A DNA stretch of 64,000 bases. It comes from an uncultured Chlamydiae bacterium (lineage in GTDB: Bacteria > Chlamydiota > Chlamydiia > Chlamydiales > SM23-39). A program made the position numbers and the translations under genes. The stretch is from contig CAWHDP010000002.1 of the NCBI GenBank assembly GCA_963828125.1, forward strand, positions 1,472,001 to 1,536,000, in the 5' to 3' direction. The notes under the pieces are model-generated. The model was not told the origin of the DNA. It saw only the letters and a list, made by a program, of their open reading frames with translations, and searched no databases. Of the stretch, positions 1 to 64,000 are shown in pieces (position 1 is the stretch's first letter; each line of letters starts with the position of its first letter).

Positions 1-2
1 TG

Positions 3-1049
3 ATGAAGCGGGCGATGAGGCGGCTCTTGACTTTGGTGATTTGTGGATCGGAGATTTGTGCCGATTCAACGGAATGTACACCCCCTTGTTGGAGAGCTCT
101 ATTTGAAGCGAACTGGGATCTTGGGTTCGGGTGCCGCCAAGACACACTCCGCTTCGTAGATTCTTATAAAACACAGCCGCTTTTGGGAGGGAATACTCTG
201 ATCAGGGCGAACGATCATCAGAAGTGGAATGGCTTGAATATAGTGGAGCTAGAGGGATTCCTGTCTCTGGCTTACAAAAATTTCTATGTGCGCGGCCTTG
301 CCGATTACGGATGGATTGTCGGAGGAGAGAACCCCGCAACCGACAGCCAGACGATTATGGGCGGCGGAATCACCGAGGCCCTTGCGACCTATACATCGGG
401 CCGTACGCAGGGTTATGTGTGGGACGGATCTGGCGGCGTCGGCTATCAACTGCATTGGGATCGCGTTCACCTCATGGCGACGCCACTCATTGGCTATTCC
501 TATCACAAGCAAAAAACAAACCAACCCAGCATCAGAGGATTTTCTAACCAAGATATCATTTCTGTGACTTCCTCCACTTACAGCGACACCGGCAACAGAA
601 AAGCGATTTACAAATGGTATGGACCTTGGGTCGGGCTCGATTTAGCTTATTATCCAACATGCGCATTTAAAATTTTTGGCACTTATGAGTTCCATTGGGG
701 ATGGAGCAGCCTGTTCGGCAAGGCAAATGTTTCGCTGATTCAAACATCTCCGCCAACTACTCCCCCTTTAACCGCCTCTGTAGTCGCATACCGAACCTAC
801 AACGATGATCGGTCGACCGGCAATGACGCCTCTTTAGGTTTCTCCTACAAATTTTGTCACTGGACGGTCGGATTATTGGGGAATTACAAATATTGGAAAG
901 TCAACCGCGGCAGCAACGTTAATAAATACGAAACATTGTCCATAGAACCTGAACCTGTCATAGGAAAAGGTTCCGCCGAAAAGATCAATTGGCAATCTTG
1001 GAGTCTCCTCGCAACCATTGGGTTTGATTTTATTTTAAAGAAGAAATGA
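3..1049 (+). CDS. Outer-membrane beta-barrel protein (omptin/porin-like, chlamydial type)
   Basis: Aromatic-rich amphipathic strands (GYVWDGSGGVGY, PLIGYSY, WYGPWVGLDL); IGFDF barrel-end motif near the C-terminus; the start is at the window edge and uncertain. Confidence 0.55.
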   Translation: MKRAMRRLLTLVICGSEICADSTECTPPCWRALFEANWDLGFGCRQDTLRFVDSYKTQPLLGGNTLIRANDHQKWNGLNIVELEGFLSLAYKNFYVRGLADYGWIVGGENPATDSQTIMGGGITEALATYTSGRTQGYVWDGSGGVGYQLHWDRVHLMATPLIGYSYHKQKTNQPSIRGFSNQDIISVTSSTYSDTGNRKAIYKWYGPWVGLDLAYYPTCAFKIFGTYEFHWGWSSLFGKANVSLIQTSPPTTPPLTASVVAYRTYNDDRSTGNDASLGFSYKFCHWTVGLLGNYKYWKVNRGSNVNKYETLSIEPEPVIGKGSAEKINWQSWSLLATIGFDFILKKK

Positions 1050-1900
1050 ATATGAAATTTTTGATATACCGGATTCTATTTTTGGCAAGTATTGTTGCAC
1101 CACAATTTTTAATGGCCAAAATTTACGACTGCTTTATGTTCAACCATGAATTGGATATATTAGAAATTCGGCTGAATGAGATGTACGATTTTGTCGATTA
1201 TTTTGTCCTGGTCGAAAGCACGGAGACGCACAGGGGGACGCCGAAAGAGCTCCATTATGAAAATAACAAAGCTAGGTTCGGCCGTTTTCAGGACAAAATC
1301 ATTCATGTGATCGTCAGAGACCCCCTTCCCACCAATGATTTATGGGCGAGGGAGGGATTTCAAAGAGATCAAATCATACGAGGGCTTAAGAGGTGCTCTC
1401 CTGATGATTGTGTGATTATCTCCGATTTAGATGAAATTATTCGGGGGAAAGACATTTCAAAGATCGTAGCTCATTTAAAAAACCATCATCATGTGGCATG
1501 CCAGCTCGATTTGTTTATCCACTATTTAAATGGCTTTGTGGGGCAATGGAACGGCCCTGTGGCTACAAAATTTTATAACGTGGCTAGGGCCGGAGCGAAT
1601 AGCATGCGGGAAATAAGAAATTCTGTATTTACCCTTAAAAATATGGGGTGGCATTTTTCTTCCGTTGGCAGCATTCAGATGAATTTGATTAAACTGACCA
1701 GCAATGTTCATGGCGCCGAGTACCCGAATATCACGGCCAGGGACATTGAGCTTGCGATGGAGAATACGCCGTGCATTCCGATAGATTCTTCATTCCCACA
1801 ATATGTGATCGATCATTGGGATGTTTATATCCAAAGGGGGTTGATTAAGGAAAACGGCACAGCGAGTCGCGCATCTGTGGGCACAAAACTTCACCGATAG
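1046..1900 (+). CDS. GT17-family glycosyltransferase (beta-1,4-GlcNAc transferase-like)
   Basis: KIYDCFMFNHELDILEIRLNEM, REGFQRD, SDLDEI and GWHFS motifs; N-terminal signal/anchor. Confidence 0.85.
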   Translation: MNMKFLIYRILFLASIVAPQFLMAKIYDCFMFNHELDILEIRLNEMYDFVDYFVLVESTETHRGTPKELHYENNKARFGRFQDKIIHVIVRDPLPTNDLWAREGFQRDQIIRGLKRCSPDDCVIISDLDEIIRGKDISKIVAHLKNHHHVACQLDLFIHYLNGFVGQWNGPVATKFYNVARAGANSMREIRNSVFTLKNMGWHFSSVGSIQMNLIKLTSNVHGAEYPNITARDIELAMENTPCIPIDSSFPQYVIDHWDVYIQRGLIKENGTASRASVGTKLHR

Positions 1901-1909
1901 GTAATTGTC

Positions 1910-2032
1910 TTGATCAGGCATCGTAACATCCTTCTCACTGGCGGGAGCGGGAAGCTCGGCGGCGCCATTCAGAACGCAAGGGTGACTCCCACAAAACCGA
2001 GGCCAAGAATACAAACGATCCGATCTGAATAA
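1910..2032 (+). pseudogene. N-terminal fragment of an NAD(P)-dependent sugar epimerase/reductase (RmlD-like)
   Basis: Hand translation gives MIRHRNILLTGGSGKLGGAI (Rossmann GxxGxxG), then stops after 40 aa. Confidence 0.55.
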
Positions 2033-2060
2033 TCGAGCGGCACTACATGATTTGGATGGG

Positions 2061-3551
2061 TCATAGGTTCTCCTTCAAGGTGGAAATGGCCGCCCAGTCG
2101 CGTCGGATATACCTCAAAACCGCCTGTTTATCTGGGCGAGTGAGGCAAAATTTCCAAAGAAAAGCATAATACAACAAAACCAGACATCCCGATACGGCCA
2201 TGTGAAAATAGAGGGGGAGAGGTAAGAAAGAGGTTCCGATCACCGGGATCAATCCAGCACAGATTTTGATGATCCGGTTCCACTCGTATTGGATCGGCAA
2301 AAGGCGTTGACTGAGTAGGTATGTGATCCCTGCTAAAAAGGCAAAAGAGATCAAGGTGGCTATAGCCGCCCCTTCTTTATTCAGGAGCGGAATCAGAGCG
2401 CAGTTGATCAAAACGGATACTGCCCCTGCCGAGAGTTCAACATAGAGCTGCCAGAGCGCTTTTTTGTTAAAAAAAAGTCCGACTATGAAGATGTGATAGA
2501 TTCCCCAGCACCCCTGGGCAAGACTTAAGATCCCGACGACCGTCCATATGCTATGGAAATTGGCATGGAGAATCAGACATACGACAGGGCGGGCCGCTGC
2601 AAAGAAAAGGGCGCAAAGGGCGCAAAGGGCCAATACATAATAACTCAATACTTTGCGAAATAAGGGGATCCCCTCTTCTTGTCTATTGGCAAAAGAGGCG
2701 TAGAAAGGGACCCAAGCATTGATAAAAGCGATCACCGGAAGTTCGATACAACGGGCAAAATTGGATCCCATATAAAATAGGCCGACCTCATTCATGTCTA
2801 AAAAGAACTGCATCACTGCGCGAGAGGCAGATTGGAGGAGGGGATATCCGATCAACGTGATCGCATAGGGGAGGCCCAATTGCAACATTTGCGGCACATA
2901 TTTCCAGCCGACCTTAAATCTGAAGAATTTTAAGCAAATGAAGAGGGTGGCAAGAAACGAGGCGAGTTGAGAAAGGATCCAGCTTAATACAATTCCAAGC
3001 ACCCCTATTTTTAAGAAAATAATGAAATAGAGGGTCAGAGCTACGCTTAAGAGCGTTTCAAAAAGAGCGACAGCTGCGATCAGAGGGGCTTTTTCCTTCA
3101 TTCGGAGAGAAGAGATTAGCGGGACAGTCATATGGGTCAGCGCCGTAGAGACAAAAATCAAAATGACGAGGGGAGAATAAAGGCTGGATTGAAAGAGAAG
3201 GAGGCTGATCTGGGAAGAGAAAAGAGCGGCTAGGGACGTCCAAATTGCAGCGTTGATCGTCAAGCCGCTAAAGGCTGTCCAAATGATCTCTCTCCTTTCT
3301 CCTTCTGTCTTCACGTCGTGATAGAGGCGCGCGCAGGGAGCTGCGGCGCCTAAAGTGTATAATCCGACGAGGAAGGGGACGATGAGGGACAAAGTGCTGA
3401 TGACGCCGTAATCGGCTGGTGTGAGATAGGCAGTTGTCAGGGGGAGAAGCAAAAACGTGATCAGCCGAGAGAGGACTTGCCCTCCGCTGTAGATGAAAAG
3501 ATCTTGCAGCAATCTTCGGAAGGGGTGGCTTACCGGGGCTGTTTCAGGCAC
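2061..3551 (-). CDS. wzx: Oligosaccharide flippase (Wzx/MOP family)
   Basis: About 12-14 TM helices; LLLPLTTAYLTPADYG N-terminal motif. Confidence 0.85.
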   Translation of the reverse strand: MPETAPVSHPFRRLLQDLFIYSGGQVLSRLITFLLLPLTTAYLTPADYGVISTLSLIVPFLVGLYTLGAAAPCARLYHDVKTEGERREIIWTAFSGLTINAAIWTSLAALFSSQISLLLFQSSLYSPLVILIFVSTALTHMTVPLISSLRMKEKAPLIAAVALFETLLSVALTLYFIIFLKIGVLGIVLSWILSQLASFLATLFICLKFFRFKVGWKYVPQMLQLGLPYAITLIGYPLLQSASRAVMQFFLDMNEVGLFYMGSNFARCIELPVIAFINAWVPFYASFANRQEEGIPLFRKVLSYYVLALCALCALFFAAARPVVCLILHANFHSIWTVVGILSLAQGCWGIYHIFIVGLFFNKKALWQLYVELSAGAVSVLINCALIPLLNKEGAAIATLISFAFLAGITYLLSQRLLPIQYEWNRIIKICAGLIPVIGTSFLPLPLYFHMAVSGCLVLLYYAFLWKFCLTRPDKQAVLRYIRRDWAAISTLKENL

Positions 3552-3901
3552 AACGTTTCCATATGAAGATTTTCATTCACTAATCCCCATTCGGGATCAT
3601 TCAAATAGAAGGGGGGAATGTTTTTTGCCCAGCGCCTGGCCGTTTTGATGAAGTTTTGCTCATATGAATCGAAAATCCCCCCTTTAGCGTAAAGAAACTT
3701 CCTCTTGGGATAATTGAATAAACTATGACACAAGGTGGAGATCCCTAATCTCCGTAATAGCGGCTCGACCCCTCTTTGGATTTGAAAGTCTTTTAATTGC
3801 TGTAAGAGGAAATTCAGGCTGAAGTTATGCCTCTGGGTCCGATCAGGAACATAATGATCATTGCGGGCAAAACCTATAAAACTGACGTAAGATTGGAGCA
3901 T
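3530..3901 (-). pseudogene. Hypothetical protein, possibly an internally deleted glycosyltransferase-like gene
   Basis: YVSFIGFARND start and NDPEWGL end resemble the termini of longer polysaccharide-cluster proteins; only 123 aa; overlaps the wzx start. Confidence 0.35.
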
Positions 3902-4039
3902 ACAACGGGCGATGGTATAGAAAAAGATCCATTTTTGGCAATTTTATAATAAAAAAACATTGATAATAAGCTATTTACGTGTGTTGGTTGCAATATGACG
4001 CCGATTCCGTCAAAATGAGACTCAAAATGAAGGGATTAG

Positions 4040-5665
4040 GTGCGATTTATGGCTAAGATTACCATCTATCATTCCCAATCGCTGGCTCCGGCACAGATTG
4101 AAAATCACAAATTTGTCTCTTTGGATGAATTGAAATCGTGGGTTCAATCGGGGAAAATTTTTTTTCATCTGTTCCGCTATCGGGAATCGAGGATGCTCGT
4201 TCACGATCTCCATACCGTTTCTAAACCGTTTGCAACCGCCCTTCTTCTCTGGATGCTGGGCCGCGGGCGAGCCACGAGAGAGGACAGGCAAGGCAAATCC
4301 CAGCAGATCACTGTTGCCCTTTTGTTCTCTTTATTTTTGCAATTAGTTTGCGGGTATTTCACAAAAAAAGCATTCTTGGAAGAGATAAAACAGAAGATTA
4401 ACTTAATTAAAACATTAAAAGCAAATAAGTTAGATGTTGCCCATCAACCTATCTATTTACGGACCGATCTCTGTTTTGGCCTACAGTCAGGCGGCTCTGT
4501 CGGCCATATCGCAGGCGTTTTGAACCATTTAGGCCAATTTACAGGAGCTCCCATATTCTTGACGACCGATACCATTCCGACGACCAGCCAGCAATTGGAA
4601 TCTCACATTATAGCGCCCGGGGGCCCCTTGTGGGATTTTGCCGAACTCCCCTCTTTGCACTTCAATGACACTTTTTTAAAGCAGGCGATCCAGATCATCG
4701 GCGCACGGCGCCCTTCGTTTATCTACCAGCGCTATAGCATGAACAATTTTTCTGGAATCCAACTCGCGCAACGCTACGGGGTCCCTTTCGTCCTCGAATT
4801 CAACGGGTCGGAAATTTGGGTCAATCGGCATTGGAAAGGGTCTATTTTAAAATATGAAGCTCTGACCGAACAGATTGAAAGGCTCAATTTGCAAATGAGC
4901 GATCTTGTCGTAGTCGTCAGCCGCCCTCTCAAAGAGGAGTTGATCGCCAAAGGGATCGATCCGGATAAGATTTTAGTGAATCCGAATGGGGTCGATCCGG
5001 ACGTCTATTCTCCTGAAGTGGATGGGGCCCCCATTCGGCAAAAGTACGGCTTGGGAAATAAAACAGTGCTAGGTTTTATTGGGACCTTTGGGAAATGGCA
5101 TGGAGCGGAGATCCTCGCTAAAGCCTATGCAGAATTATTGAGTTCGTTCCCTGAACTGAAAAATAGAGTGTGTCTGATGATGATTGGCGACGGGATGACG
5201 ATGCCCTTGGTAAAACAGATCCTCGAGCCATCAACCTTGAAGGGATCTGTCATTTTTACTGGCACCGTACCCCAAGAATCTGGTCCTGGGTATCTCGGAG
5301 CGTGTGACATTCTGGCAGCCCCCCACGTCCCCAACGCCGATGGGACCCCCTTCTTTGGCTCACCCACCAAGCTTTTTGAGTACATGGCCATGGGCAAGGG
5401 AATTGTCGCCTCCGATCTAGATCAAATCGGCGAGGTTTTGGAACACGGCCGGTCAGCGTGGATGGTCAACCCGGGCGATGTGCAGAGTTTGATGCGGGGA
5501 TTAAAAAAGCTCATCGACGATCCACCGCTCTGCAAAAGTCTTGGCATGGCGGCTCGGAGAGAGGCGCTCTCCCGCTATAGCTGGAAAGAGCACACAAAGA
5601 AGATCATCGAAATCTTAAAGGAAAAATTCCATGCAAATCATGGAGTGCAGACGCATTCAACTTGA
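4040..5665 (+). CDS. GT4-family glycosyltransferase
   Basis: PNGVD, GFIGTFGKWHG and SPTKLFEYMAMGK GT-B motifs. Confidence 0.9.
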   Translation: MRFMAKITIYHSQSLAPAQIENHKFVSLDELKSWVQSGKIFFHLFRYRESRMLVHDLHTVSKPFATALLLWMLGRGRATREDRQGKSQQITVALLFSLFLQLVCGYFTKKAFLEEIKQKINLIKTLKANKLDVAHQPIYLRTDLCFGLQSGGSVGHIAGVLNHLGQFTGAPIFLTTDTIPTTSQQLESHIIAPGGPLWDFAELPSLHFNDTFLKQAIQIIGARRPSFIYQRYSMNNFSGIQLAQRYGVPFVLEFNGSEIWVNRHWKGSILKYEALTEQIERLNLQMSDLVVVVSRPLKEELIAKGIDPDKILVNPNGVDPDVYSPEVDGAPIRQKYGLGNKTVLGFIGTFGKWHGAEILAKAYAELLSSFPELKNRVCLMMIGDGMTMPLVKQILEPSTLKGSVIFTGTVPQESGPGYLGACDILAAPHVPNADGTPFFGSPTKLFEYMAMGKGIVASDLDQIGEVLEHGRSAWMVNPGDVQSLMRGLKKLIDDPPLCKSLGMAARREALSRYSWKEHTKKIIEILKEKFHANHGVQTHST

Positions 5666-6770
5666 GCAATCAATCAACGGGCTGAATGTAACGGACGTCC
5701 CATTAGTTCAACTGTGCGGAACTTCTTTCGAACCCGCTGGATTTGCTGACGATCCAGGAATATATTACTTTATCCCTTGGATGACCAAACATTTAGGAAT
5801 ACCGCTTGACCCCGCCATAGATCTATTCCTTGGAACCCTTTTGTTGCTTGGGGCATTGATCAGCGGCGCCTGTTTATTTTTTACGTTCAAAACTTGGGCC
5901 TGCCGGGCTATCTCAATCGTTGGGAGCCTCCTTTTGACTGGAATGGCAGCCCGTTGTTCGGACTTGTACGTCAGCTCGTATTTCGCAGTGGCTGCCACCG
6001 TCCCATTTTTCATTGTATGGAACCAGATCCGATCCCCCTTTCATTTAAAAATAGGGCTCACCATTGCCTGGAGCGGACTCATTATTGGCTACTGCAACCA
6101 AATCCGCTGTCAATCTGGCACAGGAGCGCTATTGTTTCTCCTTTCGTGGATTGCACTCAACGGCAATTTTTCAAAAAAAGAGAAATTAAGCTCCGCAGTT
6201 CTGTTATCGGTTTTCGTCTTGTTACCTTATCTCCATTTTCATAGACTGGAATTCAATAGAGACTCATTTTTAACCAAAAAAAATCCCTCACACAACAGTA
6301 TTGCTGTGACTCATCCTAAATGGCATAACATATACATTGGATTCGGGTATTTAAAAAATAAATACGGCATTGAATACAATGATACCATTTCGTCAAACAA
6401 GGCGCTATCGATCAGCCCGAATGTGCAATTTTGTTCCGCTGAATACGAATCGATTTTAAGAGAGCAATGCTGGCGATTGCTCAGAACCGATTGTGTATTT
6501 GTATTGAAAACTCTCTTATGTAAAGCATTAGTGATCCTCCTAAAATTGGCCCTATTTGCAAACTTTGGTTTGCTGTTTTGGTTTTATGTAAGGGCGCCCT
6601 TGAGATTCACGGCTCCTTTTTTGATTGCCACCCTCTTTTATTCGCTCCCGGGACTCTTGACCATGCCTTACACCGCTTATGTTTTGGGAGCACTCAGCCT
6701 ATCCACTCTTTTTGGCGTCACTCTGATTGGTTTGAGGCTAGAAAAATATCAAAAATACGAGGCAGCATGA
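5631..6770 (+). CDS. Polytopic membrane protein, putative GT-C-type glycosyltransferase (paralog 1)
   Basis: Many TM helices; DDPGIYYFIPW and HPKWHNIYIGFGYL motifs shared with 8841-10001. Confidence 0.5.
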   Translation: MQIMECRRIQLEQSINGLNVTDVPLVQLCGTSFEPAGFADDPGIYYFIPWMTKHLGIPLDPAIDLFLGTLLLLGALISGACLFFTFKTWACRAISIVGSLLLTGMAARCSDLYVSSYFAVAATVPFFIVWNQIRSPFHLKIGLTIAWSGLIIGYCNQIRCQSGTGALLFLLSWIALNGNFSKKEKLSSAVLLSVFVLLPYLHFHRLEFNRDSFLTKKNPSHNSIAVTHPKWHNIYIGFGYLKNKYGIEYNDTISSNKALSISPNVQFCSAEYESILREQCWRLLRTDCVFVLKTLLCKALVILLKLALFANFGLLFWFYVRAPLRFTAPFLIATLFYSLPGLLTMPYTAYVLGALSLSTLFGVTLIGLRLEKYQKYEAA

Positions 6771-7183
6771 ATCTAGAGACGAAAGTTCTTTCAGCAACTG
6801 GAGCCAAACCGTTCCTATTAGGATGGGGAATGGTTCTCATTTATGTCGCATTCAACTCATTGGGCGCTTTCATTCTGAAAACCCAAGTTCAAAAATTGGG
6901 AACCTGGAGTTTTTCGAACGGATTTTCTGTCTATTCGTTTTTTATGACCCTCTTTTCATCTTGGCAAACATGGATGGGGCTCATCTCGATTTCGACGGCA
7001 ACGGCCGCTTGGATCATCGCCCTATCCCATCTCGAACTATCCAAGGCCTATCCCGTTGCCATCGGTTTAAATCTACTCATTGTGATCAGCGCCTCTCTTG
7101 TTTTTTTTCATGAACCCCTAACGGTTTATACATGGATCGGAACCATTTTGATCTTCAGTGGAGTGATGTTTCTGTTTTCTTGA
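6767..7183 (+). CDS. SMR/EamA-type small membrane protein (ArnE/ArnF-like lipid-sugar flippase)
   Basis: Four TM helices; ELSKAYP...FFHEPL motif; ATG at 6767 overlaps the upstream stop (ATGA). Confidence 0.75.
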   Translation: MNLETKVLSATGAKPFLLGWGMVLIYVAFNSLGAFILKTQVQKLGTWSFSNGFSVYSFFMTLFSSWQTWMGLISISTATAAWIIALSHLELSKAYPVAIGLNLLIVISASLVFFHEPLTVYTWIGTILIFSGVMFLFS

Positions 7184-7229
7184 CTTTTTATAAGAAACCG
7201 CAAAATAATCGATCCTCGAGAGATAAAGC

Positions 7230-8174
7230 GTGAAAAAACTACTGTCGATTGTCGTCCCCGTCTTCAACGAAGAGGAGAGTCTCCCTATTTTGTACGGGGA
7301 ACTGCAGTCCATTTTTGGGCAGCTGAGCGGCCGCTATGAAGTTGAGTTGATCTTAGTCAATGATGGGAGCCGCGACAGTTCCTGGTCGGTGATCAAACAA
7401 CTCGCTGCCGCCGACGCCCATGTGAGGGGCCTCTCATTTAGCCGCAATTTTGGCCACCAAATGGCGCTCACCGCCGGTTGCGATCTTTCCCGAGGAGATG
7501 CAGTCATCACGATGGACGCCGATATGCAAGATCCGCCGAAGCTCATTTTTGAGATGATCAAAAAATGGGAAGCAGGATCGCAAATCGTCTATGCGCGTAG
7601 AGTGGATCGAAAAGATACCTTCTTAAAAAAGGTGACCGCGAAACTCTATTACAAATTTCTCGATCTCATTTCCGACGTCAAAATTCCCCGGAATGTGGGC
7701 GACTTTCGGCTCATCGACAAGAAAGTTTTATTGGCCGTCAATTCTTGCCGTGAAAAGGCCCGCTATTTCCGCGGCATGGTCGCATGGACCGGTTTTTCGC
7801 ACGCCTATGTCGATTTCTCCCGGCCGAACCGAACCGCTGGCGCCACAGGCTACACCTGGAAAAAAATGTTTAAGCTTGCGTTCGACGGGATGACCAGCTT
7901 CTCCATGTTCCCGCTCAAGTTAGCGGCGTATGTAGGCATTTTTGTGATTGCAACGGGCCTACTGATGTTTTTATATATCACTTGCGATGCGTTCATCAAC
8001 CAAGTGAATTATCCTCTTTTCAAATGGCTCGTGACCATTATTTATATCTTTATGGGAGTGCAATTTTTGTTGTTGTGGTTCCTTGGCGAGTATATTGGGA
8101 GGATTCACGACCAGCAAAAAGGGAGACCGTTGTATATTGTGGCTGAGGAAATCGGCATTGAAGCAAGAATTTGA
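7230..8174 (+). CDS. GT2 polyprenol-phosphate glycosyltransferase (GtrB/ArnC-like)
   Basis: VVPVFNEE, NDGSRD, SRNFGHQMA, DADMQDPP, GDFRL; two C-terminal TM helices. Confidence 0.92.
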   Translation: MKKLLSIVVPVFNEEESLPILYGELQSIFGQLSGRYEVELILVNDGSRDSSWSVIKQLAAADAHVRGLSFSRNFGHQMALTAGCDLSRGDAVITMDADMQDPPKLIFEMIKKWEAGSQIVYARRVDRKDTFLKKVTAKLYYKFLDLISDVKIPRNVGDFRLIDKKVLLAVNSCREKARYFRGMVAWTGFSHAYVDFSRPNRTAGATGYTWKKMFKLAFDGMTSFSMFPLKLAAYVGIFVIATGLLMFLYITCDAFINQVNYPLFKWLVTIIYIFMGVQFLLLWFLGEYIGRIHDQQKGRPLYIVAEEIGIEARI

Positions 8175-8844
8175 TCAGTACATTGATGGGTATCGATCCA
8201 ACTGCGACAAATCGTTGAGGCTATCTGGGGAAACAAGCGCCTATTTCGCCGAATACAAGGCGAAAAAATTAGCCGAGTGGTTCCCCTCTAAAGTCCTTGA
8301 GTCGGGGAAGATCCTCGATTTTGGATGTGGCGACGGGGTGATGACCCATTTTGTCCGCAATCAGTTTCCCCGCGCTCAGCTCTATGGCGTCGATCCATCT
8401 CCCAAAAGCGTCGAAGAGGCGAGGCGCCAGTTTAACGGGATCCTGTTCTCTCTCAATTCAGATGAGAGGCCGGAGCTCGATTTTTCGAGCAGCCTTTTCG
8501 ATCTGATTTTTTCAGCCGGCGTATTCCACCACATTCCCTTTGACAAGCACGACGCTTACCTGACAGAGTTGTTTAGGATTTTGAAACCGAACGGCGCCCT
8601 GGTCCTTTTTGAGCTCAATCCGCTCAATCCCCTCACTACGCTCACCTTTAAGAGAAATCCGATTGACCAAGACGCCGCTTTGATGTCCCCTTGGTATACG
8701 AAAAAGCTCGTTAGAAAATATGGGAGATCCTCCACAAAATTTTACTGTTTTTTCCCCAGATTTCTGAAGTGGCTCCGTCCGGCAGAACCCTTGTTGACAA
8801 AAGTCCCTTTTGGAGCTTTGTATGCGACTCTGGTTTGCAAATGA
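8158..8844 (+). CDS. Class I SAM-dependent methyltransferase
   Basis: ILDFGCGDG motif I, VFHHIP, FELNPLNP; TTG at 8158 is the likely start. Confidence 0.85.
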   Translation: MKQEFDQYIDGYRSNCDKSLRLSGETSAYFAEYKAKKLAEWFPSKVLESGKILDFGCGDGVMTHFVRNQFPRAQLYGVDPSPKSVEEARRQFNGILFSLNSDERPELDFSSSLFDLIFSAGVFHHIPFDKHDAYLTELFRILKPNGALVLFELNPLNPLTTLTFKRNPIDQDAALMSPWYTKKLVRKYGRSSTKFYCFFPRFLKWLRPAEPLLTKVPFGALYATLVCK

Positions 8845-10001
8845 TGATCATGCATTGCAGATACTCTCAATTGAAAAACAGTCTAGAGACCCTGAATGCG
8901 ACCGGTATTCCGTTAGTCAGTTGCGAAAACAACATCTACACGGCTGCTGGATATACAGATGACCCGGGCATTTATTATTTTATTCCATGGATTGCAAAAT
9001 CTCTCGGCGTCTCAATTGACATAGCCATTCCCCTTTTTTTTGGTTCCTTGCTTTTGACAGGACTCATCCTCTCTATCATGAGTTTTTTCATTCATTTTAA
9101 AGATTGGGCGCCGCGCGTTGTTTCATTTTGCGGCCTTTCCCTTCTGACCGTCGCTGCATACTGCTATTCAGACGTCTATATTGCCCCCTATTTTGCCGCG
9201 GCCTCTATCATCCCCCTCTTTTTAATTCGTCTTGCCCCTCATACACGGCTCATGTTCAGCGGATGCGTCATTGGATATAGCAACATCATCCGCTCTCACG
9301 CTGGAACGGGGGTATTTTTGTTTATTTTAGCTTGGATTTTTCTCAACAGGGATCTGTCCAAAAAAGCCAAATTTTCCGCAATGCTCATTTTGTCTCTTTT
9401 TGTTTCAATTCCCTATATCCATTTTCACATTCTTGAGAGCAGGCGGGATCGATTCATCGCCCGCTCGAACCAAACCCATCCTTCAGGTTCTTTGTGTATA
9501 TCCCACCCCAAATGGCATAGCATCTATATTGGGTTTGGCTATTTAGCCAATCCCTATGGGATCCAATATATCGACAGCTGCGCTGAGGAAAAAGCCAAAT
9601 CGATTTGTCCCGATGTTGTTTACTGTTCAAGTGAATATGAGCAGATTTTGAGAGATGAATGTCTCTTGCTTTTGAGAAAAGATCCCCTATTTGTTCTAAA
9701 AACCGTCCTGCTAAAGTTCAGCGCCATTTGCCTAAAAGCTTTGAAATTTCTGAATATTTCCCTCCTATTGCTATTCTATGTGATTCCCCCGTTTCGCCTG
9801 ATCTTCCCCTTTTTTTTGGCAGCCTGTTTTTATATGTTGCCTGGGATTTTGGTGATCCCGCTGAATGCATATCTTTCCGGGTTTGTCAGCACTCTGACCC
9901 TGTTTGGGGTTTATATCATTTGTTTAGGAATTCATCGGTTTCGAAATGTAAAGCAGCTTTACATTACATCGCCCCACTCGGCGTTGCGGGCCCAGCGATA
10001 G
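8841..10001 (+). CDS. Polytopic membrane protein, putative GT-C-type glycosyltransferase (paralog 2)
   Basis: Shares DDPGIYYFIPW and HPKWHSIYIGFGYL with 5631-6770; ATGA overlap with the methyltransferase stop. Confidence 0.5.
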   Translation: MMIMHCRYSQLKNSLETLNATGIPLVSCENNIYTAAGYTDDPGIYYFIPWIAKSLGVSIDIAIPLFFGSLLLTGLILSIMSFFIHFKDWAPRVVSFCGLSLLTVAAYCYSDVYIAPYFAAASIIPLFLIRLAPHTRLMFSGCVIGYSNIIRSHAGTGVFLFILAWIFLNRDLSKKAKFSAMLILSLFVSIPYIHFHILESRRDRFIARSNQTHPSGSLCISHPKWHSIYIGFGYLANPYGIQYIDSCAEEKAKSICPDVVYCSSEYEQILRDECLLLLRKDPLFVLKTVLLKFSAICLKALKFLNISLLLLFYVIPPFRLIFPFFLAACFYMLPGILVIPLNAYLSGFVSTLTLFGVYIICLGIHRFRNVKQLYITSPHSALRAQR

Positions 10002-10870
10002 AGCGCCTGATCCTTTCTAGAGACTGTTTTTTCTTCGATCAGACCCTGGCTATTGCATAGGGTGAGCCGGACATGTCCTGACAGTTTTAGCGGATGGCGG
10101 ACAATCCTTGCTATGGACGAATTCCCTGGCTTTTTTGACACAATTAAGTAACAGAACTTCTCATCTTCATAACCGAGGGTTCCCTCTTTTAGCGCTCTAT
10201 GCAACCTTGTCCTCTCGATCCGCGCTGAAAAATGGCACCAATCGCCCCCTTGAATGGGGCAGGCAAGAGCATGAGGGCATGGGGCGATCAAATGGGCTCC
10301 CTGATCGATCAACGCCTGTCGGATTTTGCGGATGAGCAGAAAACCTTTTGGCGTTCCTGGTTCTATGATCACTAACAGAGGGGCCGCGTCCCACGCTTTT
10401 TGCACAATGGCGAGCGGATTGTCCAGTTCTCCGAGTACATATGACAAAATGGCGACATCACCGTTTGGGATCGGCGCCTCTAACGACTGTTCGAGCCACA
10501 CCGCATCTCGCAACTTGGGGTGAAACGTTCCGAGTTCTTTTCCGAGTTCAACCGCTTTTGAGCTTTTTTCGATCAACGTTATCCTCTCCACAGCGTCGAC
10601 AGCCGCCCATGACGCGGTGCCCGGGCCTGCTCCCAAATCGAGCAAGTGGCCACCTAGATCTATCCCCTCGAGCGCTTTGCGGACAGCTGCGTAGGTAGCA
10701 GGCATTCGGGCCCCCAAGTAGGCGAGCCGCTTGGCCTCATCGGAGAAAGGGGAGACTCGTCCCTCTCTGTAATCTTGGCTGAGCCCCTCTCTGGCCTTTC
10801 GGAGAGCGTTTTGAGGTGTTTTTTCTAAAATTTGGTTAATAGCCGATTGAAGCTCTTCGGGCAGTTGCAT
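9959..10870 (-). CDS. Rsm22/METTL17-like methyltransferase
   Basis: AYLGARMPATY, LDLGAGPGT, IEPGTPKGF, APCPH..CP..WCHF, YEDEKF. Confidence 0.88.
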   Translation of the reverse strand: MQLPEELQSAINQILEKTPQNALRKAREGLSQDYREGRVSPFSDEAKRLAYLGARMPATYAAVRKALEGIDLGGHLLDLGAGPGTASWAAVDAVERITLIEKSSKAVELGKELGTFHPKLRDAVWLEQSLEAPIPNGDVAILSYVLGELDNPLAIVQKAWDAAPLLVIIEPGTPKGFLLIRKIRQALIDQGAHLIAPCPHALACPIQGGDWCHFSARIERTRLHRALKEGTLGYEDEKFCYLIVSKKPGNSSIARIVRHPLKLSGHVRLTLCNSQGLIEEKTVSRKDQALYRWARNAEWGDVM

Positions 10871-10887
10871 AGGGGGGGATTATACTC

Positions 10888-11793
10888 TCAACGGATTTTG
10901 AGAGCTACCTTAGCGGAGAGACCTGGTTTTAAGGGAGCGCCGCTATTTTCAATGGAAATTTTGATAGGAACCGATATTTTTTCAAGGGAAAAGGGGAGTT
11001 GAGTATTTTTTGCCACTGTGGCAGAGCCGATATAGGTGACCTGTCCGACGAATTTTTTTTGGGGGTAGGCATTTAGTCGGATCGAGGCTGGGGTGCCGAT
11101 AGAGATCTGTCCGATTGCGGTTTCTGGGACCTCGGCCTCGATCCAGAGGCGCTCGAGATCGCAGAGGGTATAGATTGGATCGCCGAAGGAGACAACCGCC
11201 CCCTCATTGGCAAAGCGTTTGAGGATGACCCCGTCGAACGGAGCGGGGAAGGAGGTTTTTTTGAAGTCTTTTTCGAAGAGAGCGAGCTCTTTTTTCAAGC
11301 TTTCAGATTTGGCAGCGGCCTCTTCCGACTTGAGTTGGGCCTCTTCCAGGAAACCCAGCTGTTTTTGGATATTTTCCGCCGTTCCGGCGCCAGCATCCAA
11401 TTCAGCGATAGCCACCATGGCTTGATTGATTTTCTCCTTTTCGAATTCGAGCTCTTTATTGAGAGCTTCGAGGGCCGATTTGGTTTGAGTCTGTTTAGCG
11501 ATCAGCAGATTTTGATCTAAGGAGAAGAGAGGGGCCCCCTTTTTGATTCGGTCGCCCTCTTGAGGGCCCATTTCGGCGATACGGCCGGCGGCGTCGCTAT
11601 GGAGAACGGAGGAGAAAGCGTTGAGATGAGCGGAAGGGATCCAGAGGTAGGGGCGAACGTTGTGATACCAATAGGCAAAGGCGGTCGAAAAAAGGAGTAA
11701 GGCCAAAAGGGCAAAAAACCGGAGAGACAAGAGGGCCTTCCAATGGAGATTTGGGAGGCTAATGACGATCTTTTTTTGTTCGAGGCTTTGCAT
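10888..11793 (-). CDS. HlyD/EmrA-family periplasmic adaptor (membrane fusion protein)
   Basis: N-terminal TM helix, coiled coil, APFDGV lipoyl-like motif, LKPGLSA end. Confidence 0.85.
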   Translation of the reverse strand: MQSLEQKKIVISLPNLHWKALLSLRFFALLALLLFSTAFAYWYHNVRPYLWIPSAHLNAFSSVLHSDAAGRIAEMGPQEGDRIKKGAPLFSLDQNLLIAKQTQTKSALEALNKELEFEKEKINQAMVAIAELDAGAGTAENIQKQLGFLEEAQLKSEEAAAKSESLKKELALFEKDFKKTSFPAPFDGVILKRFANEGAVVSFGDPIYTLCDLERLWIEAEVPETAIGQISIGTPASIRLNAYPQKKFVGQVTYIGSATVAKNTQLPFSLEKISVPIKISIENSGAPLKPGLSAKVALKIR

Positions 11794-11814
11794 GATTCAA
11801 AGGATAAGGAAAAG

Positions 11815-13059
11815 TCAACGATGTTTCAAGGTAAAATAGTAAATCGCGGCTGCGGCAAGGCACGTTCCTGCGGCGAAAAGGAAAGGGAGCTGCAGAGAGT
11901 ATTGGAAAGCGATCCCTCCGACTGCGGGGCCGATGGCCATGGCGAAGGATTGGAGAGATTGGCTCACTCCCAAGATTTTCCCCTGCATTTGTTTTGGGGA
12001 GATGCTGGAGATGAGACCTGTGCAAATCGGCCAAGCCAGGCCGCCTAAGATGACGGATAAGCCGACGATGGCCAAGACGAAATAGATTTTGTCTGGAACA
12101 ATCACTAAGCCGCAAAGGATGGTGAATCCGACTAGGCAGACCTCGAGGATGCGCATTGATTGGAATCTGCTGGCGAGAAATTTGTTCAAGTATCCGGAGC
12201 CGATCGCCCAGCAGATTCCCATAAAGAGGGCGAGATCTCCGATATTCGAGCTCGTGAAGAAGAATTTTTCAACGGTGAGGACGGGAATGAATTGGAAAAG
12301 GATGACCCAGGCGAAGAGGAAGAGGAAATAGACTGCGTAGATTCTTTTGATGTTTTCAGTTTTCAGGGCGAGTTGGATATGGCGAAACGATTCGAAAAAG
12401 TGGAATCTGACCGAAGGGTGGACGACCGAAGTCTCTCTGAATCCGAAGACGACGAACAAGAGATTGAGGAAAGTGAGGGAAGCGGCGATCCAAAGAGGGA
12501 GGTTGGGAGAAAAATAGGAACTCAGAGTGCTATCTGAGAGTTTGCCGCCGAAAAAGGCCCCTACGAGGAAAGCGACCCCTGCGACCATGGAGAGGTAGCC
12601 GAAATTTTTGACTTTGACCGTCTCATTATCGCTTAAGTCGGAGATGCAGCTTAAGCAGATAGTTGTGCTGCTGGCAAAAAGGCCTGTGATCAGCCGTCCC
12701 GCAAAGAGGAGAGCGAGGAGATTGAGTTGGACGGCATACGCGCTTAGAGAGAGGCCGATCAAGGTGAAGAAGACCCCGATCATCAATGCCTTTCTTCGGC
12801 CGTGCTTATCGGCGTATTCTCCCATGAGCGGGGCTCCCAAAAATTGACCAAAGGAGAACGCCATGAGGAAGAAGCCCAAAAGCATCGTCCGGGTTCCGGT
12901 TGGGACGTCTGCGCTAAAGACTAGGTTTCCTGGGTCTAGAAAATAGGGGGCGAAAATGGGGAAGACCACCGCCCAGCTGAGATTATCGATGAAAAAAGTC
13001 AGGTAGACCGAGATCAGAGTGAATTTATTTTTTTTAACAGTCATGACCGGATGGCCCAA
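11815..13059 (-). CDS. MFS efflux transporter (DHA1/TetA-like)
   Basis: 12 TM helices; GEYADKHGRRK motif A. Confidence 0.9.
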   Translation of the reverse strand: MGHPVMTVKKNKFTLISVYLTFFIDNLSWAVVFPIFAPYFLDPGNLVFSADVPTGTRTMLLGFFLMAFSFGQFLGAPLMGEYADKHGRRKALMIGVFFTLIGLSLSAYAVQLNLLALLFAGRLITGLFASSTTICLSCISDLSDNETVKVKNFGYLSMVAGVAFLVGAFFGGKLSDSTLSSYFSPNLPLWIAASLTFLNLLFVVFGFRETSVVHPSVRFHFFESFRHIQLALKTENIKRIYAVYFLFLFAWVILFQFIPVLTVEKFFFTSSNIGDLALFMGICWAIGSGYLNKFLASRFQSMRILEVCLVGFTILCGLVIVPDKIYFVLAIVGLSVILGGLAWPICTGLISSISPKQMQGKILGVSQSLQSFAMAIGPAVGGIAFQYSLQLPFLFAAGTCLAAAAIYYFTLKHR

Positions 13060-13742
13060 TCGATGGGGCTTTTACCGTGTTTTTTTAAAAAATCGTTGGT
13101 TTTAGAGAAGTGGCGACACCCCAAAAAGCCTGTATGTGCTGAAAAGGGGGAAGGGTGAGGCGCTGTTAAGACGAGATGGCGAGACGAATGGGAACCGATG
13201 TGTTCGAATTTTTCGGCAGCCGACCTGCCCCAAAGGATAAAGACGATGGGATCTGGGCGGGAGCAGAGGAGCTGAACGACCCTGTCGGTAAAGAGTTCCC
13301 AGCCCTTGCCGAAGTGAGATTTTGGCTCGCCGGAGCGGACAGTCAGCGTCGCATTGAGAAGCAAGACCCCTTGTTTGGCCCAATCGATCAGGCAGCCATG
13401 GGTAGGCGGAGGGACGCCGAGATCGTCTCTGAGTTCTTTAAAAATATTTTGGAGGGACGGCGGAGGGGCGATCCCCTTTGGGACACTGAAGGAAAGGCCA
13501 TGGGCCTGGCCCGCTCCGTGGTAGGGATCTTGGCCCATGATGAGAACCTTGACCGCATCGAACGGCGTTTGGCAAAAGGCGTTGAAAATCAGCTCGAACG
13601 GGGGATAGATTTCGTAGCCCGCCTTGATTTCTGAGGCGAGGAACGATTCGAGAGCTTGGATATAGGGCTTCTCGAACTCATCTGAGAGTTTTTGAAGCCA
13701 GGAAGCCTCCATGAAAGCGATTTTTTCAGTGACCAGTGCCAT
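13041..13742 (-). CDS. ung: Uracil-DNA glycosylase
   Basis: GQDPYHG, GVLLLNA and HPSPFS motifs. Confidence 0.97.
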   Translation of the reverse strand: MALVTEKIAFMEASWLQKLSDEFEKPYIQALESFLASEIKAGYEIYPPFELIFNAFCQTPFDAVKVLIMGQDPYHGAGQAHGLSFSVPKGIAPPPSLQNIFKELRDDLGVPPPTHGCLIDWAKQGVLLLNATLTVRSGEPKSHFGKGWELFTDRVVQLLCSRPDPIVFILWGRSAAEKFEHIGSHSSRHLVLTAPHPSPFSAHTGFLGCRHFSKTNDFLKKHGKSPIDWAIRS

Positions 13743-13794
13743 CGTTCAGATGAGCTTAACAGCGAAGCTTTTTTTCAGCAAAGAGATCGATGCC

Positions 13795-13824
13795 TTGACA
13801 GAAAGAAATCTGAACGACTACTAT
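13795..13824 (+). promoter_or_regulatory. Sigma70/66-type promoter for the small ORF and tRNA-Pro
   Basis: TTGACA-N18-TACTAT. Confidence 0.6.
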
Positions 13825-13847
13825 TTACACTTTTCACGGAGCTTCAT

Positions 13848-14135
13848 TTGAAAAACCTGGCAGAAAACAATTTGATCCGATTTACCAACATAACGCGGAA
13901 GAAAGACGCGATTTTTGCGAATTTCAGGGTGAAAGGGCTGAGGAACGGAGTGGTTTTTTCGGCGTCGATTTCGGTCGATATCACAGCGCTAGAGCTCCAT
14001 CCTGGAGACACGTTGGAAAAGATCGTTGAAGAATGCGCTCGCCACGGGGTCAAAGAATTCAAGAAGTCCGAGATTCAATTTGAAGGACTCGCAGCAGCAA
14101 TGTCCGATCATCTGGGTGTAGCGCAGCTTGGCTAG
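13848..14135 (+). CDS. Small conserved-looking hypothetical protein; stop codon lies inside tRNA-Pro
   Basis: GGAG RBS before TTG at 13848; divergent from ung; 95 aa. Confidence 0.65.
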   Translation: MKNLAENNLIRFTNITRKKDAIFANFRVKGLRNGVVFSASISVDITALELHPGDTLEKIVEECARHGVKEFKKSEIQFEGLAAAMSDHLGVAQLG

Positions 14136-14186
14136 CGCGTTTGCATGGGGTGCAAGAGGTCGGAGGTTCAAATCCTCTCACCCAGA
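14112..14186 (+). tRNA. tRNA-Pro(GGG)
   Basis: Cloverleaf: CTGGGTG/CACCCAG acceptor stem, GCGC D-stem, anticodon loop ATGGGGT, T-loop TTCAAAT; CCA not encoded. Confidence 0.96.
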
Positions 14187-14249
14187 TTCTTTTTTATTAG
14201 GGAGTTACGATAAATCTCGCATTCAAAAAATATCCGAAAAATCGCTTGC

Positions 14250-14268
14250 GTGGCGGATATGTGGCGGA
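14250..14268. repeat. GTGGCGGA direct repeat pair (integrase arm-type site candidate)
   Basis: Copies at 14250 and 14261 (11-bp period), about 65 bp past the tRNA. Confidence 0.5.
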
Positions 14269-14329
14269 CAGATCCTCGATCGTTAAAGACCTACCTTTGC
14301 GATATGCTTCCTCTACCCATTATTTGAAA

Positions 14330-15013
14330 TTACAACGCCTCTTCCAACAGCTGTCCATTTTCCTTTAGCCAGTCCCTTGCCTTGTCGACATTCGCGATTT
14401 GGGAGCGAACGATGTTCCAGAAGCGGGGTGTGTGGTTTGCCTCGATAAAGTGAGCGAGTTCGTGGATGATAACGTAGTCGATAACAAACATGGGAGCTTT
14501 GATTAGTCTCCAGTTGAGGTTGATGTTATCATTCACTGTGCATGAACCCCAACGGTAGCGCTCATCGACAATCTTGACCTGGGCGACGTCAACACCCAAA
14601 TGAGCAGCATATCGCTTTACGCGTGGAGCGAGCTTCTCTTTAGCCCTACTAATATACCATCCCCGTAATGGCTCGATTCCACTTTTTGCTAGAGCTTCCG
14701 GGATCAAGAAGCGCTGAGAGAATCGAATGTGAGATCGTTTGCCTCTAACTATCTCGATGCGGTAGAAACGGCCCAAATAGAGGGCCGATTCTCCATTGAC
14801 GAGCTCCTTGCCGGGGCCGTGCGGCAGCCTCTGATATTTCTGCGGATGCGTAATCTTTTCACAAATCCACTTCTGCTTCGACTGCACAATTTGATCGATG
14901 TCATGGTCTGTTATTCCTTCTGGAACATGAATTATTACACTGCTGTCTCGCTCGACGGTAATGGTCAACTTGCGTCGCTTTGCGGATCGGACAACCGTGT
15001 AGTTGAAATTCAT
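14330..15013 (-). CDS. M48/SprT-like (YgjP/DUF45) metallohydrolase
   Basis: RWGSC, DYVIIHELAH zinc motif; usual position after hsdR. Confidence 0.9.
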   Translation of the reverse strand: MNFNYTVVRSAKRRKLTITVERDSSVIIHVPEGITDHDIDQIVQSKQKWICEKITHPQKYQRLPHGPGKELVNGESALYLGRFYRIEIVRGKRSHIRFSQRFLIPEALAKSGIEPLRGWYISRAKEKLAPRVKRYAAHLGVDVAQVKIVDERYRWGSCTVNDNINLNWRLIKAPMFVIDYVIIHELAHFIEANHTPRFWNIVRSQIANVDKARDWLKENGQLLEEAL

Positions 15014-18000
15014 GGGGATTTCTCCGCGTAGAGGATAGTATCGTTATTCTTTTCCGCGATTTCCATAATTCGACTCAAAATATGTGTCCATTTTTCGAAG
15101 ATACTGGGGAGGTCCTTAAATTCTTGTGCGAGCAGAGTTTTCTGTACTTCTCCCTTTAGCTTATTGCGGGCAGGGATGCTCTCCCAGAATCCTTGTAGTC
15201 TAAGCTCGCGCTCCACGATGATGTAGACGTGTTGGGTCAGCCTGACGAGCATGGAAATGTCATCTTCCGTGAGAGCCTCTTCACCAAATAGCTCTCGTTT
15301 GAACATTCTGAAAAAAGGCATCTCTTTCTTGCGATGAAGTCCATAAGTGGGTTCTTTTGCAGTTCTTTTGATCTCTTCCCGTAGCTTTTCCAGCTCCTCA
15401 TATATCGCTTGCCAGTTGTTCTTAAATTGTTCAAGAATTGCTGCGAGCGCCTCAGAAAAGGTCGCTTGTAACTCGGGGTCGTCATCCAGCTCCACTTCAA
15501 GATGATGACGGATCGCGTGTTCGATCTCAGCTGCCTTGGTTTTAATGCGGTCGTGGGCGTTCACCTGCTTTTGGAAGTCGACGTCGAGAATGGAAATGGG
15601 TTCCACTGTCTGCTCGATGCCCCTAGACACCAGATAGTCATCAATGAGGGCGCGCAACTTGGCTGGGATGCCCTTCATGCTGAGTCGCTGGTCGCGGAGG
15701 TGTTTGCCAGCCATCATATTGATCTCGGCGAGGGCTTGATACTCCCTCATATACTCAAGCGCTTGAGGGGCTGGAAATACAAGATTCAAGTGTCGTGTTA
15801 ATTCCCTAAACCGCTCCATATAGGCGAATCGGATGTCTTCATCGTAGAAGAGGTCGAAGAAGGCGTCATGATCGGTAAGATCGGTGAGTCCGTGTTCTTT
15901 CAGAAAAGCTATTACAGCGTTGCGACTATCTGCTAGTTGGTGCAGCTCCTCTTGAGGAGAGCTCATGGCGTCTAATATTTCTTTCTGCTCTCTTTCGTCA
16001 TAGCAATCGATCGCTCGTTTTAGGTGATGTCCCACCCCGACGTAATCGACGACAAGACCTTTGTCTTTCCCTGGACCAGCGACCCGGTTAACGCGTGCAA
16101 TCGCCTGCAATAAATTATGAGCTGTGATCGTTTTGTCTAGATACATGACTTGCTCAACGGGTGCATCGAAACCTGTTAGCAGCATGCTATTGACGATTAG
16201 GATTCCTATATTGCCAGTTATCCCGTCCTCTTTGCTACCAAAAGACATCTTAAAGCTTTTGATGCTGGTTTCATGTTTAGAGGGGTCGGTAAACGGCTTT
16301 AGGTCTGGTCCATCATTGGTGCTACCTGAGATTATGACATCAGTCTGTAGAGAACGAAGAAGATCGAGATCCAGCTTACGGGGGTTCTGTTGTTCAAGCC
16401 TTTCGAGTGACTTCGCTAACGCTGCGTCGACATGCTTCTTGTAACGAACAGCAGCCTCACGTGAGGCAGCGACGATTTGCGCTTTGAATTTATTGGGAAA
16501 GACGTGATCGAGGTAGTGGCCTACCATATGTTCTGCTTTCGCTGCGATTGTCTTGTGTGCTTCTAGATAAGCCAGTTTTGACCCATAGCCAAGAATCTGC
16601 ATTCTCTGATCGATGTTGTAATCGCTGAAAACATCTTCGAACGCCGCATCCATCGCTTCAGGATCAGGAACCTCTGCATTATTTGTCTGTCCTTCATAGA
16701 TAACCTCGAGAGTTACTCCGTCATCAATTGCTTGACGCATGGTATACTTATCGATGTAGTCACCGAAAACTTTCTCGGTCTTGTCTATGGGAGTTCCGGT
16801 ATACGCGATATGAGAAGCATAGGGGATCGCGTTTGCCAGGTTGGCCCGAAGTGTTAGGTACTGTGACCGATGCGCTTCGTCTGTCATGACTAGAATATGT
16901 GAACTTTCATTCAGTCTTGGGAAGGTGTAGTTCAGATCTGCTTCCCGGAATTTGTGAATCATCGCCATCACTAGGTCTGACGTATCGCTCCTCAGGAGAT
17001 CTTTGAGCTCCTTGATGCTGTTGGCCTGTTTGACAGTGAAGCCAATGCTTTTGCTGGTATCCTTCAGCTGCCCTTCGAGCTGCGTCCGGTCGGTGATAAA
17101 GACAATCTTCCAATGGGAGAGGTTGGAGTGTCGGTACATCTCCCGTACCATGAACATCATCGTGAGCGACTTGCCAGAGCCTTGAGTATGCCACACGATC
17201 CCGCTGCGCTCCATGGGACTCTGACCAGTTAGCAAGCGTTTGACAGCTAATTTGACAGCGCGGAACTGCTGATAGCGTCCGACGATTTTGATCATTTCAC
17301 CCTTATCATTAGTCGAAAAAAGGGTGAATGTCCGGATTAGATCGAGCAGGTTCTGGTGGTCCAGCATCCCTGCGACGAGTCGTTGCTGGTCGTTGGGACT
17401 ACTCACACCGCGAGCCAAATCGTCGAGTGTGCGCGGGTATGGATCTGCCCAGCGGTAAAAGTACTTTTCACTGTGGGTGGTAATTGTTCCAAACTTGGCT
17501 TCATTGCGGCAGGTTACGACTACAAACTGATTATAGAAAAAGAGAAGAGGAGATCCTTCGCCCTTGTTGTTTCGTTGCTCGCTATACCGCAAGAGCTGGT
17601 CTATCGCTTCTGGAATGGGCTCTTTGACTTTGGGCGATTTACATTCGATCACGACGACCGGCAGTCCATTGATAAACAATACGATGTCGGGAATAATGTG
17701 GTGTTCCGTGCCGAGAATTCGGATCTTGTATTGGCAGACGGCGATGAAGCTATTCTTCTTGGGATTAGTAAAGTCAATAAAGCGTACTGTTGGGCTTTTT
17801 TCTCCCGTTTTACGGTTCTCACTTACATTGCTATTTTCGAGCAATAGATCAAACACTTGTCGATTATTCTCCAGGAGACCTGCCTGCATAAAGTTGGCCG
17901 TGAGCTGGCGAATGACTTCATCGAGCTGATCTTCTGCTAGCCAGGGATTGATGACCTTAAGCTGATCGCGCAGTACCGGCTCCATGATCACCTCGGTAAA

Positions 18001-18147
18001 TGATTGGCGATAGGTGTCGCTAACTTCCTGTTTCTGATCGAGATCAAGAACCGTCCAACCCAATCCTTGGAGCTGTTCTAGTAGGGGCTTCTCTACATGG
18101 TTGCGCTCATCAATTCTGATGTATTCCGGCGTTTTATCTTTAGTCAT
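15010..18147 (-). CDS. hsdR: Type I restriction endonuclease subunit R
   Basis: PD...IECK nuclease motif; HTQGSGKS, DEAH, TGTP and QAIARVNR helicase motifs. Confidence 0.96.
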   Translation of the reverse strand: MTKDKTPEYIRIDERNHVEKPLLEQLQGLGWTVLDLDQKQEVSDTYRQSFTEVIMEPVLRDQLKVINPWLAEDQLDEVIRQLTANFMQAGLLENNRQVFDLLLENSNVSENRKTGEKSPTVRFIDFTNPKKNSFIAVCQYKIRILGTEHHIIPDIVLFINGLPVVVIECKSPKVKEPIPEAIDQLLRYSEQRNNKGEGSPLLFFYNQFVVVTCRNEAKFGTITTHSEKYFYRWADPYPRTLDDLARGVSSPNDQQRLVAGMLDHQNLLDLIRTFTLFSTNDKGEMIKIVGRYQQFRAVKLAVKRLLTGQSPMERSGIVWHTQGSGKSLTMMFMVREMYRHSNLSHWKIVFITDRTQLEGQLKDTSKSIGFTVKQANSIKELKDLLRSDTSDLVMAMIHKFREADLNYTFPRLNESSHILVMTDEAHRSQYLTLRANLANAIPYASHIAYTGTPIDKTEKVFGDYIDKYTMRQAIDDGVTLEVIYEGQTNNAEVPDPEAMDAAFEDVFSDYNIDQRMQILGYGSKLAYLEAHKTIAAKAEHMVGHYLDHVFPNKFKAQIVAASREAAVRYKKHVDAALAKSLERLEQQNPRKLDLDLLRSLQTDVIISGSTNDGPDLKPFTDPSKHETSIKSFKMSFGSKEDGITGNIGILIVNSMLLTGFDAPVEQVMYLDKTITAHNLLQAIARVNRVAGPGKDKGLVVDYVGVGHHLKRAIDCYDEREQKEILDAMSSPQEELHQLADSRNAVIAFLKEHGLTDLTDHDAFFDLFYDEDIRFAYMERFRELTRHLNLVFPAPQALEYMREYQALAEINMMAGKHLRDQRLSMKGIPAKLRALIDDYLVSRGIEQTVEPISILDVDFQKQVNAHDRIKTKAAEIEHAIRHHLEVELDDDPELQATFSEALAAILEQFKNNWQAIYEELEKLREEIKRTAKEPTYGLHRKKEMPFFRMFKRELFGEEALTEDDISMLVRLTQHVYIIVERELRLQGFWESIPARNKLKGEVQKTLLAQEFKDLPSIFEKWTHILSRIMEIAEKNNDTILYAEKSP

Positions 18148-20020
18148 GAGGTTTTTCTATATTCTGTGTCGGCGTCCGTACCGTCCGGTATGCTTGATCT
18201 ACTCGATTGGGTTTGTCGGGATAGCGCAGTTCAAGTCGACCATGTTCAACCATAGGCGTCAAAAATCGCGTTAGTATTCCTTCGTGATTTCGGTTTATAA
18301 GTTCAGCGATCTGACGTCTAGTAAGCCAATGGTCTTTGCAAATATTTAGTATAATTTTTTCCATCTCCTTGTGATTCAGTTGTTTAGAATTTCTTGCCGG
18401 AGACGCGATATTTTCGAGTTGGGTCCAGAGCTCCTGAGGAATCTCACCCACCTGTAGGGAGTCAGATCCCGAATGTAGGGAGTGATCAGGTACATGTAGG
18501 GAGTCAGATCCCGGATGTAGGGAGTCGATATCTAGGGGCAGTGAGTATTGCGTCCAGCGCCCTTGGCCATCCTGTCGTAGAGCCCCTTGAGCGACCAGCC
18601 CCTGGAGAATCTTAGTGATATCAGCAGCGTGGAGACCGGTAAATTGGCGCATACGCGCGTTATCCACATAACCCTCGATATCCGCAGTTACTAGAGCTTG
18701 TACCTCAACTTTCCGAAATTTTGAGAACCTATCGCCAAATTTAATTTTGAGTTTGTTTAGGGATTTATCTGGAATAAGACTTATCATCGGAAGCGTCCAA
18801 ATCACTCGATCCGGATGCATCCGTTCTCTGACAATTGGCAAACGCCAGTGTTGTGAATTCCAACCGGCTTTGATTTTATCGATCCCCGATCCAGCTCGTT
18901 CAGCAGCGCCAATCATTGTAAACATGAGCTGTAAGGATTTATTTCTGCATTCGCTAACACCCCCTTCAAGGATCTGATCAAAGGAAATGAGCAGAGAGCC
19001 CGGATTTGAGAATTCGAAATGATCGGGATATTTTTCGATGACAATGCCACCTTGCCCTTGGTAATCAGCATGGATGAGAGCATTTACAAGAGCTTCTCTG
19101 ATTGCCACATGGACAATCGATTCTCCTTTGCGCATCATATCCCTATCCAATTCAAAAGGAAGTTTCAGATCTGCGGCCAACTTTTGAATCACCCGGTGGT
19201 AGAATTGATAGAGATTGCCTGGCCATGTCCCATCTTGAGTAAGCCGATCTGTCCAGCGAATTGCAGGATCAAGAGACAACCTTTCACGAAAATCGGTCTG
19301 ATATTGCGGCATAGCCTCACGAATGGTCTCATCCCGCCCAAACATCAGAAGCCCTGCAATGGTAAGGCCTTCAATGCCACTTTTGCGACACTCCCGCCAG
19401 CCATTGAGCTTCTTAAGTAGACCTATATCGTCATCTGCTAGCCAGGGATGACTAGGATGACGCGAAGAGAGGCGGTTTCGGTACTGATGAAGACTTTGAA
19501 GATCAAGGTCACCAATAGTGAATTTTTCGAGAATGCAGCTATCCGCCGATTCCTCTGAACTATCGGCCAGCATGCGACGCACCTCCCGTTCTGTGCAGTG
19601 ATAATCACCTTCATAGTCGCGGCGATAGGTACCAGTTAAGGGATTTTGTCCAACGTATACAGGACGCGCTCGACGATCTGCACGAGGAATGCGGATAGCG
19701 ATTAGGTCGCCATGAGGATGTTTGACGACCTGTAGATCGGCGTTAGACAACAGATTAATGTTTACGACTTGTCGGTTGTTGACAGAGTCCCAAAATTGCT
19801 TTTTAGTCTTTTCGATATGATCGATTCCATGAACCGAGCCATCATCTGCTACCCCGAGCAGAATCACTCCACCTTGCGTATTAGCCATGGCACTATAAGT
19901 TTCCCAGAGATCGCGGGGAACGCCGCTTTTGGCTGACTTAAATTCTAGGTCTTCGTTCTCGCTCCAAGTGAGTTTAGCAAGAATTTCAATGGGATTGATG
20001 GTGTTCTCTTCTTGTGTCAT
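18140..20020 (-). CDS. Schlafen/AlbA_2 domain + HATPase_c_4 (RecG C-terminal-like) + wHTH protein
   Basis: ENEDLEFKS, SAMANTQGGVILLGV, REALVNALIHADY, NPG, ERAGSGI. Confidence 0.85.
   Translation of the reverse strand: MTQEENTINPIEILAKLTWSENEDLEFKSAKSGVPRDLWETYSAMANTQGGVILLGVADDGSVHGIDHIEKTKKQFWDSVNNRQVVNINLLSNADLQVVKHPHGDLIAIRIPRADRRARPVYVGQNPLTGTYRRDYEGDYHCTEREVRRMLADSSEESADSCILEKFTIGDLDLQSLHQYRNRLSSRHPSHPWLADDDIGLLKKLNGWRECRKSGIEGLTIAGLLMFGRDETIREAMPQYQTDFRERLSLDPAIRWTDRLTQDGTWPGNLYQFYHRVIQKLAADLKLPFELDRDMMRKGESIVHVAIREALVNALIHADYQGQGGIVIEKYPDHFEFSNPGSLLISFDQILEGGVSECRNKSLQLMFTMIGAAERAGSGIDKIKAGWNSQHWRLPIVRERMHPDRVIWTLPMISLIPDKSLNKLKIKFGDRFSKFRKVEVQALVTADIEGYVDNARMRQFTGLHAADITKILQGLVAQGALRQDGQGRWTQYSLPLDIDSLHPGSDSLHVPDHSLHSGSDSLQVGEIPQELWTQLENIASPARNSKQLNHKEMEKIILNICKDHWLTRRQIAELINRNHEGILTRFLTPMVEHGRLELRYPDKPNRVDQAYRTVRTPTQNIEKPHD
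18453..18526. repeat. Four-copy 21-bp coding tandem repeat (DSLH heptads)
   Basis: TGTAGGGAGT at 18453, 18474, 18495 and 18516. Confidence 0.9.
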
Positions 20021-21339
20021 GCGTTTATCATCTCTTTTTCATGTAGCAGCGCTGTAACCCGTTTACGGCCAGTTAGCAAATCTTGCATGAGGGCGGTTTT
20101 GAGGGCGCGGAGCTTATAATGGGAAGTTTTAAGTTCATGCATACTGCTGTTGATCTTTTTTATGATTGATTTGATACGAGATTGTTCTGCAATAGGTGGT
20201 TTTGGAAAGATGAGTTGTTTAATGATGGATGCACTAATTTTGACCATACTCTCAGACGTACCTGTCGCTGCATTCTTAATTTGTTGACGAATGATGGAAG
20301 AACTAAACAATTGCTCCATGTATTCTGGAATGACAGTTGGACAGAATTGCAGGCGCATAATTAAATCTGGGTATATGCATAGTTCGCCTATATCTTTAAA
20401 AATTCCAACTAAGCCCACTAATTCGCGAGTGTTAGCACGGCTGATTAGAAAATCACCGTCCGCTAAGCGTGCTGTCTCTATCCGCATATCTTCATAGGGT
20501 GCATATTTGAGCTGTTTTGGTTGGAAACCTTCGGGGGTCAGACAACCGAGTCCTAGCATATAAATGCCGTTCCAATCTGGCGATTCAATAGGTGAGTAGC
20601 CGTTCTTTGGGTTGCATTTTAAAACAGTCTTAATAGAAATGACCTCCCACTCAACCGGTATCTTGCCTAATAGCGAGTCTTTGAACTGATGGGTCTTTTC
20701 GGAGCGGAGGTTGCCCTGTTCGTCTACGCCACGCGTCAGCAGGTCGTACATCAGACCAGACTTGATAGATTGTTGCTTTGCGATCAAAGCTTCGGTTTGC
20801 TCGATGGCTCGATCGATCATCGAGAGGATGTGCGCAATTTTGCGCTGCTCAGTTAATGAACGAGGTAAATCTACAATTAACCCTCTAATAAAGTTGGATT
20901 TTAGGCCAGGTTGGGCTGACCCCGAAATTTGAGATCGAATCTGATATTGTCCTGGCTGAGAAAGCAAAGAATAGTAAAGATACTTTTGTATAATGCGATT
21001 TTTTTGGCCTCTGAGTAGGAATAGATGCTCATTGATACATGCGGGGCTTAAGTCAACTTCGTAGCAGCCCACCTTCCCGGTTTGTGCACCGTCTTTATTG
21101 ATAAGCACATCATCTTTCTCCAAGTGTCCTTTTGACATTCGCTTATAAAATTCACTGGGTATCAATTTTACGTCATTGAGTTTGACCCTGCCAGATAATG
21201 TCAGATTTTCGCCTCCAAGGCTAGGAATGTCACCGGTTTCCGTCGAGACTCCTCCTTTTGGGCGTGCTCCGCTTTGTATTGCCGCAATCAGCTGATCTAG
21301 AGAACTTCTATCCCACCCGTCAAGTACAATCGTCATCAT
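20017..21339 (-). CDS. hsdS: Type I R-M specificity subunit S
   Basis: Two TRDs, each followed by conserved EQ.KI...LM.DLLTG segments. Confidence 0.93.
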
Positions 21340-24011
21340 TGCATATACCCCAAACCAGCGAGCAGTCCACTGAGCTCTTGTAACGACTCATTACGTGCAG
21401 TCTCCAGATCGCAAAACGGAACAGCATACTTATCCCATAAACGTTCTATGCTCCGAATGAGCGCTCGCTTTTCAGCATTGAGGTAGCGATTCAGCTCACT
21501 TTTGGCGACATCGTACAGCTTTTGAAGGATGAGTTGATGAGCTTCTGTTTCCATTAACTGTCCTCCTACTGATTCGATTAGCTTATCCGTGTTGGCGATC
21601 CGATTTTCTAATACTTCTTTGTCTTTATTTAGAGCGGCGATTTTCTTTTCTTCCTCTTTGACCGTCTCATCCAACTCAGCAACTTTAGCGTTGATCTGTT
21701 GGAGCTGCTGCTGGCTTTCCATTTTGAAGCTGTCGCCGCCGACTCGTTTGAGTTGGAGCTTGTGTTCCAGCTTCTCTGAGAGAAGAACCTGTTCTGCCTT
21801 TGTATCTTTAATACGCTTTTCAATGCGTTTAATGAGATTGTCTTGCTGTTTCAATGCTGATAACTCATTCTGAGCAGATTGGCCGGAACTTCCCATAAGA
21901 TCATCGATCAGCGTCTTAAGAGCCTTCTTTATTACAGATGCAGTAACCTTTTCCTCTTCGTCAGGCTCATAACTGGTTACTTCTTGGGCAGTTTCAACCG
22001 CTTCCGTCAATTCGCTCTGGGCTTCTTCGATTTGTGCGTTCAAAGCATCAATCATCTCTGCATCAGCTTTGAAGAATGCTGAAATCAAGTAGTCATCAGG
22101 TATTAAACTGTGATGCCAGCCGGTAGAAACGATAGTCTTGAGGTCGTAACGAATCTGCTGCCACCAGTTGACGAACACCCCCGCACTTTTAAACTCATCC
22201 AATACTTTAAGAGGTATCAGCTTTGCCTTTAATGTTGAGAGTAGCTCATGCCGCACTTCGGGCATCTTTTTTCCATTACGAAGCTGAGAAAAGTCATCCC
22301 GGGCAATCTTCCACCACGATTCGAGTGCTTCGTGATGTGCTGCGAGTGTCCTTTGTAATGACTTGGTGGCTTCCAAAGACACTTTGATTGCGCTTTTATT
22401 AGTGATCTCTGAAGAAAAGACAAAATATCCGGAACGTTCTGGCTGAAAGAAATCAGTAATATCCACACCAAACCGCCCGAGGTTGGCTCTTTGAGCTTCG
22501 ACTTCGCTTTCCGGAATACCTCCAATCAAGTGGGCTTGCACATCTTCGGGTTCAGGATCGGGAGTGTTATCGACATAGCGGCGGATATTGAGGTTGTAGT
22601 CGTGAGCCTCGACAATCTCGGATCGATCGACGAGACGCGAGTACTTAGAGATCTCGCGCTTATTGGTGAAGGTGAAAGCGATTTTTTCGATATCTTCGGG
22701 GCGCAGCTTGTTTTGCGCCTTGCCTTCTCCATATTCTCTATCGGCGTTGATGAAGAGGATTTTGTTCTTCAGGCTTTCCGGTTTGCTCTTGTTGGCCACG
22801 ATCACGCAAGCAGGAATCCCAGTACCGTAAAAGAGCCCAGGGGGTAAGCTGATGATTGCCTCAATTACATCGTCGTTAATGAGGATTTCGCGGATGAGCT
22901 TTTCCTTACCGCCGCGAAAGAGCACCCCGTGCGGCATAACCGTTGCCATGTGTCCGTTGTTCTTAAGGCTGGCGAGCATATGCTGCACAAACATTAGATC
23001 TGCCTTTTTTCCAGTTTCTGGACACCATTCACGAAAGCGGTCGGGGAATTTAAGAGTGGCACGGCTATAGTTCTGCGAAAAGGGAGGATTAGCCAGAACC
23101 CGATCAAACTTGCGGATACGGCCATTTTCAAAAATCTGTGGATCTTCTAGCGTATCCCCATTTTCGATGGTGAATCTAGTGACATTGTGGAGGATCATGT
23201 TCATGTTACAGATCGACCAGACAGTACCATTGGAATCTTGCCCATAGAGAGCGAGATCATTGGGGTTTTGTCCCTGCTCTTCAACATATTGATGAGCCTG
23301 AATTAAGAATCCTCCAGAACCAACAGTTGGATCGTAGATTGTATTCCCTTCCTGCGGCTTAGTGATCTGCACGAGTAGACGAACAACTTCTCCAGGGGTA
23401 TAGAACTCGCCACCTTTCTTGCCTGCGCTGTCAGCGAAATATTTGATCAGATATTCATAGGCTGCACCCAGCAGATCGGGAAATTCAAAATTATCGTTAA
23501 TCAGAATAAAGTCAGGCTGACTAAAGTGATCAAGCAGATCTTTCCATTTTTGGTCTGGAATCTTGGTCTTGCCTTTCATTGCATTGAAATCGATGTTATT
23601 TTTGAGTACTCCTTGAAGGGAGTCGTTGGCATCTTCGAGAGCGGCAATCGCTTTGTTGAGCATGCTGCCAATGTCATGCTTTAGATCCTTGAGAGCCGGT
23701 ACATGCTGACCGTTTTCATCGATCCAACTCTCATTCCAGCGTGCGCGCGGAGGCACAAAGTAGGTGTCTCCGTAGGAGGTGGGCTCTTCGCGGAGGGACA
23801 TGAGCTTCGTGGGTTCGCTGGCATAGTGAGCGAAATCGTAGTGTGTTAGTTTCTTGCTCTTATGATCGAATTCATCGGACAACCGTTTAATGAATAACAG
23901 ACCAAAGATGAATTCCTTAAATTCAGAAGCGTCCATTTTGCCGCGTAGGATGTCAGCAGCTTTAAGAAGGAATGATTCCAGCTGGGAGATCGTGATTTTC
24001 TTTTTTGTCAT
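21336..24011 (-). CDS. hsdM: Type I R-M N6-adenine methyltransferase subunit M with a long C-terminal coiled-coil extension
   Basis: [28 protein letters not shown]; about 390 extra C-terminal aa. Confidence 0.95.
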
Positions 24012-24015
24012 GGAT

Positions 24016-24231
24016 TCATACCTTTAATTCCGTATCAGTTGCTGAAGTGGCCATTGATTCTGAAGCGCCGCCGATCTTGACCCATTCATCTACTTCGTGC
24101 TTTTTGAGCTTCCATAAACGCCCTATCCGATGGGCAGGCAGGCGCTTTTCCCTTATCCATTTGTAGACTGTGTCATCTTTCACGCCGAGGTGAACTGCGA
24201 TTTCACTCACTGAAAACCAACGGTCGTCCAT
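24016..24231 (-). CDS. Excisionase-family (HTH_17) DNA-binding protein heading the hsd operon
   Basis: [23 protein letters not shown]...[10 protein letters not shown]...EVDEWV; ATG at 24231. Confidence 0.85.
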
Positions 24232-24290
24232 TGTCTGCCTCTGTATCATCAATATTCGTAGTTGTAGTTTGTTAAGGGAGCATATCATAT

Positions 24291-24350
24291 CCGGATATAA
24301 CAGGAAAGACAAGGATAAACCAGGCAAGACAAGGCAGGCACGCGACAGAC
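24291..24350. promoter_or_regulatory. 10-bp periodic direct repeats upstream of the Xis-like gene (candidate operator)
   Basis: ccggatataa-caggaaagac-aaggataaac-caggcaagac-aaggcaggca. Confidence 0.5.
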
Positions 24351-24507
24351 AATCCTATTTTCCGACTTATTCAGACAACAATAAATTATTGTTAGCAATA
24401 GATCTGATTTTAATTTAAAGTAAATATTAAACTAAACTATTATTTAAACTGTTTTAACAAACTCTCAAATTGATATCATGTACAACGAAACCAACGGATA
24501 AATTACT

Positions 24508-25269
24508 TTGAGTCTTAAATACAGCCCCCAACGTGTTAGAAATTTATTTATTTCAAACGCTGAAAAATCTTTCAAATTAAGCCGTTCGAAAATTCAGAAC
24601 TTTCTCGACTGCCCTCGATGCTTCTACCTAGATCGCAAGTGCGGGGTTGGCCAACCCGGTTCTTTGCCCTTCACATTGAATACTGCTGTGGATCAGCTTC
24701 TCAAAAAAGAATTCGATCAATACCGAGAAAAGAGAGAGCCCCACCCCCTGATAATTGAGCATGAGATCGATGCAATTCCTTTTGCCCATCCTGAGCTTGA
24801 GGAATGGAGACAAAACTTTATGGGCATCCAAACACTTCATCAGCCAACTAATTTCATCATCACGGGAGCCATTGATGATCTGTGGATCAATTCAAATGGC
24901 GAACTGATCGTTGTGGATTACAAGGCAACCAGTACCACCAAGGAAATCTCCCTCGATGAGGAATACCGCCAATCTTATAAGAACCAAATGGAACTATATC
25001 AGTGGCTGTTACGGCAGAGGGGATTCAAAGTTTCACAAACTGGATACTTCGTCTACTGCAACGGAGATTCATCCAAAGAGAATTTCGGGAGGAAACTTGA
25101 ATTTTCAATTTCTGTTATTCCCTATACAGGCAATGACTCCTGGGTAGAATCAACTCTGCTTGAGATTCGAGCGTGTCTTGAAAAGACTGAATGCCCTGAG
25201 CAAAAGAAATCCTGTGATTTCTGCAATTACCGCACAGCTGTCAGAAAGTACCTGCAAGATCAAGATTAG
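24508..25269 (+). CDS. PD-(D/E)XK nuclease (RecB/Cas4-like, probable Fe-S cysteines)
   Basis: LSRSKI..FLDCPRCF, GAIDD...VVDYK, QMELY, C-terminal C....CDFC. Confidence 0.85.
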   Translation: MSLKYSPQRVRNLFISNAEKSFKLSRSKIQNFLDCPRCFYLDRKCGVGQPGSLPFTLNTAVDQLLKKEFDQYREKREPHPLIIEHEIDAIPFAHPELEEWRQNFMGIQTLHQPTNFIITGAIDDLWINSNGELIVVDYKATSTTKEISLDEEYRQSYKNQMELYQWLLRQRGFKVSQTGYFVYCNGDSSKENFGRKLEFSISVIPYTGNDSWVESTLLEIRACLEKTECPEQKKSCDFCNYRTAVRKYLQDQD

Positions 25270-25360
25270 CCGCCCGCTGCGTTTATGTAATTTTTGGGTT
25301 GCCGGAGCTGGCAAGCCAATCTGTTTACCGGAGCCGGTAAGATGATCTTGGAAGTCGCAA

Positions 25361-25585
25361 CTAGTCAAAAAACACCTTGTACCCTCCTTTGGGAATTTCT
25401 TCGCCAATATCGCCTCTTCCGTTATCCGGCAAAGCCACCACAAAGTCAGCATCTACCTCAAGTGCAGAAACTTCATCATGCGACATCTCTGGGCTGTATA
25501 TGACTAGAGCATAAGATGATTTCTTTTTGCCGACATTACAGCTCTTCTCCAGCTGCTCTACTCGCTTTCTATTCATAGTTTTCAT
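25361..25585 (-). CDS. Small hypothetical protein (phage/integrative-element type)
   Basis: ATGA-coupled to the upstream DUF5681-like gene; AGGAG RBS. Confidence 0.55.
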   Translation of the reverse strand: MKTMNRKRVEQLEKSCNVGKKKSSYALVIYSPEMSHDEVSALEVDADFVVALPDNGRGDIGEEIPKGGYKVFFD

Positions 25586-26055
25586 GTTTTACTCCTAGTG
25601 TTGAGGGTTTCTTCCACGTTTTTCAGTCTTGCCTCGAATTGGCAAGCCTCTAACGCTTTTGAGTAGCTTTCTACCGTTCTGGCGAGCAATTCTCCCTCTG
25701 AGGGGCTGATTTCGCCTTTTCCTACTGCATGAACAATGAATCCAATTGCATTGAACACATCTTCGAATGTCTCCATTGGAGGAAGGTCGATTTCAATGCA
25801 TCGATCTTTTCTCGGTGGCAAAAATCTCTCCAAGATCATTTTTGCAGCCTGCATGTTGCCATTTAAGGCTTCTTCTTCGACTTTTTTGCAGATTTTTTCT
25901 AAGGAACCTTCCAGAAGAGCTTCTGCTGCTAGCGTGGATTTATTTCGAGCGCCCTTTGGCTTGCCGTTGGGATTACCTGAACACCCCTTTTTGTATCTCC
26001 CTCTCGCCTGTATTTTTCCTGAATTTTCAGGAGATTCACTTTCCATTTTCACCAT
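25582..26055 (-). CDS. DUF5681 / small-terminase-like protein
   Basis: GRYKKGCSGNPNGKPKGARNK signature. Confidence 0.75.
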   Translation of the reverse strand: MVKMESESPENSGKIQARGRYKKGCSGNPNGKPKGARNKSTLAAEALLEGSLEKICKKVEEEALNGNMQAAKMILERFLPPRKDRCIEIDLPPMETFEDVFNAIGFIVHAVGKGEISPSEGELLARTVESYSKALEACQFEARLKNVEETLNTRSKT

Positions 26056-26062
26056 GCCTTTC

Positions 26063-26459
26063 CTAATTTTGGCGATACTGCTCATAACAATCGGCGAGCA
26101 TCCCTCGAAAATTTTCTGGGGGCAATTTGAATGAGTAGTCTTTGCCAGATAGAGGATGAGTGCAGTAAGATTGGGTTATTTTGATGTCGTTCCAGTTATT
26201 CCTTTTCGCAAAATTCTCCGTAAAAAGTCGATTCTCATTGATGTTGCTGTTCTGCATAGAATAATTTTCTTTCAAGGCAACCTCCATCCAGGCTTCAGGT
26301 TTTGTAATTCCGTCGATCCCTTTTAGCAACAACGAAAGATGATCTGTTATGCGCTCTGATTCATACATGCGAATCCATCTCCGCAAGGCGCGCTCTGAAA
26401 TCCGGAGATCTTTATCCTGGCAGTATGCAAACAGTCCCTGAAGATCACTTTTCTGTTTG
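26063..26459 (-). pseudogene. 3' remnant of a phage/plasmid-type gene, cut by ISL3
   Basis: Reading frame begins at the ISL3 terminus; the ORF-track start (26539) lies inside ISL3 DNA. Confidence 0.5.
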
Positions 26460-26608
26460 GGTTCATCCGACAAATGCGTACCTGGACTCGTGTAGGTGAT
26501 AAAGTCGCAATTTAAAATATTCAATATCTCGAAACCCATAAGCCTGCCTTTTCATTGTCTTGATTTTGTTGTTTATGCCTTCTGCTGCGGCGTTCGAGAT
26601 TCGATGTT
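26460..26608 (-). mobile_element. ISL3-family right-end remnant (transposase C-terminus + IRR)
   Basis: Minus-strand translation NAAAEGINNKIKTMKRQAYGFRDIEYFKLRLYHLHESRYAFVG*; GGTTC terminus at 26460. Confidence 0.85.
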
Positions 26609-27984
26609 GGTAGTGTAACATCGTTTCTGTAAATTCAGACTAGGATTTTGGCCGGGTCGAAAAACCCTGGTGGAAAATGGTCTGAGATCCCATTCTTCTT
26701 TTCTAACTCGTTTCAAAAATTGAAAGGAAGGAATGTTATGATCTCAGACCAGTTAAAGGATACCTTAGTGGACCAAATTGTGAAAGGACTCATTGGCCAA
26801 GGCATGGAGGGGTTGAAGCCCGTCTTAGAGTTACTGTTCAATGGAACGATGAAAATGGAAAGGGAACAGTTCCTCGGTGCTGGTTCCCATGAGAGAACAG
26901 AGGGCAGGAAGGGGTACGCCAATGGGTATAAGCCAAAAGAGTTGCAAACCAGGTTGGGAGCCCTGGATCTACAGATCCCTCAGGTAAGAGGCCTTGGGTT
27001 TTATCCCCAGAGTCTGGAGAAGGGCACTCGTTCAGAAAAAGCCCTAAAGTTGGCAATAGCCCAGATGTATTTAGAAGGGGTCTCGACTAGGAGGGTGCAG
27101 GATATTACCGAGAAGCTGTGCGGCCTCGAGATAAGTTCAACCCAGGTCTCGAGGCTGACTCAAGAGCTGGATGGGCAGTTTGAGCTGTTTAGGAATAGAC
27201 CGATAGGAGAGGTGAGCTATCTGGTCATTGATGCAATCTACCTCAAGGTGCGGCACAATGGGTCTGTAATCGACATGGCGATCCTTCTGGGCTATGGAAT
27301 TACTCCGGAAGGGAAACGAGAAATCCTAGGAGCCTCCGCGAGCCTCTCGGAGGCTGAGGTTCACTGGAGGGAGTTTTTTAAGCACCTTCAGTCTCGGGGG
27401 ATGCGAGGACTCCGGTTAATCATTAGCGATGATCATGCCGGAATGAAAAGTGCGAGGAAGGCAATGTTCCCATCAGTGCCATGGCAGAGATGTCAGTTCC
27501 ACCTGGCGCAGAACGCCCAAAGCTATGCTCCTAAGAAATCGATGAGGGTAGAGATAGCAGAGGTAATGAGGGAGATTTTTAACAGTCCGACTGTTGAAAT
27601 GGCGCAAGAGATGAAACGCCGGGCCATAGAGAGATACCAGAAGCGTGCTCCTGAGTTTGCGAAATGGCTCGAGGAGAATGTCGATGAAGGGCTGACAGTT
27701 TATCAGTTTCCGAAGGAGCACTGGAAGCGGGTGAGGACCTCCAATGGTATGGAGCGGGTCAACAAGGAGATTAAGCGGCGGACGCGAGTGGCTGTCTTGT
27801 TCCCGAATCCGGAATCAGCGCTCCGGTTGGTGACAGGTGTAGTGATCGAAATCCATGAGGAGTGGGTGACGGGCAAACAGTATTTAGATATGAGTCCACT
27901 GTTAAATCAGGGACCGAGAAATGAATAACCTCGAGGGAGAAAAGAGGAAAAAAATGGAATTTACAGAAAAGTTGTTGCTTTGCC
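26609..27984 (+). mobile_element. IS256-family insertion sequence
   Basis: Imperfect 28-bp IRs GGTAGTGTAACATCGTTTCTGTAAATTC and GGCAAAGCAACAACTTTTCTGTAAATTC (reverse complement); no target duplication. Confidence 0.9.
26738..27928 (+). CDS. IS256 (mutator-type) DDE transposase
   Basis: GVSTRRV, IDAIYLKVR, SDDHAG, WQRCQFH, RTSNGMERVNKEIKRR. Confidence 0.96.
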   Translation: MISDQLKDTLVDQIVKGLIGQGMEGLKPVLELLFNGTMKMEREQFLGAGSHERTEGRKGYANGYKPKELQTRLGALDLQIPQVRGLGFYPQSLEKGTRSEKALKLAIAQMYLEGVSTRRVQDITEKLCGLEISSTQVSRLTQELDGQFELFRNRPIGEVSYLVIDAIYLKVRHNGSVIDMAILLGYGITPEGKREILGASASLSEAEVHWREFFKHLQSRGMRGLRLIISDDHAGMKSARKAMFPSVPWQRCQFHLAQNAQSYAPKKSMRVEIAEVMREIFNSPTVEMAQEMKRRAIERYQKRAPEFAKWLEENVDEGLTVYQFPKEHWKRVRTSNGMERVNKEIKRRTRVAVLFPNPESALRLVTGVVIEIHEEWVTGKQYLDMSPLLNQGPRNE

Positions 27985-28479
27985 ACAATGAAGAACGTTG
28001 TCATGCATTTTGATAGCCCCTGGTTAAATTATGAAATCATAGAAAATCAAGCCGTTGTTCATACCTCTAAAGGCAATTTTGCTTTTGATCAGTTGCTTCT
28101 GGCCACTGGATGGATCGCTGATCTATCCCTTCGAAACGAGTTAAAAGAGTTCAGTCATGAGATTGCTCTCTGGTCTGATCGTTTCATTCCCCCGTCTCAT
28201 CAACCTTACCATGCTCTTCTCAAAATGCCTTATTTGGGTCCTTATTTTGAATTTACCGAGAAAACGCCTGGACAAGCGCCCTATCTCAATTCGATCTTTA
28301 ATTGTACGGGAGGATCTTTGCTAAGCGCTGGTTTCAGCGCAGGAACAGGATTGACTGGCATGAAATATAGCATCCAAAAGTTAGTTTATGGTGTCGTCAG
28401 CCAGCTTTTTCAGGATGAAAAAGATTATTTTTATCATACTTTGGAAACCTACGATGAAGTGCTGTTTGAAAATGAATAA
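27985..28479 (+). pseudogene. C-terminal fragment of an FAD/NAD(P)-dependent oxidoreductase
   Basis: DQLLLATG, IALWSDRF, PYLG..FEFTEK; no N-terminal Rossmann fold; abuts the IS256 IRR. Confidence 0.7.
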
Positions 28480-28539
28480 CTACATCTTACTGCAAATGGG
28501 TTGTCGACGGTTAACGATTCAAATAGGAGAAATGATTCA

Positions 28540-29100
28540 ATGAAGTTTTTCTTCATAAGACACGGTGAGTCTCTATGGAATGCAAAAAATCTCTGTCAAG
28601 GTCAAAAAGATATTGAACTCAGCCCAAAGGGATTAAGCGAGGCAAAAGCTTTTGCAGCAAAATCTGCTCGTCTTCCTATTGGTTATATCTGTACTTCTCC
28701 GCTCAAACGAGCATTAAAAACTGCGCAGGTTATCAGAAAATACCATCCCCAAGCAGGGTTCACTTTAGTAGAAGAATTTTCTGAAAGAAATTGGGGTCAT
28801 CTTGAAGGAATTTCGAGTGAAACGATGTATGAAATTGAAAAACTGGAAGAGGCAAATCCAGATTTCAAAACTGATCCATCAATTGAATCTCGTCAGGATT
28901 TAAAGTCCCGAATCAAACAGGGACTAGAAATTGCTTTTCAACTTCATCCAGAACCTCTTATCGTTTCTCATGGCCGGCTTTTTTTGGGCCTTTGTGAATT
29001 ACTCAACATACCTATTATCAGGCAAATTAAGAATCTCAGCTTGATGGAAATTACAAAAACATCTAAGGGTTGGCACTCACAAGAGTTAAATTTGGGTTAA
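28540..29100 (+). CDS. Histidine phosphatase (phosphoglycerate mutase family)
   Basis: RHGES, SPLKRA, ERNWG, VSHG. Confidence 0.9.
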   Translation: MKFFFIRHGESLWNAKNLCQGQKDIELSPKGLSEAKAFAAKSARLPIGYICTSPLKRALKTAQVIRKYHPQAGFTLVEEFSERNWGHLEGISSETMYEIEKLEEANPDFKTDPSIESRQDLKSRIKQGLEIAFQLHPEPLIVSHGRLFLGLCELLNIPIIRQIKNLSLMEITKTSKGWHSQELNLG

Positions 29101-29104
29101 GATT

Positions 29105-30904
29105 GTGATTCGAAAATTTTTGATTTTAATTGTATTTTACATTGGACCAGCTTATTCTAGTGTACTAGATATTCCCTCTGACCATTTTTCGGCTATATTA
29201 GATGATCAACAGTCTATCTATGGAAATTTTGATAAAATCATACCAATGCCAGATCAAGGCGGCTCATTGATTAACGATGTTTATCTTATCATAACTTCTA
29301 CGGGACAAGAATTAGTTCTTAAAGCAGAAAATCCCAATTGGAAAACACGGAAAACTCTGAACGAAGTGAGTGCTATTCGTTATATAGAAAAAAATACAAA
29401 AATACCAGTTCCTCATATAATAAAATACCATAATGAAATCACATCTTCTCCTCTGGGCGTTGAGTACATATTAATGAATCGTGTACAAGGAAAAGCTTTA
29501 AATTTAGTCATCGAAGAAATATATCCCGACAAAAAAATCTATTTAAAAATTCTCAATGATTTAGCAGACATTGTAGCTAGGCTACATTCGATCCAATTTG
29601 AATATATGGGAAATGTTGAGAATAAAGGTAACGGATTGGCCGTTGTTAGTCCAATTGAATTTCCGAAATCTGTAATCAGCAAACCTTGCCATAAATTTTC
29701 AGACTATGCATTTGCATGGCTTTTGTATTACACAAACGAAATGAAAAGATTCAAGATAGCCAATCACCCTAACCAACAATATTTCTCTCGACTTATTCCT
29801 CGCCTTGAGAACATACTCAAGACAAAAAAATTTTCTATTTTGGATGACCCAAGAGATATATTCGTCTATTGTCATCAAGATTTCGTTATGAAAAATATCT
29901 TAGTCGATAATAACTGTGTATCCGCTATCCTTGATTGGGAGTGGAGCGGGCCTACTCTTCCCGAATTTGAAATACAAACTGGTTTTGATTTTCTTCGTAC
30001 TGAAGAAGATAGAATTTTATTTGAAAAATTAATGGCTGAAAGGGGGTTCCTCAATTTTTTCCATCCTCCCCCTCCAAGACGTCAGCTCTTTTATGATCTT
30101 ATAGGCCATCTTTATACTCTTATCTCCTGTTATGAGTGGATAGAAGGCAAGCTGGCTCATTCTGCAAAGTTTTTAGCACAAAAACTAGAGCAGCGAATGG
30201 TGAAAAAAGACAAGCATTTTAATATGGAAAAGTTTGTAAATGACAAAACCGAAATGGCAGAACAAATATTATGGAATTTCGAATTTTCACAAGAAAGCTA
30301 TGAAGATATTTTAGATACGTCTCTAACACCTAGGACTCACATGAAACCTATTGCATTTTTTGGACTGAGCGGTGTTGGAAAAACTACGTTGGCACATGGA
30401 TTAGTTGATTTAGCCCCTGATCAATTTTCGCTCATTCCCATTACCACATCAAGATTACCACGCGATGACGATGACCTTCGTTACATGGAGTTTCTCTCTC
30501 AAGTTGATTTTATTTCTAATCGAGACAAAGGGTGTTTTGCTATGTCATGGCAGCAAGACGGGAACTATTATGGATACAGACGTAAATACCTTGAAAACAC
30601 GCAAAAAACTCCTATTGTGACTTGCTCACTGTCTGCTATTCAAATACTTAAAGAATATGGAGCTATGACTGTGCTTATCAAAGGAGATGGTGTTAAAGGC
30701 CTAGAAGCCAGAGGATCTGATGAAGTTACAAAAAATAGAATTCTTCTCAACATAAAGAATACTGAGAAATATTTAAATCAGCCATGGTTTAAAGAAAATA
30801 TTGATATTGAACATGACCAAATTTGGGGGGATATACCTCGCTCCATCCAGAATCTATATGATTCAATTAGAGGAAGCTATACTGCGGCCACCCCAAAAGT
30901 GTGA
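29105..30904 (+). CDS. APH/choline-kinase-like phosphotransferase fused to a guanylate-kinase-like P-loop domain
   Basis: HQDFVMKNIL...ILDWE kinase motifs; GLSGVGKTT, TTSRLPR and YYG guanylate-kinase motifs; signal-like N-terminus. Confidence 0.75.
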   Translation: MIRKFLILIVFYIGPAYSSVLDIPSDHFSAILDDQQSIYGNFDKIIPMPDQGGSLINDVYLIITSTGQELVLKAENPNWKTRKTLNEVSAIRYIEKNTKIPVPHIIKYHNEITSSPLGVEYILMNRVQGKALNLVIEEIYPDKKIYLKILNDLADIVARLHSIQFEYMGNVENKGNGLAVVSPIEFPKSVISKPCHKFSDYAFAWLLYYTNEMKRFKIANHPNQQYFSRLIPRLENILKTKKFSILDDPRDIFVYCHQDFVMKNILVDNNCVSAILDWEWSGPTLPEFEIQTGFDFLRTEEDRILFEKLMAERGFLNFFHPPPPRRQLFYDLIGHLYTLISCYEWIEGKLAHSAKFLAQKLEQRMVKKDKHFNMEKFVNDKTEMAEQILWNFEFSQESYEDILDTSLTPRTHMKPIAFFGLSGVGKTTLAHGLVDLAPDQFSLIPITTSRLPRDDDDLRYMEFLSQVDFISNRDKGCFAMSWQQDGNYYGYRRKYLENTQKTPIVTCSLSAIQILKEYGAMTVLIKGDGVKGLEARGSDEVTKNRILLNIKNTEKYLNQPWFKENIDIEHDQIWGDIPRSIQNLYDSIRGSYTAATPKV

Positions 30905-30959
30905 ATTTGGGCAAGCGTGAAAGCGCCAAAAATCACACTTTTGGGGTGGCCGCAGTATA
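30878..30959. repeat. Palindromic MITE copy 1 (internally deleted)
   Basis: TATACTGCGGCCACCCCAAAAGTGTGA...TCACACTTTTGGGGTGGCCGCAGTATA. Confidence 0.85.
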
Positions 30960-31109
30960 GTTATGTTGAGAATCCGGTCACGGTCTCGAAAAATGTACAA
31001 AGTCGAGTTAATAAAATCTCATCTCTTCCAGGAGTACTCTATATGGGCTTACAAACCATATCCGTTTTGAAAAGCGTTATGTTTGTTTTTTTCCTGGCAC
31101 TTCCCAGCT

Positions 31110-31204
31110 ACATTATCACACCTAAATTTTTTGGAGCACTTCTCCTATGAAAGCCCTTTCGCTCTTAGTTCTATGAATTTTTGTTTTTCTTCAGCAGTCT
31201 TCAT
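31110..31204 (-). pseudogene. Decayed phage-type HTH gene fragment
   Basis: MKTAEEKQKFIELRAKGLS*EKCSK: HTH start with a premature stop. Confidence 0.4.
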
Positions 31205-31287
31205 AGAAAGTATTATCCCATTTCGTGGGGTCATCTCACAAGTAGCGCTGAAAATTTATTGGGTGAGCACTATAAGTTTTTAATGAC

Positions 31288-32637
31288 TTACGAAGAATAT
31301 TTGGTCGAGATATAGGAAGCATTTGGATCGCTTTCTGAGGTTCCAATACGCACAATGACCCCTTCTTCTTGCAGCTGTTTAAGTCGAACCCTGGTTGTTC
31401 TTGCAGATACTTTCCATAGCTTCATCGCTGATTTTGCACTAACAGTGTTCCCTTTCTTCAAATATTCCAGGAGTTTTTTCCCCCAAGGCCGTACAGCTAT
31501 TTCCCTGATTTGTTCCGAATAAAGGGTCAGTCTAAATTGGTTGTTTAGTTCTTCAATAAGAGGCGATTTAAGCCCTTGCGCTTTACAAGTCTCCATGATT
31601 CGGCGCAGGCCAGATCCCCACTGTTCTGTGAGATGTAGTTCTCGAAAAACGCGAGCAATGACACGATTCCTGATTCTCGAGGAGCCAGAAAGAGCCTTTT
31701 CGATTGTTTGCCCAAATGGAAGCCCTCCAGGATTTGTGAACTCGATGCGATCACTAAAAATGGCAACCTGAATATGACACCCAGTCATCGCATAGTCCGT
31801 GTGAAGAAGAGCATTCATTACAGCTTCACGGATTGCCACAGCAGGATACTGAGGAATATCTTCGCGTTGCATACGCCCGATCCGACCTTCTTTTGAGATG
31901 TTTCGTTCAATAAAGGCGATGATTTTATCAGCCGCTAAGGGTAAAGGTGCGTCGATATCGGTTTGATCTAGGATTTTTTCTCTGGTCATTCCAGCGAACA
32001 GGGCGCATCGAATTTGTGAATCGGGGAAAAGTTGCATGCGGTTTATGCCAAATAAGAGAATGCCTCCATTACTCGGATATTTTTTACCGCTTCGAGATGT
32101 CTCTACCCCTAAATTTTCAAGCGCTTGCGCTGTTGGCCGTTTCCCAACCCACTCAAAAACATTCTTCATGATTTCCATATCAAGCTGTCCTTGTGGATGA
32201 GGAAGCTCATCATAAGAAACTTTCTTGGCCAAAAGACGCAGAGAATCGAGCATCTCAACATCAACCGCGCGATTTGTAGACCCGAATCGCACGTAGACAC
32301 CTCGTTCAGGTCCTTCAGCTTTCAAATAATAAGGGCCTACGCTATGCGCTACTCGAATAACCAATAATTCTTTTCCGCGAATAGACTGGACCTCTATATC
32401 AGGCGTCAGAAGGGGAAGGATGCTGTCGGTAATTGCATTAGCCAGCCGCTCTTCTTCAGAGAGGATATTCGGTAGGCCTACAATTTCTTTGGTCTTATCC
32501 TTTATTCCAACGATAATCGTACCTCCAGCACTATTCGCAAAGGCAACAACCGTCTTCATAATTCCCCCTAAAGAACGGGTCGTCTCCTTGAACTCAATAG
32601 TTTTGCCTTCGTTTTCGGCTAGTAGTTGCTCAATCAT
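31288..32637 (-). CDS. Second Schlafen/AlbA_2 + HATPase_c_4 + wHTH protein
   Basis: EGKTIEFKE, AFANSAGGTIIVGIKD, REAVMNALLH, NPG, EQWGSG. Confidence 0.87.
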   Translation of the reverse strand: MIEQLLAENEGKTIEFKETTRSLGGIMKTVVAFANSAGGTIIVGIKDKTKEIVGLPNILSEEERLANAITDSILPLLTPDIEVQSIRGKELLVIRVAHSVGPYYLKAEGPERGVYVRFGSTNRAVDVEMLDSLRLLAKKVSYDELPHPQGQLDMEIMKNVFEWVGKRPTAQALENLGVETSRSGKKYPSNGGILLFGINRMQLFPDSQIRCALFAGMTREKILDQTDIDAPLPLAADKIIAFIERNISKEGRIGRMQREDIPQYPAVAIREAVMNALLHTDYAMTGCHIQVAIFSDRIEFTNPGGLPFGQTIEKALSGSSRIRNRVIARVFRELHLTEQWGSGLRRIMETCKAQGLKSPLIEELNNQFRLTLYSEQIREIAVRPWGKKLLEYLKKGNTVSAKSAMKLWKVSARTTRVRLKQLQEEGVIVRIGTSESDPNASYISTKYSS

Positions 32638-33146
32638 ATGGGATTTATGGTACCACAGCTATGCATTTTACTGTGCAGCGCTATGCATAAAAAAACTGCA
32701 CAGCTTCCGCAAGCAGCTAACAACAAGCATGTTATGAGAAATGAATAACCTTGGGGTATTTCTAACCCAGCCGCGGCAAACAAAATAAGAGGAATATGAT
32801 GCCACATCAAGATTTTAGTGGCTAGTCAAAGACAGGTGGCATTCGACGTAATCGCAGCTATTTGACCTTCCAGCACTTCTCAACAACAGCGCTCTTCCGA
32901 GACGGATCGCTTGAAAGCGGGCTCAACTCGAACTTGGTTGCTGTGAGCGGTGGGGCTGGTCAGTTTGCCATTTTTATCCGTGGGCATTGCTGGGTTCATG
33001 AAGAACGGTATTATCAAAAAATTATTGCATCTCAAGCAGCTTCCAAGACTTTTTGAGAGATTACTTTTAGTGGATTTTCAGTAAAGTTTGCGTTATATTC
33101 ACAACCTTGTTACCATGCTCGCATAATTTTTGTTTTGAGGTTAATC

Positions 33147-34469
33147 ATGAGTGCAATAGGTAGGGTTCCTCCTTTTGAGTTTCAATTCCTAACATTGGGT
33201 GATCCCGCTGTCAGCCCAACACTTCGATCTTGGGCCGATAAAAAAAAGGGAGATCCAGAGTACAACTTTCGACTAGAGGCGGCTGAAAAAATCGGAGAAT
33301 GCTATGCTGACAAGTCTGTATTATTAGATCTTAGCAGATTAAACCTCACCGCGCTCCCGCCTGAAATAGGGGAGCTCCAAAATTTAACAGAGCTCAAATT
33401 GTGGAAAAACAAGCTCACCGCGCTCCCGCCTGAAATAGGGAAGCTCCGAAATCTAACAACTCTCGACCTCGAAGGAAACCAGCTCACCGCGCTCCCGCCT
33501 GAAATAGGGGAGCTCCAAAATTTAACAGAGCTCCAGCTGTCTCTAAACAAGTTCGCCACGTTCCCCCCTGAAATAGGGAAGTTGCGAAATCTACAAAATC
33601 TTCGCCTGAACTCGAACCAGCTCACCGTGCTCCCGCGTGAAATAGAGGAGCTCCGAAATCTAACAAATCTCGACCTGTGGGGAAATGAGCTCACCGTGCT
33701 CCCCCGTGAAATAGGGAAACTCCGCAATCTACAAAATCTTCTCCTGAACGCGAACCGGCTCACCGTGCTCCCGTCTGAAATAGAGGAGCTCCGAAATCTA
33801 ACAACTCTCCACCTCGCAGGAAACCAGCTCACCGCGCTCCCGCCTGAAATAGGGAAACTCCAAAATTTAACAGAGCTCACCCTGTTTCAAAACCAGCTCA
33901 CCGTGCTCCCCCGTGAAATAGGGGGACTCCGAAATCTAACAAATCTCCTCCTGCAAGAAAACCGCCTCACCGCACTCCCGTCTGAAATAGGGGAGCTCCG
34001 AAATCTAACAACTCTCCACCTCGAAGAAAACCAGCTCACCGCGCTCCCGCCTGAAATAGGGAAGCTCCAAAATTTAATGAGGCTCTTCCTGCAAGGAAAC
34101 CAACTCACCATGCTCCCGTCTGAAATAGGGGGACTCCGAAATCTAGGAGAGCTCGATCTGCAAGGAAACCAACTCACCATGCTCCCGTCTGAAATAGGGG
34201 GACTCCGAAATCTAGGAGAGCTCGATCTGCAAAGAAACCAACTCACCGTGCTCCCGTCTGAAATAGGGGGACTCCGAAATCTAAGAGAGCTCTTCCTGCA
34301 AGGAAACCAACTCACCGTGCTCCCGTCTGAAATAGGGGAGCTCCGAACAAAGTTATATCTGAAAGGAAACCCGGAGCTCCTCCTGTTGATTAAAAAGTGT
34401 CTCTCACTGGTAGATGGCTTTCAGGATATACGACAAGTGGTCAACGCCTTCGAATCCCAGAAGGACTGA
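33147..34469 (+). CDS. Leucine-rich-repeat protein (candidate secreted effector)
   Basis: About 15 tandem 23-aa LRRs (NQLTALPPEIGKLxNLTxLxL) encoded by 69-bp repeats. Confidence 0.92.
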   Translation: MSAIGRVPPFEFQFLTLGDPAVSPTLRSWADKKKGDPEYNFRLEAAEKIGECYADKSVLLDLSRLNLTALPPEIGELQNLTELKLWKNKLTALPPEIGKLRNLTTLDLEGNQLTALPPEIGELQNLTELQLSLNKFATFPPEIGKLRNLQNLRLNSNQLTVLPREIEELRNLTNLDLWGNELTVLPREIGKLRNLQNLLLNANRLTVLPSEIEELRNLTTLHLAGNQLTALPPEIGKLQNLTELTLFQNQLTVLPREIGGLRNLTNLLLQENRLTALPSEIGELRNLTTLHLEENQLTALPPEIGKLQNLMRLFLQGNQLTMLPSEIGGLRNLGELDLQGNQLTMLPSEIGGLRNLGELDLQRNQLTVLPSEIGGLRNLRELFLQGNQLTVLPSEIGELRTKLYLKGNPELLLLIKKCLSLVDGFQDIRQVVNAFESQKD

Positions 34470-34541
34470 AAATTCCAAGTCAGCAGCGTCTTTAGTTCCC
34501 GCGCATAGTCAGTTGGGAACTTCTCAATTTAAGGAAGCAGT

Positions 34542-34610
34542 ATGCAACTTTTTGAATGTCTCAAAAGCATCCCCGACCCACGTAAAAAGCGCGGGATTCG
34601 TCCGGTGGCG
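34542..34610 (+). pseudogene. ISAs1-family transposase N-terminal remnant
   Basis: MQLFECLKSIPDPRKKRGIR resembles the ISAs1 IPDPR..RG.RH start. Confidence 0.55.
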
Positions 34611-34702
34611 GCCTTGGCTACAGCTTCTAAGAAAATTGAAATTCTTGCACATCAATTTGGGGGTTTGTTATACCGAAAATGACCCAAGAAAGGGGGGGAT
34701 CT

Positions 34703-37000
34703 ATGAGTCTTGTAAGATGGGTCGCGTTGAGCGGGGCCTTCGCAGCTATGATCACAGGTGGAACCGTCATCGCCTCAAATAAAGGCGTGGTGCTGCTGGG
34801 CGGAGAAAACAATACGAATCGAAGCGGCCCTCCCATCGCTTACCTCTTCTCGGCGAATGGGCAGGCGTCCCTTTTGCCTCCTGCCGCTTTTCCCGATGGC
34901 GGATATATATATAGCGTTGCGATTACTGATAGTGGGGCTGGCCTCATCGGAGGGATGAATTTCGGCGGCGTCCAGCCTCCCATCGCCTATCTCCTCTCTC
35001 CGAGTGGAACTATAACATCGCTTTTAGATGCATCGGCGTTCCCAAACGGCGGATTCATCTATAGCGTGGCTATGGCGCAAACGGGCGAAGGGATCATCGG
35101 CGGACAGAATAGCGCCGGCCCCCCAATCGCCTCTTTCGTCTCCTCAAATGGAACGTTGACTCCCATCGTATTGGAGGGAGATTCTATGTATTCCTCATCT
35201 GCATTGATGAATAACGTTGCTATCGCGAGCAGCGGCATTGGAATCCTTGGAGGACAGAGCGACGTCTCTCCGACTCCTCCGCTCTCTTATTCAGTGGCTT
35301 CCGATGCGGTTGCATCGTTTTTGGGACCCCCTGAACCCGATTTCCCGAGCGGTGCAGGGATCCTCAGCGTCTCCATTGCCGAGAATGGCGCTGCCCTGCT
35401 AGGGGGAATTAATTATGGCAGCGGCCCTCCAATATTGTATCGGCTCTATCCAGATGGAACTTTTACCAATCTTTCCACTGCAACCGGCCTCCCTGCGTCA
35501 GGATATATTAACAGCGTTTCAATTGCAGAAAATGGGATGGGTCTCATCGGAGGAACGGGGCCTACTTACCCGATCGCCTGCTTTGTCGCGCCAGATGGAG
35601 CGCTCACCGTTCTTGGAAGTGGAATCTTTCCTGCCGGAAGCATTTACAGTGTTGCCATCAACAATAGCTGTGCGGGAATCATCGGCGGACAGAGTGGCGC
35701 CGGGGAACAACCCCCGATCGCCTATCTCGTAGCTCCAAACGGCGCTCTTACAACTCTTGGCGATGGGGTTTTCCCTCCCAGTGGGGTCATCAATAGCGTA
35801 GCAATCAGTGAAAGTGGGGTCGGATTGATCGGAGGACAGAACAATCCCAATGGGAGCGGCTCTGCCATTGCTTATCTGGTGGCTCCGAACGGAACCCTCA
35901 CATCTCTGAGCTCTAATGGCGCCTTTTCCAGCAGCTCAACGGTCTCTAGCGTCGCCCTCTCCGATGCCATCGCCCCCCAATCCTTCGGCCCCTACAGCAG
36001 CCTGGCCAACGCCCTTTTCGCCCTCACCCATACCCTCGAAGATCATTACACAGGACGGAAAACTTTCTTCAAAAACACAAATGGCGCGCAAATCGCCGAC
36101 CTCGATTTGCTCGCAGGCCGCCGGCTGATTCCCCCGAAAAAGTCACCTCCCCCAAAACCCTGCCCCATCTGGAGCGTTTGGGGAGGCCCTTTTGGCGCCT
36201 TGATTTACCAAGACGCAAAGAAGGCCATACCAGCCTTCAGCGATGAAATAGCGGGTGTAATTGCGGCTGCCGAGTACAATGGGATCAAAAACGTCGCAAT
36301 CGGCGGCGGTCTCGCCTACGCTTTCACGTTCGTCAATTACAAAGAGAGCGTCGGCCACGCCTCGATCAACCAAGAATATGCCCTCATCTACGCCAATTTC
36401 AATCGCCCCTATTTCTTTTTCAATGCGGCTCTCTGGGGCGGCCTCTATCAACTCAGCAATAAGCGGCATACCCTCGGCTTCATCACCTCCACTTCAAACC
36501 CTAAGGGTTGGCTCTTATCGCCCCACGTAGAGTTGAGTACGCCTTTTCTTGTCAAAGGAGACTGGTTTGGCGTCGATCCATTTGCCATGGTCGATTGGGC
36601 CAATAGCTGGCAAGATTCGTTCCGCGAAAAAGGGAGATCGGGACTCAACATCTCCCTCAATAGCCAATACTCCTCCCTCCTCCGCAGCGAAATAGGCGTC
36701 CGCTTCTATGAAACCCTCAAATATGGCTGGGGTTGTCTCAAAATCGAGGAAAAAGCAAGCTACGTCAATAAAGCGCCTTTCCACACAGATCCAGGAACAG
36801 CCGCTTTCATAGGCGCCTTTTCTTCATTTGGCGTTGAGACCTTTAGTAGCTCCGTCCAAAATTTGGGTTTAGCGCAAATCGCATTCCACTTCACCCCTTC
36901 CCATCCGAAGTATCCCTATGGCTCAATCGACTATCAGGGCGAGTTCGGCTCTTCCTTTCAATCGCACCTTCTCGTGTTAGAGCTCGGACAATCTTTTTAA
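34703..37000 (+). CDS. Autotransporter with an eight-repeat passenger domain
   Basis: Signal peptide, eight ~49-aa repeats, C-terminal ~280-aa beta-barrel ending in F. Confidence 0.82.
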   Translation: MSLVRWVALSGAFAAMITGGTVIASNKGVVLLGGENNTNRSGPPIAYLFSANGQASLLPPAAFPDGGYIYSVAITDSGAGLIGGMNFGGVQPPIAYLLSPSGTITSLLDASAFPNGGFIYSVAMAQTGEGIIGGQNSAGPPIASFVSSNGTLTPIVLEGDSMYSSSALMNNVAIASSGIGILGGQSDVSPTPPLSYSVASDAVASFLGPPEPDFPSGAGILSVSIAENGAALLGGINYGSGPPILYRLYPDGTFTNLSTATGLPASGYINSVSIAENGMGLIGGTGPTYPIACFVAPDGALTVLGSGIFPAGSIYSVAINNSCAGIIGGQSGAGEQPPIAYLVAPNGALTTLGDGVFPPSGVINSVAISESGVGLIGGQNNPNGSGSAIAYLVAPNGTLTSLSSNGAFSSSSTVSSVALSDAIAPQSFGPYSSLANALFALTHTLEDHYTGRKTFFKNTNGAQIADLDLLAGRRLIPPKKSPPPKPCPIWSVWGGPFGALIYQDAKKAIPAFSDEIAGVIAAAEYNGIKNVAIGGGLAYAFTFVNYKESVGHASINQEYALIYANFNRPYFFFNAALWGGLYQLSNKRHTLGFITSTSNPKGWLLSPHVELSTPFLVKGDWFGVDPFAMVDWANSWQDSFREKGRSGLNISLNSQYSSLLRSEIGVRFYETLKYGWGCLKIEEKASYVNKAPFHTDPGTAAFIGAFSSFGVETFSSSVQNLGLAQIAFHFTPSHPKYPYGSIDYQGEFGSSFQSHLLVLELGQSF

Positions 37001-37013
37001 CTCGAATTTTAAA

Positions 37014-37061
37014 TATACTGCGGCCACCCCAAAAATGTGAATTTGGGGTGGCCGCAGTGTA
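37014..37061. repeat. Palindromic MITE copy 2 (terminal IRs only)
   Basis: TATACTGCGGCCACCCCAAA...TTTGGGGTGGCCGCAGTGTA. Confidence 0.85.
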
Positions 37062-37115
37062 GCCAAAGCCAAAAAGAGGCAAAAAAAAAGCCCGCCTGTT
37101 ACACTTGGCGCCTGT

Positions 37116-37586
37116 ATGGATGGAAAACCGAAAGAAGGTTCAGTGGAGTCGCTCGTCGATGCTTTGCGTCTCCTCCTGATGGGAAGGAAAGCCAGCACTC
37201 AAGAGGCGATCTGTTCCGCCTTGGAAAAATTGGGATACGAAATCAACCAAACTAAGGTCTCTAGATTGCTCCGCAAGATCGGCGCGATCAAGATCGAAAA
37301 CGAACACGGGCAAACAGTCTATTCGCTCCCTCGCGAACCCGCTCCCCCCTCAATGAATACTCAAATTAGAGATTTGATCGTCAATATAGTGGCCAATGAG
37401 GCTTTAGTCGTTATTTTCACAAGCCCCGGATCTGCCTCAATGGTCGCGCGGGTTCTCGATTACAACCAGATCACCACCGAAATTCTCGGAACCATTGCTG
37501 GAGACGACACGATCTTTGTCGCCCCCAAAACAATCAAAGATATCCGAAAATTAACGGAAGAAATCAAGGGCTTACTCCAAAAATAG
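37116..37586 (+). CDS. argR: Arginine repressor
   Basis: TQEAI, NQTKVSR, TSPGSA, GTIAGDDT. Confidence 0.95.
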   Translation: MDGKPKEGSVESLVDALRLLLMGRKASTQEAICSALEKLGYEINQTKVSRLLRKIGAIKIENEHGQTVYSLPREPAPPSMNTQIRDLIVNIVANEALVVIFTSPGSASMVARVLDYNQITTEILGTIAGDDTIFVAPKTIKDIRKLTEEIKGLLQK

Positions 37587-39014
37587 CGTTTCCTCAACTG
37601 TAGACAGCAGCTTCTCCTTCTCTATCAGCCAAGCAGCGACTTTTTCAGCTTTGATCGCATGCAAAGCAAACTGCCTATTGACCTGATTAGACGAGGTGCC
37701 CCCTTGGCTATCCCTTGTATTGACAATCCTTCTCAAATCGAGCATGGCCGCCACATCTTCAGCAAAAAGGGGAGAAAAATCTTGCAGTTCTCGCAAAGAG
37801 AGTTCTTCCAGTTTCCGATCGCTATCCAAACAATATCGGACAACCTTCCCCACAATCGCGTGCGCCTCCCTAAATGGAACGCCTTTCAAAGAGAGATAAT
37901 CGGCAAGTTCAGTAGCATTTAAAAGCCCCTCCTGAGTGGCCTGGAGCATTTTATCCGGCCGGACATGAAGGGTTTCTATCACTCCCCGGTAAATGCAGAG
38001 CGATGATTCAAGAGTCTTTACAGTATCAAAAAGGGGCTCTTTGTCTTCTTGCATATCTTTATTGTAGGCAAGAGGAAGCCCCTTCAGCAGGGTCAAAGTG
38101 GAGAATAGAGAACCATACACTCTTCCTGTCTTCCCTCTGACAAGTTCGGGTACGTCGGGATTTTTCTTCTGCGGCATAATACTGCTCCCAGTACAATAAG
38201 CGTCGTCCAGTTCGATAAAAGCAAACTCTTGACTGCACCAGAGGATCATCTCTTCGCTCAGGCGAGAAAGATGAGCCATGATCAGCGCCCCATGCGCTAG
38301 AAACTCGACGCAAAAATCGCGGTCGCTCACTGCATCGATACTATTTTCATAAAGAGAGTCAAATTTGAGAAGATCGGCCACCAGCCCTCGATCGATCGGC
38401 AGCCCTGTCCCCGCCAACGCACAAGCTCCAAGGGGCAGTTGATTGATGCGAGGCCAGCTCCCGATCAAACGATCCATATCCCGCCCCAAGCTCGCCGCAT
38501 AAGCCAATAGATGGTGGGCAAAAAGGATCGGTTGGGCCCGCTGAAGATGGGTGTATCCAGGCATCATCACATCGATGTTCTCCTTGGCTTTTTGCACCAG
38601 CGCTTCGGATAAGCCTTGCAAGAGAGAGACGACCCTTACGACTTTAGCCCTTAAATAAAGATGGAGATCCAATGCGACCTGATCGTTCCGGCTTCTCGCC
38701 GTATGCACTTTCCCAGCCAAAGGGCCGATGAGCGCCTTCAGCTCCTGCTCTATCTTCATATGGATATCTTCATCTGCCGCTGCAAAGGAGACGGCCCCTT
38801 GAGAAAGACGGTCTCTGATTTCGATGAGCCCTTTTTTGATTTTTTGGGCCTCTTCAAGGGTCAAAATCCCAACAGCTCCCAGCATTTGCACATGGGCCAC
38901 CCCCCCCAGAATGTCCAGACTGGCCAGTTCGCAATCAAAAAAGATCGAAGCGGTAAACGCCTCGACCTGAGACTGTGTCGCTTTCGTGAATCTTCCGTCC
39001 CAGGCTTTAGCCAT
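37572..39014 (-). CDS. argH: Argininosuccinate lyase
   Basis: HTARSRNDQ, GSSIMPQKKNP, YNKDMQEDK. Confidence 0.97.
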   Translation of the reverse strand: MAKAWDGRFTKATQSQVEAFTASIFFDCELASLDILGGVAHVQMLGAVGILTLEEAQKIKKGLIEIRDRLSQGAVSFAAADEDIHMKIEQELKALIGPLAGKVHTARSRNDQVALDLHLYLRAKVVRVVSLLQGLSEALVQKAKENIDVMMPGYTHLQRAQPILFAHHLLAYAASLGRDMDRLIGSWPRINQLPLGACALAGTGLPIDRGLVADLLKFDSLYENSIDAVSDRDFCVEFLAHGALIMAHLSRLSEEMILWCSQEFAFIELDDAYCTGSSIMPQKKNPDVPELVRGKTGRVYGSLFSTLTLLKGLPLAYNKDMQEDKEPLFDTVKTLESSLCIYRGVIETLHVRPDKMLQATQEGLLNATELADYLSLKGVPFREAHAIVGKVVRYCLDSDRKLEELSLRELQDFSPLFAEDVAAMLDLRRIVNTRDSQGGTSSNQVNRQFALHAIKAEKVAAWLIEKEKLLSTVEETLFLE

Positions 39015-40221
39015 ACTGGGCTCCCGCAATCAACCTTAAAGCGTTTAATTTGATAAACCCTTTAGCGTCTGTCTGATCATACCCAAGGGTCTCCTCCATG
39101 CTCGCCATTTGCGGCTGATAGAGAGAATAAGGCGAACTACGCCCAGTCACAATCACATTTCCTTTATAGAGAGTAAGAAAAACCTTGCCAGCCACCCTCT
39201 TCTGACTCTGGTGAACCGCTGCCATGAGAAAATCCATTTCAGGACTAAACCAAAATCCATTGTAGATGATCTGCGCGATTTTGGGAGCGAGGGTCTCTTT
39301 CAGAAGAATCACCTCCCTATCCAGAGTCATCCCTTCCAAATCCAAATGGGCTTTGAGGAGAATCGTCCCGCCAGGAGTCTCATACGCTCCACGCGATTTC
39401 ATCCCAACAAATCGACTTTCCACAAGATCCACTCTCCCAATCCCATGCCTTCCTCCTACCTCATTGAGATATTTGAACAGTTCCACAGAACCTACGATCT
39501 TTGCCCCTGTTCCCATCTCTTCCACCGAAATCGGATTTCCCCCTTGAAACTCAATCGCGATTTTCATCGCTTCATCGGGGGTATTTTCTAGCGAAACCGT
39601 CTTGAGAAACATCTCCTCCGAAGGAGTGTACATCGGGTCTTCCAGTTTTCCTCCCTCAAAACTGGTGTGCATCAGATTCGCATCAATGCTGTACGGCTTT
39701 TCCAAAGTAGAGGTGACAGAAATGCCATGGGCGCTCGCGTATTTTAACAGATCGCCCCTTCCCGAAAATTGCGCTAAAAATTCCCGATCTTTCCAGGGGC
39801 TAATGATCTCTGCGTGAGGAAGGTGCGTCAAAAGGGTCAGCTCAAAGCGCACCTGATCATTTCCTTTCCCCGTCGCCCCGTGTGCAAAGGATGCGATCTT
39901 TTCCCGTTCCGCAAGCTCCACTAATTTCTTCGCAATCAAAGGCCTTGCCAAAGCGGTGCCTAACAGATATTTCCCCTCATAAACAGCATGCGCCTTCAGA
40001 GAAGGAAAAATAAAATCTTCCACAAATTCTTTTTGCAAATTGGCAATATGAACCTCCGACGCCCCTACGGCAAAAGCCTTCTTCTTCGCCGCCTCTAAAT
40101 CCTCCTCTTGCCCCACATCAGCAATGAAACAGACGACATCGTAACCTTTCGTTGTCAGCCACTTCAAAATGACCGACGTATCGAGCCCGCCGCTATAGGC
40201 TAAAATCACTTTCTTCTTCAT
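39007..40221 (-). CDS. argG: Argininosuccinate synthase
   Basis: [34 protein letters not shown]. Confidence 0.97.
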
Positions 40222-43200
40222 TTTTTCCCTCCCATAAGAGCCATGATTAACGCTTTTTGTACATGCAACCGATTTTCACTTTGTTGAAAAATGACCGATT
40301 GGGGTGAATCGGGCAACGTTTCGCTCACCTCTTTTCCCCTGACCATCGGCATACAATGCATGAATATAGCCTCCGGTTTTGCAAGCGCCATGAGCTCTTC
40401 ATTGACTTGAAAACCGGCAAAAAGCTCCTCGTTCGCACCGTTTTCAAACCCCATGCTGGTCCAAACATCTGTATACACTGCGTGAGCGTCTAGAACCGCT
40501 ATATGAGGCGAAGTGTGCTCAGTGATCGATCCCCCTCTTCTAAAAGCCCTCGCTAAAATTTCCGCTTTAGGACCCCGTCCAACGGGACAGCAATAGTGCA
40601 GATGGACGCCCATCATCGGCGCCATGAGGAGAAGACTGTGGAGAATATTGTTCCCGTCCCCGATATAAGTCACTTTAACCCCTTCAAGAGAGCCAAATGT
40701 TTCCTGCAAAGTGAGGAGATCGGCCAAAATCTGGCAAGGATGGTGATCATCCGAAAGGGCGTTGATGATAGGAATAGAGGATACTTTCCCCATGCGGCTT
40801 AAATCTTCGTCGCTATGAGTCCGGATCATAATCCCGTCGCAATACCCCGCAAGCACTCTGACCCAATCTTCAGGTTCCTCTTTCTTTCGATCGCCGCTTA
40901 CACTCTCTATCACCGTACCGCCCAATTCTTGCATCGCCACTGTGAAACTAAATCGGGTCCGCAAAGAGGGTTTCTCGAACAGCATGGCTAAGTGCTTTCC
41001 CTTGAGCGCCAGAGCCGTTTGACCCCCTTTCCTTAAATGTTTCAACTCGCTGGCCAGGTTGAGTAAAGATCGAATTTCGCTAGAGGTGAGCTCCTCTCCG
41101 GTAATGAGATGTTTAGTCGAATGGATCCATTGATTGAGAGATTGCACGCTATGCTCCGATCTGATTATGAATGCTTTTAATAAAGCTGTTGCAGCGCTTG
41201 CCGTCGTGGCATGGCAAATACGCCGTGTGATGGCAAGACGCCTTAACTCTGTCTCCCCTTTGCCGATTGCAATGATCAGTTCAATATCCTTTGCGTCCGG
41301 ATCGAAAGCCTGGCAAGGGATGCCGTGAGTCTGAAGGAACTCTAAAGTGGGAGAGGTTGCATATAAAGTCAGAGGCAGCGCTAAGAGATCGCGCGCCATC
41401 TCAATGCTTATACCACAGCCGAGAAGGGCCCCGCTACCCGGTTTGGGAAGCGGATACCCGGAAGCAATTTGCGCCTTTGCATAGCTTGTAGCAAAATCGC
41501 TATCTAGCCCCATCACCTCTCCTGTCGATTTCATTTCGGGACCCAAAATCGAGTCCACATTGTCAAATTTAGAAAACGGGAAAACAGCCTCCTTGACAGC
41601 AAAATAGGGGAGTACAGGAGGCTCAACATACCCTTGCTCTTTCAAAGAAGTTCCCAATAGACAACGGGTCGCTATTTTGACGAGATCGATCCCAGTCGCT
41701 TTTGAGGTGAAGGGGGCGGTTCGGGAGGCTCTAGGATTGACCTCCAAGACGTAAATCCCGTTGTTCTGAATGGCAAATTGAATATTGAGGAGCCCAACAA
41801 AATGGAGGCCCAAAGCGATCTGCTTCGTCTGTTCCAAAAGCTCTTTTTGCAAGGAGGCAGATAAACTAAAGGGAGGGAGAGAGCAGGCAGAGTCTCCCGA
41901 ATGGATGCCCGCCGGCTCAACATGCTCTAAAATCCCCGGAACATACACGTCGGATCCATCGGATATCGCATCGATATCGACCTCTGTCGCATCCATTAAA
42001 AACCGCTCTATCAGCACCGGCTTTTCAGCAGAGGCTGAAAAAGCCTCCAAAAGACAGCTTTCTAATTCGCCCTCCTGGTTGACAATAGCCATCGCTCGCC
42101 CCCCCAAAACAAAAGAGGGTCTGACAATCAGAGGATAGCCCATCTGCTTCCCAGCAGACAACCCCTCCTCTAATGAATGGACGATCAAGTTGTCCGGCTG
42201 TTTGAGGCCCAAAGTATTTAAAAATTGCTTGAAACTAGCCCGATCTTCTGTTTTTTCAATCCATTCGGACGTCATGCCAAGGAGCGGCACTCCAGCTTTT
42301 ACAAGAGGACCTGTCAAGTTTAAAGGAGTCTGCCCCCCATACTGTACAATCACGCCAAGAGGTTTTTCTATATCGACAATCGCCAAAATATCTTCCGCAG
42401 TCAGTGGAGAGCAGTAGAGCTTGTCTGCGCAATCGTAATCGGTCGAGACCGTTTCCGGATTGCAGTTGACGATGATCGTCTCATAGCCCTCTTCCTTCAA
42501 GGCTTGAATCGCATGCACGCAGCTATAATCAAATTCGATCCCCTGGCCAATTCGGGAAGGTCCGCTCCCTAAAATCATCATCTTAGGGAGATCTGTAGGA
42601 TAGGCCTCGCACTCCTCTTCATAGCTGGAGTAAAGATAAGCGATCGATGTGGCAAATTCAGCAGCGCAAGAATCGATCCGCTTAAACCCAGGGACAATCC
42701 CCCATTCTCCTCTTTTCGCTCTGATCTCCTCTTCGCTACAGCCAGAAAAAATACCGATTTGCACGTCGGAAAAACCCAATTTCTTCAAAGCGCGCAGATC
42801 TTCTTTATCCTCTATTTTTTTCTCCGCCTGGACAAGCTCCTCGATTTGGTGAAGAAACCAAGGATCGATCTGGGTCAAATCGTTGACTTGGGCCAAAGAC
42901 ATCCCCTCTCGAAAAGCATCAAAAATCGCCCAAAGCCTAAAGGGACCCGGAATGTCCAAAGACCGGTGTTTAGGAATCGATCCAACCTCCATGCTTCTCA
43001 TCCCTTTAAGAAGAGCCTCCTGAAACGTCCTTCCGATCGCCATCGCCTCCCCCACAGAGCGCATCTGAGTCCCCAATTTTTCCTCGCAACCTTTGAACTT
43101 CTCAAAATTAAAACGGGGTATTTTAACCACCACATAATCCAGGGTCGGCTCAAAAGAGGCCGGAATCTGATTCCCCGTTAATTCGCTCGAAAGCTCCGGC

Positions 43201-44198
43201 AAGGTGTAACCCACGGCCAGCTTCGCCGCGACTTTAGCAATCGGAAAACCGGTCGCTTTAGAGGCCAAAGCAGACGATCTGGAGACTCGGGGGTTCATTT
43301 CGATCACAACCATTCTCCCGTTTTTCGGATCTATTCCGAATTGCACATTCGACCCGCCCGTCTCTACGCCAATCGCTCGTAAAATCGAAAAAGAGGCGTC
43401 CCTCATAGTTTGATATTCTTTATCGGTCAATGTTTGGGCAGGAGCTACTGTGATCGAATCCCCCGTATGAATCCCTAAAGGATCGATATTTTCAATAGAG
43501 CAGACAATGATGCAGTTATCGCTTCGATCCCGCACAACCTCCATTTCGAATTCTTTCCAACCCACCAAAGCCTCATCAAGAAGAATTTCTTGGCCTCGCG
43601 GAGTTTGATGTAAAGCAGCTTTACATAAAGAAAAAAACTCCTCTTCCGTGTGGGCAATCCCGCTCCCGCTTCCCCCTAAAATAAAAGAGGGGCGTACAAT
43701 AATGGGCAGTCCCAAAGCTCCCAAAACCTCCTTCGCCTCTTCGATATTTTTAGCAGATCCCGACTTTGGTAAATCCAACCCTAGAGTCTGAATGGTTTGT
43801 CGAAACAAAGAGCGATCTTCGGCAAGCTCAATGGCCTCAGGCGTTACGCCAAGAAGTTCCACTCCTAGAGCCGCAAGACAGCCGCTTTTTGCCAGCTCGA
43901 GAGCCACATTGAGCGCCGTTTGCCCCCCCATAGTCGGCAAGATCGCGCAAGGTTTTTCTTTTTCAATGACTTTCATCACAAATTCTTTCGTAATCGGCTC
44001 AATGTAGACGACGTCCGCCACCGATAGATCGGTCATGATCGTCGCTGGATTTGAATTGATGAGAACGACCTTGTAGCCCTCTTCGCGCAGCGCAATACAA
44101 GCTTGGGTCCCCGCGTAATCGAATTCGCAAGCCTGCCCGATCACAATCGGACCCGATCCGATGAGAAGGATTTTTTGAATATCAGTTCGCTTTGGCAT
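40218..44198 (-). CDS. carB-argF: Carbamoyl-phosphate synthase large subunit fused to ornithine carbamoyltransferase (CarB-ArgF)
   Basis: CarB motifs ([15 protein letters not shown], two ATP-grasp halves), then OTC motifs [24 protein letters not shown] from about nt 41117 down; one uninterrupted frame. Confidence 0.93.
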
Positions 44199-45282
44199 GT
44201 TCGTTTTCCATTAATCTGACAAATTGGTCGAATAAAACCTGTAATTCATGAGGTCCTGGACTTGCTTCCGGATGTCCCTGAAAGCTAAAGGCCGGTTTGT
44301 CCTTTCTCGCAATGCCAGCCACGCTTTTGTCAAAAAGAGAGCGGTGCGTCACCATCAAACAAGGAGGAACCGTTTTTTCATCGACCGCAAAACCGTGGTT
44401 TTGGCTGCTGATCCATACTTTGCCTGTAGCAATCTCCAAAATCGGATGATTAGCTCCATGATGGCCCTGTTCCATTTTCACCGTTTTTGCCCCGCTAGCG
44501 AGCGCCAGTAGCTGATGCCCTAAACAAATGCCAAATATAGGAATCAGGGACTCAAGGAGAATCCGGATCGTTTGAATCGCACCATAGCAAGCAGCCGGAT
44601 CGCCCGGACCGTTCGATAAAAATATCCCATCCGGCTTGAGCTTTAAGATAGCGTCGGCCGTCGCATTGGGAGGGACGACCGTTAGACGACAGCCCGAGGC
44701 GACGAGTTTTTGCAAAATAGCGTTTTTGATTCCAAAATCAAGGACAACAACGTGAAGAGAAGCATCTTGAACTCCCCATTCGGATAAGAAGTCGGAGGCG
44801 ACTTCCTGGGTCATGTTTTTCCCCTCTAAGCCAGAAAAACCCTTGGCTTGGCGCAAAGCGAAATCGACGTCGACTTTTCCTCCCATAATACAGGCATTTA
44901 AGCTCCCCTTCGTCCTTAAGATATGGGTCAATTTCCGAGTGTCAATCTCCGATAAAGCCACCACATTCTGGTTTTTAAGGAGACTTTGCAAATCGCCCGT
45001 CGCCCGCCAATTGCTAGGCCACTGAGCCAGCTTGCGCATGACGACCCCGCCCGCCCAAATTTGATCCGACTCCCTATCGTCCTCATTGACGCCAACATTC
45101 CCAATATGGGGATAAGTAAAACTGATGATCTGTCCCGCATAGGAAGGATCGGTTAAAATCTCTTGATACCCGGTCATTGCCGTATTGAAGACGAGCTCCC
45201 CGACAAAAACCCCCTCCGCCCCGACCGATTCCCCCCAAAGAAGAGTTCCGTCCTCAAGCGCTAATAATCCGTCCTTTTCCAT
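44182..45282 (-). CDS. carA: Carbamoyl-phosphate synthase small subunit
   Basis: [41 protein letters not shown]. Confidence 0.97.
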
Positions 45283-45289
45283 CTTTGGC

Positions 45290-45469
45290 TCAAATTCTCG
45301 GATAAGTAAAGCTAACCGCCGGCGGCGAGTAAAAAAAAGCGCTCAAGGGCTCTAACTGACCTACCGGACAGTGATTCAGCACCACCTCTCCTATAGTGAT
45401 TCCTCCGGCTCCTAATGATTCTATCCAAAAAAGCATCCCGTCAGGGGTTATCGATTTTTCGTTTTTCAT
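45290..45469 (-). CDS. 59-aa leader ORF homologous to the CarA N-terminus (absent from the ORF track)
   Basis: AAGGAGAG RBS; MKNEKSITPDGMLFWIESLGAGGITIGEVVLNHCPVGQLEPLSAFFYSPPAVSFTYPRI aligns without gaps to CarA residues 11-60. Confidence 0.7.
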   Translation of the reverse strand: MKNEKSITPDGMLFWIESLGAGGITIGEVVLNHCPVGQLEPLSAFFYSPPAVSFTYPRI

Positions 45470-45487
45470 AAACTCTCCTTGTTGTTA

Positions 45488-45525
45488 TGCGATTTATTAT
45501 ACACGGAAATGAATATTTATTCAAC
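45488..45525 (-). promoter_or_regulatory. ARG box(es) overlapping the promoter of the leader-carA operon
   Basis: AATGAATATTTATTCAAC at 45508-45525 plus a degenerate partner at 45488-45505; minus-strand TTGAAT-N17-TATAAT. Confidence 0.8.
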
Positions 45526-45592
45526 AAATAGATTCGATGTGAACGGCAAGCTCCTTGCTGTTAGCATGTTAAATATAAATATGGTGAGTTTT

Positions 45593-45623
45593 ATTGACTA
45601 AATATTCATTTTAAATATATAAT
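45593..45623 (+). promoter_or_regulatory. ARG box overlapping the argC promoter
   Basis: ATTGACTAAATATTCATT at 45593-45610 covers the -35; TTGACT-N18-TATAAT. Confidence 0.8.
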
Positions 45624-45643
45624 GAACGGCAACAACAGAGGAA

Positions 45644-46696
45644 ATGATGATTAAAGTAGGGGTTGCGGGAGCCACTGGATATGTAGGGATTGAATTGATT
45701 CGGATTCTTGCCGGGCATCCCCGAGTTGAGCTTGTCTATGTCGCAACTCAATCCCACATAAATGAGGCGCTGAAGACGGTATACCCGCACCTTCAAAGGA
45801 TCGTCGACATGAACTGCTCTCCGTTGGATGCGGCTGAGATGGCAAACCAGTGCGACGTTGTTTTTACGGCTCTTCCCCATGGGATTGCATTAAGCCTTGC
45901 TGAGCCGATCCTCAAAGCGGGGAAAAAACTCATTGATCTTGGAGCCGATTTTCGGCTGAAAAACCGCGCGCTTTATGAACAGTGGTATGGGAAACCCTCG
46001 GCCTCTTCCGAACAGCTCGAATCTGCCGTCTATGGCCTTCCAGAAATTATATCGCCAAAGATCATCCAAGGATCTGATCTGATTGCAAATCCTGGGTGCT
46101 ACCCCACCTGCATCGCCCTCGGAGCCAGTCCTCCGATCTTTCATAAGATCGTAAAACTAGAGGGGATGATTTTCGATGCTAAATCGGGAGTTTCAGGCTC
46201 TGGGAAAAGCCTTTCTCTCAATTCCCATTTTTGTGAAGTCGCTGAAAATTTTAAAGCCTACGCAATAGCTGGAAGCCATCGCCACACTCCAGAAATCGAA
46301 CAAATTTTAAGCGAGCTCACAAAGACTCCTGTAACGGTCCAATTTACGCCCCATCTCATCCCGATGATCCGGGGACTTTTAGTGACCGGCTATTTCCAGC
46401 TTCAAAAAGAGATCTCTGCAGAGGCCGTTTGGCACATTTATTCACAGTACTATAAGAACAAACCCTTCGTCCGATTATGTCCGCTTGGGACGCTTCCTCA
46501 AACAGCCAATGTCAGAGGGTCTAATTACTGCGATATCGGCCTTGCGCTCGATCTCCGGACGAACACCTTGATTGTCGTCAGCGTGATTGACAATCTTGTC
46601 AAAGGGGCCGCAGGGCAAGCGGTCCAAAATATGAATATCTTGTTTGAACTGCCGGAAACGATGGGGCTCAATCAGCTATGTCCAACTTATCCATGA
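45644..46696 (+). CDS. argC: N-acetyl-gamma-glutamyl-phosphate reductase
   Basis: GATGYVG, NPGCYPT, SGVSGSG, HRHTPEI, DNLVKGAAGQA. Confidence 0.97.
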   Translation: MMIKVGVAGATGYVGIELIRILAGHPRVELVYVATQSHINEALKTVYPHLQRIVDMNCSPLDAAEMANQCDVVFTALPHGIALSLAEPILKAGKKLIDLGADFRLKNRALYEQWYGKPSASSEQLESAVYGLPEIISPKIIQGSDLIANPGCYPTCIALGASPPIFHKIVKLEGMIFDAKSGVSGSGKSLSLNSHFCEVAENFKAYAIAGSHRHTPEIEQILSELTKTPVTVQFTPHLIPMIRGLLVTGYFQLQKEISAEAVWHIYSQYYKNKPFVRLCPLGTLPQTANVRGSNYCDIGLALDLRTNTLIVVSVIDNLVKGAAGQAVQNMNILFELPETMGLNQLCPTYP

Positions 46697-47907
46697 AGAA
46701 AAAACATATTGAAGGAGGCATTTCAGCCCCTCTTGGCTTTATGGCCTCCGGGGTGCCCGCAGACTTAAGGGGAAAGGGGGACGTCAAAAAAGACGTCGCC
46801 CTCATTTTCAGCGAAGTCCCTGCCGTAGCTGCCGGCGTCTTTACGAAAAATTCTGTCAAAGCGGCGCCTATTTTGGTGACCCAAGAAGCGATCCAGCAAG
46901 GGCTCTTGCAAGCGATTGTCATCAATAGCCGCAATGCGAACGCCTGCACAGGCCGGCAAGGGATCACAGATGCAAAAGAGATGTGCAAGCTCGCAGCTGA
47001 CGCGTTGCAGATCGATCCGGGACAGGTGGCCGTCAGCAGCACCGGCGTCATTGGGGTTCCCCTCCCGATGACCCGGCTCGCTCCAGGGATTCTGGCCGCC
47101 GCCGCGCATCTGGATAAAAAGGGAAATTCCGATGCAGCGGTTGCGATCATGACTACCGATACCTATCCGAAAGAGCTCGCCCTTCAATTGGAATTGGGGG
47201 GAGCTAGAGTCACGATCGGAGGCGTGGCCAAAGGTTCCGGCATGGTACATCCCGATATGGCGACGATTCTAGGTTTTATCACGACCGACGCGAACATTTC
47301 TCTCAATGCGCTTAAAATGGCTCTAAAACAAGGGAGCGACGACTCCTTTAACATGATCAGCGTCGATGGAGATACGTCGACAAACGACATGGTTCTCGCC
47401 ATGGCCAATGGGCTGGCGGGCAATCCTCAAATCGAGATCGGAACCCCTATTTTTGAAGAATTTTGCGAGGCATTGAAATATGTCCTCATTTTTCTAGCCA
47501 AAGAGGTCGCCCGCGACGGAGAGGGGGCCACTAAGCTTCTAGAAGTGTGCGTACAAGGAGCGAGCTGCGTCGAAGAGGCGAGACTTGCGGCTAGATCCGT
47601 TTGCAGCTCTCTTCTCGTCAAGACAGCTATTTTTGGAAAAGACGCCAATTGGGGACGGATCCTTTGCGCTCTCGGTTATTCAGGAGCCTCTTTTGATCCA
47701 AATCAGGCAGATCTTTATATCGGCAACGTGCAAGTGATGGGGAAAGGGGCGCCCCTTCTTTTTGATGAGGCGGCAGCCTTAGACATCCTCTCCGAATCCC
47801 ACGTATTGGTGACGGCCCATCTCCATGCAGGCAACGCCTCGGCCACAAGTTGGGGATGCGATCTTTCCTACGATTATGTAAAGATCAATGGAGCCTATCG
47901 AACATGA
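46693..47907 (+). CDS. argJ: Bifunctional ornithine acetyltransferase/N-acetylglutamate synthase
   Basis: STGVIG, IMTTDT, KGSGMVHPDMAT, DGDTSTND, DGEGAT. Confidence 0.97.
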   Translation: MKKKHIEGGISAPLGFMASGVPADLRGKGDVKKDVALIFSEVPAVAAGVFTKNSVKAAPILVTQEAIQQGLLQAIVINSRNANACTGRQGITDAKEMCKLAADALQIDPGQVAVSSTGVIGVPLPMTRLAPGILAAAAHLDKKGNSDAAVAIMTTDTYPKELALQLELGGARVTIGGVAKGSGMVHPDMATILGFITTDANISLNALKMALKQGSDDSFNMISVDGDTSTNDMVLAMANGLAGNPQIEIGTPIFEEFCEALKYVLIFLAKEVARDGEGATKLLEVCVQGASCVEEARLAARSVCSSLLVKTAIFGKDANWGRILCALGYSGASFDPNQADLYIGNVQVMGKGAPLLFDEAAALDILSESHVLVTAHLHAGNASATSWGCDLSYDYVKINGAYRT

Positions 47908-48695
47908 GACCGAAAATCGTTGTGATCAAATACGGGGGCGCTGCCATGCAAACTCCGGCCCTTATTCAAACAACGCTCCAAGACGTCGTCCGCCTCAAGA
48001 GGTTGGGAATACAGCCCGTTCTGGTTCATGGAGGCGGACCGGAAATATCAAAGATGTGTCAACAAATGGGGATCGTTCCCGCTTTTGTCAATGGGCTGCG
48101 GGTTACGGATAGAGAAACCCTTGAAATCGCGCAAATGGTGCTTGTCGGAAAAATCAATAAAGAACTTGTCTCCCTACTCAACCAAGAAGAAGGGAGGGCA
48201 GTCGGTCTCTCCGGACAAGACGCCAACTTGATCTTGGCCAAACAAGCGGATAAGAACCTTGGATTCGTAGGAGAAATTGAGCAGGTGAACCCCGAGATTC
48301 TCATCCTGCTCATTGAAGCGGGATTCATCCCCGTGATTGCCCCAATGGCAACGTCCAAAAGATCTCAAAGCTACAATATCAATGCCGATAGCGCGGCGAG
48401 CGAGATCGGAGCCGCTCTTCAAGCAGATTCTCTCATTCTGCTCACCGATGTAGAAGGAGTTTTGAAAGACCCTAAAGACCCCAGCACAAAGATCGATATA
48501 ATAAAAACCTCTGAATGGGGCGCCGTAGTCGAAAGCGGCAGCTTGAAAGGGGGAATGATCCCCAAAATAGAGGGGGCCTTAGCCGCGATTCAGAGAGGTG
48601 TGAATCAGGTGCATATTTTGGATGGAAGGGTTCCGAACGTCCTTCTCCTCCATTTTCAGGATCGGGAAACAAAAGGGACAAGCATCTATGTTTAA
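47904..48695 (+). CDS. argB: Acetylglutamate kinase
   Basis: KYGG, VHGGGP, GLRVTD, NINAD, GGMIPK. Confidence 0.96.
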   Translation: MRPKIVVIKYGGAAMQTPALIQTTLQDVVRLKRLGIQPVLVHGGGPEISKMCQQMGIVPAFVNGLRVTDRETLEIAQMVLVGKINKELVSLLNQEEGRAVGLSGQDANLILAKQADKNLGFVGEIEQVNPEILILLIEAGFIPVIAPMATSKRSQSYNINADSAASEIGAALQADSLILLTDVEGVLKDPKDPSTKIDIIKTSEWGAVVESGSLKGGMIPKIEGALAAIQRGVNQVHILDGRVPNVLLLHFQDRETKGTSIYV

Positions 48696-49887
48696 ATCCA
48701 AAACCGAAGAAATTGTGGCGCTCGACAAAAAGTATCTCATGAACACGTACAACCGATATCCGATCGCGATCGTGAAGGGGGATGGAATGGAGGTTTATGA
48801 CGCCGATGGGAAAAAATATCTCGATTTTCTTGGAGGAATTGCCGTAAACGTTTTAGGTCACTGCCACCCCAAAGTAGTCGATGCGATTATTGCGCAAGTC
48901 AAAGAATTGATTCATACATCGAATCTCTACTACACAAAGCCCGCTGCGGAATTGGCCGAATTACTCTCTTTAAACGGAGGGTTGGATAAAATCTTTTTCT
49001 GCAATTCAGGAGCCGAGGCCAATGAAGGCGCCATCAAACTGAGCCGCAAATACCAATGGAGAAAAGGGCGCCGGGAAAAATATAAAATCATTACAGCAAC
49101 CCATTCTTTTCACGGACGGACCCTCGCAGCTCTTGCAGCGACCCATAAACCCGAAATTCAAGAGGGTTTCGGTCCATTGCCCGATGGATTTCAAGCGGTC
49201 CCTTGGAACGACACTCAAAAATTCCTCGAGAGTATCGATGAGACAACCGCAGCCGTTTTAATCGAACCCATTCAAGGAGAAGGAGGGATCCACTCTGCCA
49301 CACGAGACTTTTTAGAAAAAATTCGGGCCGCATGCGATCGGGTAGGAGCCCTTCTGATCTTTGATGAAATTCAATGCGGCATGGGCCGCTCGGGAACCCT
49401 CTTTGCTTATGAAAATTTTGCCGTTAAGCCTGACGTCATTACTTTGGCTAAAGGGATTGCCAGCGGACTTCCCCTGGGCGCTATTTGCGCAACGAATGGA
49501 GCCGCTGAAGCGTTTCATCCAGGAGATCACGGGACGACATTCGGCGCAAATCCGGTCGCCGCGGCGGCCGCTCTAGCCACTTTAAAAGTTCTCATTGAAG
49601 AGAACTACCTTCCAAAGGTGGCTAAAATGGGCGCTCTTCTCATGGAAAAACTCCACGAACTCCAAATAAAATATCCGCAAGCCATCGCCGAAGTTCGGGG
49701 GCTCGGACTCATGATCGGGATAGAGCTCAAAATAGATCCGAAAATAGTGCTGCAAAAATGCCACGCTAGAGGGCTCCTTGCCAATGTGACAGCAGGAAAC
49801 GTCCTCCGCCTTCTTCCCGCCTACACAATTACTGCAAAAGAGATCGGCCAGGCCGTTTCCATTATCGAAAGCGCTATTGTTGGATAA
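48688..49887 (+). CDS. argD: Acetylornithine aminotransferase
   Basis: CNSGAEANE, SFHGRT, EPIQGEGG, DEIQCG, TLAKG, HGTTFG. Confidence 0.96.
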   Translation: MFKSKTEEIVALDKKYLMNTYNRYPIAIVKGDGMEVYDADGKKYLDFLGGIAVNVLGHCHPKVVDAIIAQVKELIHTSNLYYTKPAAELAELLSLNGGLDKIFFCNSGAEANEGAIKLSRKYQWRKGRREKYKIITATHSFHGRTLAALAATHKPEIQEGFGPLPDGFQAVPWNDTQKFLESIDETTAAVLIEPIQGEGGIHSATRDFLEKIRAACDRVGALLIFDEIQCGMGRSGTLFAYENFAVKPDVITLAKGIASGLPLGAICATNGAAEAFHPGDHGTTFGANPVAAAAALATLKVLIEENYLPKVAKMGALLMEKLHELQIKYPQAIAEVRGLGLMIGIELKIDPKIVLQKCHARGLLANVTAGNVLRLLPAYTITAKEIGQAVSIIESAIVG

Positions 49888-49891
49888 CCCC

Positions 49892-50641
49892 TTAAGGAGC
49901 ATTCGGATACAGAACATAGATAATTTGCTGAACCTGTTCCGGGGCTACAATAATCGTCTGAAGCTGCAATCCCTGCGGTTGGTACTGAATTTGCAGTAAA
50001 CTATTGTTTACCGAAATGCTGAGGACGTTTTTGAGCAGCCCGTTTGTGATGGGCGGAGAAAAGGGGCCGTTTAGCGTCGTCTGAATCCAAACTTGGCTCA
50101 GCCCAGACTGGAATGTTTTTGAGCTAAGCGACGTCACCGCCGACACAATATCGACTGCCCGTTGTTTGGGATCCACTGAATAAAACGGGATCGTCCCACT
50201 CGGATAAGTCGAAGTAAAAGGGGCCGTTGAGGAGGGGAGATTATATTTTTGCGGAAAATAGAGAAATGCGATCACATCTTCGACTGGCAATACGAGATAC
50301 TGGGTGATCGTTTGGGACTGCGGAGGAAGATAGGAGATGATTAAAAGGGTGTTGTAGGGCGTCTCATTGATCGCTTGAATGTAAGGGATGATTCCATTGA
50401 TCAAATATCTATAAGAAGCGTAGGGCAAGGTCGCCAACTTGGTCTGCAGAGCCACTTCAGGGACTTGAATGCCGGAGGCGTGGACAAGCGTATTGAACGT
50501 ATTGTAAATTTCCGTCCCCCGATTCGCTGAGTCAATGGGAAATACAACCGGCTGGCCTGTCAGAGCCATCACGACAACAGCGCTTGAGGCGGCCGAAAAT
50601 AGAGGAATACGCAAAAGCAAAAGGAGCCAACGGCAAATCAT
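49892..50641 (-). CDS. Exported hypothetical protein with an internal domain duplication
   Basis: Signal-like N-terminus; two similar ~100-aa halves. Confidence 0.6.
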   Translation of the reverse strand: MICRWLLLLLRIPLFSAASSAVVVMALTGQPVVFPIDSANRGTEIYNTFNTLVHASGIQVPEVALQTKLATLPYASYRYLINGIIPYIQAINETPYNTLLIISYLPPQSQTITQYLVLPVEDVIAFLYFPQKYNLPSSTAPFTSTYPSGTIPFYSVDPKQRAVDIVSAVTSLSSKTFQSGLSQVWIQTTLNGPFSPPITNGLLKNVLSISVNNSLLQIQYQPQGLQLQTIIVAPEQVQQIIYVLYPNAP

Positions 50642-50656
50642 GACGGAGATGGTACA

Positions 50657-51487
50657 TTAAAAATTATTTATATTGCAATATCCAGCGAGGAACTCTGCCA
50701 CTTCTTGAAAGGGTTTGGTCCAAAGCCCCAATTCTTTCAGCAAAGCGATAAAAGCCCCGATCTCTTCTTCAAAAAGACGGAGAGCCTCCTCTCTGCCTAA
50801 AACAGCCGCAATGTTGACAGAGGTCGGATCTGCCGCAAAGTCCAGTAGATCGTCAGCGATTTGAAAGGCCATCCCCAAATGGAGAGCGCAAGCCTTAACT
50901 AAAGAAAGCTTTGCAGGATCCCCGCCGCCAAAGAGCCAACCAAAGACGAACGAAATCTCAAACAGGGTGACTGTTTTTTGATAGATGATTTTTTTGATCG
51001 TCTCAAGTTTCGAATCGGGCGGATAAAGGTCGAGAAACTGCCCATTTGTGGCTCCGTTGATCCCGGCGCAGCGGGTGGCCGCCTGAAGGCATAGTTTCAA
51101 GGATTCGGGGCTCTTGCCGCCGTTTTTCGCCACCCCCCCATATCCTTCTGCAATCAGCGCATAGCTGGCCAAAATCGCAACGCTTTCACCAAATTCTTTA
51201 TGGACCGAAGGGCAATTTCTCCTCAGGGCGTCGTTGTCCATGCAAGGGAGATCGTCTGCAATTAAAGAGGCAGTATGGAAAAATTCGACGGCCAGCGCAG
51301 CGGGCATTACATCCTCCCCGCAACCTAATGCATCGGCGATCAGGAGCACTAAAATCGGCCGGAGCCGTTTCCCTCCGTTCAATAAAGCGTATTCACAGGC
51401 GTCGCGGAGTCGATTTTTTTCTCCCATCTCTTCGATAAACGCCCTGAGACGATTCTCTATTTGGGTGCGGAAGATTTCGATTGCCAT
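50657..51487 (-). CDS. ispA: Polyprenyl (farnesyl/geranylgeranyl) diphosphate synthase
   Basis: GGKRLRP, DDLPCMDND, GQFLD, FQIADD; start at MAIEIF. Confidence 0.93.
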   Translation of the reverse strand: MAIEIFRTQIENRLRAFIEEMGEKNRLRDACEYALLNGGKRLRPILVLLIADALGCGEDVMPAALAVEFFHTASLIADDLPCMDNDALRRNCPSVHKEFGESVAILASYALIAEGYGGVAKNGGKSPESLKLCLQAATRCAGINGATNGQFLDLYPPDSKLETIKKIIYQKTVTLFEISFVFGWLFGGGDPAKLSLVKACALHLGMAFQIADDLLDFAADPTSVNIAAVLGREEALRLFEEEIGAFIALLKELGLWTKPFQEVAEFLAGYCNINNF

Positions 51488-52167
51488 AGCAGTTTCTCTA
51501 ATAAATTTTGTTTGATCGGATGGAGGCCCCTTGCATCTATCTGACTCCGAGGGGGAATCACCCCTTTTACATTCACCAGCGGGTAGCAAAATGACTCCCT
51601 GCCGATCAATGTGCCTGGATTGAGGACCGAGTTGCATCCGATTTGCACCTGATCGCCGATAATTGCCCCAAATTTTTTTAGACCTGTCTTGACCCCATGA
51701 ATCGATATTTCGCGCCGATCGAGCCGGAGATTCGCGCATTTAACGCCCGCCCCCAAATTGACCGCATGGCCTAATATCGAATTGCCGACATAGACGAAAT
51801 GGGCAACAACAGCCCCGTCGAATAGAACCGAATGTTTTAATTCAGCCGCGTGGCCGATGTGGCAATCGTCGCCCAAGATCACAGGCCCACGGAGATACGC
51901 CCCATGCCGAATAGAACATTTTTTGCCGATGATGCAAGGGCCACGGATCAGAACGCCCGGCTCGAGTACGGTTCCCTCGCCAATTGAAATGAATTCTCTC
52001 CGATCGAGATAAACTCCCTCTGGGATCTCAATTTCAATGAGGCCTTTGTCCTTTTTATTCAGATACTCCTCCAAATGAAGGAGCGCCGACCAGATAGGCT
52101 CCCCCTCTTTCCAGAGGGAACGGTGTTCAAAGCAGTCCAATGAAAAGAAGGGATCCAGATCCAACAT
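51457..52167 (-). CDS. glmU: GlmU-like hexapeptide-repeat acetyltransferase (short chlamydial type)
   Basis: Left-handed beta-helix repeats (GPCIIG, HGAYLRG, HFVYVGNSILG, KFGAIIGD); start at MLDLDP. Confidence 0.75.
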   Translation of the reverse strand: MLDLDPFFSLDCFEHRSLWKEGEPIWSALLHLEEYLNKKDKGLIEIEIPEGVYLDRREFISIGEGTVLEPGVLIRGPCIIGKKCSIRHGAYLRGPVILGDDCHIGHAAELKHSVLFDGAVVAHFVYVGNSILGHAVNLGAGVKCANLRLDRREISIHGVKTGLKKFGAIIGDQVQIGCNSVLNPGTLIGRESFCYPLVNVKGVIPPRSQIDARGLHPIKQNLLEKLLWQSKSSAPK

Positions 52168-52194
52168 GCTCGCCAGTATAGCTTGAAACACCCA

Positions 52195-52395
52195 CAACCG
52201 GATAGGAATATTTATATCTATATATAGAAAGATCCTCCTCTTCTGTCCTTGTGGAAATGTTGATGGGTCACGGGAATTCAATAGGAGAGAAAAACCGTTC
52301 ATAACCTGTCGGCAATTTGTTCAAAACAGGGGGGTTTTAAACACTCGCCCCACTTGTCGACAATCTGTGAACATCTTTTGAACAAGTTATGAACG
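52195..52395. other. Candidate replication origin (AT-rich element + degenerate DnaA boxes)
   Basis: AT tract at 52206-52230 next to GATC; TGTGGAAAT, TGTTCAAAA, TTGTCGACA, TGTGAACAT, TTTTGAACA, TTATGAACG. Confidence 0.45.
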
Positions 52396-52428
52396 TAAAA
52401 GTTCAGTCCCCTTCGAGGACTGAACTGG
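52395..52428 (+). repeat. Palindromic repeat family 2, copy A
   Basis: GTAAAAGTTCAGTCCCCTTCGAGGACTGAACTGG. Confidence 0.75.
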
Positions 52429-52547
52429 TGATGAAGGTCTGATGGATCAAAGTGCATAGCCAAAACAACAGAGCATGAGCATATCTTTAGATAGAACATA
52501 AAATCTTTATATGAAATCATGTCCACTTACTTTACAGGAGGTGGGCT

Positions 52548-52697
52548 ATGGGTAAATTTATAGGACTGAACGATCAAGAATGGGCTGTTGTAGAGCCATT
52601 CATACCCTATAAATGGGGGATTACTTTCAGAGGTAAGCAACCGCTGTTAAAAAAAAATCAGCGGATGGTTAAAACCAATTATTTCCCAAAAGGATGA
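52548..52697 (+). pseudogene. IS5-family transposase N-terminal remnant
   Basis: AGGAGG RBS; MGKFIGLNDQEWAVVEPFIP resembles the IS5 L.D.EW..IEP..P start. Confidence 0.55.
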
Positions 52698-52769
52698 AAT
52701 ATTGGGAAGGTTTTCTAGGGATGGGTATTTTGCTCTACTGGATACGAGAACTCATTAAATGGGGAGTTT

Positions 52770-52814
52770 GTGGAGAAGGGACAAGAACAGTTGCTATGCT
52801 CATTTCTAAATAAG
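52770..52814 (+). pseudogene. Separated 5' end of the DUF1016 gene
   Basis: GGGGAG RBS + GTG; MEKGQEQLLCSFLN joins in frame to (Q)AITSKIRAAQ after the IS110. Confidence 0.55.
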
Positions 52815-52904
52815 CGCCCCCCAAGGGACCTCTCCCCTTGAAAAGGGCGAACACTCCGGTTAAAAGATGTTTTAACTAGAAACAAACCAACCGGAGGTCC
52901 GCTT

Positions 52905-54005
52905 ATGAGGAACTATACAAACAAAACTGTTTATTTGGGAATGGACGTGCATAAAAAAACTTACGCCGTGACTGCAATTTGTGATGGTCAGGTCGTGAAG
53001 AAAGACACCTTAAAAGCAGACCCTGCCATTTTGGTAGCTTACTGCAAAAAATATTTTATTGGAGCCAAAATCGAGAGCGCTTATGAAGCTGGGTTTTGCG
53101 GCTTTTATTTACATCGATGTTTAAAAGCGCAGGGCATTACAAATATAGTGGTAGACGCAGCTGGAATGGAGGTTGCTGTCGGAGATCGAGTAAAAACAGA
53201 TAAACGAGACTCTCTGAAATTAGCCACTCATCTTTCAGTCGGAAGGTTGCGTGGAATACGCGTTCCTTCGGTCGAGCGCGAGGACTATAGGGCTGTAACA
53301 CGACTACGAGAAACCTTTACTCGGCAACGATCACGTTTTGCTTGCCAGTTAAAATCATTGCTTTTTCAACACGGCTTGATTCGCGCTGATGACAAGAAAA
53401 AAATCTCCGAAAAGTGGGCAAAAGTTCTCGAGACAATGCCACTATCTGCAGGGCTAAAATTTGCTATTGCAAATTATCTCGCCCAATGGCGCCAAATGAC
53501 CGCAAAAATCAAGGAAATAAATCGGGAACTGGCTGTTCAAGCACAGAAAGATGGGGCTATAGAGGCGATTTACAGGAGCGTTCCAGGAATAGGAGAGGTG
53601 TCCGCTCGAGTTTTGGCCAATGAGCTTGAAGACACTTTACAATTTAGCAATGAGAAAACACTCTTTAGCTATACGGGACTTACTCCGAGCGAATACTCAT
53701 CTGGCGAACACGTTCGCCAAGGCCATATTACTCGGCACGGGAAACCTATTTTGCGAAAAATATTGGTACAGACAGCTTGGAAAGCGATTGGCATAGACTC
53801 TTCTCTCGAAGAAATTTTTCTGAGGCTTTCAACCAGAATTGGAAAGAAAAGGGCGATTATAGGCATAGCAAGGCGATTGATTGGTCGCATCCACGCTTGT
53901 TTTAGAACGGGCGAATTGTATCGTATCCCATCAACTAAAAATGGAAAAGCAGAAGAGAAAAGCGTGGCTGTCCAAGAATCTCAGCTGGCTAACGTGACTC
54001 CGTAA
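52905..54005 (+). CDS. IS110-family DEDD transposase/recombinase
   Basis: GMDVHK, YEAG, KTDKRD (DEDD); PGIG and PSEYSSG catalytic-Ser loop. Confidence 0.96.
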   Translation: MRNYTNKTVYLGMDVHKKTYAVTAICDGQVVKKDTLKADPAILVAYCKKYFIGAKIESAYEAGFCGFYLHRCLKAQGITNIVVDAAGMEVAVGDRVKTDKRDSLKLATHLSVGRLRGIRVPSVEREDYRAVTRLRETFTRQRSRFACQLKSLLFQHGLIRADDKKKISEKWAKVLETMPLSAGLKFAIANYLAQWRQMTAKIKEINRELAVQAQKDGAIEAIYRSVPGIGEVSARVLANELEDTLQFSNEKTLFSYTGLTPSEYSSGEHVRQGHITRHGKPILRKILVQTAWKAIGIDSSLEEIFLRLSTRIGKKRAIIGIARRLIGRIHACFRTGELYRIPSTKNGKAEEKSVAVQESQLANVTP

Positions 54006-54059
54006 ATTGCGAAGAGCAATTTACTCCGCTTTGCTCTCGAGGAAAAAAATGTAATTGAA

Positions 54060-54385
54060 CTCTTGCCAACGAGAGACTAAAAAGTTAAACAAGGTAGTAC
54101 AGACAAAATAGTAAATTAAGGCAATGTCCGTAAAGCCGATTTGATGAAGTTTGGGGTGACCTTGTGCAATATCCTTGTGGCCATGCAAATGGACCACGCA
54201 GAACAGTTCAGGGCGCCCCGTTTTTTAATGTTCGAATAAACAACTTGGGCGCGCACTTACGGGTGTGACCTCGAATAGCAGGTTGGTCTTAAATTTTTTT
54301 TAAAGGCCGAAATAACGAACAGCATCAAACGGTCGAGTAGGACAAAACAACTGGAGAAGTCTTATGACTTGACGAAATGACATAG
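54060..54385 (+). ncRNA. Candidate bridge/seek RNA region of the IS110 element
   Basis: Long non-coding end with several stem-loops; inferred from IS110 family biology. Confidence 0.45.
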
Positions 54386-54427
54386 CAGGCTATTACCAGC
54401 AAGATACGCGCTGCGCAAACCAGGGCC

Positions 54428-55372
54428 ATGGTGGCAGTCAATCGTGAGCTAATTGACGTCTATAGAGACATTGGCAAGACGATTCATGAACAACAGCAAA
54501 CGGCTGAATGGGGATCATCAGTAGTCGAGCAGTTAGCGAAGGATCTAAAAAAATCTTTTGTAGGCATGAGGGGTTTTTCTTCTCGTAACCTATGGAATAT
54601 GAGGGACTTCTATCTTTCCTATGCCGATAACCAAAAACTGCAGGCAATGACTGCAGAAATTAGCTGGACCCACAATGTGGTCGTATTTGAGAAGTGTAAA
54701 GACCCTTTGCAAAGAGAATTTTACATCAGGATGTCCAAAAGGAATGGTTGGACGTATCGGGTGCTAATGAATCAGATTAGCAATCGTCTGTATGAACGAA
54801 CATTGGCCAACCAAACGAATTTTGACAAAAATCTGCCAGAGACGATGCGCTCGGAAGCGAAGCTCGCCGTAAAGGACGAATATATTTTTGGATTCGTAGA
54901 CTTGGGAGATGAGTATGATGAGCGCGAGCTAGAAAAAGCTCTCATTGGCAATATTGAAGGTTTTTTAAGAGAAGCTGGTGGAGTTTATGCGTTCATGGGG
55001 TCTCAATATCGTTTAGAGGTTGGAAACAAGGAATTTCTGATCGACATTTTGCTATACCACAGGAAGCTCAAATCTCTCGTGGCAATCGAGCTAAAAGTGG
55101 GAGAGTTTGTCCCAGAATTCATGGGGAAAATGCAATTTTATCTCACTGTGCTTGATGACAAGGTAAGAATGAAAGATGAAAATCCCTCGATAGGGATCAT
55201 TCTATGCAAAGAGAAAGATCGAACGATTGTTGAGTATGCCTTGAAGGAGGCTAACAAGCCGATAGGAGTTGCAACGTACCAAATGTTCAGAGAGCTGCCG
55301 AAAGAGCTGAAAAACGAGTTGCCATCCCCTGAACAGATTGCGCTGTTGCTTGAGCACATAGCTATGAAATAG
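54428..55372 (+). CDS. DUF1016/YhcG PD-(D/E)XK nuclease-family protein (5' end interrupted)
   Basis: WG..VVEQLA.DL, GFSSRNL, ISWTHN, KDEY, DILLYHR, IELK, IGIILC. Confidence 0.92.
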   Translation: MVAVNRELIDVYRDIGKTIHEQQQTAEWGSSVVEQLAKDLKKSFVGMRGFSSRNLWNMRDFYLSYADNQKLQAMTAEISWTHNVVVFEKCKDPLQREFYIRMSKRNGWTYRVLMNQISNRLYERTLANQTNFDKNLPETMRSEAKLAVKDEYIFGFVDLGDEYDERELEKALIGNIEGFLREAGGVYAFMGSQYRLEVGNKEFLIDILLYHRKLKSLVAIELKVGEFVPEFMGKMQFYLTVLDDKVRMKDENPSIGIILCKEKDRTIVEYALKEANKPIGVATYQMFRELPKELKNELPSPEQIALLLEHIAMK

Positions 55373-55414
55373 AAAAAGTGCAGACAGTGTCTGCACAAAT
55401 TAACTGGTCTCACT

Positions 55415-56842
55415 ATGAGTAGATTAAAATTGAATGAAACATCCATTGTTGATTGCTTAACCACCGATTACGGTATCGCAGTTACTGCGCTTACGCTTCT
55501 TCCAATAGGTGCGGATATGCATGCGTCCGTATACAAAGCTGAGACGCGTGAGGGATCATCCTATTTCGTAAAGTTAAAACGTGGCCATCACTACGATATC
55601 AGTGTTACAATATTAGCGTTGTTGCAGGCGTCAGGAATTCAACGGATTATTCCACCGATCAAAACAATCCATGACGAGCTTACCCAGCGCATCGACGACT
55701 TTACACTTATCGTATATCCATTTATCGAGGGACAGAACGGGTTTTGCTATGATTTAACTGATGATCAATGGGTTACTCTGGGCATAGTGTTGAGGCAAGT
55801 GCATGGATTTAATGTACCGCCATCAATCAAAGATCGAATCAGAAAAGAAACCTATTCGCCCAAATGGCGAGAAGCTGTTCGATTGCTCGATGCTCATATT
55901 GATGGAAACATGACAGGTGATGGAACAGCTTTGGAGTTACAAGCGTTTATGAGGGCGCATAGGCCAGTCATTCATCGGCTGGTGGATCGTGCTGAGTCTT
56001 TAAGTCAAAAGGTCGAAGAACAATCGCCTGAATTCGTTCTGTGCCATTCGGATATTCACGGTGGCAACGTGTTGATCGATGAAAGCGGCTCCATCTTCAT
56101 AGTGGATTGGGACGACCCCATTATGGCTCCCAAAGAACGCGATCTCATGTTTATTGGCGGAGGGGTGGCGAATGTCTGGAATAATCCACATGAGGAAGTC
56201 TGTTTTTATAAAGGGTACGGAAAGACTGAGATCAATAGGCTGATTCTAGCCTATTACCGACATGAGCGAATCGTGGAAGATATTGCAGAATACGGCCAGG
56301 CATTGCTTTTGACAACGGCCGGAGGTAAAGACCGACTAGAGATATACAAACAATTTAGGGGGATGTTTGAACCAAATGGTGTGATAGACATAGCATTCAA
56401 AACTGACCTTCGAGGCCATCTGATCTCCTCCGAAAAAGAGAAAAAAGCAGCTCTTGATTTTAGACAAAAACACTTCTTCGATCAGCGTGGATTCAAAGAC
56501 CCTTATGCTTGGACTTTGGGTGAAAAAGATCATCTTCATTGGCTCTTATATGATGGAGATAAAGTGATTGGGTATGCCCATGTGCAAATATGGCCAGAGC
56601 ATAGAGCAGCCCTTCGTATCATAGTCATCGATGAGCAAAAGCGCGGAAGTGGCATGGGAAAATACTTGATGGATCATTGCGAGGGGGCAGTCAAAAAACA
56701 GGGAGTAGTACTTCTTCAAACGGAAGCCTCGCCAAATGCCTATCTCTTTTATAAAAGGCTTGGCTACACAGAAATGCCATTCAATAATCCAGACGGAGAA
56801 CCCACCCATCCGGATGATCGAGCAATGGGGAAATATTTATGA
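55415..56842 (+). CDS. APH(9)-like spectinomycin phosphotransferase fused to a GNAT acetyltransferase
   Basis: YSPKWRE, LCHSDIHGGNVL, DWDDP.MAPKERDLMFIGGGV, YYRHERIVEDIA as in Legionella APH(9)-Ia; C-terminal RGSGMG...FYKRLGY GNAT motifs. Confidence 0.85.
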   Translation: MSRLKLNETSIVDCLTTDYGIAVTALTLLPIGADMHASVYKAETREGSSYFVKLKRGHHYDISVTILALLQASGIQRIIPPIKTIHDELTQRIDDFTLIVYPFIEGQNGFCYDLTDDQWVTLGIVLRQVHGFNVPPSIKDRIRKETYSPKWREAVRLLDAHIDGNMTGDGTALELQAFMRAHRPVIHRLVDRAESLSQKVEEQSPEFVLCHSDIHGGNVLIDESGSIFIVDWDDPIMAPKERDLMFIGGGVANVWNNPHEEVCFYKGYGKTEINRLILAYYRHERIVEDIAEYGQALLLTTAGGKDRLEIYKQFRGMFEPNGVIDIAFKTDLRGHLISSEKEKKAALDFRQKHFFDQRGFKDPYAWTLGEKDHLHWLLYDGDKVIGYAHVQIWPEHRAALRIIVIDEQKRGSGMGKYLMDHCEGAVKKQGVVLLQTEASPNAYLFYKRLGYTEMPFNNPDGEPTHPDDRAMGKYL

Positions 56843-57495
56843 ATCCAATGAGCTCTCGGGCTAGAAAATTTGTTTCCTACTATAAACCTTACCTAAGACT
56901 TTTCACTGCAGATATGGCTTGTGCAGCCATTTCTTCCGTAGCCCTACTTGCCATCCCACTATGTGTCCGATACATTACGGCAAATTTGCTAGAGGTTGGG
57001 TCAGAAAATGCTCTCCATCAAATCTACATGATGGGAGGCCTCATGCTCGGTTTGATCGCTATTTTTGCAGCATGCCGCGCATTTATTGACTATCAAGGAC
57101 ATATCATGGGTGCCTTGATGGAAAGAGATATGCGGAGTGAACTATTTGAGCATTATCAAAGACTCTCTTTCAAATTTTATGATGAGCACAAAACAGGTCA
57201 GCTCATGACCAGGATTTCTCATGATACATTTGATCTTGCAGAACTCTATCATCATGGCCCAGAGGATGTTGTCATTTCTCTTTTGAACTTCATCGGTGCA
57301 TTTGTCATCTTAGTCAATATCAATGTCAAATTGGCCTTTATCGCCTTTCTTTTTGTCCCTGTCATGGGAGTTTATGGATTTTATACAGCCAAGAAGATGT
57401 ACGCTGCATTAAAGCAGAGCAGCGACAAAATCGGTGATATCAATGCGCAAGTAGAAGACTCCCTTGCGGGCATCAGAGGGCAGTGGTTTCGTTGA
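56839..57495 (+). pseudogene. Truncated ABC exporter (partial TM domain, no ATPase domain)
   Basis: LSFKFYD..TGQLMTR, HHGPED; ends right after DSLAGIR. Confidence 0.8.
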
Positions 57496-57768
57496 ATCGA
57501 TTTATCGCAATGCCCTAGTGATTGCACTCAATGACAGTCGGCTAGAAATTTCAAAGGAAGTTGGAATACAGAAGAGCCTATCATCCTACTCATCATGCCA
57601 CGTGTGATCATGCAGATCCTGTTCCTTTTTGAGGACACAAGCCGCTGTGCGCGGCTAAAGGATTCCAATCATGCTCACTTTAGTAAGTAACTGAAGATAG
57701 GTTCATGCTACAGAAATAAATTTTTAATAGAAGAAAGTGATCCGTGTCCGATCCCGTCGTGCCCTTGC

Positions 57769-57801
57769 CCAGTTCAGGCCCCGAAGGGGACTGAACTTTA
57801 C
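57769..57801 (-). repeat. Palindromic repeat family 2, copy B (inverted relative to A)
   Basis: Reverse complement reads GTAAAGTTCAGTCCCCTTCGGGGCCTGAACTGG; lies 19 nt past the asnB stop. Confidence 0.75.
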
Positions 57802-57819
57802 CCCTCCAGAATGAACATT

Positions 57820-59700
57820 TCAAATAAACGTTTTCCACCAAAGGGCTAAATTGAAAAGGTACCAGATTTGGGGCGCATGCCCTTGGTCGCAATACCGGAT
57901 GACTTCGTTTGGATCTAAAAAATCGGTCTGAGCGGAGAACGCTTTGAGTTCTTCGCGCATCCGGACTCCCAATTTGTCATTGAGCCATTCGTAGACGGGG
58001 ACGCCGAATCCCTGCTTAGGTCTATCGATGAGTTCATCGGGAATAATGCCGCGGACTGCTTTTTTCAAAATGTATTTGCTGATCCCGTTTTTGGTTTTCA
58101 TCGATTGGGGAATACTCATGGCCAGTTCAACAAATTTATGGTCAAGAAACGGGACGCGCCCTTCTAGAGAGACTCCCATGCTCATCTTGTCGACCCGCAT
58201 CAGCAGCAGCTCAGGCAGTCTCAAATTCAAGTCGGCATAACTCATCCAATTCAATGGCGATTTTTCCCACGCCTTCTCCTGAAAGCGTTGATAGGTGGGA
58301 CGAATGGCCTCCCAGGAGGTGAGCCCTTTGAGCTTTTCGCGGAGCCGCGGAGAGAGGAGCCGCTGTTTTTGGGCTTCGGTGAACGATTCGGCGCCACTCC
58401 AAAAAATCGGTTGATCGAGCGATCCGCGCCGGAGCCGCTCATAGTGCATCGATGTGTTTTTGCCAAGGGCGCGGATGCCGACAAGTCCAAGTCTTTTGAT
58501 AAAATTGGGGACCGGAAGGTTGTCCATATTCTGCAATGTGAGAGCTGTTTTCCAGCTCGGATAGCCCCAGAAGAGTTCGTCTGCCCCTTCGCCGACTTGG
58601 GCGACGACGATCCCGTTGTCGCGGGCGAGCTTCGAGACGTAATAGACGGGAACGCAGACGGGATCGGCGATCGGTTCATCTTGAAGGTGGATCATTTGGG
58701 GAAGAAAGTCAAGGAGATCGTCGACGTTCAGGAGCCGTTCATGATAAATGGCGCCCACCTCGCTGGCCATCCGCTTGGCAAAGTGGAGTTCGTTTTGATA
58801 GGAGCTGTGGTTCCCCTGATAGCCAATGCTGAAGGTTTTAACAATGTCCCCTTCGGAAAAAAGGGCTGCGTTCGTACTCGAATCGATGCCGCCGGAGAGA
58901 AACACTCCGACGGGAACGTCGCTTATTTTCCGCAGTTTAACCGACGTCCTCAGTTCAGCGAGAATCTTGGCTGCGACCTCTTCTTCAGAGGCGTCTTCGA
59001 GCGGCTGGGTGTGATCCCATACGTCCCAATATCGCTTTTCTTGGCAGGAGCCGTCTTCGCGGATCCGGAGCCAGGTGGCGGGGGGAAGTTTTTGAATGCC
59101 GTCGAAAAGGGTTTGCGGGGCTGGGGTCGTGAGAAAGGAGAGGTAGTGATAAAGGGCCTCTTCATGGACAGCCCGCTTTTGGTCGGGGTCTTTGAGCAAC
59201 GCTTTAATTTCGGAGGCAAAGGTGACCCGGCCGTTGTGGATGCTATAGTACAGCGGTTTCACGCCGATCCGGTCGCGGACGAGCCAGAGTTCCCGCTTTT
59301 TGCCGTCCCAGAGGGCGATCGCGAACATTCCACGAAAACGGTGGATGCAGTCGATCCCCCACTCCTCGAAAGCGTGGAGGATGACTTCGGTATCAGAATG
59401 GTCGGTTTTCCATCGATAGCGGGGAAGTTCTTTTCGGATATCGGCGTGGTTGTAGATCTCGCCGTTAAAAACGAGCTGGAGGCTCTCGTCATTGTTGGAC
59501 ATGGGTTGGTTCGCGGCGGCGGAGAGGTCTAGAATGGATAGGCGCCGAAAGCCAAGGCCGATTTTTCCATCGTCCGCAATCCAAATCCCTTCACCGTCGG
59601 GCCCCCGGTGCTTGATCGTATCGGTCATCGCCTGAATCAGGGGACGTCCGATCCGGTATCCGCTCTCTTTGAAAACCAGAACTCCTGTCAGTCCACACAT
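57820..59700 (-). CDS. asnB: Asparagine synthase-type glutamine amidotransferase (polysaccharide-cluster type)
   Basis: N-terminal MCG, HRGPD, NGEIYN, LSGGIDSS, GEGADE, RVPFLD. Confidence 0.94.
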   Translation of the reverse strand: MCGLTGVLVFKESGYRIGRPLIQAMTDTIKHRGPDGEGIWIADDGKIGLGFRRLSILDLSAAANQPMSNNDESLQLVFNGEIYNHADIRKELPRYRWKTDHSDTEVILHAFEEWGIDCIHRFRGMFAIALWDGKKRELWLVRDRIGVKPLYYSIHNGRVTFASEIKALLKDPDQKRAVHEEALYHYLSFLTTPAPQTLFDGIQKLPPATWLRIREDGSCQEKRYWDVWDHTQPLEDASEEEVAAKILAELRTSVKLRKISDVPVGVFLSGGIDSSTNAALFSEGDIVKTFSIGYQGNHSSYQNELHFAKRMASEVGAIYHERLLNVDDLLDFLPQMIHLQDEPIADPVCVPVYYVSKLARDNGIVVAQVGEGADELFWGYPSWKTALTLQNMDNLPVPNFIKRLGLVGIRALGKNTSMHYERLRRGSLDQPIFWSGAESFTEAQKQRLLSPRLREKLKGLTSWEAIRPTYQRFQEKAWEKSPLNWMSYADLNLRLPELLLMRVDKMSMGVSLEGRVPFLDHKFVELAMSIPQSMKTKNGISKYILKKAVRGIIPDELIDRPKQGFGVPVYEWLNDKLGVRMREELKAFSAQTDFLDPNEVIRYCDQGHAPQIWYLFNLALWWKTFI

Positions 59701-59804
59701 AATTTTCCTTAATGTAAAGCTGCTTTAAAATATGGGGCGACTTAGGATCGTCGATCCCCAGGGCTTTGGCGTGGATCCAAAGCCAAGTTATTGACCGCAG
59801 GTGC

Positions 59805-59972
59805 TATACTGCGGCCACCCCAAAAGTGTGAATTTGGGCAGCGTCAAAGCGGCCAACAAATCGACGATCCTAACGTGCCTAGTATTAAACCAATACAAGG
59901 CACGTTACGATCCTCGATTTTTGGCGCTTTCACGCTTGCCCAAATTCACACTTTTGGGGTGGTCGCAGTATA
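59805..59972. repeat. Palindromic MITE copy 3 (longest, 168 bp)
   Basis: Terminal IRs of about 35 bp with TATA ends; inner AACGTGCCT/AGGCACGTT stem. Confidence 0.9.
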
Positions 59973-61989
59973 TACATCGCTCGACTTGAAAGGCGATCTC
60001 CATGGCTTGGGCCTGTTGCCAGAGGGGGATGGGCCAATGGCCTCCGTCTTGGATGGCTTTCGCAAAAGCGACGAGCTCCTGTTTTTGCCCTTTTTCGGCC
60101 ATCGCACTCTCTAATTTTGGATGGGAGAGCGATTTATAATCGTTCAATACCAGCACCTGTCCGTCGACAAAGATCTCCATCTGTTCTTTTGGATGCTCTT
60201 TTGAGCCGAGCGAGGTATAGGTGAGGGTGGCGATCGATCCGTCTTGAAAGGTCATTGTCGCTATGAAATTGTCGTTCGTGGGCGAGGGGATCGATTGGGC
60301 GTCGACCCGGATCACTTCGGCGCCGGTGAGATAGGTGAAGAGATCGTAGATATGACATGCCTCGCCGATGTTCCTCCCTCCCCCCTCCTCGCCGTGAACC
60401 CAGTGGTCTTGGGGAAGAAAACCGCCATTCATCCGGTAGTTTAAAATCATGGGGCCTCCCCGTTTTTCCACCACCTTATGGAGCGCCTCTCCGTATTTGG
60501 AAAACCGGCGATTGAATCCGGTTAATAAGAGGGGCGCGTCAGAAGTAGACGCATAAAAATTCAAGATTTCGGCCAGCTCTTTTTCATTGAGGGCGAGGGG
60601 CTTTTCGACGAGAACCTGTTTTCCGGCGCGGAGGGCCTCGAGGGCCATAGACGCGTGGAGGTGGTGTCTTGTGGCGATGAGGACGGCGTCGACGTCGGGG
60701 TCTTGGAGCACTTCTCTGTAGTCGGTCGCTGCATAATCGGCTTCAAATTGTTTGGCAGCAGATTTCGCATTGTGTCCGGAACGGCTCACTATGGCCCTCA
60801 AATGGTATTCTTTCAGCCCTTGGAGATTCGGAAGGTGCATTTCCCTTGCAAAACCGCCGGCGCCAATCACGGCGATCTGAATTTGGTGTTTTAAGAGCGG
60901 TTTGGCGTGCGGATTTCTAATGAGGGTCTTTATATCGCCAGTTTCTGGATAAGAGAGCAAAGACAAAAGGGGCTTCGGTTCTCTCTCTTGGAGAGCTTTA
61001 TAGGCGTCGGCGACCTGATCGATCGGAAAGACTGACTGGATGAATGGATCGATCTTCACTTTTTTCTCAGCGAGGAGGCGGAGATACTCTTCCATGTTCC
61101 GGTTTTCGGTCCATCGGACGTAGCCGATTGGGTAGTCGAACCCTTTCTCCTCATATCGGTCATCGTAGCGGCCAGGTCCATACGAAGTCGAGATCAAAAA
61201 ATCGATCTCTTTTTGAAAAAAATCGGACCGTTTCAAATGGAGACCCACGTCGCCGACGAGGACGACGCGTCCCTTTTTACGGCATAATTTAAAGGCGTTT
61301 GAGATCACCTCATTTGAGGGGGTCGCTGCGGTGATGATCACCCCATCGACTTCGGCGATTTGTCTGCTGACCGTCCCAAATTGTTCAGCGAGGGCAACCC
61401 GATTTGGATCGAGGTCGACGCCAAAGACTTTGCAGCCGTTTGCCTGGAGGATCTGGGCAGTGAGCTGACCCAAAAAACCGAGGCCGATCACGGCGAACGT
61501 CTCTCCAAGGGTCGGCTGCGCTCTCCGCACTCCTTGGAGGGCAATCGCGCCCAATGCGACCGTACTTGCCTCTTTAAAGCCTAGAGTATGCGGAATTTCT
61601 ACAATAAGGTTGTCAGGAACCTGGATGATTTCGGCGTGATGAGCAAACTGCGCGCCTGCGCAGGCGACCCTTACGTGAGTCCCGACGATAGTTCCAGCGG
61701 CCGAATAGCCGATCGGGGAGCCTGAACTCAATTTCCCTTGTACGATGCTCTTGGTTTTCGAGAACCCTTTAGCGGCGAGCATCCCAAGGACTTTTTTCAC
61801 TTTTTCCGGTTCGGCGAGCGCCCGTTTCCAAAGGGGTTTTCTGGCCTGTTTCATCCCTTCGATTTCTGTGCCGGTCGAAATACAAGAGTGAGAGACCCGA
61901 ACCAGTTTGTATCCTGGTTCCGCATTTGGCGCTGGAACGTCCTCTATCATGGGCGCCCCTTGTTTCATCAAGACTTGCTTCATTCCCAA
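59905..61989 (-). CDS. Bi-domain oxidoreductase (Zn-ADH-like + Gfo/Idh/MocA)
   Basis: ISTGTE, GLGFLG, SYGPGRYD, GAGGFA, EKP, GFNRRF. Confidence 0.9.
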   Translation of the reverse strand: MGMKQVLMKQGAPMIEDVPAPNAEPGYKLVRVSHSCISTGTEIEGMKQARKPLWKRALAEPEKVKKVLGMLAAKGFSKTKSIVQGKLSSGSPIGYSAAGTIVGTHVRVACAGAQFAHHAEIIQVPDNLIVEIPHTLGFKEASTVALGAIALQGVRRAQPTLGETFAVIGLGFLGQLTAQILQANGCKVFGVDLDPNRVALAEQFGTVSRQIAEVDGVIITAATPSNEVISNAFKLCRKKGRVVLVGDVGLHLKRSDFFQKEIDFLISTSYGPGRYDDRYEEKGFDYPIGYVRWTENRNMEEYLRLLAEKKVKIDPFIQSVFPIDQVADAYKALQEREPKPLLSLLSYPETGDIKTLIRNPHAKPLLKHQIQIAVIGAGGFAREMHLPNLQGLKEYHLRAIVSRSGHNAKSAAKQFEADYAATDYREVLQDPDVDAVLIATRHHLHASMALEALRAGKQVLVEKPLALNEKELAEILNFYASTSDAPLLLTGFNRRFSKYGEALHKVVEKRGGPMILNYRMNGGFLPQDHWVHGEEGGGRNIGEACHIYDLFTYLTGAEVIRVDAQSIPSPTNDNFIATMTFQDGSIATLTYTSLGSKEHPKEQMEIFVDGQVLVLNDYKSLSHPKLESAMAEKGQKQELVAFAKAIQDGGHWPIPLWQQAQAMEIAFQVERCIYCDHPKSVNLGKRESAKNRGS

Positions 61990-63188
61990 ATTCCTCTTGT
62001 ATCGATGATCTGTTTTCCTTTTAAAAGAGATCGGTCTATGGCGGAGAACTTTCGGTGATTGACGAGTAGCACGACGAGGTCGGCCTTTTTCACCGCTTCA
62101 TTCAACTCTACCAACTGCACCTGCGGCACACAGAGCGATGCGGGGAGCGCCTCCAAATGGGGCTCTACGACGAGGAGGTCGCCCATTTGTTCTTGAGCCA
62201 TTTCTCTGACAATTTCGACAGCGGGGCTTTCGCGCACGTCATCGATATCGGCTTTGAACGAAAGTCCAAGACAGGCCACAATGGGATTGGTTATTCCTAC
62301 CAATTTTTCTCTCACTTTTGCTAATACATACTGCGGTTTGCTGTCGTTCACCTCTCGCGACGTTCGGATCAAACGGGAGAGATGCGGAGCCGAATCGACG
62401 ATGAACCATGGGTCGACCGCGATGCAGTGGCCTCCCACGCCGGGGCCCGGTTGCAGGATCTTCACTCGCGGGTGCCGGTTAGCCAGCCGGATCAGTTCCC
62501 ATACGTTGATTCCCAGATCATCGCAAATCAGCGACAGCTCATTGGCAAAGGCGATATTGACGTCGCGGAATGAATTTTCGGTCAGTTTGGTCATCTCGGC
62601 AGTTCTCGCATCGGTGATGAGGCACTCTCCCTGGACAAAGATTTGATAGAGCTCTTTGGCCCGTTCGCCAGAGAGGGGCGTCAGCCCCCCAATGATTCGA
62701 TCGTTTGCGACGATTTCCCGCAAAATATGGCCGGGGAGCACTCTCTCTGGGCAATAGGCGATTCGGAGATCGAGTTGAGGGAGCCATGCGGCCAGTTTTT
62801 CAGTGGTCCCAACGGGAGAGGTCGATTCGAGAATGACTAAATTTCCCCTCTCCAAAACGGGACTGATCGCTCTTGCCGCAGCTTCGATATAGGAGAGATC
62901 TGGCTTGTGATCTCCTTTAAACGGGGTTGGAACGGCGATGATGAACGCCTCTGCTTTTTCAGGCTTTACACTCGCCCTTAGCCTTCCGCTCATTACGGCC
63001 GAGTGAACCACCGCCTCCAAATCGGGCTCGACGATATGAATTTTGCCTTGATTGATTGTATCGACGGCCTTTTTATTGATATCGACTCCGACGACTTCGA
63101 TCCCATGGCCTGCCAAGATAGCAGCTGTTGGGAGTCCAATATAGCCGAGCCCTATCACCGACACTTTATTAAACGGATGTTTCATCAT
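61980..63188 (-). CDS. wecC: UDP-N-acetyl-D-mannosamine dehydrogenase
   Basis: GLGYIGLP, CPERVLPG, GPGVGGHCIAVDP, DDVRESP. Confidence 0.95.
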   Translation of the reverse strand: MMKHPFNKVSVIGLGYIGLPTAAILAGHGIEVVGVDINKKAVDTINQGKIHIVEPDLEAVVHSAVMSGRLRASVKPEKAEAFIIAVPTPFKGDHKPDLSYIEAAARAISPVLERGNLVILESTSPVGTTEKLAAWLPQLDLRIAYCPERVLPGHILREIVANDRIIGGLTPLSGERAKELYQIFVQGECLITDARTAEMTKLTENSFRDVNIAFANELSLICDDLGINVWELIRLANRHPRVKILQPGPGVGGHCIAVDPWFIVDSAPHLSRLIRTSREVNDSKPQYVLAKVREKLVGITNPIVACLGLSFKADIDDVRESPAVEIVREMAQEQMGDLLVVEPHLEALPASLCVPQVQLVELNEAVKKADLVVLLVNHRKFSAIDRSLLKGKQIIDTRGIWE

Positions 63189-64000
63189 TCACAATCTCTT
63201 GCACGATCCTCAGCGCCGCATGGCCGTCGCCGTATGGGTTATGCGCTTGAGCCATTTTGAGATAGCAGGCTGGATCATCGAGTAATTTTTCCGTTTCCCG
63301 GACGATTTTCTCCTCATCCGTTCCGACGAGGATCACTGTCCCCGCCTCAACTGCTTCGGGCCGCTCTGTCACCTCGCGCGTCACCAAAACCGGCTTGCCG
63401 AGCGAAGGGGCCTCTTCCTGGACGCCTCCCGAATCGCTCAAGATAAGATAAGCGAGATCCATTAAAAAGACAAAATCTAAATAGTCGAGAGGCTCGATCA
63501 GATGGATGTTGTCGCGGGTTCCCAAGATCGAACGGACAGGTTCCTGCACATTCGGATTCAAATGTACTGGATAGACGATTTGGACGTCGTCCCGTTTCGA
63601 GAGTCTATGGAGAGATCGGCAAATCGCCGCAATCCCCTCACCGAAGTTTTCGCGCCTATGACCCGTGACGAGAATCAGCCGCCGTTTCGGATCGAGAAAA
63701 TCGAACCGGTTTGTTTTGAGCTCCGGTTTTTTCTTGAATTGATCCAAAGTATAAAAAAGGGCGTCGATCACCGTGTTTCCCGTGACAAAGATTGCCCCTT
63801 CCCGCACCCCCTCCTTCACCAAATTGGCCCGTGATCCATTCGTCGGAGCAAAGTGCGTCTCGGCAATCGAGGTGATCAATTTCCGGTTCATCTCTTCAGG
63901 CCAGGGCATTCTCAGATTGCCCGTCCGGAGCCCCGCCTCGACATGCCCTACCCGAATTTTTTCATAGAAAGCGGCCAAGGCCCCCGCAAAAGCGGTTGTC
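63169..64000 (-). CDS. wecB: UDP-N-acetylglucosamine 2-epimerase (partial; 5' end outside the window)
   Basis: HVEAGLR, PEEMNR, HRRENF, DSGGVQEE, TERPE, NPYGDG. Confidence 0.95.
   Translation of the reverse strand, partial: TTAFAGALAAFYEKIRVGHVEAGLRTGNLRMPWPEEMNRKLITSIAETHFAPTNGSRANLVKEGVREGAIFVTGNTVIDALFYTLDQFKKKPELKTNRFDFLDPKRRLILVTGHRRENFGEGIAAICRSLHRLSKRDDVQIVYPVHLNPNVQEPVRSILGTRDNIHLIEPLDYLDFVFLMDLAYLILSDSGGVQEEAPSLGKPVLVTREVTERPEAVEAGTVILVGTDEEKIVRETEKLLDDPACYLKMAQAHNPYGDGHAALRIVQEIVNDETSV

Follow-up and report, generated by a model that had tools for sequence, protein, structure and literature searches.

The Arginine Gene Cluster

The window, i.e., the whole stretch of 64,000 nucleotides that was analyzed, contains a complete arginine cluster at 37116–49887, which is composed of argC-argJ-argB-argD on the plus strand, a leader ORF followed by carA, carB:argF, argG, and argH on the minus strand, and argR. 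The carA gene (44182..45282, minus strand) is intact, encodes 366 aa and is the only carA found in the genome, which comprises 2.37 Mb in two contigs; the metagenome sequencing runs containing the stretch are from soil and freshwater, and the host is most probably an environmental chlamydia. It overlaps with carB, which is fused in frame to argF and encodes a protein of 1326 aa (40218..44198, minus strand) with a shortened, weak MGS-like region. This fusion is local to the lineage, because in three relatives (L138, L139, and L141) carB ends at 1058–1063 aa and is followed by a separate argF. The operon is closed by argG and argH (37572..40221, minus strand), on which argR (37116..37586, plus strand) converges, and the divergent argC-argJ-argB-argD operon occupies 45644..49887 on the plus strand. 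Coupling is common within the arginine cluster. The argJ gene (start at 46693, plus strand) lacks a Shine-Dalgarno (SD) sequence (+1.0 kcal/mol), and its start codon is part of an ATGA shared with the end of argC. Next to argR, two plus-strand genes encode a leucine-rich-repeat protein of 444 aa (33135–34469) and a repeat-rich protein of 773 aa, the end of which is autotransporter-like (34679–37000), both labels being given from reading of the sequence. An IS110-family transposase of 366 aa (52905–54005, plus strand) is encoded some 3 kb beyond the cluster.

With the queries used, neither a second carA or carB nor a pyrB-like match was found in the source genome. As there is one carA, one carB and no pyrB-like match, the carbamoyl-phosphate synthase (CPS) seems to be dedicated to arginine synthesis. 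The leader-carA transcript would start from a sigma70-like promoter, TTGAAT-17-TATAAT (45496..45524, minus strand), which matches the consensus and of which the −35 box is covered by an ARG-box-like palindrome (45509..45524); promoter and palindrome are kept in 7/7 aligned loci. A second ARG-box-like palindrome (45593..45610) covers the −35 box (TTGACT) of the divergent argC promoter. Both palindromes were labeled by their likeness to the ARG-box consensus. Since each of them covers a −35 box and an argR gene is linked, transcription of leader and carA is probably under the control of ArgR.

The distribution of this carA type is patchy. It is present in 0/13 genomes of the same genus, ten of which gave matches, mostly to a carA near 42% identity. 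Across the rest of the family it reaches a high score in 0/102 genomes; family f7 contributes several genomes that have it, and f24 one. The nearest relatives outside are found in Gammaproteobacteria (55–59%). This pattern suggests that the carA type moved sideways among chlamydial lineages.

The Leader Open Reading Frame

The leader ORF (P0001; 45290..45469, minus strand) encodes 59 aa and is a diverged duplicate of carA codons 1–60. It starts with an ATG preceded by AAGGAG at a distance of 5 nt; this SD sequence, AAGGAGAG (45473..45480, minus strand), is calculated to form a duplex of −8.6 kcal/mol with the 3′ end of the 16S rRNA of the same genome. It stands at the position of the ancestral carA SD and aligns with the carA start region of five leaderless relatives. 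In BLASTP, 23/50 residues (46%) are identical to residues 11–60 of the CarA encoded downstream, without gaps and with an E-value of 1e-12; the identity to carA at the DNA level is 81/150, and the score against the Pfam family CPSase_sm_chain is 20.5 bits, below the cut-off of 27. The ORF ends with TGA 7 nt ahead of the carA ATG. The only SD that carA has near this spacer (45283..45289, minus strand; 8 nt in locus L119) is a GAG overlapping the leader stop, for which −3.0 kcal/mol was calculated with the same 16S 3′ end. The original prediction, made from the letters of the window, had described a 59-aa peptide with a strong ribosome binding site, a gapless alignment to the CarA N-terminus and a stop 7 nt before a poorly equipped carA start, and this description is accurate in every part. 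P0001 is contained as a called protein in the protein collection, and two of its relatives were named 'carbamoylphosphate synthase small subunit' by JGI.

The leader frame contains Arg at 1/59 codons, an AGA, which accounts for 17% of Arg codons and is not rare. A run of control codons as in attenuators of the his/trp type is absent from the leader frame, and the relatives contain zero to two Arg near the end. The 7-nt spacer between leader and carA also holds no terminator of the kind such attenuators use; the sole terminator-like match on the minus strand lies inside the leader ORF (45328–45316), at a site where L119 has a different sequence. No relevant Rfam match was obtained at the leader locus. 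A small hairpin, CCC(C)-TGAC-GGG(G), is found in both loci available as DNA (45435–45448 in the window and leader codons 7–12 in L119); it is probably not general, since the matching residues differ in P0123, P0124, P0126, and P0149.

Leaders in Related Bacteria

The leader family consists of seven related proteins of 55–68 aa. Besides P0001, it includes P0002, which was found by protein search and is 78% identical to the leader, P0123, P0124, P0125, and P0126, which were added by an exhaustive profile search, and P0149 from a second search. The exhaustive search returned 26 matches, of which the other 22 are CarA pieces, full CarA proteins or repeats, as judged from eight of them. All seven leaders start at the same Met (P0002 is called nine codons earlier, the extension being the SD region) and the family ends in FTYP(R/K)x, with P0124 ending four residues later. 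Pairwise identities range from 37 to 83%, and length changes among the seven comprise whole codons throughout.

A metagenome scan with a carA motif, which is blind to the leader, yielded two loci. In L119, encoding a CarA of 80% identity, the leader P0125 is found in the same position ahead of its own carA; L120, with a CarA of 70% identity, has no leader. The leader is known as DNA in two loci, the one in the window and L119. The leader P0149 probably accompanies the CarA P0005, as both come from the same source. A trace of a further leader is visible in the CarA P0015, the N-terminal extension of which permits, in a shifted frame, FTYP[R/K]I-stop 8 nt before the true ATG, so that a spacer of 8 nt can be deduced. 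Such a reading is allowed by 0/20000 control 21-mers, and none of six further extended CarAs tested shows a shifted-frame leader end of this kind.

Within the CarA clade of the window, ten leaderless loci were seen as DNA. A profile search covered 137 loci, 127 of them with a carA start and at least 250 nt upstream, with some places represented more than once. An additional CarA-like piece turned up at just two of them, the locus in the window and L119. No second leader was found by whole-genome search with CarA in the 103 genomes of the own family and a phylum sample of 400, nor by search with the leader profile in the 129 genomes of the G266 family, an order sample of 400 and a class sample of 400; these samples overlap, and genome G131 was left unscored. 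A metagenome scan with the leader alignment gave 148 pattern matches and 0 confirmed, a viral scan for the leader 0 matches, and the ESM Atlas no usable match. The general weight of the findings is limited because the leader family is small and narrow. No description of such a carA leader was found in the open-access literature; one study on chlamydiae deals with arginine breakdown and not with the present cluster (PMC8242063).

Origin of the Leader

The CarA clade comprises about 40 proteins with identities of 62–86%. Five leaderless relatives have the same two ARG-box-like palindromes and the promoter, and their carA ATG aligns with the leader ATG of the window. Because these relatives carry the boxes and the SD directly on carA, the leader is to be seen as the first of two copies left by a tandem duplication of the carA 5′ end, and it holds the ancestral SD. 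That the leader arose by duplication is, from these alignments, almost certain. In L119, GAGAAGAC precedes both the leader start and the carA start and, judged from this repetition, is the mark of the duplication join inside the SD. Synonymous sites between the leader and its own carA are saturated (pS 0.75 in the window and 0.82 in L119), so the duplication is old and there was no recent copying; the same saturation rules out gene conversion with carA as the source of the conservation. A quick CarA tree, which is weakly resolved, places the leader-bearing CarAs outside a branch of support 97 that contains most of the leaderless ones, and groups the leaderless P0034 (L116) with the leader-bearing CarAs; it neither supports nor contradicts a single origin of the leader. 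In L116 (1480–1503) the bases upstream of the leaderless carA resemble the SD region of the L119 leader, and argC is not upstream. This locus may represent the collapse of a duplicate to a single copy. The birth of the leader gene can be traced, since both the ancestral state, with promoter and SD on carA, and the derived state, with a selected duplicate ahead of it, are known, and the residues kept and lost in the leader can be mapped onto a well-known enzyme.

Conserved Blocks and Selection

The alignment of the seven leaders shows two conserved blocks. Block 1 (residues 10–31; 45377..45442, minus strand), with the pattern G-x-LFW-x-x-S-x-G-x-x-G...E, has a mean pairwise identity of 0.69, and block 2 (residues 52–59; 45293..45316, minus strand) of 0.73, with FTYP invariant in 7/7 leaders and R/K replacing His59 of CarA. 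The middle part (residues 32–51; 45317..45376, minus strand) is variable, with a pairwise identity of 0.33, and replaces a CarA motif that is 99% conserved in the CarA subclade. Between the window and L119, 27/38 residues are kept in the blocks vs. 3/16 in the middle (Fisher p 0.0007, with blocks chosen post hoc). Besides the Met, 12 columns are invariant among the seven leaders and none of these falls within residues 32–51 (p 0.003, likewise post hoc); compared with a uniform model at a mean identity of 0.56, for which 9.1 invariant columns are expected on average, this count is no excess (P 0.19). Rate variation among sites is modest, with LG and LG+G4 differing by 3.8 log units.

The leaders of the window and L119 are 56% identical, with dN 0.38, dS 0.94 and a ratio of 0.40, for which gap placement is uncertain; for carA the identity is 80% and dN/dS is 0.056. 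Over the same 60 codons, the leader is 56% and CarA 97% identical. Four-fold sites differ at 7/14 positions in the leader blocks and at 81/125 in carA, which calls for about 0.8 substitutions per site or more. Under a model that retains only the open frame, 55% identity is reached in 1/3000 runs at 0.6 substitutions per site and in 0/3000 at 0.8 or more, where the identity is 25% or less; the observed identity is reached in 10% of the runs at 0.4 substitutions per site. The share of identical codons is not above that of carA (16/26 in the leader vs. 136/282 in carA, p 0.22); a general RNA-level constraint on the leader was therefore rejected, and the constraint looks to be at the protein level, perhaps except for the 3′ end. 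Here the leader overlaps with the carA initiation region, and 5/7 codons of the FTYP block are also identical as DNA between the two loci. A fold model built from the seven sequences predicts strands at residues 3–8, 11–19, 24–32, and 51–57 (mean pLDDT 65, pTM 0.36); the single-sequence fold model of CarA has a pLDDT of 34.

In sum, the comparison shows the leader to be a selected peptide rather than a spacer, with two blocks kept and the middle free, and it is very probable that it is translated and under selection. Reservations on selection come from the invariant columns, which are no more numerous than under the uniform model, and from the 10% of open-frame-only runs that arrive at the observed identity at 0.4 substitutions per site.

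The T8 Tract and the Arg4 Frame

The original prediction had drawn attention to a T8 tract in the leader and to a +1 frame behind it that reads through four Arg codons into the carA Met without a start codon of its own, and it had proposed an arginine-sensing leader using frameshift, stalling or coupling. The features as such are real. The tract is present at 45331..45338 (minus strand), and the reading frame of carA extends upstream without a stop through 20 codons, ALFFTRRRRLALLIREFEPK, bounded by a TGA at 45345–45343; this stretch reads TRRRR and contains no ATG, GTG, or TTG. With T7 instead of T8, a leader-CarA fusion of 428 aa would result. The length of the tract, which read data were to confirm, is unchanged in contigs of 3/4 metagenome runs, namely X1, which may be the source run, X3 from the study of X1, and X5 from another study (a 151-nt contig), and for X2 no listed contig covers the tract. 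An assembly error is ruled out by these three runs, which cover the T8 without letter change or gap. In the crude gene set of the own genome (1364 ORFs of at least 200 aa), 382/9422 coding windows of 180 nt (4.1%) contain off-frame runs of four or more Arg codons, 114/9422 (1.2%) tracts of T8 or longer, and 35/9422 (0.4%) an Arg4 run together with an A/T run of at least 7, the latter combination having been picked after the fact.

A ribosome slipping on T8 into the +1 Arg4 frame would produce an arginine-dependent leader-CarA fusion. The intact fusion frame after loss of one T, the reality of the tract and the rarity of its combination with Arg4 speak for this idea, but the relatives speak against it. 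The Arg4 run CGC CGC CGG CGG (45316..45327, minus strand) is the +1 reading of the leader codons TCG CCG CCG GCG, a by-product of the residues S-P-P-A, and it is not conserved. The longest T run in the L119 leader is T4, and neither of its shifted frames has an Arg run; because its spacer is 8 nt, carA lies in the +2 frame of the leader, which is closed by a stop 17 codons upstream of carA. The frame relation between leader and carA is thus +1 in the window and +2 in L119 and P0015. In P0002, the segment FYPQPVVSF, which P0123 and P0124 share, could encode no more than two Arg in the +1 or the +2 frame, and the LFY of P0002 is incompatible with T8. Neither the slippery tract nor the open-frame relation that would characterize a programmed frameshift is conserved among the relatives. 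In addition, carA has its own ATG at a conserved position, and the sign of such control would be wrong: if carA could be reached only through Arg codons, a shortage of arginine would slow down the making of CarA. The frameshift sensor is ruled out as a family-wide device by L119, P0015, P0002, P0123, and P0124, and we regard it as highly improbable. The caveat in the original prediction that the Arg4 run may be coincidental fits the data, as it is a chance feature of this genome that the relatives do not have. Of the elements expected to be conserved in relatives, the ORF is kept in seven proteins, and the T8/Arg4 arrangement is lost in L119, P0002, P0123, and P0124. The prediction had held that such a loss would leave a decaying duplication; this does not follow, because the leader ORF itself is conserved.

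Translation of carA

In the two loci available as DNA, the leader has a strong SD (−8.6 and −8.3 kcal/mol) and carA a weak one (−3.0 kcal/mol in both), and the distance from leader stop to carA start is 7 nt in the window, 8 nt in L119 and, by deduction, 8 nt for P0015. The starts of leaderless carA genes score −4.1 to −9.2 kcal/mol in 8/9 cases; the exception, L115 (−2.6 kcal/mol), has an equally weak carA SD yet no leader, which counts against a coupled, selected leader. A stop near the downstream start, combined with a strong upstream and a weak downstream SD, is the arrangement found in coupling uORFs, for which distances below 50 nt are described (PMC13285730). A hairpin occluding the carA start was rejected, as the folds are no stabler than those of shuffled sequences (z +0.45 and +1.85). 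Coupling by re-initiation does not require such a hairpin, and as none that hides the start was found, it is simpler to assume that ribosomes re-initiate once they have reached the leader stop. The leader P0124, ending in IWENR, would fit a change of TGA to TGG, with translation continuing to a new stop in an ATGA overlap, the 8-nt distance being the same. Taken together, these sequence features make it likely that carA is translationally coupled to the leader, one of the possibilities raised originally. The suggestion that a partial carA duplicate was co-opted stands as far as a retained duplicate with two selected blocks in seven proteins is concerned, and falls for the frameshift sensor.

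Possible Roles of the Leader Peptide

A tandem duplication of the first ~60 carA codons almost certainly placed a short copy ahead of the full gene. As the comparison shows, the short copy retained the promoter, which is probably ArgR-controlled, and the strong SD, and carA was left with the GAG overlapping the leader stop. Because the leader kept the strong SD and carA has only this GAG, ribosomes would load at the leader, pass on to carA 7–8 nt further and subsequently to the overlapping carB-argF, argG, and argH. When FTYP(R/K) is at the transferase center, the N-terminal strands would be outside the tunnel, and a pause at this point would cover the carA start and cut the costly carbamoyl-phosphate step, with no frameshift being involved. 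Arginine or a pathway intermediate would, by analogy with the fungal leader peptide ahead of the same subunit, be the natural trigger.

We therefore consider, as a tentative first choice among several readings, that the leader peptide acts as a throttle of carA in cis, and as rather unlikely that such a throttle would be triggered by arginine. Metabolite-induced arrest leaders are known, among them the fungal arginine attenuator peptide (AAP) ahead of an arginine-pathway subunit (PMC10501990). In its most specific version, the duplicated CarA N-terminus would be an arrest peptide that stalls at FTYP(R/K) at high arginine or a high intermediate, thereby shutting down carA-carB-argF-argG-argH, the stall perhaps being released by a partner such as free CarB binding to the strands; this version, too, is on the unlikely side. 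The link of the leader to arginine consists in its genomic place, as it contains a single AGA Arg codon, at which P0126 encodes Lys. The leaders differ in their last residue (I, I, M, G, S, with a four-residue extension in P0124), unlike the fixed ends at which termination arrest occurs, and the codons for R-I, K-G, and R-S could persist merely as purine-rich, SD-like DNA for carA. Moreover, nearly all invariant residues are ancestral strand residues of CarA, and block 1 lies 28–49 residues from the stop, so that a kept fold explains the conservation at least as well as an arrest motif does.

Another reading is a coupled leader that encodes a trans-acting microprotein, a small β-sheet remnant of the CarA N-terminal domain that would be made in excess over CarA and bind to CarA or CarB as assembly helper or competitor. 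We hold this to be possible and slightly less probable than the throttle in cis. The kept residues are strand residues of the parent CarA, the four-strand model (mean pLDDT 65, pTM 0.36) is compatible with it, and leader-specific hydrophobic changes (Gly17 to Met/Ile and Val20 to Leu/Phe, each in 7/7) resemble the re-packing of a smaller core. However, the first CarA strand (LLAL) is not retained and the best-conserved CarA segment, 33–51, is lost, a segment which we take to line the ammonia tunnel and to face CarB (S35, M36, and D45; E. coli numbering matches the CarA of the window). For a competitor, co-induction with the enzyme it inhibits would also be an awkward sign. Much the same modest probability is given to the reading that the leader is kept because its good SD determines how much is made of carA and the following genes, with residual protein conservation resulting from weak constraints, i.e., the initiation region, the carA SD overlapping the leader 3′ end, and avoidance of harmful peptides. 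This agrees with the SD strengths and the 7–8 nt spacer, with the apparent stop shift of P0124 to an ATGA overlap, with the purine-rich last codons of all leaders, and with an invariant-column count not above the uniform model. It accounts less well for block 1, which reaches codon 31, far from both initiation regions, and keeps W, F, E, S, and G while 7/14 four-fold sites differ; a useless direct repeat would also be expected to collapse to a single carA with a strong SD.

That the leader is a decaying partial duplicate without function is very improbable. Its protein changes much faster than CarA over the same 60 codons, it is absent from the ten other clade loci seen as DNA, and protein searches are biased toward intact ORFs, but L119 was found via the carA motif and not via the leader. 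As seven related proteins of 55–68 aa exist, the leader is not a decaying copy; they share an open frame, start and end at 37–83% identity. In a neutral simulation with 1.0 substitutions per site, 3% of the runs left both copies open, and 56% identity was reached in 0/4000. A dN/dS near 1, named beforehand as a sign of decay, is at odds with the value of 0.40 or lower, the seven intact proteins and the whole-codon indels. Microprotein and coupling alone thus stand close behind the throttle of carA in cis, and decay and frameshift stand far behind.

If the leader were an arginine-sensing arrest peptide, bacteria would have arrived by convergence at an analogue of the fungal AAP at the same enzyme, and a nascent-chain sensor at this locus would show how a piece of a gene can give rise to an arrest peptide. 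A microprotein would add to carbamoyl-phosphate synthase a regulator or an assembly factor that is new.

Comparison With Known Systems

The fungal AAP, encoded by the uORF of Neurospora arg-2 and yeast CPA1, is likewise a conserved peptide ahead of the small subunit of the arginine-pathway CPS, which is presumably a CarA homologue, and the present leader also directly precedes the gene of this subunit. It differs in being bacterial, SD-led, 55–59 codons long compared to 24, and derived from CarA, and it is known here from sequence. Because the CarA homology explains the ORF along its length, any likeness to the AAP would be convergent. In the presence of free arginine the AAP causes stalling, by which the main ORF is blocked (PMC10501990). 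Bacterial metabolite-sensing leaders are TnaC (PMC10501990) and SpeFL (10.1101/604074), which also precede operons of amino-acid metabolism and have a conserved C-terminal motif near the stop. In these systems a long spacer separates leader and downstream genes, and anti-termination within it brings about induction, whereas a stall at the present leader would repress, since its spacer is only 7–8 nt, and the last residue of the present leader varies.

MicroProteins are truncated paralogues that act on the complexes of their parent, and the leader is likewise a small piece homologous to one domain without the catalytic part. It differs from them in comprising 60 of the ~130 residues of the CarA N-terminal domain, in having lost the most conserved motif and in being the first cistron of the parent operon. 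A carA RNA motif of Polynucleobacter, a riboswitch candidate, was proposed to exert translational control before carA (PMC8632094); this motif is a non-coding hairpin in Betaproteobacteria, unlike the coding leader at the locus described here, which has no relevant Rfam match. A likeness in arrangement also exists to the coupling uORFs of PMC13285730, which have a strong upstream SD, a short distance or ATGA overlap and a weak SD of the main ORF, as here; the present uORF differs in that it is a paralogue of part of the main gene and under selection, and 'duplication' goes unmentioned in that paper. The leader would accordingly be grouped, by its sequence features, with coupling uORFs rather than with programmed frameshifts or classical attenuators. 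It is a conserved CarA-fragment gene that heads the arginine operon and probably hands ribosomes to carA, and the chlamydia-like environmental bacteria that have it form a small group.
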